DNA of 64,000 bases from Mobula birostris (Eukaryota), in assembly GCF_030028105.1 (NCBI RefSeq), contig NC_092390.1, positions 52,496,777 to 52,560,776 on the forward strand. The letters are read 5' to 3'. Below are positions 1 through 64,000 of the stretch, one piece after another. The notes beneath the pieces were generated by a model. That model had not been told where the DNA came from. It made no database searches and saw only the letters and a program-made list of their open reading frames with translations. Position 1 is the first letter of the stretch; each line of letters opens with the position of its first letter. The position numbers and the translations under genes are program-made.

Positions 1-480
1 AAGCCCTTGCACTAATTCTTCAGCCACACGTTCATCTACCAAATCATACTATTCTTCCCCTCACTGTTACATGGTACAGGTTACAAGCCTTGAGGTCCTG
101 CTTCTTAGTTTCGTACCTAGCAACCTATACTCACTCTTCAGGACCTCATCCCTATTGTTGGAACCAAAATGTACTATGACTTCTGACTGCTCATGATCCT
201 CCTTAAAAAAGCTATGAACTCTGTCAAGGCCATCCCTGACCCTGACCTGGGAGGCAACATGCTATCAAGGAAACTCTTTCATATCTACAGGATTCCCTGT
301 TTATTCCCCAAACTACTGAATCCCCTGTCATGACCATCTCCTCTTCTCCCCCATTCTGTGCCAGAGACCTGGTCGCTGTAAGTTTCCACTCATAGGTTAT
401 TCCAACAGTAACCACAGGAGTATTTTTGTTACTGAGGGTAACAGTCACAGGGTTTCTCTGCACAGTCTGCTTATTGCCTT
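1..480 (-). mobile_element. degraded CR1-type LINE fragment (ORF1 esterase-like region)
   Basis: Minus ORF 224..556 contains MVMTGDSVVWG...IACCLPG, resembling the GDS esterase domain of CR1/L2 ORF1; boundaries approximate. Confidence 0.6.
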
Positions 481-1294
481 TACCTCTAATACTAGTGAAA
501 AATATTAGTATCAGTATGGGAAACAGATAAGTGATGATGCACAAGCTATTCAGCACACAAAAAGATAATATAAAGGACTAGAAATTATTGTGCACCAAGC
601 AAACATATTTATTTGAAAACTCACTGAGTGAAATGTTATTGGGTCTTTTGTGCAGGACACACAAACCGGGAAATTCAACCAAAATTCTCCTTACGTATTT
701 GAGGCCCACAAATAGCACAAACCACTTTAATCCAAGCCATACAAGCCAAGCTGAGGTCTACCTTATTTTAATAGTGACCACACTTGTGCAATAGCTGAGG
801 TGTACAAGGGAGTAAAGTTTAAGCATTGTTTTATTTTTGGTGCATTCTCTCACTCCCTCCCACCCAACTTCCTCACTTCCATATTGTTCTGTACTCTAAT
901 ATCCCTGAAATCCCTGACAGCATACTTATTCCAACTCCCAACTTCCCAAATCTCATTTACCAGCTCAACCCAGTGCCCTCCTCTAGACCTTTCTCTCTAT
1001 CACATCTCATTGATCCATGGCCTGTATGACTTTCTGCACAATACTGGAGCTAATACAAGAAAGGCCTTTGTTCATGTTCGCCTACAGTTCCTGTAACGTA
1101 TGATATCTTGAGCTTTGCACAAAATATAATTTTGGCTTAAATGTTTGTGTACCTGTTTAGAATTATGAATTCAGGTTGGGAAACAGAAACCACAGTGTTG
1201 GAAAGCTTTCCCACCAGCACCAAGGATTACACATCGTTAAAATGTGCCCCAGATAGCATTTCTGATGGTTGATCAAGGCAACAGATTCTGATTC

Positions 1295-1975
1295 CACAAG
1301 ACAATAATTCAGGAATAATTAAACCAATATGCAAAAGACAGCGAACTGTGCAAATATAAAAGAAATAGTAATAATAATAAGGTAATAACTATTGAAAACA
1401 TGAAATGAAGATCCTTGAAAGTGACTCCATAAGTTGTGGGCACAATTCAGTGAGGGCACATGTGAAGTTGAGTTAAGTTGTTCCACTGGTTCAAAAGCAT
1501 GATGGTTGAGGAGTAATAACTGTTCCTGAACCTGGTGGTGTGAGTCCTGATGGCAGCAGCAAGAAGAGAGCATGACCTGGGTGGTGGGGTTCCATGATGA
1601 TGCTATCCTGCGACAGTGCTCCATGTAGATGTGCTCAATGGTGGGGAGGGCTTTTTTTTTAATAGGATTTTCCGTTCAAGGGCATTGGTGTTTCCATACC
1701 AGGTCATGATGCAACCAGTCAATATACTCTCCACCACACATCCATGGAAACTGGTCAAAGTTTTAGATGTCATGCCAAATCTTTGCAATCTTCTAAGAAA
1801 TGCTTTCCATGGGTTTACTCTCCTGAAGGATGCTCTCACATCAGCCTCAAAGTAACTGAAGGTTATGGGAGTTTGTGAAGGTTCCTCCATGTTTTGACAG
1901 TCAAAGCAAGTACAGAAGGCACTGAGCTCATCTGGAAGCGAAACCCTGTTGTTACATATGCTTCTGATAACAATC
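1295..1975 (-). mobile_element. Rex1/L2-like LINE 3' fragment
   Basis: ORF 1603..1977 has FLRRLQRFGMTSKTL..CVVESILTGCIMTWYGN, typical of the C-terminus of Rex1/Babar-type RT, followed by a 3' tail. Confidence 0.7.
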
Positions 1976-3274
1976 ACAAATTCACATTGTCCTTATATCA
2001 GTATCTGAAAAGGTTCTTGCATGATTAATTATATTTTTCACCAGTGAATGCCTCTCCAGTTTAATTGAGACTGCAATTAAATTTTACTCACCCAATACAA
2101 AATTAATAATGTTCAAATAAAAATGTTATATTTCAGATCTTCCTTTCTTAGGATCTGGAGAAATAAAGGCATGTCTCAATGTTCAATTAAGATTTTTAAA
2201 AAATACAAGCTTAAATTTATTTGGAAGTGCAAATAAAGATATTTAGACAGCTACATTTTATGAGCCCAGTTTCAAAAATGGGCTGAGATTGGCATTCTGT
2301 ATAACTCTGATGCACCAAAAAGGAATAATCATTAAGCTATTACAGTCAATTCCTGGTTTAGGGTATTTCAGTTAGTTGCTGGAAATTTTCCTAACCCATT
2401 AAACTCATTTTTGGTTTGTTCATTAAATTCAGTTAAATAAAAATTGTCTGAGTCGACATTTGCTCTAATGCAATGCAATTACCATTAAAAAAAATTATAA
2501 ATAAGTGGCTTAACTCTGCTTTTGCCTGAGTATTACGCAGTTGCAGTCTTCCCACTGGGACCAATTGTTTGCCAATGGCCAATTGCTTCCAGTCACGAAA
2601 TGATGCCACAATTACTATTAATGGCTATATTTTTGTTACCTAATCAAATTAAAATCTCAGTAATTCCCAGGAGCCCATCCTTAACCATACTTCTCTGGAA
2701 CTATCCAGGAAATTGCAAGCCATCTGCTACATAGGGATGTAGAAGGCCGCTTGCAAACTATCTCTGTAAATACAGACTAACCTTGTCATGATAATATTTT
2801 GATTTCAATAACCAATTCCAACTGCACAAATTTAATCATCTTTTACAACTAATTCAAAATCATTCTTGTGTATTTTACCAGAAGACAATTGCAGAGTATC
2901 AAATTTATTGAGTTTCATGAAACCTTTCCAGCTTGTGGGATGGGTAGATACGCTCTGGTAAGAAGGATGGGAAGAGGCAAAAGACTAAACTGCCCTGACT
3001 GTAACCAGCAGTTTTGTTCATAACTATCAGTTTTCAGCCATTTAAACTGAGGCATTACTCAATGCTATTCACATGTGCTGAGGGTCTGGGTACAACTATG
3101 AGACTTGAGCTGCTACGAATGCTGTTGAGATTGCACAGCATCACAGTGTAGTACTGCCAATCAGACCCTATGTATGGCCAATACTAATGTAGGATCCAAA
3201 AACCTGCTGACTAATTTAACTTACTGTTTTTGTTTTGGCTTCAATTTTAATACTTTTCAGAATCTATAAATTCC

Positions 3275-3450
3275 TTAGGTCCATAGCTGTAGGAGGAGAA
3301 TTTGACTATTCTGCCTATTGAGCCTGCTTTGCAATTTGATCATAGCTGCTTTATTTCCCCCCACAATTCCATTCTCCTGTCTTCTCCCCTTAACCTTTGA
3401 TCCTTACTAATCAAGAAACTATCAATCTCTGTTTTAAATATACCCAGACA
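3275..3450 (-). mobile_element. CR1 LINE 3' terminal fragment
   Basis: Similar to the CR1 3' ends at 21510 and 28555. Confidence 0.55.
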
Positions 3451-4842
3451 TTAAAAAGCTTAAATAGCATACTTTCTCTGTGTTTGGGGCTAGTTGAGTA
3501 GGCAGGAGGCTAACAAGACAGGCCCTCCAAACCCAGCCTGTAGATGTTTAGGTGTGAGGGGAGCAAGGGGGGCAGTGCCAGTTCTGCACATTCTAGGCAA
3601 AAGTAATATACAGTGGAATATGTAGTGTGACACCGAAGGCGGGAAGCATTTTGTGATCAGTTTAGAATAATATTATATATCCTACTTGGTTTATTAATAT
3701 TGTGATACTTGCAGCTAACGGTGTTAAAAACCACCCGTGGTAATGGCTAATGTGTTAAATGGCTTAAAGCTTGTTTGCTACAGCAACTTGTCATGGTGAC
3801 CGGAAGTTTTAGGACCATGTGTATATAAGATTTTCCACTGCTGGAAAGGACTTTGGAAAGAGATTGTAAGTAATGCCAAGGGCCAAAAGCTAAAACTACC
3901 CTTTCATTCAATGTTGCCAGGAATATTGAACAGCAGAGGAAATGAGAGAATCCTGAATTGCTGGATGACCATTCATTTCTTAGATCAATTGAGTGGACTT
4001 CCCATTTGAACTGTGGTCACAAATGTTATTAAAGGGTTATTGATGATTCTTGCATTTGTTGTCAACTGGGGTCTCCTCTAGCAGTAGGTCTATGGGAGTT
4101 GTATTTCCTTTAATAGGAAACTGTTTTCTCTTTGTTTAATAAAACAACTTTCACAAAGACATTAAATGGATTAGAATAGCATTGCAAACTAGCATTTTGC
4201 AATATATAATTCGAGTGCAATTGAGAAACAGAGGCCTTTAGACATATGTGCTCAGATGTTTAAAGGTGTAAAAGAGACATTAGTAAAATTATTTTCATGC
4301 AAGACTGCATCACAATTCTATTATGACTTTCAAAAGGAACTGGGTAACAGCAAGGGAAAACCTTCGCAAGGCCATCGAAAAAAAGCTGCAGAATGGGATA
4401 AACTGCTAGCACACACTCAATTGGGCAAAGAGCTGCCTCCTGTGCTTGAATAACCATGATTCTACAGAGAGTTTTAAAATCAAGTCATTGTAATTTAGCC
4501 CACTTCCCAACTCAGATAAGAACATTGTTTTATAATTGTGCCATTATAGGGACTACAAAGCAAAGGATTTTGTAAATGGCAAAAAGATATTCTGATTATC
4601 CAAGGAGGCAAAACTGTAATTTTCAAATGATCCCTACACAATTAAAATCTGGCACCACATCTAGATGTTGTGCAGCAAATTACTTTTCAGAAGACAAGTC
4701 TTTCAATATTATGGCACAATGAATACTTAATGCAGATGGTACTCTGGAAGTGATAATATGCCTCATGACTCCTATTATTAGCAAAGGTACTGGCAGAGTA
4801 AATGAGTCAAGCCTATGCATTAGTATTTAGACCAAGAAAATA

Positions 4843-6034
4843 CAGGTTGAGCATCCCTTATCCAAAAAGGGGCCCGAAGTGTTTCGGATTTCAGCATATT
4901 TGCACCTATATAATGAGATACCTTGGGGATAGAACCCAAGCCTAAACATGAAATCTGTTTACATTACATATTCATCTTATGTACAGCTGGCGTGAAGCTC
5001 ACAGAGTGGACAGTCTGACTTGATGGAGCTGAATCCTCCACAGACTGTCAGTTGATTGGCTGCCCACGACCACATATATCATTATTAAGGTATGTATGCA
5101 GTATAGAACTCTGAGATTCGTCTTTTAGAGATAGCCATGAAACAAAGAAAATCATGGAAGTTGTTCAAAGAGAAACAGTAAACCCACCCCCTTGCACAAA
5201 AAATAGAACGGCAACACTATTATCAACCCCAAAAACCCCTTCCCCCACACAAAACTCAACATTAATCCCTACCCCTGCACAAAAAGATTGGAACAAAACA
5301 CAACAAGAAAATCAACTCTCTCCCCCGTACAAAACACAGGAACATCAGCCCACAAACAACCTCCCCACAATAATAACATAATACAAGAACATCAAACCGC
5401 CCTCCCCAACTTAAAAAAAACGAGAAAGAACAGGCGAAAACACAGACTATAAAAGCTGTAAGACTGAAAAAGTCCATGTTCCATAGTCCAAACCATAAAC
5501 GCAGAACTTCGGTAACGTCCTCTGACATCAAAAGAGAGAGACCACTCGAATACAAAAGACCTGTTCTCTGGGCACAATGAGCTGCGATGCAGTGGTAGGC
5601 CACCAGTTTCCTTCTCTGGCAGCAGATATATAAATATGAAGACATATAATATAAATATAGCATAATTTAAATAATTTGTACACAAAACAATTACCTTCCA
5701 TTTTTAAATTTGTGATAGATTACTTGTTTCATGATCAGCATACCATTAAGCAGTTATGTTTACTCCAGCACTAATGAATTCACCCTTTCAATACATGATC
5801 TTCATTTTTCACTTTCTGCAGTGTTTTTCTATTTTTCCATTAATGTCTGTTCATTACATATGTGAGATCACTTCTCAGAACTGTCTGTGGTGCACAGAGA
5901 CCTGTACATTGCCTGGGAACCCTCGTAGCACCTTGTGGAAATTTCCATTTGTGACATTATATCGGTAACCAAAAAAATTTCAAATTTCAGAGATTTTTGG
6001 ATTTTGGAATTTTGGATAAGGGGTACTCAACCTG
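4843..6034. mobile_element. Tigger4/Zombi-like non-autonomous DNA transposon with an internal LINE-tail insertion (~5085-5625)
   Basis: TIRs CAGGTTGAGCATCCCTTATCCAAAA ... TTTTGGATAAGGGGTACTCAACCTG flanked by TA on both sides. Confidence 0.8.
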
Positions 6035-7562
6035 TAATTTATACATAACTCATCAACAATAGAAATCAAGAAAGTGATTGCTCCTCAGCTTAGGGGAGAA
6101 TGCAACATAGAGATACTTTATGATCTTAGATATCTCAATGCAGTACAGTTGAAATAAAGTTGAGACAAAGGATGCAGAATATCAACATTAACAACTTATA
6201 CTTTACTCCAGCAATAACCAGGCCCAGACAAAAGGTAAGTCTGCAATTTAAATGGTCTGACATAGAGCAATCTTGAAAATGACTTTAAAAATGAAGTCAC
6301 TAATAAAAAGTTGAACTATTATTAAAAACCCTTAGAAATAACAATGAAAAAATAACTTCCCCTTTGCTTCCTAAGCCAAAATCTGCAAATAGTACCTTTA
6401 AGATTACCTCATCTACTTTAAAGGACAGGTGAATTTCTCTTTTAAAAGCAAGCCTCTTGCATGCATGACTTCCAGTACTGCACTGAACTACAAACTTAGA
6501 TTACATACTGCAATCTCTGCAACACTGCACTCTCCTAATTATCTAACTATTGTGCAAGTACAAATTGAGCAAAATTTTAACAGGATAAGGATCCCAAAAG
6601 CTTTATTTACTATCCAATAATTAATATTCATAAACAAAGAAGCCATATTCCAGCGAAAAAAAAACAGATCAAAGACACCTCTGGCTAGAATACTACAGAA
6701 AACCCAAACCAAATCTATTAAACCTCAAACCAGAATCCATAAAGAGCATACTTCAAAACATATGACATCCAGTCCTACAAACCACAGAAACAGTAAGTCA
6801 CGGAAAAGATTCTTTTAAAAATCATGAAAGGAATATGCCAGCTGCTATCTGCAAAATATTCCCTCCAAACACCTGGATGGAATGGCAATAAAAGGTACTT
6901 CATGTAAGGTGCTGGAAGAGTTTTGCAGGTCAAATCCATCACAATTTTAACTATGGCAGTCATTCACCATGTACAGTACCGTTAAAAAATATTCACCCTC
7001 CTTGGAAGTTTTCATGTTTTATTGTTTTACAACATTGAATCACAGTGGATTTAATTTGGCTTATTTAATAGTGATCAACAGATAAAGACACTATTGTGTC
7101 AAAGTGAAAACAAATTTCTACAAATTGATATGTTTATTACAATTATTAAACACAAAATTATTGATTGCATAATTACTCACACCCTTCAAGTCAGTATTTA
7201 GTAGGTGCCACTTTGGCAGCAATTACAGCCTTGAGTCTGTGTGGATAGGTCTCTACCAGCTTTGCACATCTGGACACTGTAATTTTACCCCATTCTTCTT
7301 CACAAAACTGCTCCAGCTCTGTCAGATAGCACGGGGATCATGAGTGAACAGCCCTTTTCAAGCCTAACCACAAATTCTCAATTGGATTGAAGCTTGGACT
7401 CAGACTTGGCCACTCCAGCACATTGACTTTACTGTTTTTAAGCCATTCCTGTGTACCTTTGGCTTTATGTTTGGGGTCATTGTCTTGCAGGAAAACAAAT
7501 CTTCTCCCAATTCACACTTCTCTTGCAGACTGCATCAGGTTTTCCTCCAGGATTTCCCTGTA

Positions 7563-8391
7563 CAGGTGCACATTCCCTTATCCAAAATTCTGAAATCCAA
7601 AAAGCTCCAAAAACCAAAGTTTTTTTCGCCAACAGCTGACGTCACTCAGGTGTGACGTGGCAGCACAAGCAGAGGCCGCCAGACGTCAGTTGTGGTTCAG
7701 CGCTTGTACTGGTTACACGTGCATTTGCAGTTCGCTGATATTTTGTGTTCACTGTTGACTTTGTGTCTAATTTCACAGTGAAAATGTCAAAAAGAGCTGC
7801 AGATACCCCTATGGGTAACAATTGGAAAAAGAGAAGGAAGCATCTATCATTATCAATGACACAGAAAGTGGAGTTTTTGCAGAAGCTTGATCATGGTGTG
7901 TCTGTGCGGCGTCTTACTGAAGAAAATAGTGCCAGAACTACCCCACTGTATATGATTTAAATAAACAAAAAGACAAGTTACTGAAGTTTTACAGTGACAG
8001 TGACATTCTACATTTATTCAAATAGTCATTTACCATGTGTTTGATTCGGTTCGTTTGAAGCTGTATATTTTTTATGTTTTATTGAATGTTTTTGTNNNNN
8101 NNNNNNNNNNNNNNNNNNNNNNNNNNNNNNNNNNNNNNNNNNNNNNNNNNNNNNNNNNNNNNNNNNNNNNNNNNNNNNNNNNNNNNNNNNNNNNNNNNNN
8201 NNNNNNNNNNNNNNNNNNNNNNNNNNNNNNNNNNNNNACCGCCGGGTCCTAAAGTCCACTGCACTGAGACCAGTTAAATAAGGGACTTGAGCATACGTAT
8301 TTTTTGGTATCGGGGGTGGGGGGGAGGGGAGGGTTCTGAATTTCCAAATGCAACTGGTCCCAAGGATTTCGGATAAGGGATTGTGAACCTG
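7563..8391 (+). mobile_element. Tigger4-like element with partial CENP-B-type HTH transposase N-terminus, nested in the Tc1
   Basis: TIRs CAGGTGCACATTCCCTTATCC / GGATAAGGGATTGTGAACCTG, TA TSD; peptide MSKRAADTPMGNNWKKRRKHLSLSMTQKVEFLQKLDHGVSVRRL; spans an assembly gap. Confidence 0.8.
8096..8237. other. assembly gap (N run)
   Basis: run of n. Confidence 1.
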
Positions 8392-10254
8392 TATTTTGCT
8401 GCATTCATTTTAGCTTCACAAGCCTTCCAGGGCCCGCTACAGTGAAGCATCCCTAGAGCATGATGCAACCACCATCATGCTTCATGGTAGGGATGGTGTG
8501 TTTTTGATAAATGTGCAGTGTTTGTCTTACACCAAACATGGCATTTAATCTGATGGTCAAAAAGCTCTATTTTGGTTTCATCAGACCATAGAACCTTCTT
8601 CTAGCTGACTTTAAAGTCTCCCACATGCCTTCTGGCAAACTCTAGCCGAGATTTCATTAGAGTTTTTTTTTCCAACAGTGGCTTTTTCTTTGCCACTGGT
8701 GAGCACCCAGGCAACAGTTGATATATGCGCAGTCTCTCCCATTTCAGCCACTGAAAATTGTAACTTCTCCAGAGTTGGCATAAGTCTCTTGATGGCCTCC
8801 TTCACTCATCCCCTTCTTGCACGGTCACTCAGTTTTTGAAGACGGCCTGCTCTAGGCAGATTTATAGCTGTGCTATATTTTTTCCATTTCTGGATGATTG
8901 ACTTAACTGTACTCCACAATCAGTGAGTTGGAAATTTTCTTGTATCTATCCCGACATGTACTTTCCAATAACCTTGGAGTGTTTTGTCTTCATGGTGTAG
9001 CTTTAGCCAAGATACCGACTCACCAGCAGTTGGACCTTCCAGGTACAAGGTGTATTTTTACTACAATCAATTGAAACAACTTGACTGCACATGGTGATCT
9101 CCATTTAACTAATTATGTGACCTCTAAAACCAATTGACTGCACCAGTGATGAGTTGGTGTATCATATTAAAGGTGGTGAATACTTAAGCAATCAATTATT
9201 TTGTGTTGTATATTTCTAATTAATTTAGATCACTTTGTAGATTATGTTTTCACTTTGACACAAAAAAAATCTTTTTCTGTTGATCAGTGTCAAAAATAAC
9301 TAAATTAAATCCATTGTGATTCAACATTGTAAAACAATAAAACATGAAAACTTCCAAGGGGATGAATACTTCTAATAGGCACTGTATATTCAGTATTCTT
9401 GTTTAGTAGGAGCCATTTAATAGGCATGGATAAAGATATTCATATTGATAACATACACCCAAAATTATTCAAAAAATATTCATCAGGACAAATTTGTGTA
9501 TCATCTTCCTTTTTAATTATAATTAAATGAACTGCACTAGTTCCTTTGATTGCAGTTGACATCTTGTCTTCTAGCGGAACAGAACTAAAATAGATTCCAG
9601 AGGAGATAATTTCCCCTCTCTTCCAGAAATGTGTAATTGATCAAAGCAATTGTCAATTTAATATTGGGCATGTCATAGCTTCCTGATCAGCAATCTCCAA
9701 TCTTATTCATCCTACAGCCTAATTAAGATATTCCAAACAGTATCTGTGTTGCACATCTAATCATGCCCATCACTGTTCCTGCTGTAAAAATTTACAAACA
9801 CAATGGAAGCATACCATCCAGTTTATCAAACCTGCACCACACCTGTTGAGATTATGGTTGATCTTTCACCAGGGCTATTCTGTAGGATTATGATCATATC
9901 CCTTGATTTGCTCAATACCCACTCAATCTATCACTCTCCATGTGAGCAACAAATGTGTCAGTGTGAATAAACAAAATCTCAAAAAATAAGCAGTAAACCA
10001 ACCTTTACGCTGGAAACCAACCACATCTCAGTCACTAAATACACATCTGACCACATTATCACAATGGAAAGAGACTGCAAATAAATAGAGATCTCATTGT
10101 TCCTGTGCATGAACCACAAACGGCTAGCAAGCAGATGCTGCTGGTTAAGAGGATAAATATTGATCTTTATTGCAGAGGAAAAGGAAAGCTTTGTTACCAT
10201 TGTACAGGGTGTTAGCGAAGCCAAACTTGGGAGTACCACACATACCTTCAGTTC

Positions 10255-10715
10255 CCTTGCATTGATCTGGAAGCAGGCCAGAAGAGATTCATCAGACCAA
10301 CGCCTGTAATGAGAGGACTGCCCTATCAAGAGAGGTTTGGCAGGTCAGGTCTGTATTCAAGTTTAGGAGAATAAAGGGAGATATAATTATAACATTGCTC
10401 TGAAGGGTACATAACAGGATAGATGTTGAGATGTTTTCACTACTGGGAGTCTCTTTGCTTCTTGATAAGAGATGCACAGAAATTCCATTCTCTTCCCCAA
10501 TACCCTGAGGTTAGAGAGTCTCTGGAATTCTCTACTCCAGAGAATTATGAAGGGTAGTTCATTAGAATTTAAAGTGGAAGTAGATAAAATTTTGGAAGAT
10601 TAGGTGAGGGTTCTGGCACAGAGGAGTTGAGACCTGGGTATAAGAGCCATAATCATACTGAGTAACAGGGCAGGCTTGAGGCCAGGTGATCTACTCCTGC
10701 ATTTATTTTGTATGG
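10255..10715 (+). mobile_element. CR1 LINE 3' fragment
   Basis: Degenerate CR1 ORF2 C-terminus and 3' UTR (…gaggccaggtgatctactcctg). Confidence 0.65.
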
Positions 10716-10921
10716 TATTCTTTAAATTACACCCAGCTAAATTTTAGATTAGTCTTACATCAGCTGTGAGCCTGTTATAAATATGTAATAATCAGTCTCT
10801 CCTCCCCCCCATTTACAGTTATCCATTCTGTAATGTGGTAACAGACTTGCAACCCAACACTTTATTCAATGTTACACAGCACTCCCCAATCACAATCTAA
10901 TCAAAGAGCAACTGTAATTAA

Positions 10922-11111
10922 ACAACAGGAATTCTGCAGATGCTGGAAATTCAAGCAACACTCATCAAAGTTGCTGGTGAACGCAGCAGGCCAGACAGCA
11001 TCTCTAGGAAGAGGTACGATCCTGACGAAGGGTCTCGGCCTGAAACGTCGACTGCACCTCTTCCTAGAGATGCTGCCTGGCCTGCTGCGTTCACCAGCAA
11101 CTTTGATGTGC
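10922..11111 (+). mobile_element. Penelope-derived palindromic mini-element
   Basis: 14-bp TSD GCAACTGTAATTAA (10908-10921 and 11112-11125); 53-bp inverted arms 10963-11015 / 11056-11108 with 1 mismatch. Confidence 0.8.
11018..11053 (+). ncRNA. minimal hammerhead ribozyme motif
   Basis: CTGACGA-AGG(GTCTCGG)CCT-GAAAC-GTC; predicted cleavage after 11049. Confidence 0.55.
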
Positions 11112-12922
11112 GCAACTGTAATTAAGCTGTTTGTTTCTCCACAGTTCAATGCAAATGGCTAGAGCACAAGTAGAAACTGTTAACACCCAAGCTGCAAATT
11201 AAGCGAAACGTTTGCAGGTGTAATTTCTGCTTGTATAGAATACACTGCAACTCAACCATCCACCACCACATCTAAAAGCCAAGAGGTCATATACAGCTCC
11301 ATAAAGTGCTGCTACAAGTTAGAAAATAAAGCTTAGGGCAAATGGGTTACAAATAAAACTAAGGCTGTCTAGCAGAATAACCTGTGCCCTTCAAGGACCA
11401 TCATCTTTCTTGTAATTGTGTAAAGGATTAACTAAGACTCGAGTGTTTGAAACCAAGAAATGCATCTGTTCTTTCAAGTCCATTAGAAAACTATGCAGAC
11501 CGAAGAAATCTCAAGCAGTGTTTTCAAGGATTATAAAATCAGCTTGGCCAAAAAAAGGGTATGGAGTCTGCTAAAAAGATTTTTTGATTATGATGTTCCT
11601 TCATCAGACATATGTTGAAGCTGATCATAAAATAAACACCAATAAAATTCTGTTTTATCTTCTCTTTTGTCTTTCCACTCCCCAACTGGAAAATAACTAA
11701 TTGGTCACAAAGATCTAGAAGTGTCAAGCTATCCTATACAACCTCTTCCAGCATCTCAACAAGGGTGCTCAGGCCAGGCAGCGCAGCTGATAATATCACC
11801 TAGAGGCAGAATAGGAAGCTTAGAAATCATATGCAAGGTTTGCAGATACAAAGCCCAGTTGCTTCTGCAGTAGTTCAACCTAATGAAAACACCTCACACT
11901 GTTCTGGAGGACGAGCATTGTTACCTGAGCAGTTGATTATGTTGTTCAAGTGCCTTCTGGTATATTTTCATCTATAATTACAAAAACCCATTTCTGTAGA
12001 TAGGTTTTCTGCTATTTTCTTCCTCACTTTTCTATTAACTTGTTAATCTTCCAAATCCTAGAATTTATTGACTTTTAAGCAAGTTTCATGCAGATTAACC
12101 CTTTAATATTTTTCAAGAAAGGATTAAGAAAATCAAGCTTACAATTAGTAAGCATCAGGCGAAGTGCCAAATGTCTTATTTTATGTATCTGCATCTGTCT
12201 CCATTGATATGTGTACAATTCAGCACTTAAACCAGAAAGTAATACAGAAACTCTCAAATAAAAAAATCATTTTTATTAATATCTTTTATTGAAATTTTAA
12301 ACATTAAAGTACAAAATAAATGCATATAAGTGAACTTGAAAGGGAAATTTGAGTATGCTTCAACCTCTGAAATAGGTTTATTTACAACTGGTTAAAACAT
12401 GAAGAATTATGGTAGATAGCTATTTGTCATCTTTTCGGTCTTCTTCCACACAAATTCAGATTGGATGTCTGATGAACTTACAGCTAGACCAAGAATCAGC
12501 ATACCTGAGCAGCTGAAACATTTCATACACTGCGATTTTAATAGCTGTTTTTTAACTGATCACTGCTGAAAATTGCGCAGATTTCAATGTTTGAGTCTTC
12601 TATAATTGAACAATGTTACACAGAAAAATGAAAATGAGAGAATATTTCTAATGTAAAAGACCAAGCATTTGTTCTAAGCAACATTGCACAAAAAGATACA
12701 TTTGACATACTGTCTGAGAAAACAAGTAGGCACATTTTTATCAATATGACGTCTATCATCCAACGGATATTGAAAGCTTGGGAGAACAAGATAAAATCAA
12801 TACTAGCTCTGCTAGCAACTGTGTTATCTACTCAACATCAATTTCTTTCGTGAAATTAGAAAAATTAATAAATGTTTGGACAAATGGTAGAAAGGATAAA
12901 AGCCAGCTGAGGAGAAACTCAC

Positions 12923-13139
12923 TTGGGCTTTGTTTCCGCATCTGTCACTTGCCGAATATAGATAGTGTCTTCAGGGTGTTCTATTTCACCTTTTTCATAC
13001 ATGTATGATGATGCTATTGCAATAGCAGAGCCATCATTGCTGAAGGAAAGCGATGCAATACTGGTGGGATAGCGGTGGAACTGACACAATCTTTTCTTAT
13101 TGAAAGGATCCCAGATATTCACAAATCCATCAGAGCCAC
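12923..13139 (-). CDS. BUB3: BUB3 coding exon 6 (gene exon 7; 217 bp). Read-through gives a stop at 12919-12921
   Basis: GSDGFVNIWDPFNKKRLCQFHRYPTSIASLSFSNDG...QVTDAETKPK; tttag acceptor, GTGAGT donor. Confidence 0.97.
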
Positions 13140-14296
13140 CTAAATAAAAAAAAGTTTGCTGTAAATTACTGCTACATTTCTTATACTTAAAACACCGCTT
13201 TAACTATGTCTGTTAGCTTGATTTGATGGCCACCAAGTTATTAAGTTTTTTAATACATTTAAAAGGTCAATATACTGTATTAAATAAGCTCAAGCTTCAT
13301 TTGAAATCCCCATCAGTCTTACTTGAAATCTGGTGCTCTAAATAAAGTGCTTTAGTACAGTATCACTTGTCAAACACAAGAGTTAGAAACTCCCATTTGT
13401 AAAAAATGAAAAATTTCTATCAACCCTGCATAGTTCATCGGTTTTCAATGTAAACCAAGCACTTGCTGCATTTAAGCCGTGACTGCATTGAATGGTAGAG
13501 CAGACTCAAAGGGTCAAATAATTTATTTCTTGTCCAATTTTTTTGCATTTATAGATTTCTAAAATATACACATTTCCACTAATCTCGTGGCTTTCATTTG
13601 CAGACTGAAAGCTATAATTTATAACATTAAGATCAATGGTAAAAACACAGAAACATAACCTAAAAAGGCATCTTAGATATTAAGGTACTGACCAGACATC
13701 TCCAAGGGAAACAAGGGTGAACAATTATTCCAATGATGTCCCATCCCATGAATGAATAAACACAGTATTTCAGACTGCGTTCAGAAATGTTCCCAAATTG
13801 CCCCATCTGCTATAATCTATTTTGTCTTCCAGATCATCAGCATCAAGATCTGTCACTCCAAAAATTAAACAAAGGTTACTTTCAAAGTTATGAGGCTTTT
13901 GTAAATGCTCAAGATGGTTAGTCATCAAGACACTGTTGTCCACCTATTCAGACAAATAAAGAAACAGCAAGGAAACTTGTTTCTGCTCTGGGTACAAATA
14001 ACAATCTGAGTACATTAGATACATTTAAGCAGTTTGGTGAAAATATATCCAAAAGCAAATCATCTTAAATAACTGAAAAATTAAAAACCACACCACCATT
14101 ATTTGCTGGTTACTTTGCTAAAAATCAGTATTTTGTAAATAAATAAAAAGTACTAAAACTTTAAGAAATTGCCCATTAATGTCCTCATTTTGGGAGTCTT
14201 CTTGGAAATTCAGAACTGCCTAAATTGCATAAAGATTGCAATGTGAATAATTCCTGGCTACAAGGCCAGTTGTTTGCAGGCAGCTCTTTCATAATA

Positions 14297-15171
14297 CAGG
14301 TATCCCCCGCTTTCCGAACATTCACTTTACGCAACTTCACCTTTACGAAAGACTTACATTAGTACCTGTTTTCCCTAACCGAAAGAGGATTTTCGCTTTT
14401 AAGAAAAAAGATGCCTGCTTGAAACTTACGTTTACTCCAGAAAGACTACCATGACCATGAAGCCTTGCATGGGCAGGTGTGTGCACATGCGTGTATGTGC
14501 CAATTTTTTTCTACAAATCGGTTTTGGCTCAATCTTCCTGATTCTGATAAGTGAAACTACACTGTACATACATTATTTCTATAACCATATAAGCATTACA
14601 GCACGGAAACAGGCCATCTCGGCCCTTCTAGTCCGTGCCGAAAGCTTACTGTCACCTAGTCCCATCTATCTGTACTCAGCCCATAACCCTCCACTCCTTT
14701 CCTGTCCATATACCCATCCAATTTTTTTTTTAAATGACAAAATCAAACCTGCCTCTACCATTTGTACTAGAAGCTCGTTCCACGCAGCTACCACTCTCTG
14801 AGTAAAGTTCCCCTTCGTGTTACCCCTAAACTCTTGCCCCTTAACTCTCAATCATGTCTTGTTTGAATCTCCCCTACTCTCAATTGAAAAAGCCTATCCA
14901 CATCAACTCTATCTATCCCCCTCATAATTTTAAATATCTCTACTTTATACAGCTGTGTATTTATCATATCATTCCTGCTTTTACTATATGTTAGTGTTAT
15001 TTTAGGTTTTATGTGCAATTTGGTATGATTTGGTAGTTATTTTTTGGGTCTGGGAACACTCAAAAATTTTTCCCATATAAATTAATGGTAATTGCTTCTT
15101 CGCTTTACGCCATTTTGGCTTACAAATGGTTTCATAGGAACGCTCTACCTTCAGATAGCTGGGGAAACCTG
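14297..15171. mobile_element. Tigger/pogo-type MITE with a nested CR1 3' fragment (~14581-14940, minus)
   Basis: TA-CAGGTATCCCCCGCTTTCCGAA ... TTCAGATAGCTGGGGAAACCTG-TA inverted termini. Confidence 0.75.
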
Positions 15172-16065
15172 TAATTTTTTTTTGAACTTGTGCTAGATAA
15201 TTAGCACATTCTTATAAGCTGGTTTTTGCCCATTGTCAGCAAATTGCACATAAACTCTTTAAAATATCCGGTCTGTTAAAATACAATTACAGTATCATCA
15301 GATAATACAATTTTTTAAACTGTTCTTTAATTTCCTACATTGAAGACTTCAACATTACCAATATATCTATTTTCTTCTATTATTCTGCTAGTTATCCATC
15401 TGCAAAATTAACTGTTTTTCTCTCCAGTCTGCCAGACCCACAGCCCATTTTCAACATTACCCTTTTAGTTTCTCTGCTTTCTCTCAGTCCTCATTAGACC
15501 ATCAAACAGATGGCTTCATTAATGTCACCATAGCAACCCTGGCTTCATCCTTGCAGAGGTATTCCCTTTGTCCTATCCATCTTTTCCTCTGCAAATTGAA
15601 ACTAGTTTATTTACTTTCCCAGTTCTAGGATTTCTCTTTTCACAACAATTCCAGACCTGATGAATGTTTCCAGCATTTTCTGATTTTATTTCAAATTTCC
15701 CGCATCTGCAATTTTGAGTTTCATTTATCATATACCATAAACCCTAAAAACATTGAATTTATCTTGTTTCCTTGCTTTCCTGTATTTTTAAAGTTCCTCA
15801 ATTTTCTATCCATACTGTTTTCTATTAGATCAAAATTCCATTAACAATTAGCAACCTTACACCATAGATTTCACAGGGCCATTTGCTAGACCAAACTAAT
15901 CCATCAAGCATGGCAGAGATTTGCTGTAAAGGTCATGACAGCGTGTTATAAACAGAGCTAAGCAATCATATCACATCTCTGTGCTTCTGCTACATCATTT
16001 TTGGAGTCTCACAACTGGACACAGTATGAGATTCTATACTGTATGACAGCAGAGCTGTGTACATA

Positions 16066-16852
16066 CATCTATTGATGCTTCTGGACATATCTTCAGTGAT
16101 GTTCCTGGAATCATCGGGTGTTTCAGGTCTTTCAACAGCATACAACCTCCTCCAGGTGACCCAGCCGGGGCTGATCAGACCCCAGCTTGTGTCCAGATGG
16201 CTAGCTACTTATGACTCCATGGCTCCCCTCTTTTGAGCCACAGCCATATTGAGGCCCTCTCTGCCACATTGGTGGTACTGCGGATGGCTCTCCTCTTCCT
16301 CTCTCCCTCGATGCCCAAAATGCTGAAGGCTCTAAGGAACGGGCTACAAATCCCCTACAACCAACCTCCACTGGGAGACACCTCACTCTCCATCCAGCCT
16401 GCTGACAGTTGCTGACCAGTCCTGCGTACTTGGAGAGCTTCCTTTCAAAGGCCTCTTCCAAGCTATCTTCCCATGGGACTGTCAGCTCCAGCAGCACCGC
16501 TTGCTTAGTACATTCAGACACTAGGACAATGTCGGGTCGCAGGGTGGTGCCTGTGATATGGCTGGGATCCGAACCGTTCAGCTGCGATACTGACAATAAT
16601 TGTTGTCATGGTTTGCAGCTTCTTATCAACCACCTCCCCCCCCTCCACCCGTTCGCCGTTGCCTCCAGAATTTGGTTAACATCTTCATCAAACTGCTTCC
16701 ACAGTGAAGTCACGTTAGCTGCAGGCCATTTGATCCGCCTCCCGTTAGACTTCATGTTAGAGGGATTAGTTTGCAACACTTGGAGGTTCCGGGCACTATG
16801 TGGGGTGACTCCAGGCCTGGCCCCTCCTTCATCTCACCAGGTTGGCTAATAA
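16066..16852 (-). mobile_element. HERO/R2-clade non-LTR retrotransposon derivative with restriction-like endonuclease remnant
   Basis: TTLRPDIVLVS...LLELTVPWED..EEAFERKLSKY...LPVEVGCRGF is the RLE motif; GTGTACATA direct repeat at 16057-16065 and 16853-16861. Confidence 0.8.
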
Positions 16853-17266
16853 GTGTACATAACAAGGCAGAAGAATTTGCAAGCACCTTCAATTAGCAGT
16901 CTCTTTTGGTTCCTATCAGATGCCATGAAACCCAGTACCCTACTGCGGTTCCCATCACATAACTTCAGTCAACTCTTTTCTGATAAGAAAATACAGTAGA
17001 TAAAGGAAACGCTATGCTGGCTTTAACATTCTGGCTTTAAGCAAAGATAGTCTTCAGTCTTAGTTCCACTCCTCACCCACCAGTTCCACAACAGATACAC
17101 TGGCATCTATACTCTTAAAATGCATAAAGTATACCAGGAACAAAATTTAAGAATAACCCAATTGAACCAACTGCCACATTATGAATACTTGGAACGAAAC
17201 GAGCACGGAAGAATCAATCGCAAGTGATCCTTTTTTCCTTTACATAAATGTCTCTAGTAAAGACAA

Positions 17267-17593
17267 CGTATCATGGACAAAACGAATATCTAACGAGGAT
17301 GTCATGAACAGAGCAAGCACAAAAAGAGAAATAATGTATGAGATCATGAAAAGGCAACGTAACTTCATTTGAAATGTGATTAGGAAAGAGGAGTTACAAT
17401 GCATGGTAATTATGGGAAAGATTGAAGAGAAGAAAGCAAGAGGAAAGCAAAGACAAATGGTGATGGTGACAGCAGCCGGAGAACTGGAAATGAATACCAA
17501 TGAATTGATCCACTTGACCCAAAACAGGAGTGTGTGCGCCATGGCAGTCAAAGCTCAATCTGGGCATGGCACCTAATGATGATAATGATGATG
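17267..17593 (+). mobile_element. RTE-type LINE 3' fragment
   Basis: SWTKRISNEDVMNRA...GKIEEKKARGKQR; (TGA)n-like tail; TSD AAAGACAA at 17259-17266 and 17594-17601. Confidence 0.8.
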
Positions 17594-17974
17594 AAAGACA
17601 ATGTCATTGGAAATCAAAATGAAACTTGTCCACTGGATAGAGTCATATTTAGGATAGTGGTATATAGAAGTGTTTGTTAAGAATAATTTGTTTTAATCTC
17701 AGGGCGGAACATATCCTTCAGGGCAGAAAACTATGCCCAATCACCTCTTTTTGCTTCATGTGTTTCTTTCTAATAGAAGAACCAGCAATGGCTATATTTG
17801 CAAATTTAAGGTTTCAGTTCCATTTGCAACTCATCAAGAGATCAATTAGTCTCTGCCTATGTGCTGCACTTATTGCTATACCACGTGGGAGGCCATTTTC
17901 AAGTCCATGCATCCTCACAAAAAATTGCATTCCCCTACAAGTTTTATCTGATTCCTACAATGCCAACTTCCTAG

Positions 17975-18170
17975 ATTTTACAATTTACCCATGTACAAGT
18001 GGTAATTTGTACCAACCTCATGTAATTAGCATGTGAAAGAAAACCAGGGGGTCTATACCCACATGATCAAAGGGAAAATAGGTAAACTCCTTCCGGTCAG
18101 CACTGGAGGTTAGAAATGAACCCTGATCACTGGTGCTGAGGTAGCAGCTCAATGAACAGTACCGTCATAT
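17975..18170 (-). mobile_element. degraded tRNA-derived (V-SINE/HE1-like) SINE
   Basis: Partial similarity to the SINE copies at 36017 and 61098. Confidence 0.45.
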
Positions 18171-18211
18171 TAGATGACCATTCAGTCTGTCAGGCTGTCA
18201 GTTGTCAGAGG

Positions 18212-18970
18212 AAAGTTCAAGTTTATTGTCATTCAACTGTATACACGTACATCACCAAATGAAACAACATTCCCCTGTACCAAGGTAACTCATACACCAA
18301 GTAATTATTACCACAAATAAATCATTAAATAAAATATTCCAGAACATTTAGCATAAGGTATATTTACGAAACAAGCTAAAAAAGCAAACTGTATAATTCT
18401 ACTTCAGGTGAGATCTGGGTGGTGGCTGGGAGTTCAGTAGTCTCACGGCCTGGGGGAAGAAGCTAACAGTACTTGTCCAAATGCTACGGCATCTCCTGCC
18501 TAACAAAGGATGTCAATGAAAATGTGAGATGGATGGAGGGATCCTTAACAATGCTAAGGGCCCGGTGTATGCAGCACTCCAGATGAGTGGAAGAGAGACC
18601 CCAATGATCCTCTCAGCAATCCTTTATACATCTTGCAGTCAGATGCCTTGGAATTCCCATACCAGAAGATGATAAGCTGGTCAGGATAATTGGTTAAAAT
18701 GGGGAGGAGGAAGAGTGCTTTGCTCACCTGAATCTACTCAAGAAGTGAAAAGCTGGTGTTGAGGGACCAGGTGAAATTGTCCATCATGTGCACTCCCAGA
18801 AACTTGGTGCTCCTAACTTCCTCCATGGAGGAGCTGTTTATGAGCAATGCTGAGTGATCAGTCTGCACCTTCCTTAAAGACCACAATTATCTCTTTAGCC
18901 TTGTCTTTGTTGGGACTTAAGTTGTTGAGCTCGCACCATTCTACAAGCTGCTCTTACTTCCTCTCTGGGT
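18212..18970 (-). mobile_element. Rex1/L2-like LINE 3' fragment
   Basis: Reverse tail aagttcaagtttattgtc; KFLGVH-like motif near 18785-18805. Confidence 0.6.
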
Positions 18971-19995
18971 AGTGCCATTAGCCTTATTCCTGTTCCTTTA
19001 TTTTCCTGTACCACCACAAAATACTTCACTTGATTTATTTTGCCATTTACTCACGGAGTTACCTACCAGTACTTCCTTGGTACATGGAAAGAAACCAGAG
19101 GGTCTAGGAAACATACCCACTCATGAAGAGCATGCGTAAATCCCTCTCCCAATAGTGTTACCGCTCTCAAAATCTCCACTGATATTCTGGAATTGTCTGA
19201 AATTTAACTTTAGTCATACCTTAAAATACCATTCTGATATTTTCGCCAAATGCTCATTGGCTAACTCTGAGCCAGCACAAGGTCCAATGTGCTATACACT
19301 CACTAAGCAAGCTGTAATCTGCACCTAACCTGGTGGTCACCAGCAATCTCCTAGTAATTTACTACCCACACCTCTCAACCAGTTCAAAAGACTGCTGCTT
19401 TAAATTAATTTGTTCACATTAATGACAGCATCATCAAATCCATTCTCTAAAATTACTATCAGCAACCACATTCCAGTATGATTTATATTAAGAAAATTTG
19501 AATCTTAGAGAACTCCCTCCACATCCCAAATTGAACTTTACCCACAATTGTCAACAGGAATGTTACACTGCTTAAATATCCATTTTAAAAACTAGTTATT
19601 ACTTGCAAATTTCAATGTATTTAAACTGAACATTCAGATTTTTTTTTGTTTAAGCAAAACAAACAAAGCATCAGGGGTAATTTTAAAATGCACTGCTTTG
19701 TTATATTTAGATGCATTTTAGCTACTATTCTTTGGAATATTTAATGAAGTATGTAAAATGCTATTCCAATATGCCATCAGCAAATTACTAGCCAACAGTT
19801 AATTTATTGCATATTATAACAAATTATCTAATCCATCAGTTTCAAAATTAGCTCAATTTAAGAGGTCTTTAGTTTGTAACCTTGATAGAAAATAAAATCA
19901 CCATTGAAAAATGCTGATATGAATCCTAATATTTCTCAAATTAAAGACCAAATTTACAAACTTGAAAAAACATTCAAACATGCAGTATGCTCTTG

Positions 19996-20571
19996 CAAGG
20001 GTGGCGAACCTATGGTACATGTAAAAACTTTGTTGGCACGTGGCATGCAGTGCCACCACAATTCTTTAAACCCCACCTATGATAAAAAAAACTTAATGAT
20101 TATCTTCACTACCAAATGAGTAGCCAATGATCTTTATTTTAAAACAACTCAAGAACAGGAAATGCCTCACGCCAACCTGCCTTTAGCTAGATGATTGCAG
20201 GAACACTGACACTGGATGATAAGCTTGGAAATCCTGGCAGACCTGGTGTACACAGCAATACTTGGATACTAAATGGCTACAATTACAATACTATTTAGAA
20301 ATGATGTTATTTTTAAATTGTTTTTGAAAGATTAATATTAATTTTTGAACAGGTTTTTGAAAATGCTTCATTTATTTCAATTTGTCTCTGTTACACCTTT
20401 ATTAATAGTAAAACACATAAATAAGCAACAGGACTCATCCTTTTCCTTAAGAATATTCAGAGTTATCGTGACTAATTCATTAATCTGCTCAAAATTACCA
20501 GGGGACGCAAGATAATTTTTAAGATTATTGCCAATTTGGGCACACTCCTTCAAAAAGGTTTGCAACCCCTG
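19996..20571. mobile_element. hAT (Charlie-like) non-autonomous element
   Basis: Termini CAAGGGTGGCGAACCT ... AGGTTTGCAACCCCTG; TSD imperfect. Confidence 0.55.
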
Positions 20572-21088
20572 CTCTATTGTTTATATTTCACATCTTTGAG
20601 ATTAAAACATTTCCAAATAGTTGAGGCATAATTTACCAAAAATTAGCAAATTAGGTTCTTGTGCCCAAATCATTGAGATTTGATACTGCTCATATGGTTA
20701 GGAAAATAAATTCAAAAATAAACTGAAAAGTATTAACATTCCATCACCGAACTTTGTTTGCTAGCATTTTGAAAAAAGCACAGCAGATATGGAAAATAAC
20801 ACCAGAAGCTACAAAGCTTTCAGTGCACAAGTCAAATCAATTCTGCCATATATCCTTTAATGGGGAAATAAAAAGCTAGTTGGGGAACCCAAGCAACAGC
20901 AATCAGGCCTGGAACAAATAAAAACCTGCACACAAAATTATTCACATATTGAAATTAAAATGGTATAAAAGATAACTGCTTTTTAAAACTGGCCACAATT
21001 AATCTAAAAGTTGAGTCTTGACCCTAACATGAGAGGACGTACTTTAGTAAAGTTCAGTAATACAGAACTTTTTAAAGTTATATCTTAC

Positions 21089-21266
21089 CTGTAGCAAATG
21101 TATTATGAACACTGTGGAATGAAATGGCATTGACTGGATAGATTTGTTCAAGGTTGTTCTCTTTCAATCGATGACATTTAAAAGCATACTTCTTCTTTTG
21201 TACTTCCGGGTTAGGATCAAGGTACTCCACTGCAACACGTCCTTCAATTGAACTAAGAACATAGCC
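21089..21266 (-). CDS. BUB3: BUB3 coding exon 5 (178 bp)
   Basis: GYVLSSIEGRVAVEYLDPNPEVQKKKYAFKCHRLKENNLEQIYPVNAISFHSVHNTFAT; AG and GTAAG sites. Confidence 0.97.
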
Positions 21267-21507
21267 CTAAGAAGATGATACAAAATGCACAGATTATACA
21301 AACTAGATTCAAAGCTTTTCATTAATCAAAAGCTATTTAATCCTCTCAAAATCTTATGATTTCAAGAAATTGCAAGAGAATCCATTCATAATTTAGTCTG
21401 AATACAGAGAAGTATTAGAAATGCAGGTAACAGATTATACTTACACAGTGTAAATAGAGCAGGACCACTTGAAATTTTGCTCACCTGCCTGCACACAGAT
21501 CTGTTAA

Positions 21508-22965
21508 GATCATAAGACCATAAGACACAGGAGCAAAATTAGGCCATTTGGTCCATCGAGCCTGCTCTACCATTTCATCATGGCTTATCCAATTTTCCTC
21601 TCAGCCCCAATTTCCTGCCTTCTCCCCTTATCCCTTCATACCCTAACCAATCAAGAATCAGCCTCTGCCATTGTGACGAAGGACCAGGTTATCAGAAGAT
21701 TGATGCTGATGAGAAAGATAAGAGAGACAAAAGGGAGAAGCATTCAAAATGTTAATGAGAGACGAGAGATTAACGAAAAGAGATACAGTTCCGAGTATTG
21801 ATAGACCGGTTGCTTTGAACCTGAACTGTTTGAAGTTTGATGGACAGGCGATACCCCAGCAGGGTGATAAAAGGAACAGGTTCGCTAAGGCAAGACAGAC
21901 ACCACGAGATCACGAGACACTGGAAGTGCGGTGTGCCCCCACAAGTTGGTGAGCGTTTGGAGGTCTGGTCGCGGGACCGACCATAGACGCACAGGATGAA
22001 AAGGTACGGTTGGTGGGAACCTGGTGTGTGTGTCCGCCCCTGCCTGGGTGCCGGGTTCACCGCGGAAGAACGATCGTATCCAGAACGGAGGGGTCACAGT
22101 TGGTGACCTCAGAAGACATTAAAAAGGGCTCACCCAAAAGCTAACTGCGAGGAATATCAAAGGTCTGTTTGAATCCGATTTGCATATCATCATTCGCACG
22201 CTCTCTCTCTCTCTCTCTAATGGCAGAACAGCAATTGCTGCGAACTGTACTGAGCTGAACTGAACTCTGCGTCAATTGAGACTGATCATTTTACCCCTAG
22301 ACTGCGATAGAGCTTGATTGATTCCTATTATCCTAGTTCTGTGTACATGTGTGTTTTATCATTGCTAACCCGTTGCATTTATATCCTTACGATTAGAGTA
22401 CTGTGTTACTTATTTCTTTAATAAAACTTTCTTAGTTCCAGTAATCCAGACTCCAACTAAGTGGCCCATTTCTGCTGGTTTGGCAACCAGTTACGGGGTA
22501 CGTAATACCATAAATATACATAAAGACTTGGCCTCCACAGATACATGTGGCAAAGAATTCCACAGATTCACCACCCCTGGCTAAAAAAATTCCTCCTCAC
22601 TTCTATTCTAAAAGGACGCCCCACTATTCTGAAGCTGAGTCCTCTGGTCTTATAGACTCCCACCAGAGGAAATATCCTCTTCACATCCACTCCATCAAGG
22701 CCTTTCATTATTCAATCATTCAATCTTGAAATCATTTTTGTGAACTTCCTTTGAACCCTCTCCAGTTTCAGCACATCCCTTCTAAGATAAGCGGCCCTAC
22801 CCTGTTCACAATACTCCTCATGAGGCCTCACAGGTGATTTATAAAGTTCCAACATTACATCCTTGCTTCTATATTCTAGCCCTCTTGAAATGAATGTTAT
22901 CATTGCCTTTGCCTTCTTCACCACAAACTCAACATGCAAATTAGCCTTTAGGGAATCCTGCACAA
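21508..22965 (-). mobile_element. CR1 LINE 3' fragment split by a solo LTR
   Basis: ORF 22712..23014 contains KKAKAMITFISRGLEYRSKDVMLELYKSPVRPHEEYC...LERVQRKFTKMI; reverse tail (cataaga)n at 21510. Confidence 0.8.
21672..22507 (+). mobile_element. solo LTR (Gypsy-like)
   Basis: TGTGACG...CGTAATA termini, 4-bp TSD CCAT on both sides, internal TATA-like GATAAAAG and AATAAA (~22420). Confidence 0.75.
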
Positions 22966-23437
22966 CTGCCAGTACTGCCATGATGAGGCTAAACTCAGGT
23001 TGAAGCAGCAACACCTCATAAACCGTCTAGGTAGTCTCCAGCCCTTTGGTATGAACATAGAATTCTCCAACTTCCGGTACTTCCCTCTCCCTCCCTTCCT
23101 CTATCCCTATGTCACTCTGCCCCCTCCTCCAGCTGCCTATCACCTCCCTCATGGTTCTGCCTCCTTCTGCTACCCATTGTGTTTTCCCCTATTCCTTCTT
23201 CAACTTTCCTGCCTATCACCTCCCTGCTTCCCCTCCCCCATCCCTTTATCTTTCCCCTTACTGGTTTTTCACCTGGAACCTACTAGCTTTCTCCTTCCCA
23301 CCCTCCCCCTACCTTCTTTATAGGGCCTCTGCCCCTTTCCTCTACAGTGCTGACGAAGGGTTCCAGCCCAAAACGCCATCTTTTCCACGGATGCTGCCCG
23401 ACCTGCTGAGTTCCTCCAACTTGTTGTGAGTGTTGCT
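22966..23437 (+). mobile_element. Penelope-like element 3' end (GIY-YIG C-terminus plus pseudo-LTR with degenerate hammerhead)
   Basis: AKLRLKQQHLINRLGSLQPFGMNIEFSNFR, pyrimidine-rich tract, then CTGACGAAGGGTTCCAGCCCAAAAC and gatgctgcccgacctgctgagttcctcc. Confidence 0.75.
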
Positions 23438-24061
23438 AAAACAATGAGAAGCTAGGTAGGGTAAGTAATAAGGATCTATTTCATTTAGCAAAGAGACCAA
23501 TTACTAAAGGACATGAATGAAAATTGATTTGTTAGAAATACAGAAAAGTTGAAAAATTCACTGAAGAGATGGACATCTAGAAATCACCTTCAACAGGGCA
23601 GTGGAATCAAAAGTCTTCATCACATTTTTAAAAATGACTGGAAAAACACACGATCCTGCAAGTTATGCAACTGAGTGCTGACAAATATGATTAACACATT
23701 TTAAGCTGGCAATATAGAATGAACAGCCTCCTGTGCTGTAAATGAGGTTGTTACCAGATTTCAAAGGAAACTTGGTAAGATCAGAAGAGAAAAACAATCC
23801 CTTAGAGTAGTACAAGCTGTAAAACAAAATCGATTTTTTTTTAATATTATTTGTTTGGGCGAGGTTTTAGCCAGGTAGCAGCATGATGAGAGAAGGGGAA
23901 TAGGACGAATAAGCAGGTGGGTACACTGATCTTAAGTGATCAAAATGTTTCTCATCCTTTTCCCAAGAATATTTCAGATGTGGAATATTCAGTTTACATT
24001 GAACTATAATAAAAGGTTGAACTTAAAGAATACAAATAGCACTGTTAAACATGGATATTAC

Positions 24062-24220
24062 CTGCTTATTTGGAAATGCTCTAATGCAGCGGGTCTGATA
24101 CTTGAGACTAGATTCTCTCCTTTGCTGTACGTAGCCCATGTTCCTCAGGTCCCACACCAGTACACGGCGGCCAGCTGTTCCAACAATTAGACGATCACCA
24201 GACACAGAAAGAGTATATAC
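24062..24220 (-). CDS. BUB3: BUB3 coding exon 4 (159 bp)
   Basis: [53 protein letters not shown]; canonical splice sites. Confidence 0.97.
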
Positions 24221-25908
24221 CTAAAGTTGAGGGTATGGGGAGAAGGTTAAAAAGCTCAACTATTTTTCCTTATAAGTACATACAGGTAATAAAGGTGGAA
24301 ATGCTTCCACATTTTATGCTAGGTTTTAAGAGCCCAGAAAGATAGGATAAATCTAGCATCCTCTTTGACTGATACTGATGGTAATAATCTGAAGCTAATT
24401 GGTTTTAGCAAGTCATCCAATTAAAGGATGTAGCATATGAAGTAAACTACACTTGATAGCTTAAACTCAAATTACTGTGTGCCCTTCACTGAGCATGATA
24501 GAAAATATTCAGTTATTCAGCACACAGAAAATATACATCTCTCCTTTAAGAGTCCATTCATAAAGTTTTTCAATTAAAACAAATACAAAATACTGAGTGC
24601 TTAAAGTGATTGATGTTAGTGTATTCAACTTGCTAGGAAGTCTTCAATAAAAGCAAATCGAACACACATCCTTCATGGTTTCACAATGCACTGTTTTTCT
24701 GCAACATCTGACAACATTCTTGTAGTTAATTTTCCACTACTTGTTTCATTTGATGCCCTCAAGTGGAAGCATCATTCTTATCACAAGGGGCAGTTGCTTT
24801 ATTGATAATTGATAAAAGTTACCATTTAATTTTCTGGAGAATATTGCAGAACATTTTTTTCTTATTAATCCATAATTTAGATTTCTACCAGGAGATGGCA
24901 AAGTTGATGTGACAGTCAAATTCAAGCATATTTGATTGACTGGTCCATGCAGTGGTCAACAACCAAGTAATAATCAATTCTTACTGTCTTCTCATCAATG
25001 CTCGTCTACCTTATCTTTATACATTTGTCAGGAATCAATACGCATTCCTTGTGTAACTATCCAAATATATATTTTTAAAGGCAACAATATACAGCCTCAG
25101 TCTTTCAGATTACCAATACTGTTACACAATTTGATATCTTCAGTTAAGTTCTGCTTTGTTGCCCTGTAAATCATTAGTTTCTGGAGTACTCACAACTGAA
25201 ATACACTGGGGACAAACTTTCCACTTCAGTTTTCACTTTCAACTTCCTCAAACAACCTTGTATGCAGCAATTCATTTATTTTAGCTAACACCTAGCACCT
25301 CCCAATACCTTCACTAAATACTAGAATACATCACAGGAAAGATTAGCAGGCTAATTAATGAGATGTACATGGAAAAAAAGATGTGCGAGGGTCAAAGGCA
25401 TTAAGTTTCAAGAAGTCATTTAGTACCCACCTATAAGCAACCGACAGAAACTAAATGATAAACAAATATCTACAATGTTGTAAAAAGATGAACATTCATG
25501 AACCTGAATATGCAATTAATCAAAGTCCAGAGATGATGACGAACAGCAAAAATTTGCAGTGAAAGTTCAAACTCAGTTTCATTAAAACTAACAACTACTG
25601 TGCAAAAACAGGAAAATTAGAAAAGAAATAAATCGGGAAAAAATGACATTTAAATGTGCACAGATAGCAAAAAAAGAAAGCAGAATTAAAACTAGTGATT
25701 TCATGGATCTTCTGTTGGCTTCAATTTAAAAAAAACAGTACAGACAAGGACAACAGCAGGGAAGTAACTTGAGGGTTGCTAACAAACATGGAGAAATAGT
25801 TCCCAAATAGAAAGACCTAATGAAAAACCAAGATATCAGCTTGAGGAAATTTAAGATTATTTTTATTTGTCACATGTACATCAAACAGTGAAATGCATGT
25901 GGACAGGA

Positions 25909-26149
25909 CACAGTCAACAGGCCCAAATTTAAAAAATTTGCAAGTAGCTTCAAGACTAAAGCCACATCATGCACTGCAGTTGAGCTTCCATACACATCCT
26001 GTGTTAAGAGTTTTAAAAGTGATTTTGCTGAATTCAAGCTTGCAATTTGTATCAATAGTTTGAATTACATGTATTGCACGTGCATCTTTGAAATACTGGT
26101 TGTCAGGTATTTTCCGCATTGCAAGTTTGATATTCCCAACTCCTATGTA
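25909..26149 (+). repeat. 241-bp direct repeat, copy 1
   Basis: Matches 26529-26769 except 1 substitution (26012 T vs 26632 A). Confidence 0.95.
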
Positions 26150-26528
26150 ACACTTCTTCCCCCAGAAATACCCCAGTGCCTTCCTTGGTGCTCCATTTTA
26201 TTTTGATGTAATAAAAACATTAGGAGGAAGCACTGCCACTTCATTCCTAAATAGACTGAGCACCTTCTATTTTATTATTCCCAAATAGTCATGTACCTGA
26301 TAGTGACTAATTGTGACCTGATACTGACAGTAAACAATTTCTAATTTTATTTTTAATATTTTTTATGAAAGCTAAAATCTAGAGAATATAGCAATTAAGT
26401 CAACCTCTTAGGACTTTGCAAATATCTACACAGTGAAAATTAGTCACTGCATCATCCTCAAGGCACCTTTTTACTCCAGCATGTACATTTGGACCTGAAT
26501 GCCATTCTTCAGTCTGCCTTACTAAATC

Positions 26529-26769
26529 CACAGTCAACAGGCCCAAATTTAAAAAATTTGCAAGTAGCTTCAAGACTAAAGCCACATCATGCACTGCAGT
26601 TGAGCTTCCATACACATCCTGTGTTAAGAGTATTAAAAGTGATTTTGCTGAATTCAAGCTTGCAATTTGTATCAATAGTTTGAATTACATGTATTGCACG
26701 TGCATCTTTGAAATACTGGTTGTCAGGTATTTTCCGCATTGCAAGTTTGATATTCCCAACTCCTATGTA
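26529..26769 (+). repeat. 241-bp direct repeat, copy 2
   Basis: 620 bp offset from copy 1. Confidence 0.95.
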
Positions 26770-28275
26770 CTCATAAATCAAATGATAGAACCGATGGGTC
26801 ATGTAGATTCTGCCAGTCTACTCTGTGAACACATTCATCAGAAATAGTATTACTCAATCAGATAAAAAAACTGATGCCATAATGAATCCCAGTGAACCAA
26901 TAAACAGTTTCATCGACAATGCCTGTCTGTTCCACTCCATTCTGTCACAGATTCATCACTGGCTCTTGGAACCTAACATGCTATAAATCATACACTCATT
27001 CACCACAAGCTATTTTCACTAAACAAAGATATTACTAAAAAAAAATTAGGCTAAGAGTAATGGAATAGCTTCATGGTCAGTTAGTAGATATTGCAGCAAA
27101 TAATGATGTAGTAATAGGGTGCTTAGAGCAGGAGGTTAACTTCTTAACATTATACTATCACAAGATTTGAACCTTATCTATATATTACGAGCAAAAGGTG
27201 AAAATTATTTCAAGAGAATTGAAAATGCATCTCTGTGCTGGTATCATCTAAGGTTCTACAATACAAACACCAACCTACTTTTTACATCATATCTTGTATG
27301 GGAAAAAAACCTAAGGGAACAAGAAGTAATGCAAAGGATTATCCTGATTCCAGCTTTACATTAAAATTTAGCATGTATAAGATTCTAGAGTCTACTTGAA
27401 AAAGATTAAATTCTCTAGTCCTCCAGACAAAGGCATTATTCAGCTCATTAAAACACCTAAAAAATGAAGATATTTTAAGTCAAATAAACTTCCTTAGTGC
27501 TAAGAGACACGAATAACCTTATTGTTCTTTGTGCTCCTTTACATCTGCAACGTGTTCCGGATGTGTTCAAATTCCCAGTGTTTTATCTCCATATTCAAAA
27601 TAATTCAAAACTAGGAAACAAAACTTTATCCTAATCTAAAACAGATTTCAGTTATCAACTTGGAAGTTTCTACGGATGAAAAAAAAATATAATCAATTAT
27701 CCTCATTACTTGAGGCAAAGGCTTGGATCATCTTTAACATACCAAAACAAAGATAACTTCATTGCAAACAAAATTTTACACAGATGCAGGAGCATGTCAT
27801 TCAGTCCTTCCAGCCAGTCCATTACATCACTCACATTACATCTACAGCCCATAATAAATTTGCCAAAAAATAATTTAAAAATGTCTATTGATCCAGCTAC
27901 AACAGTTTTTTGGGTGATAAAGAGTTTTAGATTTTCCTTACCATGCAAAGAGAAATATTTTCTGGTATCATCTCTGATTAACACTGTTCTCGTTTCAAAA
28001 CTGTGTTCGGAATATAAAGGACTCAGTTTGTCTAACATACCATCCATTTAGTATTTTAAACACTAACAAGGTCATGAATTTACTTCTGTACAAAACCAAA
28101 AGAGAGATTTACAAATAAAAATTCAACTTTCACTTCTAAAGTTAGGCTACAAAGCATTGCATTTTGAATAACCCGCATTTTTGTTCTTAGAAATACTACA
28201 ACCGTATATTTGTTTATATGCTGTTCAACAGTTAAGTTTTATTTAAAACATTTACTTTATAACAGCACTGCATAC

Positions 28276-28427
28276 CCTTTCTGGTTGTGCAAATGTTCCA
28301 GCATTGCAAGGTGTTCTAGGATCCCACAGCTTGACTGTTTGATCCCAACTTCCGGTGACCATTACGTTCACTTCAGGACAATACTCAACACAACGAATTG
28401 AAGCATCATGGGAACCCACAATAGATT
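28276..28427 (-). CDS. BUB3: BUB3 coding exon 3 (152 bp)
   Basis: ESIVGSHDASIRCVEYCPEVNVMVTGSWDQTVKLWDPRTPCNAGTFAQPER; tag acceptor, GTATG donor. Confidence 0.97.
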
Positions 28428-28551
28428 CTATATGAAAGATAAAATTGACTGAATGAACATCACATGAAAAAACAATATTTGTCCCCATCGCAAACTGTGA
28501 GTATTTTATAAGAAAAGCAAACTTTTAAAAAAAACTCATCTGTACCACAAT

Positions 28552-28900
28552 ATAAGAACATAAGAACAAATAGGAGCAGGTGTAGGCCATCTGGCCCGTC
28601 GAGCCTGCTCCACCATTCAGTAAGATCATGGCTGATCCAGCCACAGACTCACCTCCACCTACCTGCCTTTTCCTGTAACTCTCAATTCCCTTACTATGCA
28701 AAAATCTATCCAACCTTGTCTTAAATATATTTACTGAGGTAGCCTCCACTGGGCAGAGAATTCCACAGATTCACCACTCTTTGGGAAAAGCAGTTCCTCA
28801 TCTCCATACTAAATCTACTTCTCCGAGTCTTGAGGCTATGCCTCCTAGTTCTAATCTCACCTACCAGTGGAAACAACTTTCCTGCCTCTACCTTTTCTAC
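28552..28900 (-). mobile_element. CR1 LINE 3' fragment
   Basis: Reverse (ataagaac)n tail; ORF MEATSVNIFKTRLDRFLHSKGIESY. Confidence 0.8.
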
Positions 28901-29130
28901 ATGAATTCCTCCATCGATAATAATTAGGAACTAATACACAATTTTATAGTACTGTAGAGATATTGGTCGTGGTCTAATCTGTCTTTATTTCATTTAAATT
29001 AATAAAATGTTGCTCAGTTAAACAGTAGTTTTTTTCTTTAATAACTTTTTAATTATTTCCATGAAACTTCAGCTATTTGGACTAAAATGTACTGGTCTTG
29101 ATGTGTCCCATTTAACCAGAATCCACAGTA
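28900..29130. mobile_element. old Tigger/pogo-type MITE fragment
   Basis: Similar to 32910-33145; ends gtcccatttaaccagaatccacagta. Confidence 0.5.
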
Positions 29131-29461
29131 CTCACCATCATGTGTGAAAAAGTTGCCCTTCAGGTCTCTTTTAAACATTTCCACTCTCACCCTAAATCTA
29201 TGACACCCCCCCCCACCCCGAGCTTTAGACCCCTATCCTGAGGATTCACTCTTATAAACCAGCTCTGGACTCTGCCCATTGACAGGACATCTTTCCTTAG
29301 AAAATGGGGAAACAGTCTTTCCCCCATTTTAATTACATTAAAAAAATAACCTCAACAAAAGCAACCTTTCAAGGAATTGTTGTCCCTACACTATTTCAAA
29401 AGTGTATTTTATCACATCATGCACCTCCTTAAGTAGCATGTTTAACATAAACATTTCTCAC

Positions 29462-29531
29462 CTTGGTCTGTGTTTAAATCACGCATTTTCAGAGAAAGGT
29501 CCAATCCACCACTCCATGCATGAGTTGGATC
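29462..29531 (-). CDS. BUB3: BUB3 coding exon 2 (70 bp)
   Basis: DPTHAWSGGLDLSLKMRDLNTDQ; tag acceptor, GTGAG donor; phase fits neighbouring exons. Confidence 0.95.
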
Positions 29532-29674
29532 CTATTTACAGTGAATTAAAAAATTAACATTGTATTTTACCCAACTACAAAGCTAAAAACTCCAGGTACT
29601 GAAAACCTGAAACAAAATCAATACTGAAAATTCTTAACAATTCAAACAATATCTGTAATGAGTGGAACAATTAA

Positions 29675-31625
29675 GGAGAAGTAACGAGAACAAAGAAACA
29701 GTGGACAAATTAAAGTACTATTTTGATATCAATCTTCACTGTAGAAGAAACCAACAACATGCCTGAAATTCAAGTGTCAGGAGGGCAAGTGAGTATAGTC
29801 ACTATCACCAAGAAGGTACAGTCGGCCCTCCATATCCGCGGGGGACTGGTTCCAGGACCCCCCCGCGGATACCAAAATTCACGAATGCTCACGTCCCTAT
29901 ACAAAGCCTAAGAGAGATCGTAAGGGTGTAACGTTTAGCGTAAAACTGGACATAATTAAGCGTTTCGATCGTAGTGAATGAATTAAAGACATTGCGCGTG
30001 CGTTAAACTTGCCTGCGTCCACCATTCGTACTACTGTATTTACACGCAGAAAGAATCTTGAAAGCTGCCGATGTTACTATTGGTTCTGCTAGTAGCATAT
30101 CATTCCTGCTTTTACTATATGTTAGTGTTATTTTAGGTTTTATGTGTTATTTGGTATGATTTGGTAGGTTATATTTTGGGTCTGGGAATGCTCAAAAATT
30201 TTACCCATATAAATTAATGGTAATTGCTTCTTCACAACCGAATGAGACGCGAGGCGAACAATGCTCAAACAACCAGTGCTGGAGAGAGAACTTACGGGTT
30301 TTCCCAATCTGCGGCTGGTTGAATCCGCGGGTGCGGAACCCGCGGATACGGAGAGCCGACTGTACTTGGAAAGCTGAAAGGTCTTGAGAACGTAACAAGT
30401 AGGGTAGACGAAGGAGAGCTAGCTAAATGTTGTTTATCTAGATTCCTACAGGCCTTCGACAAGGTGCTACACATGAGTTGCTTAATAAGATAGGAACCCA
30501 TTGTGCTACAGAAAAGGTATTAATGTGGAAAGAAGATTGGCTGACTGGCAAAATGCAAGTAATGGAAATAAAAGCGGCTTTCTAGTTGGCTGCCAGTGAC
30601 TAGTGGTTTTTGCACGGCTGGTGATGGGTCTGCTACTTTTCACATTATATGTTAATGATCTGCATAACAGAATTGATGGCTTTCTGGCCAAGGTTGTGGA
30701 TGATGCAAAGATAGGTGGAGGGGAAGGTAGTGTTAAGGAAATATCTGCTGAATGATTTGGACAAGCTAAGAGAATTGGCAAATAAGTGGTAGGTAGAATA
30801 CTGCCGTGCACTCTGGATGTCCTGACACTGAATAAAGGCGTAGACTATTTTCTAAATGGGGAAATAATTCAGAATCAGAGATACAAAGGTCCTAATGCAG
30901 GATTCCATGAAGGTTAATTGCAATTTGAGTCTGCAGTATGGAAGGCAATGTTAGCATTGAGGATTAGAATACAAAAGCAAGGATTTAGTGCTCAGGCCTT
31001 AGAAAGTACGGATCAGACCACATATGGTGTATTGAGCAGTTTGAACCGGATATCTAAGGAAAGATGTCCTGTCAATGGGCAGAGTCCAGAGCTGGTTCAT
31101 AAAAGTGAACCCAGGGATGAAGAGGTATGAGGAATGTTTGATGGTCTGGGCGTATACTCACTAGAGTTTAGAAGATTGGAGGGAGTGCTCAGTAAAACGC
31201 CCTTGAAGAGTTAGGATTTCAGATTGTATACATTCTCTGATATTAAACTGAACTACTGAATCTACTGAATATTGAAAGGCCTAGATGATGTGGATGTAAA
31301 TGTGTTTGCAGAAGTTGGAGTCTAGGACTGTAGGGCATAGGCTCATAATAAAAGGATGTTCCTTTAGGACAGAGAGCAGCAGGAATTTCTTTAGCCAGAG
31401 GGTGATGAATCTGTAGAATTCATTGACACAGATGGCTGTGGAGGCAAAGTCTTTGGATAAATTTAAAGCAGAGGTTGACAGGCTCATGATTAGTAAGGAT
31501 TTAAAAAGTTACTAGGAAAAGGCAGGAGAATGGGGTTGAGAGGGAGAAATAAATTGGCCATGATCAGTTAGTGAAACAGACAATGGTCCAAATGGCCTAA
31601 TTCTACTTCTATGCCTTATGGTATT
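29675..31625 (+). mobile_element. degraded CR1 LINE (RT region to 3' end) interrupted by a MER2-like element
   Basis: Remnants of YLDF..AFDKV and KVVDDAKIG; CR1 3' end ...aaatggcctaattctacttctatgccttatg. Confidence 0.8.
29819..30362 (+). mobile_element. MER2-like Tigger element with partial HTH transposase
   Basis: TIRs CAGTCGGCCCTCCATATCCGCGGG / CCCGCGGATACGGAGAGCCGACTG, TA TSD; internal KPKRDRKGVTFSVKLDIIKRFDRSE*IKDIARALNLPASTIRT. Confidence 0.85.
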
Positions 31626-32361
31626 GACTGAAAATGAATCAGCATCATTGTTGCATGAGTGAGAATAACATACCTATAAGCAAAGCACCAAAACATTTGC
31701 AGGTGAATAAAATACAAACACAATACAGTACATACAAATGAAAAATATATGCAAAGACTGGGTGCTAGTCACACGACAAATTCTTGTTATTCTGACTACA
31801 TCATATAAGCTTACACACAGACAATAGATACCAGAACTGTAACCAGGTAGTTTGGAGCTACAACAAAATTCACACAACTCATTCCCTCCCCGCCCGCCAC
31901 ACCCCACTCTGAGGCCAGGGTACTAAAATAAAGGATCAAGTAGAAAAGATATCTGAAACTAAACAATCTAAGCCATGAATGATATTGGAAGCAGTAAACA
32001 GAATTAGAATAAAGACATCAGAAAGGGAAGTTCTACACATGAAATACAGGAAAAACTTGCATCTAACCTGTAAATAAAAATCAAACTATAGATGCTGGAA
32101 ACCTGAAATAAAAAAATAAAACTGCTAAAAATATTCAACAGATCACGCAGAACTATTAAAGGTTCTTTGACCTGAAATGTGAACTCTGTTTCCATTTCCC
32201 CAGATCAGTCTATCTGAAATCTTGATTTTATGTCTTCATTGTAACTTCATAATTTCAGACCAATTTTGTATCTTTCAAAATGTAGTTATTGTTACTACAT
32301 ATTGAGCACTGAAACCAATTTGCACACAAGTCAATTCTCACAAATGCAAACATGATAACCA

Positions 32362-32534
32362 GTAACACACACAAAAAATGCTGGTGAACACAGTAGGCCA
32401 GGCAGCATCTATAGGAAGTGGTACAGTCAACGTTTCGGGCCGAGATCCTTCGTCAGGACTAACTGAAATGCTCACCAGCATTTTTTGTGTGTGTTGCTTG
32501 AATTTCCAGCATCTGCAGATTTCCTCGTGTTTGC
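32362..32534 (-). mobile_element. Penelope-derived mini-element with hammerhead-like motif (32425-32460, minus)
   Basis: TSD ATAACCA (32355-32361, 32535-32541); minus strand AGTC-CTGACGA-AGGATCTCGGCCC-GAAAC-GTT-GACT. Confidence 0.75.
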
Positions 32535-32721
32535 ATAACCAATAAATGTTTTCATATTAAGATACAACTATTGGTCATGATTCTAGAGACAATCCCTAAA
32601 TGTACAAGAACTTTTTTATATATCTATCCAAGAGGGTACAGTCTGAATTAAAGAAGCTCATCCAAATACAAGACTCTTATTTTGAACAACTCTCAAAGAA
32701 CAAAAACAAATCAAGAAAATA

Positions 32722-33145
32722 GCCAGGATTTCCTTTGTTAATTTGGAACACAATGTCACCTAATTGGGGCAGGAGACTGTTGCTGAACAGTTTCTAACTG
32801 GCATCAGACAATTGCATTGCGTGGTCAACACACACTACACTGTACTTAGAGTGAACCATTTTTAACTAGCATCAGTTGTATCCACTTAATCAAGAGAACA
32901 TGTACACTGGATGAATTTCTTCATCAATAACTATTAAGAACTAATACCCAGCTTTCTAGTACTGCAATAGTATTTATAGTGTTCCAATTCCTGTATTTCA
33001 TTTAAATATGTAACTTGTTACTCAGTTGAATAGCAGTTGTCTTTTTTATACTTTTTTAACTATGTTCATGGAATTTCAGCTAATTGCTGCACCTGCTTAA
33101 TTGGCCCAAAAAGGTACTGTGTCCCAATTAACCGGAATCCTCTGT
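32722..33145. mobile_element. old Tigger/pogo-type MITE
   Basis: Imperfect inverted termini (…gtcccaattaaccggaatcctctg); homologous to 28900-29130. Confidence 0.5.
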
Positions 33146-33609
33146 GTGTATACACACGCGCGCACACACACACAAAAAACTGTAGACTGTTGTACAATGC
33201 CAATATAATACCATTGTGTTAGATAGAAAAAAGATGACTTTTGGAATCCTGAAACATAGGCATAGCATAGGCTGGAACTTGAGCTTATACCTCAAAGCTT
33301 CAAACTGTGCCTTTAGAAGGAACTAAAAATGAAGATGGAAAATAAAGGACTCAGAACCAACAATCAAAAGTGATGACATAAAAAAAATGAAAAATAGCTC
33401 AAAAGATTAAAATTATTTGACAGCATGAGTTTATTTACAAACATTACACAAAATATTAACACCCCAAGCCAATTCATTAAAGTAGTTTTTAAAAGTAATG
33501 ATTTGTTATCACATGACTTGAACATTAACTCTGAAGAGGACACATTTCCTTTTACTCAAAACTGATGTGCTGATCACAATTTAATAGCAAAGTGAAAATA
33601 GTCCCTTAC

Positions 33610-33804
33610 ATGAAAAGCACAGTCCAGGACAGCAGCTGAATGTTGATACTTTAGGCGCATATTATTCGACGTGATATCATACAAACGGACAGTACAGTCC
33701 CAGGATGACACCAAGAGGAACTGAGAGGTGTTTGGGCTGAACTTGATAGCTGATATTCCATCCTCAGGACATTGGTTTAGCTTGAATTCATTTGAGCCAG
33801 TCAT
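33610..33804 (-). CDS. BUB3: BUB3 coding exon 1 (195 bp; mitotic checkpoint protein BUB3, WD40)
   Basis: cag|ATG MTGSNEFKLNQCPEDGISAIKFSPNTSQFLLVSSWD...VLDCAFH|GTAAG; the six exons join in frame (971 nt). Confidence 0.97.
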
Positions 33805-34454
33805 CTGAAAACAAAACAACATTATTTCAATACAATCTTTACTAAAATTTGACAAATTAAAAAGACCAGCAACCAAAACAAATTACTACTTCCCATCTTG
33901 AAAAAAAACACTCCGTACATTGTATTATGACAGTAAGGCTTTTCTGCAAAGCACCATCGATTTTTATTGTTGGATCTTAACGTAAATCACAATTGTTATA
34001 ATTACAGTCACTTTGAGAAGTGGATACTGACTTGGAAGCACAAGAGTGATTAAAAAAAAATCAACTGGATACTATATTACAAAGAAAAAAAGTCCAGGAA
34101 TGACATAACAAAAAAAATTCACTTAATACCCTTACATGAGATCAGAGAGAGCTGCAGATAGAGTCACTCACTACAGGAGGCAGAGCGTCATAGAAAGGAG
34201 TTTCAGGGAGGTGGTCACACAAACATTCAGTCACAGGTAGATGGGTGACTACCAGGAGCTAGCAGGTAGTGGAAGAGTTGCCTCCAGCTATCCCCCTGCA
34301 ACCACAAACCCTCCCCATACAAGTACAGCAGTTTGGACACGGTGATGGTGGTACAGTCTTTCTAGGAAGCATCGCAGCAGCCAGGTCAGTGGCCACCACA
34401 ACTGGCTCTGTTGTAAAGCAGGATAGGGCAAGGTCTGGACAAGCAATAATTGTA

Positions 34455-35985
34455 CAAACCCCATTTCCAGAAAAGTTGGGATATTTTCCAAAATACAATA
34501 AAAACAAAAATCTGTGATGTTAATTCATGTGAACCTTTATTTAACTGACAAAAGTACAAAGAAAAGATTTTCAATAGTTTTACTAACCAACTTAATTGTA
34601 TTTTGTAAACATACAAATTTAGAATTTGATGGCTGCAACACACTCAACAAAAGTTGGGACAGAGGCATGTTTACCATTGTGTTACATCACCTTTCCTTTT
34701 AATAACAGGTTTTAATCGTTTTGGAACTGAGGATACTAATTGTAGTAGATTTACAATTGGAAATTTTGTCCATTCTTGCTTGATATAAGACTTCAGCTGC
34801 TCAACAGTCTGATTCTTCTCTTCATGATGCGCCACACATTTTCAATAGGAGATAGATCTGGACTGGCAGCAGGCCAGTCAAGCACACGCACTGTGTCTAC
34901 AAAGCCACGCTGTTGTAGCCCGTGCAGAATGTGGTCTGGCATTGTCCTGCTGAAATAAGCATGGACATCCCGGGAAGAGACGTCACCTTGATGGCAACAT
35001 ATGTCTCTCTAAAATCCTAATATACGCCTCAGAGTCAATGATACCTTCACATACGTGCGAATCACCCATGCTGTGGGCAGTGATGCACCCCCATACCATC
35101 ACAGATGCTGGGCTTTTGCACCTTTCGCTGATAACAATCTGGATGGTCGTTTTCATCTTTGGCATGGAGAACTCGACACCCATTTTTTCCAAAAACTAGC
35201 TGAAACGTGGACTCATCTGACCACAGCACACGGTTCCACAGTCTTTCGGTCCATCTGAGATGAGCTTGGGCCCAGAGAACTTGCCGGCGTTTCTGCATAG
35301 AGTTGATGTATAGCTTCCTCCTTGTGTGATACAGTTTCAAGTTGCATTTCTGGATGCAGCGACGGACTGTGTTGAGTGACGATAGTTTTCCGAAGTACTC
35401 CCGAGCCCAGGTGGCTATAATTGTCTCAGTAGCATGACGGTTTCTTAGGCAGTGCCGCCAGAGGGCTCGAAGATCACGCGCATTCAACAGTGGTTTCCGA
35501 CCTTGCTCTTTACGCACTGAGATGTCTCTGAATTCTCTGCAATCTTGCATTGAGAAATGTTCCTTTTGAACTGACTAACAATTCTCTCACGTATTTTGGC
35601 ACAAAGGGGTGAGCCACGACCCATCCTTGCTTGCAAAGACTGAGCCTTTGATGGATGCTACTTTTATACCCAGTCATGATACCTCACCTGTTACCAATTA
35701 GCCTGCTTAATGTGGAGTCTTCCAAACCGGTGTTACTTGAATATTCTGTGCACTTTTCAATCTTATTTTAACTCTGTCCCAACTTCTGTTGAATGTGTTG
35801 CAGCCATCAAATTCTAAATTCGTGTACATTTACAAAATACAATTAAGTTGGTCAGTAAAACTATTGAAAATCTTTTCTTTGTACTTTTGGCAGTTAAATA
35901 AAGGTTCACATAAATTAACATATCACAGATTTTTGTTTTTATTGTATTTTGGAAAATACCCCAACTTTTCTGGAAATGGGGTTTG
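34455..35985 (-). mobile_element. Tc1-like transposon with ~210-bp IR/DR-type TIRs and disrupted transposase (35624 -> 34671)
   Basis: TA-CAAACCCCATTTCCAGAAAAGTTGGG ... CCCAACTTTTCTGGAAATGGGGTTTG-TA; GRKPLL, VLWSDESTF, SVMVWGC motifs with frameshifts. Confidence 0.93.
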
Positions 35986-36016
35986 TAGACAACTTCTTAA
36001 TCAGGGGCACAGGGAA

Positions 36017-36288
36017 TTTTTATTTATTTTATTTAGATACAGTGCAAAACAGGCCCTCTTAACCCAGTGAGCCGCACTGTCCAGCAACCCATTTAATGAC
36101 CACTAGTCTAACCACAAGACAATTTACAATGGCCAATTAACCTACTAACCAGTACGTCTTTGGAATTTGGGGGAGGAACTGGAGCAGAGGAAACATACGT
36201 GTTCACGGGGAGAACATACAAACCCTTTACATTGGCATTGGAACAGAACTCCGACACCCCAAGTTTTAATAGCTATGCTACTGTGGTG
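36017..36288 (-). mobile_element. tRNA-derived SINE (V-SINE/HE1-like)
   Basis: Reverse tail tttatttattt, central block caatttacaatggccaattaacctactaacc...; homologous to 61098-61350. Confidence 0.65.
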
Positions 36289-38656
36289 TGCTGCCCTATT
36301 TCTGTGGCCATGACCATGATGTCAGAATGGTGTGCTGCCTCCCGAGTGTCAGGATCAAGGTTATCCAAGTAAAAACAAAATACTCTGAAAGGGAAGAGTG
36401 AGTACCCAGAAATCATGATCCACACTTGTGCCAATGACAATCATGCTACAGGCATAACAAAGGTGGAGGAAAGAGAAGAAGGGATTTGCACTCTTAATTA
36501 GGGTCACTTTTTATTACATCACAGCTGTACTTTGGGTATTCTTGGGCGTCATCCAGTGAAGCTATCTAAGTGAAACTTAGAAATGAGATGATCACTTTGA
36601 TGGGATTGTGATGTAGCCCCTCCCCCAATAGTTTATGCATATTGACTGGAATTGCCAGGGTGAAAATGGCTTGGATGGTGTAAAATCTGTTAAATGTGTC
36701 CAGGAAAGTGTGCTACCAGAGGGGGCAACACTGGACAGCCTAATGGGAAATTAGTTTAGGCAAGACACTGAGATATCAGTGGGGGGAGTACAGTACTATG
36801 GGAACAGTGATCACAATTCTTAGTTTTTAAATGATAATAGAAAAATTTCAAAATTTGTCCTATTCTAATTGACAGCAGGCTCACCACCCCAGAAGATTAG
36901 ATCATATGCGATGCAGGATGAGCAAGCCAATTGGTGGAAGGATTCAGAGACTGGTAGTAAAGGAACACACATCAAAGTTGCTTGAATTTCCAGCATCTGC
37001 AGATTTCCTCGTGGTAGTGAAGGGTTGTATTTTGGATTGGAGGATTGAGACCAGTGACCAGTCATGTGCCACAGGAATTGGCACTACATAAACAACCTCT
37101 CTCTTAATGTCAGCAAGACCAAAGAGCTGATTATTGACCAGGAGGAAACTGGAGGTTCATGAGCCAGTCCTCACTGGGAGATCAGAGATGGAGAGGCTCT
37201 TGAACCAGAGGGGATTAACTTCACTTGCTCTATCACTTTCAAGGACTACTCATCTCATGTTCTCCATATTTATTGCTTATTTATTATATATTTTTTGTAT
37301 CTGTACAGTTTGTTGTTTTTTGCACTTTGCCCACAATACAGTGGACAAACAACCAGTCTCTTTCATTGATTCTATTATGGTTCTTGGATTTACTGAGTAT
37401 GCCCACAAAAAAAATGAATCCCAGGGTTATTATTGCAACATGTATGAATTTTTCTAATAAATTTGCTTTGAATTTTGCATCCAGTTTCTTGTCATCTATA
37501 TTGACACTTAGGATGAGAATGTAGTTTGCATGGTCAGTAATTTTGCCAATCACACCAAGATTGATGGCACAATGTACCTAAGATTAAAATGGAATCTGGT
37601 TCAATAGGTGAAGTGAACATTTCGGTGAGCAGCAGAGAATTTAACGCAGACAAGTACAAGAGATTGCACTTGGGCAAGTTTAAACCAGGGTCTTTCACAG
37701 TAAACAATACTCATGAGTACAGGTATATAGTTCCTTGAAAATGAAGGCAAAATTTGGCACAGTCTTTGTCAGTCAGGACTTCAAGCACAGGGATTAGGAC
37801 ACAAGTCTTTTAGGAGACTACATTTTGGAGTATTGTGTGCAATTCTAGTTCCTCAGCTGTAGAATAAGCAGTATGTTACCAGGACTGGATTGCTTGAGTT
37901 ATAAGGAGAGGCTAGACTTCTTTCCCCTGGAGCCTTGGTGGCAAAGGGTAAACGTTGTAAAATCATAACGAGCACAGATAAGCTGCATGGTTTTAGACTG
38001 TTCCCAGGATAGTGATATCAAAAACTAGAGGGCACAGATACAAGATAAGGTAAAAAATTAAAGAGGGACCCAAGGGAAACGTCACCCACAAAGTGGTAGG
38101 TATATAGAATGAACTGCCAATGGAAGCTGTAGAGGTGGGTACAATTATAATATTTAAAAGATATTGACATAGGTAAATAGATCACAAAGGATTGGGAAAT
38201 ATAGGTAAAAAATATAAACAAATGGGAGTAATGGACAAGACGGGCCGAAGGAACAGCTCTACTGTGCAACAATGACTCAAAAGCCATCCAATGGCTGAAA
38301 CAACGGGAATAATAAAAGTAAATAATACCTGACCCAATGCCATTGATTATTATGCAAGATAAAAATCATGCAATGTTACAAGAATGAAGATTGTTGTCAA
38401 ATCTATATTTGTTAAAGGTTTCGCCGAACACCAAACCGTGAGGGCGCCCGTTAAAAGCCAAACATTTATCGGGAAAGTGGCATCAGAGAGTAAAACCAGA
38501 GGCCCGACTCCCACGGACGCGGCCCGCCTCGGCCCTGCGGCCTACACCAGCTCCACCAACGTTAATGGTGCCGACATGGAGAAGCATGAGAGCTTCTCCA
38601 ACACCACCGCCGTACCGAGGGTATATATTAGTCTCATCCCATGCCCATTGACCTAC

Positions 38657-38760
38657 CTCGCCGCTCCCTCCTCAACCTCCCCTTTGAATTTATAACCGAA
38701 ATCCGTCCGGAGCGCAGCCGTTCGAGCAACCGCCGATCTCGTGCGTCGCCGCCACTCGTA
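38657..38760 (-). other. BUB3: probable non-coding first exon of BUB3
   Basis: CpG-rich; ends GGCGAG|GTAGGT donor; the next exon starts directly at ATG, so an upstream exon is required; TSS approximate. Confidence 0.65.
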
Positions 38761-38865
38761 ATCCTCTCTTCTGATTGGCCAGTTTGAAGGCAGACCGCTT
38801 TGACGCGCCTCACGTCGGTTCGGGATAAGGATGTGACGCACGCGGAGAGCTGTTCACGTGACGCT
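38760..38865 (-). promoter_or_regulatory. BUB3 CpG-rich promoter: CCAAT box, CHR-like TTTGAA, CRE half-sites, E-box
   Basis: GATTGGCC 38773-38780; TTTGAA 38783-38788; TGACGC at 38801 and ~38834; TCACGTGA 38854-38861. Confidence 0.6.
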
Positions 38866-40559
38866 ATGTTAGTACAGTTTTGTTCCTCACCTGCAAAATC
38901 TCAACTTGAGTTTGAGCAAATGAGCTTGCAAATAAAGGAGAGCGTTGCATTCAAACACTTCTTTATAAGAGAAAATAGTGTAAAGGAAAATCTATTAAGA
39001 ATACAGTTTGGTGCAAGAATGTCACCTTATAATTTGCCTCTTTTAGAGGGTTAAATTACTCTGAAAGTTTAACATTTGTAGATCTTTAACACTGATGCAA
39101 ATATTTATAGCTCATAAATGCTTGTTGCAATACATAACTATATTTTCGCGTTCGCTTGCGGAGGAAGTAATCCTCCCAGTTTTAAAGAAATTGCAGCAGT
39201 GGGGTGAATGCACGGAGAATATATTGACAGTATCAGTTGGATAAAGTAATTAAAACGTAACATACGTGTATTATGGATGAAAGCTACCCGAGTAGTTTCT
39301 TAACTAATGTTATCTAGATATATAATATTGTGTCCATTTTTAACCGAGATGTTATTCAAACCTACCTTTGCACAAAGTAATTCATAAGTACTTTCACGGT
39401 ACTTTTTAGAACGGAATGGTCATAATTAGATTTAGTCTATAACAGATGTCCTTTAATTTACCATGTTTTATTTGCTCTCAGTAATGAATATAAGCATTTG
39501 TGTGATTTTCTGTAAATTCTATAGAATGTGTATTTTCTGTAAAATGATCTTGAAGTTATTCTCAAATCACCATGATTATGTTTCCTTGTCCCCTCACGCA
39601 CTTGCTGTCTATACTTGCACGTTGTACGTTACAAAATAATAATAGTACTGGGTTGATATTTTTTCTTGAAGTGCAGGACGCAATCTATAAACAAAACCTT
39701 TTTCCATATTGCATCGAGAGATCAACTCCGATATAAGCTAATTTATGGATTACATCAGTGATCCATAAATCTACAGTGTTAAAGTAAACTGAATAATAAT
39801 CAGCAACTAGAAAATATAACTACGTTTTCTTGCGATGTTTCCTTGATACAGCTTTGCATGCGACCATTCGGCCCCTCGAGTCTGCGTCGATTCTCGAACT
39901 ACTTTGTCATTCTTTCCCCGATACCCATGCAAATTATTGTCCATTAAAAGTGCTTCCGAATTTACTACATTTAAACATAATTTATGTAGATAAATAGTAT
40001 TGTGTGCTACAGCCTTTAATGCCTTTCTAAAGATTTGATGTGTGCAATGATTTGAGAGATCGTAAGAAAACCGAAAAGTATGTTCTAATATTCTAACAGG
40101 ATAGCAAATTAATAATTGCTACACTGTGCTGCACAATTACGCAATATATAGGTGGAGGTTCGTACTTACCTATTGGGTCTAGATAAGACAGGCATGGGGC
40201 ATTCGTGATGAAGCCAAACATTCAGCAGAACAAAAGTACAATACCGTATTCGCATTTTGTTAAAAACACTTCTGGAAATATTCATTCGGCGTCCAGTTCA
40301 GCGCAAGCTCCTGCACTGTGGTGCATCCTTTGTAGTTTATCCAAAATATTTTGTGCCTGTTTGATTTATGTAGCTGAAATATATTTCAATGAACGGCAGA
40401 CAGAAGATGCGAATTTTCAATGTTTTTTTAAAAAATGATCGTGCATTTTAATTTCACCGATAGTCGATAGCATTGATTGTTCACTTAGAATTCTTAAAGT
40501 AAATATAAACTCACCAAAATTAAAATGGAATGTGACCGTAAAAAGGTATATTATATATA

Positions 40560-40696
40560 GACACGGGAAAATCTGCAGATGCTCGAAATCCAAAGCAACG
40601 CACAAATATTGCCGGAGGAACTCAGCAGGTCAGGCAGCATCTGCGGAAAAGAGTAAACAGTCGACGTTTCGGGCCGAGACCCCTCATCAGGACCGG
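40560..40696 (-). mobile_element. Penelope-derived mini-element
   Basis: Homologous to 10922-11111 and 60826-60962. Confidence 0.75.
40659..40694 (-). ncRNA. minimal hammerhead ribozyme motif with intact core
   Basis: Minus strand GGTC-CTGATGA-GGGGTCTCGGCCC-GAAAC-GTC-GACT; stem I GGUC/GACU, stem II GGG/CCC. Confidence 0.65.
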
Positions 40697-41141
40697 AAAG
40701 GAAGGACATACAGAAATAACCCTTTATGTTACTAGGCAGGGTTTCTAATCATTTGCTATATCAAAATGAGGCGTACCTTTCGTGAACTGTTCTAAACATA
40801 TCTAGAACTTATTTTTAAGAGACGTTCTATGTTGTTTTACTTTGATGTGACTTCGACCACTGGCTTCAGCGCAAATAGTTACTTCAAAAATTCAAGTTTT
40901 GACTTTTCAAATTATTTATCAGTCAGTTGAAGTAAATAATAAAATGGAATTTAACATCGTTGCAACTACATTGTGTGGCGCCAAAATATAACTCTATAGA
41001 TTAAGAATTACTGCTTAAATAATTACTTTCAATTAATTTTCACCCAACATATTCTTTGAAAATGCCAACCTAAATTTATTTCTCCTATTAAAGGCACTAG
41101 ATTTAAGACATTGCAAAACATTTTGAATGTCCTTAATCACG

Positions 41142-41147
41142 TTTATT
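41142..41147 (-). terminator. candidate HMX2 polyadenylation signal AATAAA
   Basis: TTTATT on plus, ~750 nt past the stop codon in AT-rich UTR-like sequence. Confidence 0.35.
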
Positions 41148-41897
41148 AACTTTCTGTGAAGCTAATAACGTAATTAATTTAATAATAAGTTAAGAAATTC
41201 TGAACTGCTATGTATGAGCATCTTTTGCACAGAACATTTCATGATCAGATAAGGTATCGCATTTGTAGAATTTTGCTTGATAAAAGTTTCGGTAGCGTTA
41301 CACACAAAACCTTGCTTACATTTACTGTGACATGAGTTCAATTTGTTAATTTATCCGAGGAACGAAGTATCCTTAATTGGTGTTTAACGGGCCATGCGCA
41401 CCGTATAAATGGTGTTTTTCGTACTGCGGGTAAAATAGCGGTCAAAGATTCTTGCAAGAAACCCATCAGCATTTGCATTATTCCTCCTGGTTTTGTTCTC
41501 TGCTAATTTCGCTTGCCATGTGGGGAATTTCTGTGATGACAAAAAAAGAAACCTAGCACGAATTTCGAGCAAAACCTTCAAACCAGATGTATATTTTGTG
41601 ATTTCCTGCTACCTATTAAGAAATATTTCGATAATGAATGCAAGCTTCGTATCCTTTGTGATTTTTATGTGACCATTTGGGCGTCATCTTCACTAATAGA
41701 AAATAGTTATCAAATAAGAAACTGCAACTTAATCCATATATACACTGTATATTTAATACAATTTATAGAGAAGCACATTGTCTTTATAATTATGCAAGTG
41801 ACTGCATATAAGAAAGATATATTTTAACAGATACGGATATTATATAAATATACAATTTAATTGTTAAACAATTATAAAGAGACGTGGACAGAAAATG

Positions 41898-42436
41898 TCA
41901 GTATTCAATTTTGTTGTAGAGATTGTAGAAGGGAAGAGCTGTAACGTTGCTGCCCGGATAATACAAAGGAGCTGGGAACGCAATTGATCTGGGGACTGGA
42001 ACCCTCAAAAGGGAGTTGTCTCTGAAAACTAGAGGCATTCCTACAAGAGTCTGTGCTGAGGCGTGAGCCATATTAGCTGCCTCAAGTTCTGCTGAGAGCT
42101 GCCGCTTCCACTTATTCCTACGGTTCTGGAACCAGGTTTTGACTTGGGTCTCTGTGAGCTGCAGGCTGGTGGCGAGGCAAGCTCTTTCCGAGCTGCTCAG
42201 GTAACGTTTCATGTCGAACGTGGATTCCAGTTGGTAGACTTGGCTCCTGGAGAAAACCGTACGTGTCTTCTTTTTGGCCGGATTCCCCTGTCTGTCCGCC
42301 TCCCTCTGTCTGTCTGAGGATGTCTGCAAGCAAGTTTTCTCCTTTTCTTCCTTGTAAATCTGACCATCTTGCGAAAGGTACTGCTGCCTCCTCTCCGTGT
42401 TTTCCTGCCCAGAGTTGCCAACTCCTTTAGAATTGC
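41898..42436 (-). CDS. HMX2: HMX2 (NKX5-2) exon 2, homeodomain
   Basis: [84 protein letters not shown]...YNKIEY*; ttttag acceptor, phase 1. Confidence 0.96.
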
Positions 42437-43518
42437 CTAAAATGTAAAACAATGAAACATATTTTACAGACATTCTTTCCCTGGTCTTTGCAGTAATCAT
42501 ATTTCCACTACTTTTACAAATTATAAACAAAACTCTCTTGCTGTCTGCTCTCCAAAATAACGGAAAGACATACAGGGTTTATGTTTAATGGTGCTTTCAT
42601 CTAAATGAAGTGGCGTTTGAAATACACTTTGCTTTAAACAGTGACATTAAATATAATTGAAACCAAAATCGGGTAACGTAGGAGAGCAAGCTGAACGGAA
42701 TTTAACATATTGTCTTGCAAAGAAACAGCTACCGTCTCTGAACAATCATCCATAGGCCAACATATTGCGAATTGTCCTACAGCGATATGCAGCCTTTTAA
42801 TGTCTCACCTGTACGCGCAACATAAACCATCACAATTTTGCTGTAAGCGGCCGGTGAATCCCATTGTTCATATTTAGTAAACCCTTAATGAAAGATGAAG
42901 AGGAAACGTATTCCTTAACCTGTGCAGTAATTTACAGTTAATGAAAATAAATAATTATGCAAGTACATTGTGAGACCATTGTGGTGTGAACGAAGTCAGG
43001 AGCCAGGCTGCTGCCGTTGTCTGATAGCCAGGGTTCCGTCACAATGCATCTACCACAGTCAAGTCTTTGAATTCCTTTTGAAATGAAGCTCTGATGTGAA
43101 TTTATAAAATACCAAATGTCATGCTTCAAAAATCAATCGTATGGATGTCCCCTCTATCCGCAACAAAATATGTGGTTATTGCTCTTTACATGAATTTAAT
43201 GCACCTTCATTGACGGCATTAATCCAAAGTGTCGGCGTCTGCGAATGGTCTAAAGATGTTCCCATTATTTTTGTTTGGTTTTTTAATAAGACATTAAAAT
43301 ATTGGTTTATGCGTGGGTATTATCATGTTAGAGATGTCTATGAGTTACCCTACGGCCCCTATATATAAAACAAAATGAAAACAACCCTAAAAGCTTCAAT
43401 TTAAATACAATATTAGAAGCTAGCAATATTTTCTCTAATAAAATTATTATATAAACAATATCCAAAAAGATTAAGGATAATAGTGCAGGATAAATATCAA
43501 CCATTTTGCTGTACTTAC

Positions 43519-43783
43519 TCACACACGTGTAGCTGATAGTCTGGTGCCTGCGACAGGGCTCTCCCGGGCCAGAGTCAGAACAGAAGCAGTCTAGATCTTT
43601 GTATCCTTCCTCGGTTAACTCTTCGTCCGAGGAATCGGACAAACATCGCTGCCTGGCATTTACTTTAGCATTGTCTTTGCAACCTGAGCGTTCTTCCTTC
43701 GACGAGGTTCCAAGTATGGACTGGATGGTGAAGCTGGAGATCGGGGCTGGGGAACACTTTGTAATGTCGTCTTTGTTGCTCAT
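43519..43783 (-). CDS. HMX2: HMX2 exon 1
   Basis: MSNKDDITKCSPAPISSFTIQSILG (eh1/TN motif); A|GTAAGT donor, phase matches exon 2; total 267 aa. Confidence 0.93.
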
Positions 43784-43959
43784 TCTGCGTGCATTAAAAA
43801 AAAACACAAACTTAATTGCCTCACTGTCGCTTGAAGAAGTCTTAGTGGACGTATATTCTTCTGGCTTTGTTCTGTGGTCGTTTTCCCTGAGCATGCACGG
43901 GCTGAATGCATTCTCTGTGTCCCGTAAACCTGTATTGATCTGCTGCTTAGTCGCTGGCG

Positions 43960-44175
43960 TTGGCTGATTTGCATGTAGGTTTGAGTTGCAGCCAATCAAA
44001 AACAGCAGTCGGTGCCGGAAATTTTGAACTTTACACAAGCTAAGGGATGATTAGGTTAACCTAAGTATCTGATCGATTGTTGATGTTTGTAACATTATAA
44101 ACATATTCTTACTTTGGAGGAACATGATGCAACACAGTGTGACAATAGATGTGGCCCAATAGGCGCACGTGGTGA
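43960..44175 (-). promoter_or_regulatory. HMX2 proximal promoter candidate
   Basis: Octamer ATTTGCAT 43967-43974, CCAAT ~43993 and ~44156, CACGTG ~44166. Confidence 0.4.
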
Positions 44176-44994
44176 CACGGATGCGTCTAGTTGTTTTATG
44201 TTTTAATGAACGATAGGCTGCGGTATAGCTCACTTGACTATGTGACTGTCTTCCTAAATATTAAGTAGTTCCTGCTCAGTGAAATCAGGAAATGGGGCCA
44301 TTAATAACTACAGAGTTTATAAAAGTAGTCAGATAAAGTTGATAACGTGGGATAGGCACAAATCAAAACAATTATAAAATGTTTATGCCAAAAATGAAAA
44401 ATAATGTAATAAAAATAATTCATATTGCAGTATTTCTTCCGATTATATTGTCGAGGATATGGAATTTAGAAGAATTCTTCGTTCCATCTGTCAGATCTCT
44501 ATGTGAGTGCTTTAATTTTTACAGAGTGATTTTGAAAATTCGTGGCCTGAGCAGCACAAAGCTATGAATGGAGCAGCCTAGTGATATCAACAAATACTGC
44601 TTCAGCAGCGGAACTGATTTATAAAATGTTTAGTTCTGAAACAAAATGTGTGTTCAATGGCAGCTAATTTTATTGGGAGTGTTGGGGGATACTCGGGGCC
44701 TTCCAAGACCGTAAGTGCATATTCAGCAGAAGAGTGAAGCCATTAAATATTTTGAATTTGGTTTTGCTTGAGGTTGCGGGTAGCGGCAGCCTGAATGGTA
44801 GCTTGGATTAACTCTAGTCGCTGGTCTGCAGAAGATTGAACGGTTTTGGTTGGGCTTAATCTGGTACTAAACCTTGATTGATTTTGGACGGTGACTATTT
44901 TCGGTTGTAAGTAACGTTGATTTCGAAAGAAAAAATATTCAATACTCAGTATTTTTCTTCAATGCAAGGTTGGCTAACCATTCTTATTTAACAA

Positions 44995-45049
44995 GAATAT
45001 TATTGCATTTGTCTCTAAATCTGGTTTAGAGACAAATGCAATAATATTC
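44995..45049. repeat. perfect 25-bp inverted repeat with 5-nt loop
   Basis: GAATATTATTGCATTTGTCTCTAAA-TCTGG-TTTAGAGACAAATGCAATAATATTC. Confidence 0.95.
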
Positions 45050-48000
45050 GTTGGAATGGAAAGTGGTTTAAAATCGATCACCGTGGGGAATTTGTGGGGA
45101 GATGGGTTTACTGAACTTTACCAAGTCTGCTGGATGCGTGATGACCAAGGAGTGGTAGTGCGCAATCTGCGCTATAGAAATCGGTGGCAACAAGATTAAG
45201 ATTTGGAAGGTTGCCCCCCCCCCCCTTTCGTTTGTGGTGTTTGGCACATGAGTTGGAATAGCACCCGAGACTGAATGGATGAAGCTGATCTTAGTTTTAA
45301 ATTGACTAAATATCTAAGGTTAAGTGCTGCTGGATGGGTCATGTACCAAGTACAGCAACTACATAGGATGCTGATTTCTTGGCGTCAGGGATAATGGCGA
45401 CACCAGGAGAGATGCAACACGAGATCACTGCAGACGTTCAGCCAATTATTGATATGACAGGAATGGAACTAAGATAAACAACTTAGAAAACGTAATTGAT
45501 GTCAGTAGTTTTAAACTTTGCATTGGTATTCAATCGCACTGTGATTACCAATGTCCTGATACTGTTACCTGACTTTCCTATTGGAATGGGCGAAATTGAA
45601 TAATTTATGTCAAATGAACCCTCTTTTATCCTTAAATCGATTGCTAATACGCAACGGAATTGTAGCCTTTAAACCAGTTCATTTCTGTATCCTTGATAAC
45701 AGCGATAAAGAGAAAACTGATTTTTGAAAATACGTTTGAAAGTAAAATAGCAGATTTAACCAGCTGCACCTCCTCGCTCGTCCAATGTTTTGTCTGGAGT
45801 TGTGCCCTGTAGATACCTACTGCATTTTATGATGTGCAATGTAGGGATACAACATTGACCCGTGTACAGAAGAAAATGCACGCGATGTACAGTTTTTTTT
45901 AAAAAAATCACATTTAACATTATTCTTAACCCAATTTCTCTTCAATGTGGTGGCACCAAATATTACAGATGTTTTCCAACAATACATTGTTGCAACCAAT
46001 GTACGGTTGTAATCCGAGACACTGAATGTCTCTACGGTTTGTATATAAACTATTAGCAGTAATCTAAAGACAAGCGTGAGTAACATACGATATATTTGGC
46101 GTCTATTGGACCGACAGCTAGTGAATAAATTAATCAGTTCCTTGATCAATGACCAAACCTCGAACATCGCTGCTAGATTAGTTGAAGTTGACGTACCATT
46201 AAGAAATGAATTAATTTATGACTGTCTAATTGAATAGAGGGTTTAATTAAGGAACTGGCCAGTTAACCAGTTGATCGAAGTAAGACGCACCTAGCCAGTC
46301 TTCAAAGTATTTCATGAGATACTGCTGGCGAGCTAGTAAAATAAGGCATAAGCACGTGACCAGTCAGAATGAATAGGGCATGTCAATTTGTTAAGTAATT
46401 AAAGTATCAGGTTAATAAACGAAGCTGAAAATCGCATGTAATGAACGTGAATTTTGGTATGATTCTCCTCAAACCATCACGTCTGTGATGTATCTGTCAT
46501 TTTTAGGTTCGCTATAAAGTTATTAGGTTATTGAAGATTAGCAACATTCATCCCATCAATTACCTGATTACTCAGTAAAGTCTTGAGCCAAAGTATATTT
46601 TACTCATATGATTTTAGATAACCCACTCAGCTCCCATCCCCTTGATCAACTACAGACTTTAGTGGTCGTTTTTATTGAATATCACATAAATATTAACAGT
46701 TGCAAAACAAAAGCGTCTTGATTCTCAAATACAGGTCGATTGACATATATAAGGCCCCGTAACAACCCCGCCTTTTTTATATTAATTGAAATACAGTTGT
46801 TATTAGAGTTAGCTTTAAATAAGATCGCTTATTCCCCTATTAAGTGCATCAGATTAAATGTCACTTCTGCTAATACTTTTCGTCTAAAATGCTTTCCATG
46901 GCAAAGCTGAATCGATCTTATTGGAGTTCGACTGTGTTTACTTGATTATTTTGCTGGCTGCTGAAAGCTCTCGATGGAAGGGGCCAGTTAATTGATTGAT
47001 TGGCAGGGGCTGCGCTCTTGTCCTGCTCCGGGAGGCAGGTGTGAGAGTCCTGCTCTGTTCTACCACATTAACCTTTTCATGCTTTCACAGGGTCGCGACA
47101 CATTACAAATGGTCAGCTTTAATCATAGTGTCAGCTCGTTAACGTGGCGCGCCCCTGCAAACGGCGCTGGATGATCAGTCTTCATTCTGCTGTGAGGCAG
47201 GCGCTGGGGCTAGCGCCAGCCTGTAACCACAAAAAGAGGCAATAACGGCTTCAGAAAGTTACAAACTGGACGCAATTAGCCTACTTGTCCTAATGTAGGC
47301 ACTAAACAGGGATGTGGTGCAACTTGTTGGGGGATCACGTCAGGTACCAGAATTTCATTTAATCCATTTGGAATATTCGAATAGTGTAATTATTATTAAA
47401 GCAAAATAAAAATATTTCGCTAAATATATTTTTCCACCCAATTTGATTCCCGCTGACTACTCATTAGTTCCAAATTTTAAAGTCAGTTAGTCATTACCCA
47501 TTGAAGTAATGTTGGTGAAATTAAAGATGTATAATTCCTAGTGGCTAAGGTTCTTCTTGAGTTACCCACCAAAAATCCAGATTCGCCGGACATATGTGCA
47601 CAGGAGCAAACATTTTGCTGTGTGATGTATTGCCGACAGCCAAGCAGGACACTGCGTTTGAATAGTGTTTGGAGGCAATAAAGATAAGGCGTGAAATCTA
47701 CATTGACGTATTAAATAGGCACATTTTGCGAGCCTTAACTGTTTAAGAGACTGTTAAATGCCCGCATCTGCTCGATGAGAACTCTTAAAATTATATTATA
47801 ATAAAACCTGTTCGTTCTAAGACCTCTGCTGTTCTCAATAACGTAGATTGCAGGGGATATCTGGTATTTTCTTTTGTAAGCCAGTCAGAGAAAAGGTACC
47901 TCGGATAAATCTGGTCTGTAATCACTGCCAGTGTATCATGCCTGTTAATGCTTTATAAGCACAGATTGTGCAAGCGCAGAAAATGGAAGCATTCTTCCCC

Positions 48001-48617
48001 CCCCATCTCAAAAAAGTATAGAAAATGTCAGGCGCGCATTGTCTCTAATGAAAATTGATCTTTAGTAGGTTTATGCTGCTCGAAAATAGCCTCCTGACCG
48101 CCTATAATATTGCGAAGGTTCCACCTGCAGTGACAGATGAAGTCATAAACAAGTTTGATCTGCGAATCAAGCTTCGATAAATATTAAACACAGTCCTTTA
48201 CACGTGTGTATTATGATGTATGGCGCGTCGAACTTTAAAATAAGGAAATTACCGAAGAAAATGATATCAATAAATTTTCTAAGTATAAACGTTGATTATG
48301 TTTCGATTTTCATTCAAAAGCTTGCTGTTTCTGGTACAAATGACATCTCACAACGGGCTGCAAAAAGGCTCCCTATTCCACGGGAGCCTGGAGGTGTACA
48401 ATTTATGTAATCGGGGCTGGAAAATGAATTGTGTAATTTATTGGAAAACAGAAGTCATCAAGATTGGATCAGCATAGCCCATCAAAGGGCTACAATCCAT
48501 CAAGTTCCAATTAACAACCTAAGACGCGTAAACCATAGAGCGTTAATGGGTTTCCAATCTACTGGACTGATAGACCCATCAATTCCTCGGGGATGAATTA
48601 AGAAAATCGACCGCCCC

Positions 48618-48756
48618 NNNNNNNNNNNNNNNNNNNNNNNNNNNNNNNNNNNNNNNNNNNNNNNNNNNNNNNNNNNNNNNNNNNNNNNNNNNNNNNNNNN
48701 NNNNNNNNNNNNNNNNNNNNNNNNNNNNNNNNNNNNNNNNNNNNNNNNNNNNNNNN
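48618..48756. other. assembly gap (N run)
   Basis: run of n. Confidence 1.
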
Positions 48757-51700
48757 CTATCATTGAGGCGAATGGGACTCAGAGGTGCAAAGGATTCTTT
48801 AAACTGCATTTCTAAAAAAAATAGACCCGGATGATGTACTGTAGTCCTCACGTTTAAACCAGGTAGACCAAGGTAACAGTTACCAACCGAGTTGTATGTA
48901 CTTAGAATCTGCTGTTTATTATAACGTGTGATGAAGTTGTTTTGTTGACTAAAATGCCGGAGCCGTTACAAAGCGCGGATTAGGGTTAATTACTGAGTAA
49001 AGCGATTTCGGGACTGTCTTTACAAGAGACGAAGGATCGAACTGCACACCACCTATGAAGCTATGTAGTATCTGTGCTGAATTCTTTTCACCGAGTGTGT
49101 TGAGTTTCGCTATATACCGTATACAGTATTGAGTTTTCGCGTGAAGTTTGAAGATGTCCTAATTGCTAATTGTACTTCCCCCTTTCTCCTTCCATGCTCA
49201 TAAATCAAGGTCACAACAATCCAGGAGCGTAAGATGAACAATGCAACTCATTGAAACAATATTTTGCAGACATTTTGCGATCAATACGAACTAAAGCATA
49301 ATGCTATGCCAATCTATTAATGCTCTTTAATGGCCTCGCGTTGAGTTTGCATCGCTCTAGTCAATAAAGGAACGTGATTACCTCGAAGATACTTTGTCGT
49401 TCTCCCCTTTTATTGAAATAAGCACCTTTTTAAAAAAAGGAAAAATGTAAGTTTGAAAGTATGCCTTACTGACCTGCCAAGTGTGCCGTTTCCTTTCGGA
49501 AAATCGAAAGTATCTTCAGAAGAACGGATCAGTGCAGGAGTTAAACACAGATTTTGGAGAGTTCGACGAAATTAGTGTAGTGGTTAAACTGTAAAATACC
49601 CGCAGGGCGCTGGAGCCGTACTGAGCTCATCCACAACTGATCTGCATGGTGGTTCTGAAGACTATTCGGGCAGTAATGGAAAGGTTATATCTGTTTGGAA
49701 TGATTGGACTGTTTGCTATACAAAAGTTCCCCGTGTTTTGTACCAAATAAAAGAAATACATGTGTGTGTAGGGTAAAAACACGACAACAGCCATATTTAC
49801 AGAAATGATGCAGGGTTCACAATATATCAAACAAAAGCAGAGATTTGGAAACTGGTGCGCTTAAGTGCTAAGCAGGAACTGTTCATATTTATCATTAGTC
49901 CTGGCACTGTAGCGGTCTCTCATTTCTGAGGCGCCAGTATGTGCAACAATGACAATGGTTTCTTTGTCCCAAGAACACATCAGTATGGCCTTTATATATA
50001 GATACTGTTCTAAATTAAATTTACATATTTTATACTTCCTGTTTTTTTTGCTTTACAAGAACGATTAAAGCCATCTTATAATCTTATATCTGTTTGTTTA
50101 ATCGTTTACAAAAAGTTTGGCAAAATAATGTAAAAGTTGAAATCCTATTGAAAAGAACCCCGTTTTAAGCGGAAAGTGTATTACAGGTTTAAGCTTTTCT
50201 AGATATGAATCATTTCATTTAGGCGGGATTCTGAAATGGATTTTGGATACGATTTGAAAATTCAATTTTGCTCAACGTTCTACAGAGTAAAGCGTTTATT
50301 CAGCTACAAATCAAGAAATGTATTTATGTGGGTGACAAGTACAATTAATGGCGAAACCAATTATGGAAAGAAGATAAAATAATATAAAACCCATCGATGA
50401 ATGATAAAACAAAATCAACCTACATTTTTTCACTGTTTTGGTTGGGCTAGTAATCATGATAATTTTTTTTAGTACAAAACTCAAGGAGAAATACACACCT
50501 TTTACCTAAACGGTGTAGAAAATCCGGAGAAACTTGTCCATTTCTCTCTAAACCAAATGTGCACATGTATTTACAAAAAGGCAAGTCCACAAAATTACTC
50601 AAAATAGGCTTGAAGAGCAGTAGAATTGCTGGAATATAATATTTTTCTCTCAAATCGGTTTGGACAGTTTGAGTGCCTGTGAAGTGGCCCCTATATACAC
50701 AAGCGTGATTAAATCTTATCGCCGTACTGTGTGGTTTAACAAACTAATTGTAATTTTAAACATTATTGCACTGGCTATAGTTTATATTTCAAATATTGTA
50801 GAGACTAAGCGGAGTCGTGGATGAGTGAATATAGGATGTGGGTAGTGGAGAGAGCAAAGTCACGTTGCTAAAAGAGCCAAAATTTGGCACTAGCCAGTAA
50901 AGTCAAACTGATATTGAGGTTTATCTGTTTTATTTTTGGATTTGATGAAGCATCAAATATACAGCAATTGTATCAGTGAAGCTGCGTTAGTAAAAGATAT
51001 CACACCCTCTTGTGCAAGAATGTAGCTCGGTTAGTAAACGTTTTGCAACTTGATGAATTTTGAAGTGCTGTTATAATATGATTTTGTTTCAATTGGACCG
51101 GTTAATTCTTGGCAGAGAATAAATTACGTTGTATTCATGATATTCAATACAGAATGAAAATACTTTGGCGTATTTTTTTGCTGTTTTCTGTTGATTAAAC
51201 CGGTTAGTGTTTATAATGTAAACGGCTTGAAAGTTCATATTGACAATGTTGTCATAAAGTTAGTATCGCCAACAATACAAGATACCATTTTGTTGCATCT
51301 TTACACAAAGGGGAATATATTTTGGCCTCTGCGCTGTTTATTTTCATCCACGACGCATAACATTTTTTAAAAAAATCAAAGCACAGAGACACCTATTTAG
51401 TGTCTTGTCACTTGTGAATCATCCTACGGAACCGTTGACAGGGTTTCACGCGATAAAGCTAACAACATCGCTATCTGGAAATCAGAACGCGGCGCTATTG
51501 TTTTATTGGACGTCAACCATAAAAACACAAATGGAATTATTTAGAGTTGTTCGACTGTAAATGACTTTAGCTGTGACCTTCTGCGAAAAAAAAAGAAATA
51601 GTTAAAAGATATTTTCAGTATATCGGCACCGGCACTTATCTGTGTAATCAAGGGATTACCAAACGCGGACGGTCCGTACTTGATTCAACAATACAATCTG

Positions 51701-52433
51701 ACATATTTGTTTCACCTTGTCTGGGACCTACCATTGAAATTTCGCACTATTGTTAGAATAGAAACTGTCCTCTTACTTGTCGGAACATCCCCTTCAATAG
51801 CATCGACTGTCACTTAACATAAAGAGAATTATTTGATGCATAATTAAATATATTCTTATCTTTTGTGTGTCCAGGTACTTGGCGACTGAAGTGCAGTCAC
51901 TGTCTGCTCCAACTATTGCGACATCCATTCATCTACAGGTGATTCTTCCAACAGTCGCTTACAGTTTCAGTTCCGCAAGCCCTTGGCTCATAAATCACTA
52001 CCACCACGAAAAGCCCCCACCCCTTCCTTCGAATGGGCTTCATATTTTAGAAGAAGCGTTTGAAAGATATACTGTATTCTTATTGCCGTGAATTTAATTA
52101 ATTATTGTCGGAGATTTCAATGTTATTAATATGGCATTGTGCGGCAAACAGACAATGTTTTGTGAACATGAAATTTAGCGCCATATGCACCCGAGAACAA
52201 CTGGTAAACCATGAGGAAAACTAGGAATAATTTCTTAAGAGTTGGGTTGATATCTTGCTACTAGACGCAAAAGAAAGTATTCCTGAAGGCTGATAGAAAC
52301 GGCATTGTTCCCTTTAAATTATGCCTTTTAGCGTGGGCGCCATGAGATACTAGGCCCATCAGTTGATCCTGATTCAATATTTGGAAATACTGCAAATGTG
52401 TTTTTTTTTGGGACACAGATAGAAATTGTATGC

Positions 52434-52439
52434 TTTATT
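52434..52439 (-). terminator. candidate HMX3 polyadenylation signal
   Basis: Minus-strand TTGTAAATAAAGC ~850 nt past the stop; alternatives at ~52517 and ~52781. Confidence 0.4.
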
Positions 52440-53284
52440 TACAAAACAATAATTTAACTCTTTCTTGAGCAGGTAGTTGTATGAAACTACACAACTGAAT
52501 AAGGAATGTTCACGTTTTATTTTGGTTCACAACAAGTCTATTCAACAAAATTCGATATTACAATATCAAAAAACGCCAATATTTTATTTTTTTTGCTAAA
52601 ACATACAGAACACCCATTATTTTCGCAGTAAATGACTATTTTACATCTGGAGAAACCATCAGAAATAATAAACACAAAGTATTGGATGGGAAAAATTTTA
52701 GAACCTAAATCTTACGACCTCTGTCAATAAATTTACAATCCAGGTAAATCAAAATACGTCGTCACCACATAAACGGTACATTTATTAAATAAATAAAGAA
52801 ACAAAACCTTATTTTTTTTCTGATTGTCCTTCAGTTAAAGCGCCTCGCCATCGGAACCTGGATAACGCTCACTATATTACCACTGCTATTCGTCACATGT
52901 TATTCCGGCCAGGCCAATGCAACTTGCAATGATATCCATCTAAAATAGTGCTTTAACTGCTATAGTACAATATTGCACAGGTACGTGAAACCAAAATAAG
53001 GAACAACATTTTCACCACTCTTTTTAGAACTTACAAACATTAAAAAAAACATTTACAGCAGATCCTCCTGTAGGAATGATTCCTCAAAACTACAGGGATT
53101 GAATTCACAAAAATTTAAAAAAAATTGTCAAATGAAATCGTAAAGCTAGACGAGATTTGGATGAGGTTGATAGAGGATTTGGGCAACCTGGAAATTTACA
53201 GCTGGTCTTGTGGCTCGTTACTTCAAAACTACACGGTCTCCTCTTACGGTAAAAAGTAAATGCAAGATAAATATGAAAATAAAA

Positions 53285-54346
<1,062 letters not shown>

Positions 54347-54589
54347 TCAGAATCCCGCGAGTTCAGAAAAACGCCCCAAACTTTTGCATATGTGTAGAGT
54401 GGAAATCCACGGCAATTTGGAACAGAGTAGGAGGCATTCAGCGTCAATCCGGCGGCAGATGATAATGATGAAATAAAAATGTCATACAAGTTAAATGCAG
54501 AAAGTATACGGCGATTGGGCACGCACAATGGCAAATGGGATTACCGAAGGAAAAAAAGAATGGCATATAATGAGTCCACCTCCTATACT

Positions 54590-54750
54590 TTGCGCTTCGC
54601 TCAAGGCTATAAGAGCTCGCCTGTTATTGGCTTTATATAGTCCAATTAGGCAGCAAATGAGGACGAGACTAATACCAGAAAAGAAACTCGTCCTGCAAAC
54701 CACCACTAGACGACCAGTAGGCAAATGACTTACTCTTGTCCATTGGCACA
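54590..54750 (-). promoter_or_regulatory. HMX3 promoter candidate (TATA and CCAAT boxes)
   Basis: Minus CTATATAAAG at 54621-54630; CCAAT/ATTGG motifs at ~54616, ~54632 and ~54742. Confidence 0.45.
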
Positions 54751-57700
54751 AAACGCTATTTCATTTCCATCTGTGGGGGAAATTTGTTTAAAGCGCACAG
54801 GCTTGCTCACCTCTGTCACTTAGGGCGCCTCAGCGCTGGTTGTCCATTGAGGCAACACATTTCCCAACATGAAAACAAATAGACTTGTTTCCATAAATAT
54901 GCTATTTTACGGACTTCTCTTTTTAAAAGTCCGGTTTCTATTCCGGTAGGTAGGCGCAATCCAGAAAATAAAGCTTACTCGCGTATGAAACCGCCAGACT
55001 CAAGAAGAGATGTCTGTAATGTTCCATGCGATTTTAAACAGAGACGTTCAATTTGTGAGGTATTCCTGATAAAGGATTATATGCCAGGGATATATTGCAC
55101 ATTAAAACGCGATTTTATGAAGTGTAGCACTGCAAGAAATAGCAATAATTTTATTATGGAAGCAAGCCCAATTTGTATATGAAGATTTATAAGTAGAACG
55201 GATATGCTGTGACCTCCGATTCAAGTAGGATTTCGCATATGTCATTTTAATGTTGTGCGGTATTTCTCATGAGTCTGTTTAATAGAGACGAACCATTTTC
55301 ACTTTTGCCTGACGGATTTAACCAACAGCCCCCCATTCCACCAACCCCCGCCCGTCGAAAGTCGTGCTCTGGAGCACTTATGATTTATGAAAGAAAAACA
55401 AAAACATGCCTAGTATATTAAAATGTGTTTTTATACCGCCTACAATAACACAAGTAATACACCTTAAACTCTTACAAATGTTAGAGAGCTAATTAGAACC
55501 AGAATTGAGGAAGGGGGAACATTAGGCTGAAAAACCAAACCATTTAAGTTTACACTAACACTTTAGATGTACTCATGTCACTTCGCGTGGCAGCGGATTA
55601 CTAGTATCTTTTACTATCCCCTCCCTCCCCCGCCTCCATCCCATCCTCCAATTTATATTGTTGCAATCTCAAAACAAACCTTCTATTCCATGGATTCTTA
55701 CCAGAGATGTACGGGAATTTGAGCACATTTATTTTGGAAAATTTAATCAAGGGCTTTTGTTCCCATTTGTTTATCTTTATTTTCACTTTGCGAATGTGCT
55801 TCACCACATTGCATCTGAATACAGGACAACACGTGCATTGTTTTGTTATTTACATAATGTAGCCGGATTGTAATCAGGCTGAAGCCGTCGATTTGCTGTT
55901 CAGTCCGACAATACATAATAGGCAATGATTGCAACAATCCCGCTCTTATCTATAATGCAGTTAATTTATGCCACTAGGAACCTGTCAACACAGTTGGATG
56001 AGTGTGCGTGGAAATTGAAACACCCATCTTTATTCCTTGTACATTATGTGTTACCTTTGACCTTTGTTGTTTATCCAATGTTATCTTCCGTTTCATTCAA
56101 TTGAATGACAACACTCACACCTTAATGTCATTCCACCGGGGTACTAGCTTCTAGCTCAGCGTAGGCGACCGGACTAATGAGCCAGGTATCCAAAGCTGAC
56201 TCTTCTAACAGGATGATTACTAATGTTCATATCTCAATAATAGGCTACGTAATATCTTTCAGCACGTGTTACAATGCATTATTGTCAATTCCAATCGACT
56301 CAAATTAAACATCACAACGTTCTGTGGCATCCGAAAAAAAATTTATTCAAATCTGTTGGAGGAAATGAGGCATAGGGGCGTAACTTTAGATATAAAAATA
56401 CCAGTTAATGATACACAGGGCAGTATAAGGTAGCCACTGCAACGATAATTACAACTACAATGCACTTCCCTACAGGTTCCGGAATAGTTCATGATTTGCA
56501 TCTGTAATTAATTTGTCCTTCAAAAAGCGAATCACCTGCACGCACAGAAGACAATGTCGTATTTATACTCTTGCTTCTAAAGTTCGGGACCATTAATACA
56601 ACACTATAAAGCTCTTTTGTTCTACAGTTACACAAATTTGCCTGCCGAACTGAAGGAGACTGAGTTCGGTTGTTTGTGAGCTACAGGCAAACCAGCCTCC
56701 ACCACCCCCCACCCCGCCCCCGCCCCCGCACCCCGCCAAGACTTCCGTCAGTTATTTAAAGCCACTCGCTAAATGGGTGACGAATGTGTGATATGTATTA
56801 AAGGACAAATGGGAATTTGGGATTCGCTTTACCACAATTTAGAAATATTTACTCTTGAGAACCCGACGAACAAATACACAGAAAATTTTAGTCATGAAAT
56901 AGAGTGTGTTTTCTCCCTTAATGAAATGCAGGTACGTAGGTAATTCTCTCTGATTTTTGCCTCTCCAAACCTGCGAGCTGATGAAACTGTTGAACGCAGG
57001 GAGTTTCATTATGCACATACTCGTTAGAGATGGAAAAACCGAAAACAGTGAACATCCGAATATTAATTTCAGTTTGCGTAAACACAAGTGGATGGGTTTG
57101 GGAATAGTTTAATCTTAATATAACTTTGGAACTTTTCCATATTCTGTCTACCTTCTGGGTGAACATCTCTCATTAAGAGGAGAAGAGGCTATGTCTGGTA
57201 CATTAGCATTGAAACGATTTGAAATGGACAATTTTGTTAATAAGGTGGAATACCCGACACAATTGAAAAGTGTGCTCCAAGGTTTAGCAAATGTTATGCA
57301 TTCGGCTACTTTTGAGGACATATAATTTGAGGCAGATTAGTGAAAATGTCTACTCTGGATTTTAGGTGTAATTTTCTCCAATGTTTTAGAGTTAAGTTGT
57401 CCATGTCATTTTTTTCAGTTGTAAAAGTTCATTTTTAAATCTGTTTAACGTACTCAAATGGTTTACGCTAGTTTTACTCTGAGCTTAAACGGCCACATTG
57501 TTTAGAGTTTTGGAATACTTTAGATAACTTATAAAGTTATTTTTACATACTTTACCATATATTGGTAATTGAAGAAGAGGCTGATATCAAATGGACATTT
57601 ATAGTAGTTTGTCACTTCTATTATATTGGATTCATTTTAAAGTCACAGACAGACACTCAGACAGGCAGACGGACACCCCTCCCCCCTCCCACACACACAC

Positions 57701-58866
57701 ACTGCCCCAGACTTGGTCTGTATTCGTATACACACCATACAAAATCCTCAGATCATTCCTGGGTCAAGTCTTCGAAAACATGGATTCGGATATCCAGTTG
57801 AACATACGATACTGTCTTGTAGTCGCCATTATGCTGTTTATTTTAAAATAAATATAAGTTACGATGGTTTAGTGAGAACTTTAATTTGATATTCGGCTGT
57901 AAGACCTAGAATAGAACCTTATGTTATGAAAGGTTACGTCAATACTATAAAACACCCGAACAATAAATTATACAATTGCGTCTAAAAAAACATGAAACGA
58001 CTTTGATTTGACTCCTACGATTATGGTAAGCACCTAAAAGCTACCTGTATACTTATCCTGATTGGATGATGTGTTCTTTTTAAGCAGCCACTATCTTATT
58101 AATTACATGACTTTCACTAAAGGAATGCATTGTCACTCTGATGTCCCTTGGAGATCAGGTTCGCCCTCTCCTGTGCTACAAACTGATTTTCTTTTTGCTA
58201 ATTATTTCCCTCTAGGTTATAAGAAGACAGATCAGAGAGGTACACATTTCGAGGTCGTGAAACAACCCCTGAGGAGAAGACATCAGAAGCCGCGAACATG
58301 TCCGTCAGGGTAGTCAATCTCCCTGACGGCAGATACTTATCACCAGGGAGCTCCTTTGTAACATGAAGTCTTGCAACAAGAGATAAACGAGCTGCTTGAT
58401 ACTTTAGGTGTTGTCCCTGAATGTTGAAGACTTATATCGTTCTAGGGGATGATTCTTTATCCCTCTGATTTTTAAAAAAGTTTCCTTTTAAAGAAATGAC
58501 GTCGCCTCACTGGACAGACGCAACCAATGCCAATTAACCTTTTGCCTGCCGCAGTGAGAGTTCGAAACTGCACCCCGGAATTTCATTTTTCTTCTGTTTA
58601 GTTATGTCAGCGAGCCCTTTGGTCTGTTCAGTATACTATGGTACGGAAATAAACAGCAGAATAGCCGTTTTGGGAGGTCTGGGGCGAGGTTAACACTTAG
58701 CAAAGTTATTGTAAGTTTTCCTACAGCCAACCTTTAACTTTTTGATACGTTGAATGAATGCGCGGTACTTGAACAGTAACGAGAAAGCGAATCCAAAATG
58801 GATTCGAGTGAAATTAATTCACAGCTAACTTCGAATGTTCTGAAAGCTTCCTTCACAGGACCCCTG

Positions 58867-58870
<4 letters not shown>

Positions 58871-58904
<34 letters not shown>
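58871..58904. repeat. (TA)17 microsatellite
   Basis: Direct reading. Confidence 0.95.
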
Positions 58905-58908
<4 letters not shown>

Positions 58909-60825
58909 GTTTCGCCATTTCTTCAATTACGGGTGATTGACGTAAATGAATTCATTGCGTACAATGGGACACAAAGGAATTTCCTGTAATAACTAACAGA
59001 AAACAGAATAATATCGGAACTCTGAGACGTTTATGTATTAGTACAAAGGCTGCTTTAAGAAATTAAAATTAATCTCGAATTACTTAGATTCCTCGGATTG
59101 TACAGCTCTCAGTTTCCCGAGTTTGAGAGAAGTCTAACTATTTTTTGAGTAAATTCCGGGTCTCCAAAACAAACCAGTGTTCTCTCTGTGTTCAAGACGG
59201 ATGTAAAAAGAGAACGGAATTGTAATAGATTATTAACGCAATATATGCGAGTTGACGATAACAATTAAAGCACTTGGAGAAGATCATGACGGAAATTGGA
59301 ATTCTGGTTTCCAACTCAATATTATAGATCGACGAAAATGAGGTCGGTATTATTAACTTGTGAATTATTACAAGACTAATTAAAAATAGAATTAAAAGAG
59401 GGAGGGGATGAATTATTCTTATAATTCTTTAAATGAGCTGCCTTGCCAACTATATCTGTCGCAGATTCAGCAGATGCCGAGAAATAGAAAGGCCTAATTT
59501 TAACGCTGGGAACCTAGACTCATCGCTCAAGATAATGTTAGAAATGTAAACCAGGTAACATCCGCATTAAAAAACCGAAGTTGGCTCTAAATGGAAAATT
59601 AATGAATTGAAACTTGATTTAGAAGTATTTCATTTCAAATATATTAAAATCATTCTGGTTTATATGGAATGAATGAAGCAGTATAAAAGCCCAGGCAGTT
59701 GCAGAACGTTTTCGGAAGGATATGGTTCTCTGTTTTATTTTACACCAACCTTTCTTTAGAACTAATTTATTGCACAGATGTATTTGCTCGCTCAAGTCTG
59801 CTATTAAGAGCCTGCCGGTGAGAGAGAAAAGAAACGTCGGCCGGCTGGTCCTCTTTGTGTCGATTGCAGTTGTTGCAAATCAAACTATACTTGATTTTAG
59901 AAAAGCCAAGAAAAATGCTGATCTAAAATAAAAACCAGAAACTAATGGAAGGGGGAATCAGGACGCAAATAACAGCATTTTCCGATTATATTACAGTAGA
60001 TACATAGTTGTATCTATTAAAACCACTCGAATATTTACACTCTGATGACCAATTTCGTACATATTATTTTAAATACAGTCGTTAATGCCCTTTCCGTTGC
60101 AGGTGTGAAAGTTTCCAAATGCTGTTTATTTTTGCAGGCCAGCCAGGCAATGGCAACTCAGATGATGTCTTTTCACACCAGATCTCATTCCCTGTGAATA
60201 TGACAGTGACATTTAAGTAGTTTGCTAAATGGATTTGAAATAAGGTACTGAACAATTGCAGCGGTCATGCTAATATTATGCCATTCACACAGGCTGAACG
60301 CTCTGTTAAAGCAGCAGTGATAGAAATCTTGATGCCTCTTGATTATCTGCTTTTTTTTCATGGGGCATAAAACGCAATATGGCTGATATGGCGGTTTCGA
60401 GTCTTGGCAGACAAGGAAGAAATAATATGACATGTTTTGTCAATAATAATGTCAGCGTTTGCATAGCTAACTGTGAGTGATTCAAAGTTTATAATATTCA
60501 TCATTATAATTACGGGAGGTTCATAATGCTGTCGATAACAATGTCATAATTCCTTTATCCGCAAAAAAGCAATATCCGACCAAAACAATTTCAGTCTACG
60601 TGAATTATTAAATATTATTTCATTATCTTGCTCAGCCTTGATGAATGGCGAGAATGAAAGCATTGAGTCAGTGGGAAATGCGTAGTGGAGAAAATGTTAA
60701 CCTCGACATTATTCTTCGAGCCCAAACAGTCAGGATCATTAGCATCAAACATCTGACGGCAGATGGATTCTCCTTTCACTGGTCTGGGATTGTTTGCACC
60801 GTAACTTCACCATACTGTACTAACT

Positions 60826-60962
60826 TAGGTCTGGAAGAAGGGTCACAGCTCGAAACCTCGACTGTATATTCATTCCCATAGATGCTGCCTAACCTGCTGA
60901 GTTCCTCCAGCATTTTGTGTGCGTTGCTTGGGATTTCCAGCAAATGCAGAATTTCTCGTGTG
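60826..60962 (+). mobile_element. Penelope-derived mini-element with degenerate hammerhead core
   Basis: ctggaagaagggtcacagctcgaaacctcgactg...gatgctgcctaacctgctgagttcctccagcattttgtgtg. Confidence 0.7.
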
Positions 60963-61097
60963 CGTTGGGTGTAAGATGTTCTCGTTCTCTGCAACGATAT
61001 TGGTGAGGCCTGCTTACTCAATATTGATGGCTTAGGAGACATTCTTTCCCCAAACGCCACAGTAAACGGGCATCGTTTTCGTCAGCTGTTGTTCTTT

Positions 61098-61350
61098 GTA
61101 TTTATTTTATTTATTGAGATAAAGCGTGGAATAGGCCCTTCCGGCCCTTCGAGCACCCCCGATTTAATCTTAGTTTAATCACTGGACAATTTACAATGAC
61201 CAACCGGTAGGTCTTCGGACTGTGGGAGGAAAGCGTAGGAAACCCACGCGGTCACGGGGAGAAGGTACAAGCTCCTTACAAGCAGCAGTGGGAATTGCAC
61301 CTGGGTCACCTGTACAATAAAGCGTTGTGCGAACCACTACTCTACCGTCT
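61098..61350 (-). mobile_element. tRNA-derived SINE (V-SINE/HE1-like)
   Basis: Minus 5' end GGTAGAGTAGTGGTTCGCACAACGCT...GGTGCAATTCCC has A/B-box-like motifs; (TAAA)-rich tail. Confidence 0.7.
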
Positions 61351-62319
61351 TCTGGTTTGTTTGAGGTAGAACCATCCATAACAGGACAGCAATATGTTTA
61401 ATGAAACGTTTGTTTTTCAGTCTGCCTTTAAAAAAAAACAATCAATTTGAACCACCTTTAAATGTGTATCAAAAGTGTTCAAAGTTTTATATTGCATTGG
61501 AAATAAAAGGACGTTGGATTAAGAAGGGGCTTGGCTTCAGCCATAGTTCCAGAGTCCGCACGGTGCTCGATCTGTCCAATCTATTGGTCAGAAGTAAAGG
61601 AAGCGGATACCCAGACATTTGCCAAATACTTAATATATGTCATTAATATCTTACTCGTAAACTTCCTCTTAATGAAAAATCAAACTAGACCCTGCTCTGG
61701 CCTCAATTCCGTAAATCAAAAGGTTACTCCTATACCCAATGACCTGATGCCAGAGACATGTATTGATGGCTCTTTAAAGAATATTTTTAAAACGCCATTG
61801 GAAATCAGAGAGAATGTCTGATCCTTTTGAAACCGGTTTGTATAATGGCATGCTTATCCTGACGCTGCAGTATAAATCCAGTATGGTGTAAAACTGGCTG
61901 AATAAAGGATGGGGGGTGGAATCATTATTGTGTCTGGGGTGCATGAAATCTCGTCAGCCCTACCTCAGGACAGTAATAGAACATCACTAATCACCATTAA
62001 ATACTGATGCCCAATCAATACCACAATAGAGCACATTGGTTTCATTTAAACTCCCCGGTACATTTTCAAGGCCATCTCTTTGACCTTGTGAGGATGTTGG
62101 CAGGAGTGAAGATGTGGTTGATTACATTGAAACAAAGCAGACTGAAGGGGAATTAATTTGAGGGAAATAAAATTTTGAGCTGCCCTGTAGGGTGAACAGA
62201 AAACCTTCATTTACCTTGCCAGAATAATTAGGAAACAAGGATTTCATTGGTTAGAGAGGAGATGAAGGTTTTTTTTCCACTCGAAAGTAATGGGGGTTGC
62301 AAAATTCTCAAAAGAGTTA

Positions 62320-63730
62320 AAGGTGTCCAGTGATCACAAGTCTATTAGTTTCCAGATAATTATGGAGAAGGGTAGGTCTGGTTCTCAGGTTGAAATTCTA
62401 AATTGGAAAATGGCCAATTCTCATGCTATCAGATTGGATCTGGCAAGTGTGGACTGGGACAGGTTTGCTTCAAAGGTGAAATTTTGAGAGTACAGTGTTT
62501 GCATGTTCCTGTCAGAATAAACGACAAGCCTAACAGGTCTAGGGAATTTGGTTATTGAAAGTTACTGAGGTCCTGGTTAATAATAATAAAGAGGAGGTGT
62601 AGGCAAGAAGGCAGTAAGGTACTTGAGGAGTATAAAAAGGCAAGAGAACAATTAAGAGGAATATCAGGAGCCATAAAAGGAAGCATGAGGTTTCTTGAAC
62701 AGACAAGGATAAGGGGTTCTGCAGATATATTGAAAGAAAAAGGATAGCAAAAGACAAATTTGGCCTTCTTGAAGTTCAGTGTTGCCATCTATGCATAGAG
62801 CCAAAAGAGCTGGGGGAGATCTTAAATGTTTTTATTGCATCTGTATTTACATGGGAGTCTATAGAAGTGAGGCAAAACAGCAGTGAGGTCATGGACCATA
62901 TATAGATTATAGAGGAGGAGTTGTTTGCTGTCTTGAGGCAAATTATGGTGATAAATCCCCAAGGCCATGTGGGAGGCCAGTGGAAACATTGCAGGGACCT
63001 TAGCAGAGGTATTTCAAATATCCTAAGCCCATGTAAGGTGCCAGACATTTGGAGGATAGCTAATGTTCCATTGTTGAAGAAAGGCTTAAGAATAAGCCTG
63101 AAAATTACAGGGCACTGAGCTTGCCATCAGCAGTGGGTAAGTTATTTGAAGGTATTCTAAGGAACTGGATATATAAGTATTTGGATAGATGGGGCCTAAT
63201 TTGGGATAGTCTACATAGCCTTTTGTAGGGTAGGTCATGTACGAGTAGGTTACCAGGAAAGATGATGAAAGAAAAGCAGTGGACGTTGTCTACAAGGCCT
63301 TTGACAAGGTCCCACATGGCAGGTTTTTCAAGAAGGTTCAATTGCTTAGCATTCAGGTTGAGGTAGTAAATTGGATTAGACACTGGCTTTGTGGCAGAAC
63401 AGAGGCTTGTGACCAGTGGTGTGCACAGGAATCAGTGCTGGGTCTGTTGTTCGTCATCTGGATGATAATATGGTAAACTGGATCGGCAAATTTGTGGATG
63501 ACACAAAGATTGGGTGGTGGGGTGGTGTAGTAGACAGCGAGGAAGGCTATCAAAGCTTGCAGCGGGATTTGGACCAGTTAGAAAAAATGGCAGATGGAAG
63601 TTAATGAAGACAAGTGTGTGGTGTTGTGCTTAGGGAGGGCAAACCAGGATAATACCTATACAGTGAGTGGTAGGTCACTAAGCAGTACAGTCAGTACAGT
63701 AGAACAGAGGGACCTGGCAATACAGATTTA
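62320..63730 (+). mobile_element. degraded CR1 LINE ORF2
   Basis: WRIANVPL..K, DVVYKAFDKVPHGR, IGKFVDDTKIG, LQRDLDQL motifs. Confidence 0.85.
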
Positions 63731-63734
63731 TAAT

Positions 63735-64000
63735 GTGTAGTGGAGAGTGTATTGACTGGTTGCATCACAGCCTGCTATAGAAACAGCAATGCCTTTGAAT
63801 GGAAAATGCGACAAAAGGTAGTGGATTGGGCCTAGTATATCATGGGTGAAGACCTCCTAACCATTGAGCAGATCTACATGAAATGCTGTCGTAGGAAAGC
63901 AGCATCCCTCATCAGAGATCCCCACCTAGGTCATACTCTTTTTTCGCTGCTGCCATCAGGCAGAAGGTATAAGAACCTCAGGACTTGCACCACCAGGTTA
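63735..64000 (+). mobile_element. Rex1/L2-like LINE fragment
   Basis: VVESVLTGCITACYRN..., same family as 1295-1975. Confidence 0.7.

What the first reader, a model, noticed from the sequence alone, without database searches (positions are those of the whole stretch)
10908..11125. Young palindromic mini-retroelement with a hammerhead ribozyme core in the loop of a 53-bp hairpin
Seen: a 190-bp insertion with a perfect 14-bp TSD; two 53-bp inverted arms (1 mismatch) enclose CTGACGA-stem II-GAAAC-GTC. Known: Penelope-like elements carry minimal hammerheads whose helix III is a short palindrome (here ACGU) and which are thought to cleave as dimers. Inference: this is either a non-autonomous, retrozyme-like family mobilised by the Penelope RT, or the inverted-pLTR insertion product typical of PLEs. 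The long hairpin extends helix I in this copy. It lies just upstream, in BUB3 sense, of an AATAAA at ~10861-10866, so it could place a dsRNA hairpin in a long BUB3 3' UTR.
Basis: partly seen in the sequence, partly recalled or inferred. Interest (0 to 1): 0.7.

Follow-up and report, generated by a model that had tools for sequence, protein, structure and literature searches.

The report
Truncated, inverted Penelope retrotransposon insertion
This 190-base hairpin is a real, recent insertion of two back-to-back stubs of the end of a very common Penelope-type jumping gene, likely made once when both cut DNA strands were copied from the element's RNA, so it is an ordinary by-product rather than a self-copying ribozyme element, and it lies beyond where the neighbouring BUB3 transcript appears to end.

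Summary
In detail: 14-bp TSD, 53-bp arms with one mismatch, a minimal hammerhead core, and an empty site in two related organisms. The insertion is two head-to-head 5'-truncated ends of a Neptune-type Penelope-like element (at least 66,864 end matches; a pLTR-ORF-pLTR copy with RT and GIY-YIG found). Its inner junction is unique in the genome and 49 sampled inverted copies give 48 different junctions, so it is not a propagating family. Inverted pLTR plus one-sided tail plus TSD is published anatomy. Here 49 of 50 inverted copies carry the tail at exactly one end, and in 22 of 49 (and this copy) neither arm contains the other, which favours two cDNAs primed from both nicks over fold-back. Copies stop preferentially at the hammerhead's 5' edge (19 of 82), not at the cut site (2 of 96). 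In this copy helix I has two mismatches, no tandem partner exists, and the core is antisense to BUB3, whose spliced contigs stop at 12.3-12.4 kb, over 1.1 kb short of the insert. The scan reached this reading many times before on other DNA, in this and other genomes.

The parts
10908..10921 (.). Left copy of the 14-bp target-site duplication
   Evidence: single copy at the empty site in runs X19 and X20
10920..11017 (-). Tailed arm: PLE pseudo-LTR end, element positions +5 to about +103 relative to the predicted cut; the outer 2 bases are shared with the TSD
   Evidence: 94.9% to the L061 copy; 1-2 differences from the closest sampled copies
10920..10954 (-). The about 35-nt PLE 'tail' (positions about +68 to +103), present on this arm only; in the full-length copy it runs on into the ORF
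   Evidence: limits approximate
11018..11019 (.). Two junction bases (GA) that match neither arm's continuation; junction unique in the genome
   Evidence: the perfect helix-I junction of the same length occurs 106 times
11020..11111 (+). Tail-less arm: PLE pseudo-LTR end, positions -29 to about +62, carrying the hammerhead core
   Evidence: 97.8%; 11020-11110 is 100% identical to at least five sampled copies
11020..11054 (+). Minimal type I hammerhead motif: helix I 5' strand damaged, core CUGACGA 11022-11028, bulged A, stem II 11030-11041, GAAA, ACGU palindrome 11045-11048, predicted cut between 11049 and 11050
   Evidence: matches the min-HHR description in PMC4209133; cleavage not tested
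10963..11015 (.). Left 53-bp hairpin arm
11056..11108 (.). Right 53-bp hairpin arm
11112..11125 (.). Right copy of the target-site duplication
10861..10866 (-).
   Evidence: three other AATAAA lie upstream at 12382, 12290, 12277 and one at 12069
12309..13141 (-). Last exon of the neighbouring WD40 gene (BUB3 by recalled motifs): coding to a stop at 12924-12922, then about 0.5-0.6 kb of 3' UTR

Best explanation
The insert is a one-off, heavily 5'-truncated, inverted copy of the end of an abundant Penelope-like retrotransposon, likely formed when the element's endonuclease made a staggered cut 14 bp apart and its reverse transcriptase likely primed a short cDNA from each cut strand. Shown: the two arms are head-to-head copies of the pseudo-LTR end; one ends at the tail end (+103) and one at the tail-less end (about +62); the TSD and empty site; full-length parents with RT and GIY-YIG; one tail per inverted insertion. 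[quoted passage not shown] The hairpin is then automatic, because both arms copy the same 60 bases. The hammerhead is a passenger: predicted inactive here (no tandem partner for helix III, two mismatches in helix I, antisense to BUB3).
For: 30,510 exact matches to the 31-nt core and 66,864 to a 32-nt stretch downstream. Upstream sequence runs into GIY-YIG (Pfam E 2e-4, below gathering) and RT (RVT_1 E 1.3e-5, below gathering); L202 is pLTR-tail-ORF-pLTR with YIDD, a CxxxxCxxC linker and YIGET. 3' ends of 100 tail-anchored arms fall in two groups, 46 at +55 to +79 and 54 at +89 to +104. Of 50 inverted insertions, 49 have exactly one tailed end (p 5e-14 against one half) and 43 have an 11-18-bp TSD (random control 1 of 150). 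In 22 of 49 the tail-less arm reaches at least 8 nt further 5' than the tailed arm, so neither arm can be copied from the other; this copy is of that kind. Arms share source variants above chance at 3 of 4 sites (26 of 29, 23 of 28, 27 of 28). 5' stops: 19 of 82 in -32 to -26 against 2.2 expected (p 6e-13); genome-wide 10,241 core matches lose the native base at -30, -31 or -32 against 41,242 that keep it, and 73 of 90 inspected are truncations by script. Literature: inverted pLTR, one-sided 30-40-bp tail and TSD (PMC8557442, PMC3846280); purified Anolis PLE protein cuts and extends both strands and starts RT at two internal sites that bound the tail (PMC11167929).
Against: No biochemistry or RNA ends were available, so double priming and an RNA start at -31 to -29 are inferred from insertion shapes. 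The fourth variant site (stem II) shows no significant sharing between arms (13 of 18, expected 0.63, p 0.28), and this copy's own arms differ at three places, two of them variant sites, so the arms may come from two RNAs or have mutated since. In vitro the Anolis protein showed no strand difference in start site, so the strict one-tail rule is not explained by that paper. The stop site at the hammerhead edge also looks like a 3' splice site (pyrimidine tract plus AG), and Drosophila Penelope has an intron ending there. The 50 inverted copies come from one chromosome end (C1, first 8 Mb) and from loci chosen by exact matches, so they lean young.
Confidence: 0.82

Rival explanations
1. A distinct non-autonomous, retrozyme-like palindromic family that is transcribed and re-inserted as a unit by the PLE enzyme.
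For: Short hairpins with a whole core in the loop are common: 9 of 50 sampled inverted insertions, scaling to about 4,700 (1,900-9,300) in the genome. One junction type recurs 106 times. Animal retrozymes are reported to derive from PLE pLTRs (bioRxiv 10.64898/2026.07.22.740005).
Against: This junction is unique; 48 distinct junction pairs in 49. In 30 of the 106 recurrent-junction copies the tail is on the core arm in 14 and on the other arm in 16, and both source variants occur (18 and 11), as expected for repeated independent joining at the 4-nt helix I homology. No tandem arrangement here.
Confidence: 0.05
2. Fold-back self-priming: one nucleic-acid strand folds back and is copied, giving the palindrome (the self-priming idea of PMC3846280).
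For: Arms share source variants (29 of 30). Helix I gives a built-in 4-nt inverted homology and that junction recurs 106 times. In 19 of 49 the tailed arm contains the other.
Against: In 22 of 49, and in this copy, each arm holds sequence the other lacks, by up to 829 nt; in 16 of 30 helix-I-junction copies the tail is on the arm without the core. A copied arm cannot hold what its template lacks.
Confidence: 0.08
3. The hairpin sits in a long BUB3 3' UTR and acts as double-stranded RNA (editing, small RNAs, decay).
For: The minus strand folds as stably (-129.1 kcal/mol) and an AATAAA lies 42 bases beyond the TSD. A minor long isoform cannot be excluded with contigs.
Against: The insert is absent in two related organisms. 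The core is not on this strand. An AT-rich window holds many AATAAA (8 or more AATAAA/ATTAAA in 3.4 kb).
Confidence: 0.05

Closest known systems
EN+ Penelope-like elements with an inverted 5'-truncated pLTR, one-sided 30-40-bp tail and TSD (Adineta Pen2a, PMC3846280; overview PMC8557442 Fig. 2; D. virilis Penelope, PMC2377424)
   Same: Head-to-head inverted pLTR copies, tail at one end only, TSD, hammerhead in the pLTR, parent with RT and C-terminal GIY-YIG.
   Different: Here both copies are cut to about 95 nt with no ORF; TSD 14 bp (11-18 in the sample) against 8-10 bp in the Adineta passages read; copy number in the tens of thousands.
[quoted passage not shown]
   Same: Core CUGANGA and GAAA, extra base after A9, 4-5-bp native helix I, no helix III but a palindrome at 15.2-16.2; that paper also reports pairs on opposite strands 100-700 bp apart and mostly single motifs from truncated PLEs.
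   Different: In this copy helix I is broken at positions 3 and 6 and is continued by a 53-bp stem; stem II is short (3-4 bp).
Non-LTR retrozymes (bioRxiv 10.64898/2026.07.22.740005)
   Same: Non-coding, type I hammerhead, derived from a PLE pLTR.
   Different: Retrozymes are direct tandem repeats with a hammerhead in each unit; this is a single inverted pair with one core and a private junction.
L1 twin priming (recalled; PMC2837659 seen as search listing only)
   Same: Both target strands prime cDNA, giving an inversion flanked by a TSD.
   Different: In L1 the inverted part is a different, upstream stretch of the RNA (recalled); here both arms copy the same pLTR end from two start sites about 35 nt apart, so a hairpin results.

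Membership tests
EN+ Penelope-like element (insertion derived from) | [quoted passage not shown] | tested here: met
   L202, L061, L062: RVT_1 E 1.3e-5 and GIY-YIG E 2e-4, both just under Pfam gathering scores; motifs. The sampled copies are frameshifted.
EN+ Penelope-like element (insertion derived from) | Partial-tandem pseudo-LTRs flanking the ORF | tested here: met
   L202 and L214 have an upstream pLTR running into the ORF and a downstream pLTR; 2 of 20 long copies fetched
EN+ Penelope-like element (insertion derived from) | [quoted passage not shown] | tested here: met
   two 3'-end classes about 35 nt apart; 49 of 50 inverted insertions one-sided
EN+ Penelope-like element (insertion derived from) | Variable 5' truncation and inverted 5' copies with TSD | tested here: met
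   5' starts from +22 to beyond -1500; TSD 11-18 bp in 43 of 50
Neptune/Nematis clades of PLE | [quoted passage not shown] | tested here: met
   CxxxxCxxC in L062 and L202
Neptune clade of PLE | RT phylogeny places it in Neptune | not tested
   no reference PLE proteins were on hand; no tree built
Minimal hammerhead (min-HHR) | Conserved core with bulged base after A9 and palindromic 15.2-16.2 | tested here: met
   description
Minimal hammerhead (min-HHR) | Intact 4-5-bp helix I | tested here: not met
   this copy pairs as ||x||x; the parent pLTR pairs 5 of 5
Minimal hammerhead (min-HHR) | Self-cleavage as a dimer | not testable with these tools
   indirect only: 14 of 39 rare direct-duplication joints end at the predicted cut, but 19 of 23 control joints pile up at +6/+7 where no cut is predicted
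Non-LTR retrozyme | At least two consecutive direct units each with a complete hammerhead | tested here: not met
   one core; other copies in the window are 12 kb or more away
Non-autonomous family (SINE- or retrozyme-like) | Many copies share both ends and internal junction | tested here: not met
   junction unique; 48 distinct pairs in 49
Non-LTR retrozyme | Circular RNA of unit length | not testable with these tools
   only assembled contigs were served
MITE / DNA transposon | Terminal inverted repeats at both ends and fixed short TSD | tested here: not met
   the left end carries about 42 unpaired bases before the arm; TSD 11-18 bp; arm lengths vary to over 1 kb

The most novel reading that the evidence does not exclude
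These hairpins are a large natural record of how Penelope-like elements integrate: an enzyme dimer primes both strands of a 13-14-bp staggered cut, obligatorily using the tailed start site on one strand and the tail-less one on the other, on RNA whose 5' end sits at the base of hammerhead helix I; rare direct duplications ending at the cut site would be captured cleavage products, showing that the minimal hammerhead cuts in vivo.
Probability: 0.45. Interest if true: 0.6.

Novelty: new member of a known kind. Interest (0 to 1): 0.3.

Why it matters
The single insertion matters little: it is one of roughly 15,000 short inverted stubs estimated in this genome and probably does nothing to BUB3. 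The class matters modestly. Reviews say the origin of PLE inverted repeats and tails is still undefined (PMC8557442). The strict one-tail rule and the non-nested arms decide between fold-back and double priming on genomic evidence and give exact predictions for the in vitro system of PMC11167929. Such stubs also mimic miRNA hairpins and MITEs in annotation.

Tried and rejected
Rfam scan of 9000-13000 at E up to 10: no hammerhead family; mir-3926 and mir-1288 matches are far below gathering and reflect the hairpin. Cleavage-site truncation: no excess of 5' stops at the cut (2 of 96), so cleaved RNA is not the usual template. Shared 5' exon or cap-derived G at the hammerhead edge: upstream sequence is heterogeneous in 58 listed arms and 90 loci; not supported, not excluded. 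Cut-site joints as proof of cleavage: 14 of 39 (13 loci) end at the cut, but the control window shows 19 of 23 at +6/+7; suggestive only. Core conservation against flanks: old copies keep helix I and core recognisably but are decayed (25 listed); no statistic was computed, since inserted copies evolve neutrally. The look-up of sequencing runs listed no run on record as RNA; the laid runs are guessed RNA with spliced contigs, and the lack of cover at 11130-12000 is not itself evidence. Look-up of earlier findings by sequence returned nothing. Literature searches listed no paper that counts tail pairing, non-nested arms or stops at the hammerhead edge; the library lacks most subscription papers (including Evgen'ev and Arkhipova 2005 and Arkhipova 2006) and Repbase/Dfam were not searchable, so absence from print is not shown. 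Supplements were not read; those of PMC4209133 and PMC11167929 (Fig. S2) may bear on tail ends and hammerhead lists.

Full report
1. Observation. The sequence is as described. A 14-bp direct repeat lies at 10908-10921 and 11112-11125 with 190 bp between. Arms 10963-11015 and 11056-11108 are 53 bp with one mismatch at 10995 and enclose a 40-nt loop; the fold is -127.2 kcal/mol, z -14.8, 0 of 200 shuffles. The loop holds CTGACGA (11022), a short stem II and GAAAC-GTC (11042-11049). In two related organisms a single contig crosses the site without the insert: X19 runs 10414-10907 directly into 11112-11553 and X20 10414-10895 into 11112-11782. So the insert is real, lineage-restricted and made the duplication. 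Its right arm is identical over 91 nt to at least five sampled copies and the left differs by 1-2 bases from the closest, so 'young' is fair. Rfam has no hammerhead match at E up to 10, as expected for a motif without helix III.

2. What it is. The genome (4.0 Gb) holds 30,510 exact matches to the 31-nt core and 66,864 to a 32-nt stretch just downstream. In the first 30 core loci the upstream sequence is cut at many places and in long copies runs into coding sequence. That sequence scores as GIY-YIG (E 2e-4) and RT (RVT_1, E 1.3e-5), both just under Pfam's cut-offs. Of 20 long copies fetched, L202 and L214 show pLTR, tail, ORF, pLTR; L202 has YIDD, a CxxxxCxxC linker and YIGET. The linker motif marks Neptune and Nematis clades (PMC8557442, passages); no tree was built. 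Numbering from the predicted cut (+1 = first base after GUC), the insert is an antisense copy of +103 to +5, two extra bases, and a sense copy of -29 to about +62. It is two head-to-head stubs of the PLE end, one with the tail and one without. That this repeat is typical of cartilaginous fishes is recalled, not tested.

3. Family or by-product. The exact junction occurs once in the genome. The 29 other best BLAST loci have differing junctions and their own TSDs. In a sample from the first 8 Mb of C1 (109 merged stretches, 513 kb), 49 one-tailed inverted insertions give 48 distinct pairs of inner ends. The same-length junction that uses the 4-nt helix I homology occurs 106 times, but in 30 of these the tail is on the core arm in 14 and on the other in 16, with both source variants: repeated independent joining, not descent. 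Hairpins with a whole core in the loop were 9 of 50 inverted insertions; the 7 in the complete 100-anchor interval scale to about 4,700 (1,900-9,300), and all inverted stubs up to 300 bp to about 14,700 (exact-match, so young copies only).

4. How it likely formed. All 100 exact tail anchors in C1:1-5.07 Mb were mapped. 3' ends fall in two groups about 35 nt apart, 46 short and 54 long. Of 50 inverted insertions 49 have one long and one short end (p 5e-14); the exception has no TSD. TSDs of 11-18 bp were found in 43 of 50 inverted and 10-17 bp in 25 of 60 simple insertions, against 1 of 150 random sites. In 22 of 49 the tail-less arm reaches at least 8 nt further 5', in 19 the tailed arm does, 8 are within 7 nt. 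In the first class, which includes this copy, each arm holds sequence the other lacks, so neither can be a fold-back copy of the other; this argues against self-priming (proposed in PMC3846280, passages) as the general route. Arms share source variants at three sites (26 of 29, 23 of 28, 27 of 28) but not significantly at a fourth (13 of 18), pointing mostly to one source RNA; this copy's arms differ at two variant sites and one private base. Purified Anolis PLE protein cuts and extends both strands, is predicted to be a dimer, and starts reverse transcription at two internal sites that bound the tail (PMC11167929, parts 1-2 of 4 read). The simplest reading is one cDNA from each nick, one from each start site, joined at their ends. 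That step is inferred.

5. The hammerhead. The motif fits the min-HHR of PLE pLTRs, which showed no cleavage as a single motif and low cleavage as dimers (PMC4209133, parts 1-2 of 4 read); in the Anolis element cleavage needed protein and was not required for insertion. Native helix I is AGUC:GACU plus a U-G pair; in this copy the 5' strand reads GAUC, giving ||x||x before the long stem. Forcing the open-core fold costs 5.7 kcal/mol here, 4.1-5.1 in four perfect-junction copies and 8.7 in the parent pLTR context, so the hairpin helps the frame but the copy still lacks a partner for helix III; other copies in the window are 12 kb or more away. 5' stops do not favour the cut site (2 of 96) but pile up at -32 to -26 (19 of 82, 2.2 expected, p 6e-13). 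Genome-wide, 2,256, 3,995 and 3,990 core matches lose the native base at -30, -31 and -32 against 41,242 that keep all three; of 90 inspected, 73 were truncations by script (one of them looks like another subfamily by eye), 14 point changes, 3 other subfamilies. This copy's right arm starts at -29. No shared upstream exon or consistent extra G was seen. A transcript start at the base of helix I is the simplest cause; a 3' splice site at the same place, as in Drosophila Penelope, or an RT stop remain open. Following a lead from earlier notes I counted rare direct duplications that restart at the hammerhead edge: 14 of 39 hits (13 loci) end exactly at the cut, but in the control window 19 of 23 end at +6/+7. 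In vivo cutting is suggested, not shown.

6. BUB3. The neighbouring gene is on the minus strand; its last coding exon (13141-12922) is WD40, RAE1-like by search and BUB3 by recalled motifs. The hammerhead is on the plus strand, so a BUB3 transcript would carry its antisense, which has no core. Contigs from six guessed-RNA runs of three studies are spliced at 13141, read through the stop and end at 12322, 12343, 12395, 12422, 12333 and 12309, beside AATAAA at 12382, 12290 and 12277, while two DNA-like runs continue. It puts the main 3' end over 1.1 kb before the insert. A minor long isoform is not excluded.

7. Comparison and novelty. Inverted pLTR, one-sided tail and TSD are described (PMC3846280, PMC8557442, PMC2377424, PMC8969392; passages), and min-HHR pairs on opposite strands from truncated PLEs were noted in 2014. 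It fails the retrozyme definition of tandem units each with a hammerhead (bioRxiv 10.64898/2026.07.22.740005, part 1 of 5 and passages). Six literature searches listed no paper quantifying the one-tail rule, non-nested arms or the stop at the hammerhead edge, but key subscription papers and repeat databases were out of reach. Earlier notes of this scan report the same reading many times (451 notes holding all my search words in at least 39 genomes, 176 in this genome); they are unchecked AI notes and not independent support, and my counts were made before I read them.

8. Verdict. A real, young, one-off stub of a known kind of element; mechanism most likely double priming (confidence 0.82 for the whole account, higher for the identity than for the priming step). 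Interest 0.3: ordinary as a locus, useful as a class.

Noticed in passing
window 32361-32533: A second inverted insertion of the same family: tail-less arm on the minus strand (-38 to +68) joined to a tailed arm (+39 to +103), with an 11-bp TSD with one mismatch seen by eye.
   Followed up: partly
window 22974-23413, 36977-37009, 40569-40693, 60834-60956: Older or shorter copies of related PLE subfamilies (72-97% to the reference copy), two starting at the hammerhead edge.
   Followed up: partly
window 12309-13141, minus strand: The BUB3-like gene ends by reading through a possible donor site to an immediate stop after KPK, with no further coding exon in the contigs; 3' UTR about 0.5-0.6 kb.
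   Followed up: partly
L202:5864-5880 and L222, L237, L241: A pyrimidine tract followed by AG sits directly before the hammerhead in young and older subfamilies, resembling a 3' splice site; the same bases also fit an initiator consensus (recalled).
   Followed up: partly
G000 hits (e.g. C4:178772338, C20:43420441): Short direct duplications that restart at the hammerhead's 5' edge end at +6/+7, just past helix I, in 19 of 23 hits; may reflect the RT hopping across the base of a folded helix I.
   Followed up: no
G000:C17, seven RT hits with identical score; L221:525-2321: One PLE copy repeated seven times on C17 beside an ORF with a P-loop and leucine-rich end (NLR-like by eye): a segmental duplication cluster.
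   Followed up: no
window 10983-11088: The hairpin draws sub-threshold Rfam miRNA matches (mir-3926, mir-1288); such stubs could be mis-annotated as miRNA precursors.
   Followed up: no
window 8096-8237 and 48618-48756: Two runs of N; neither touches the finding.
   Followed up: no
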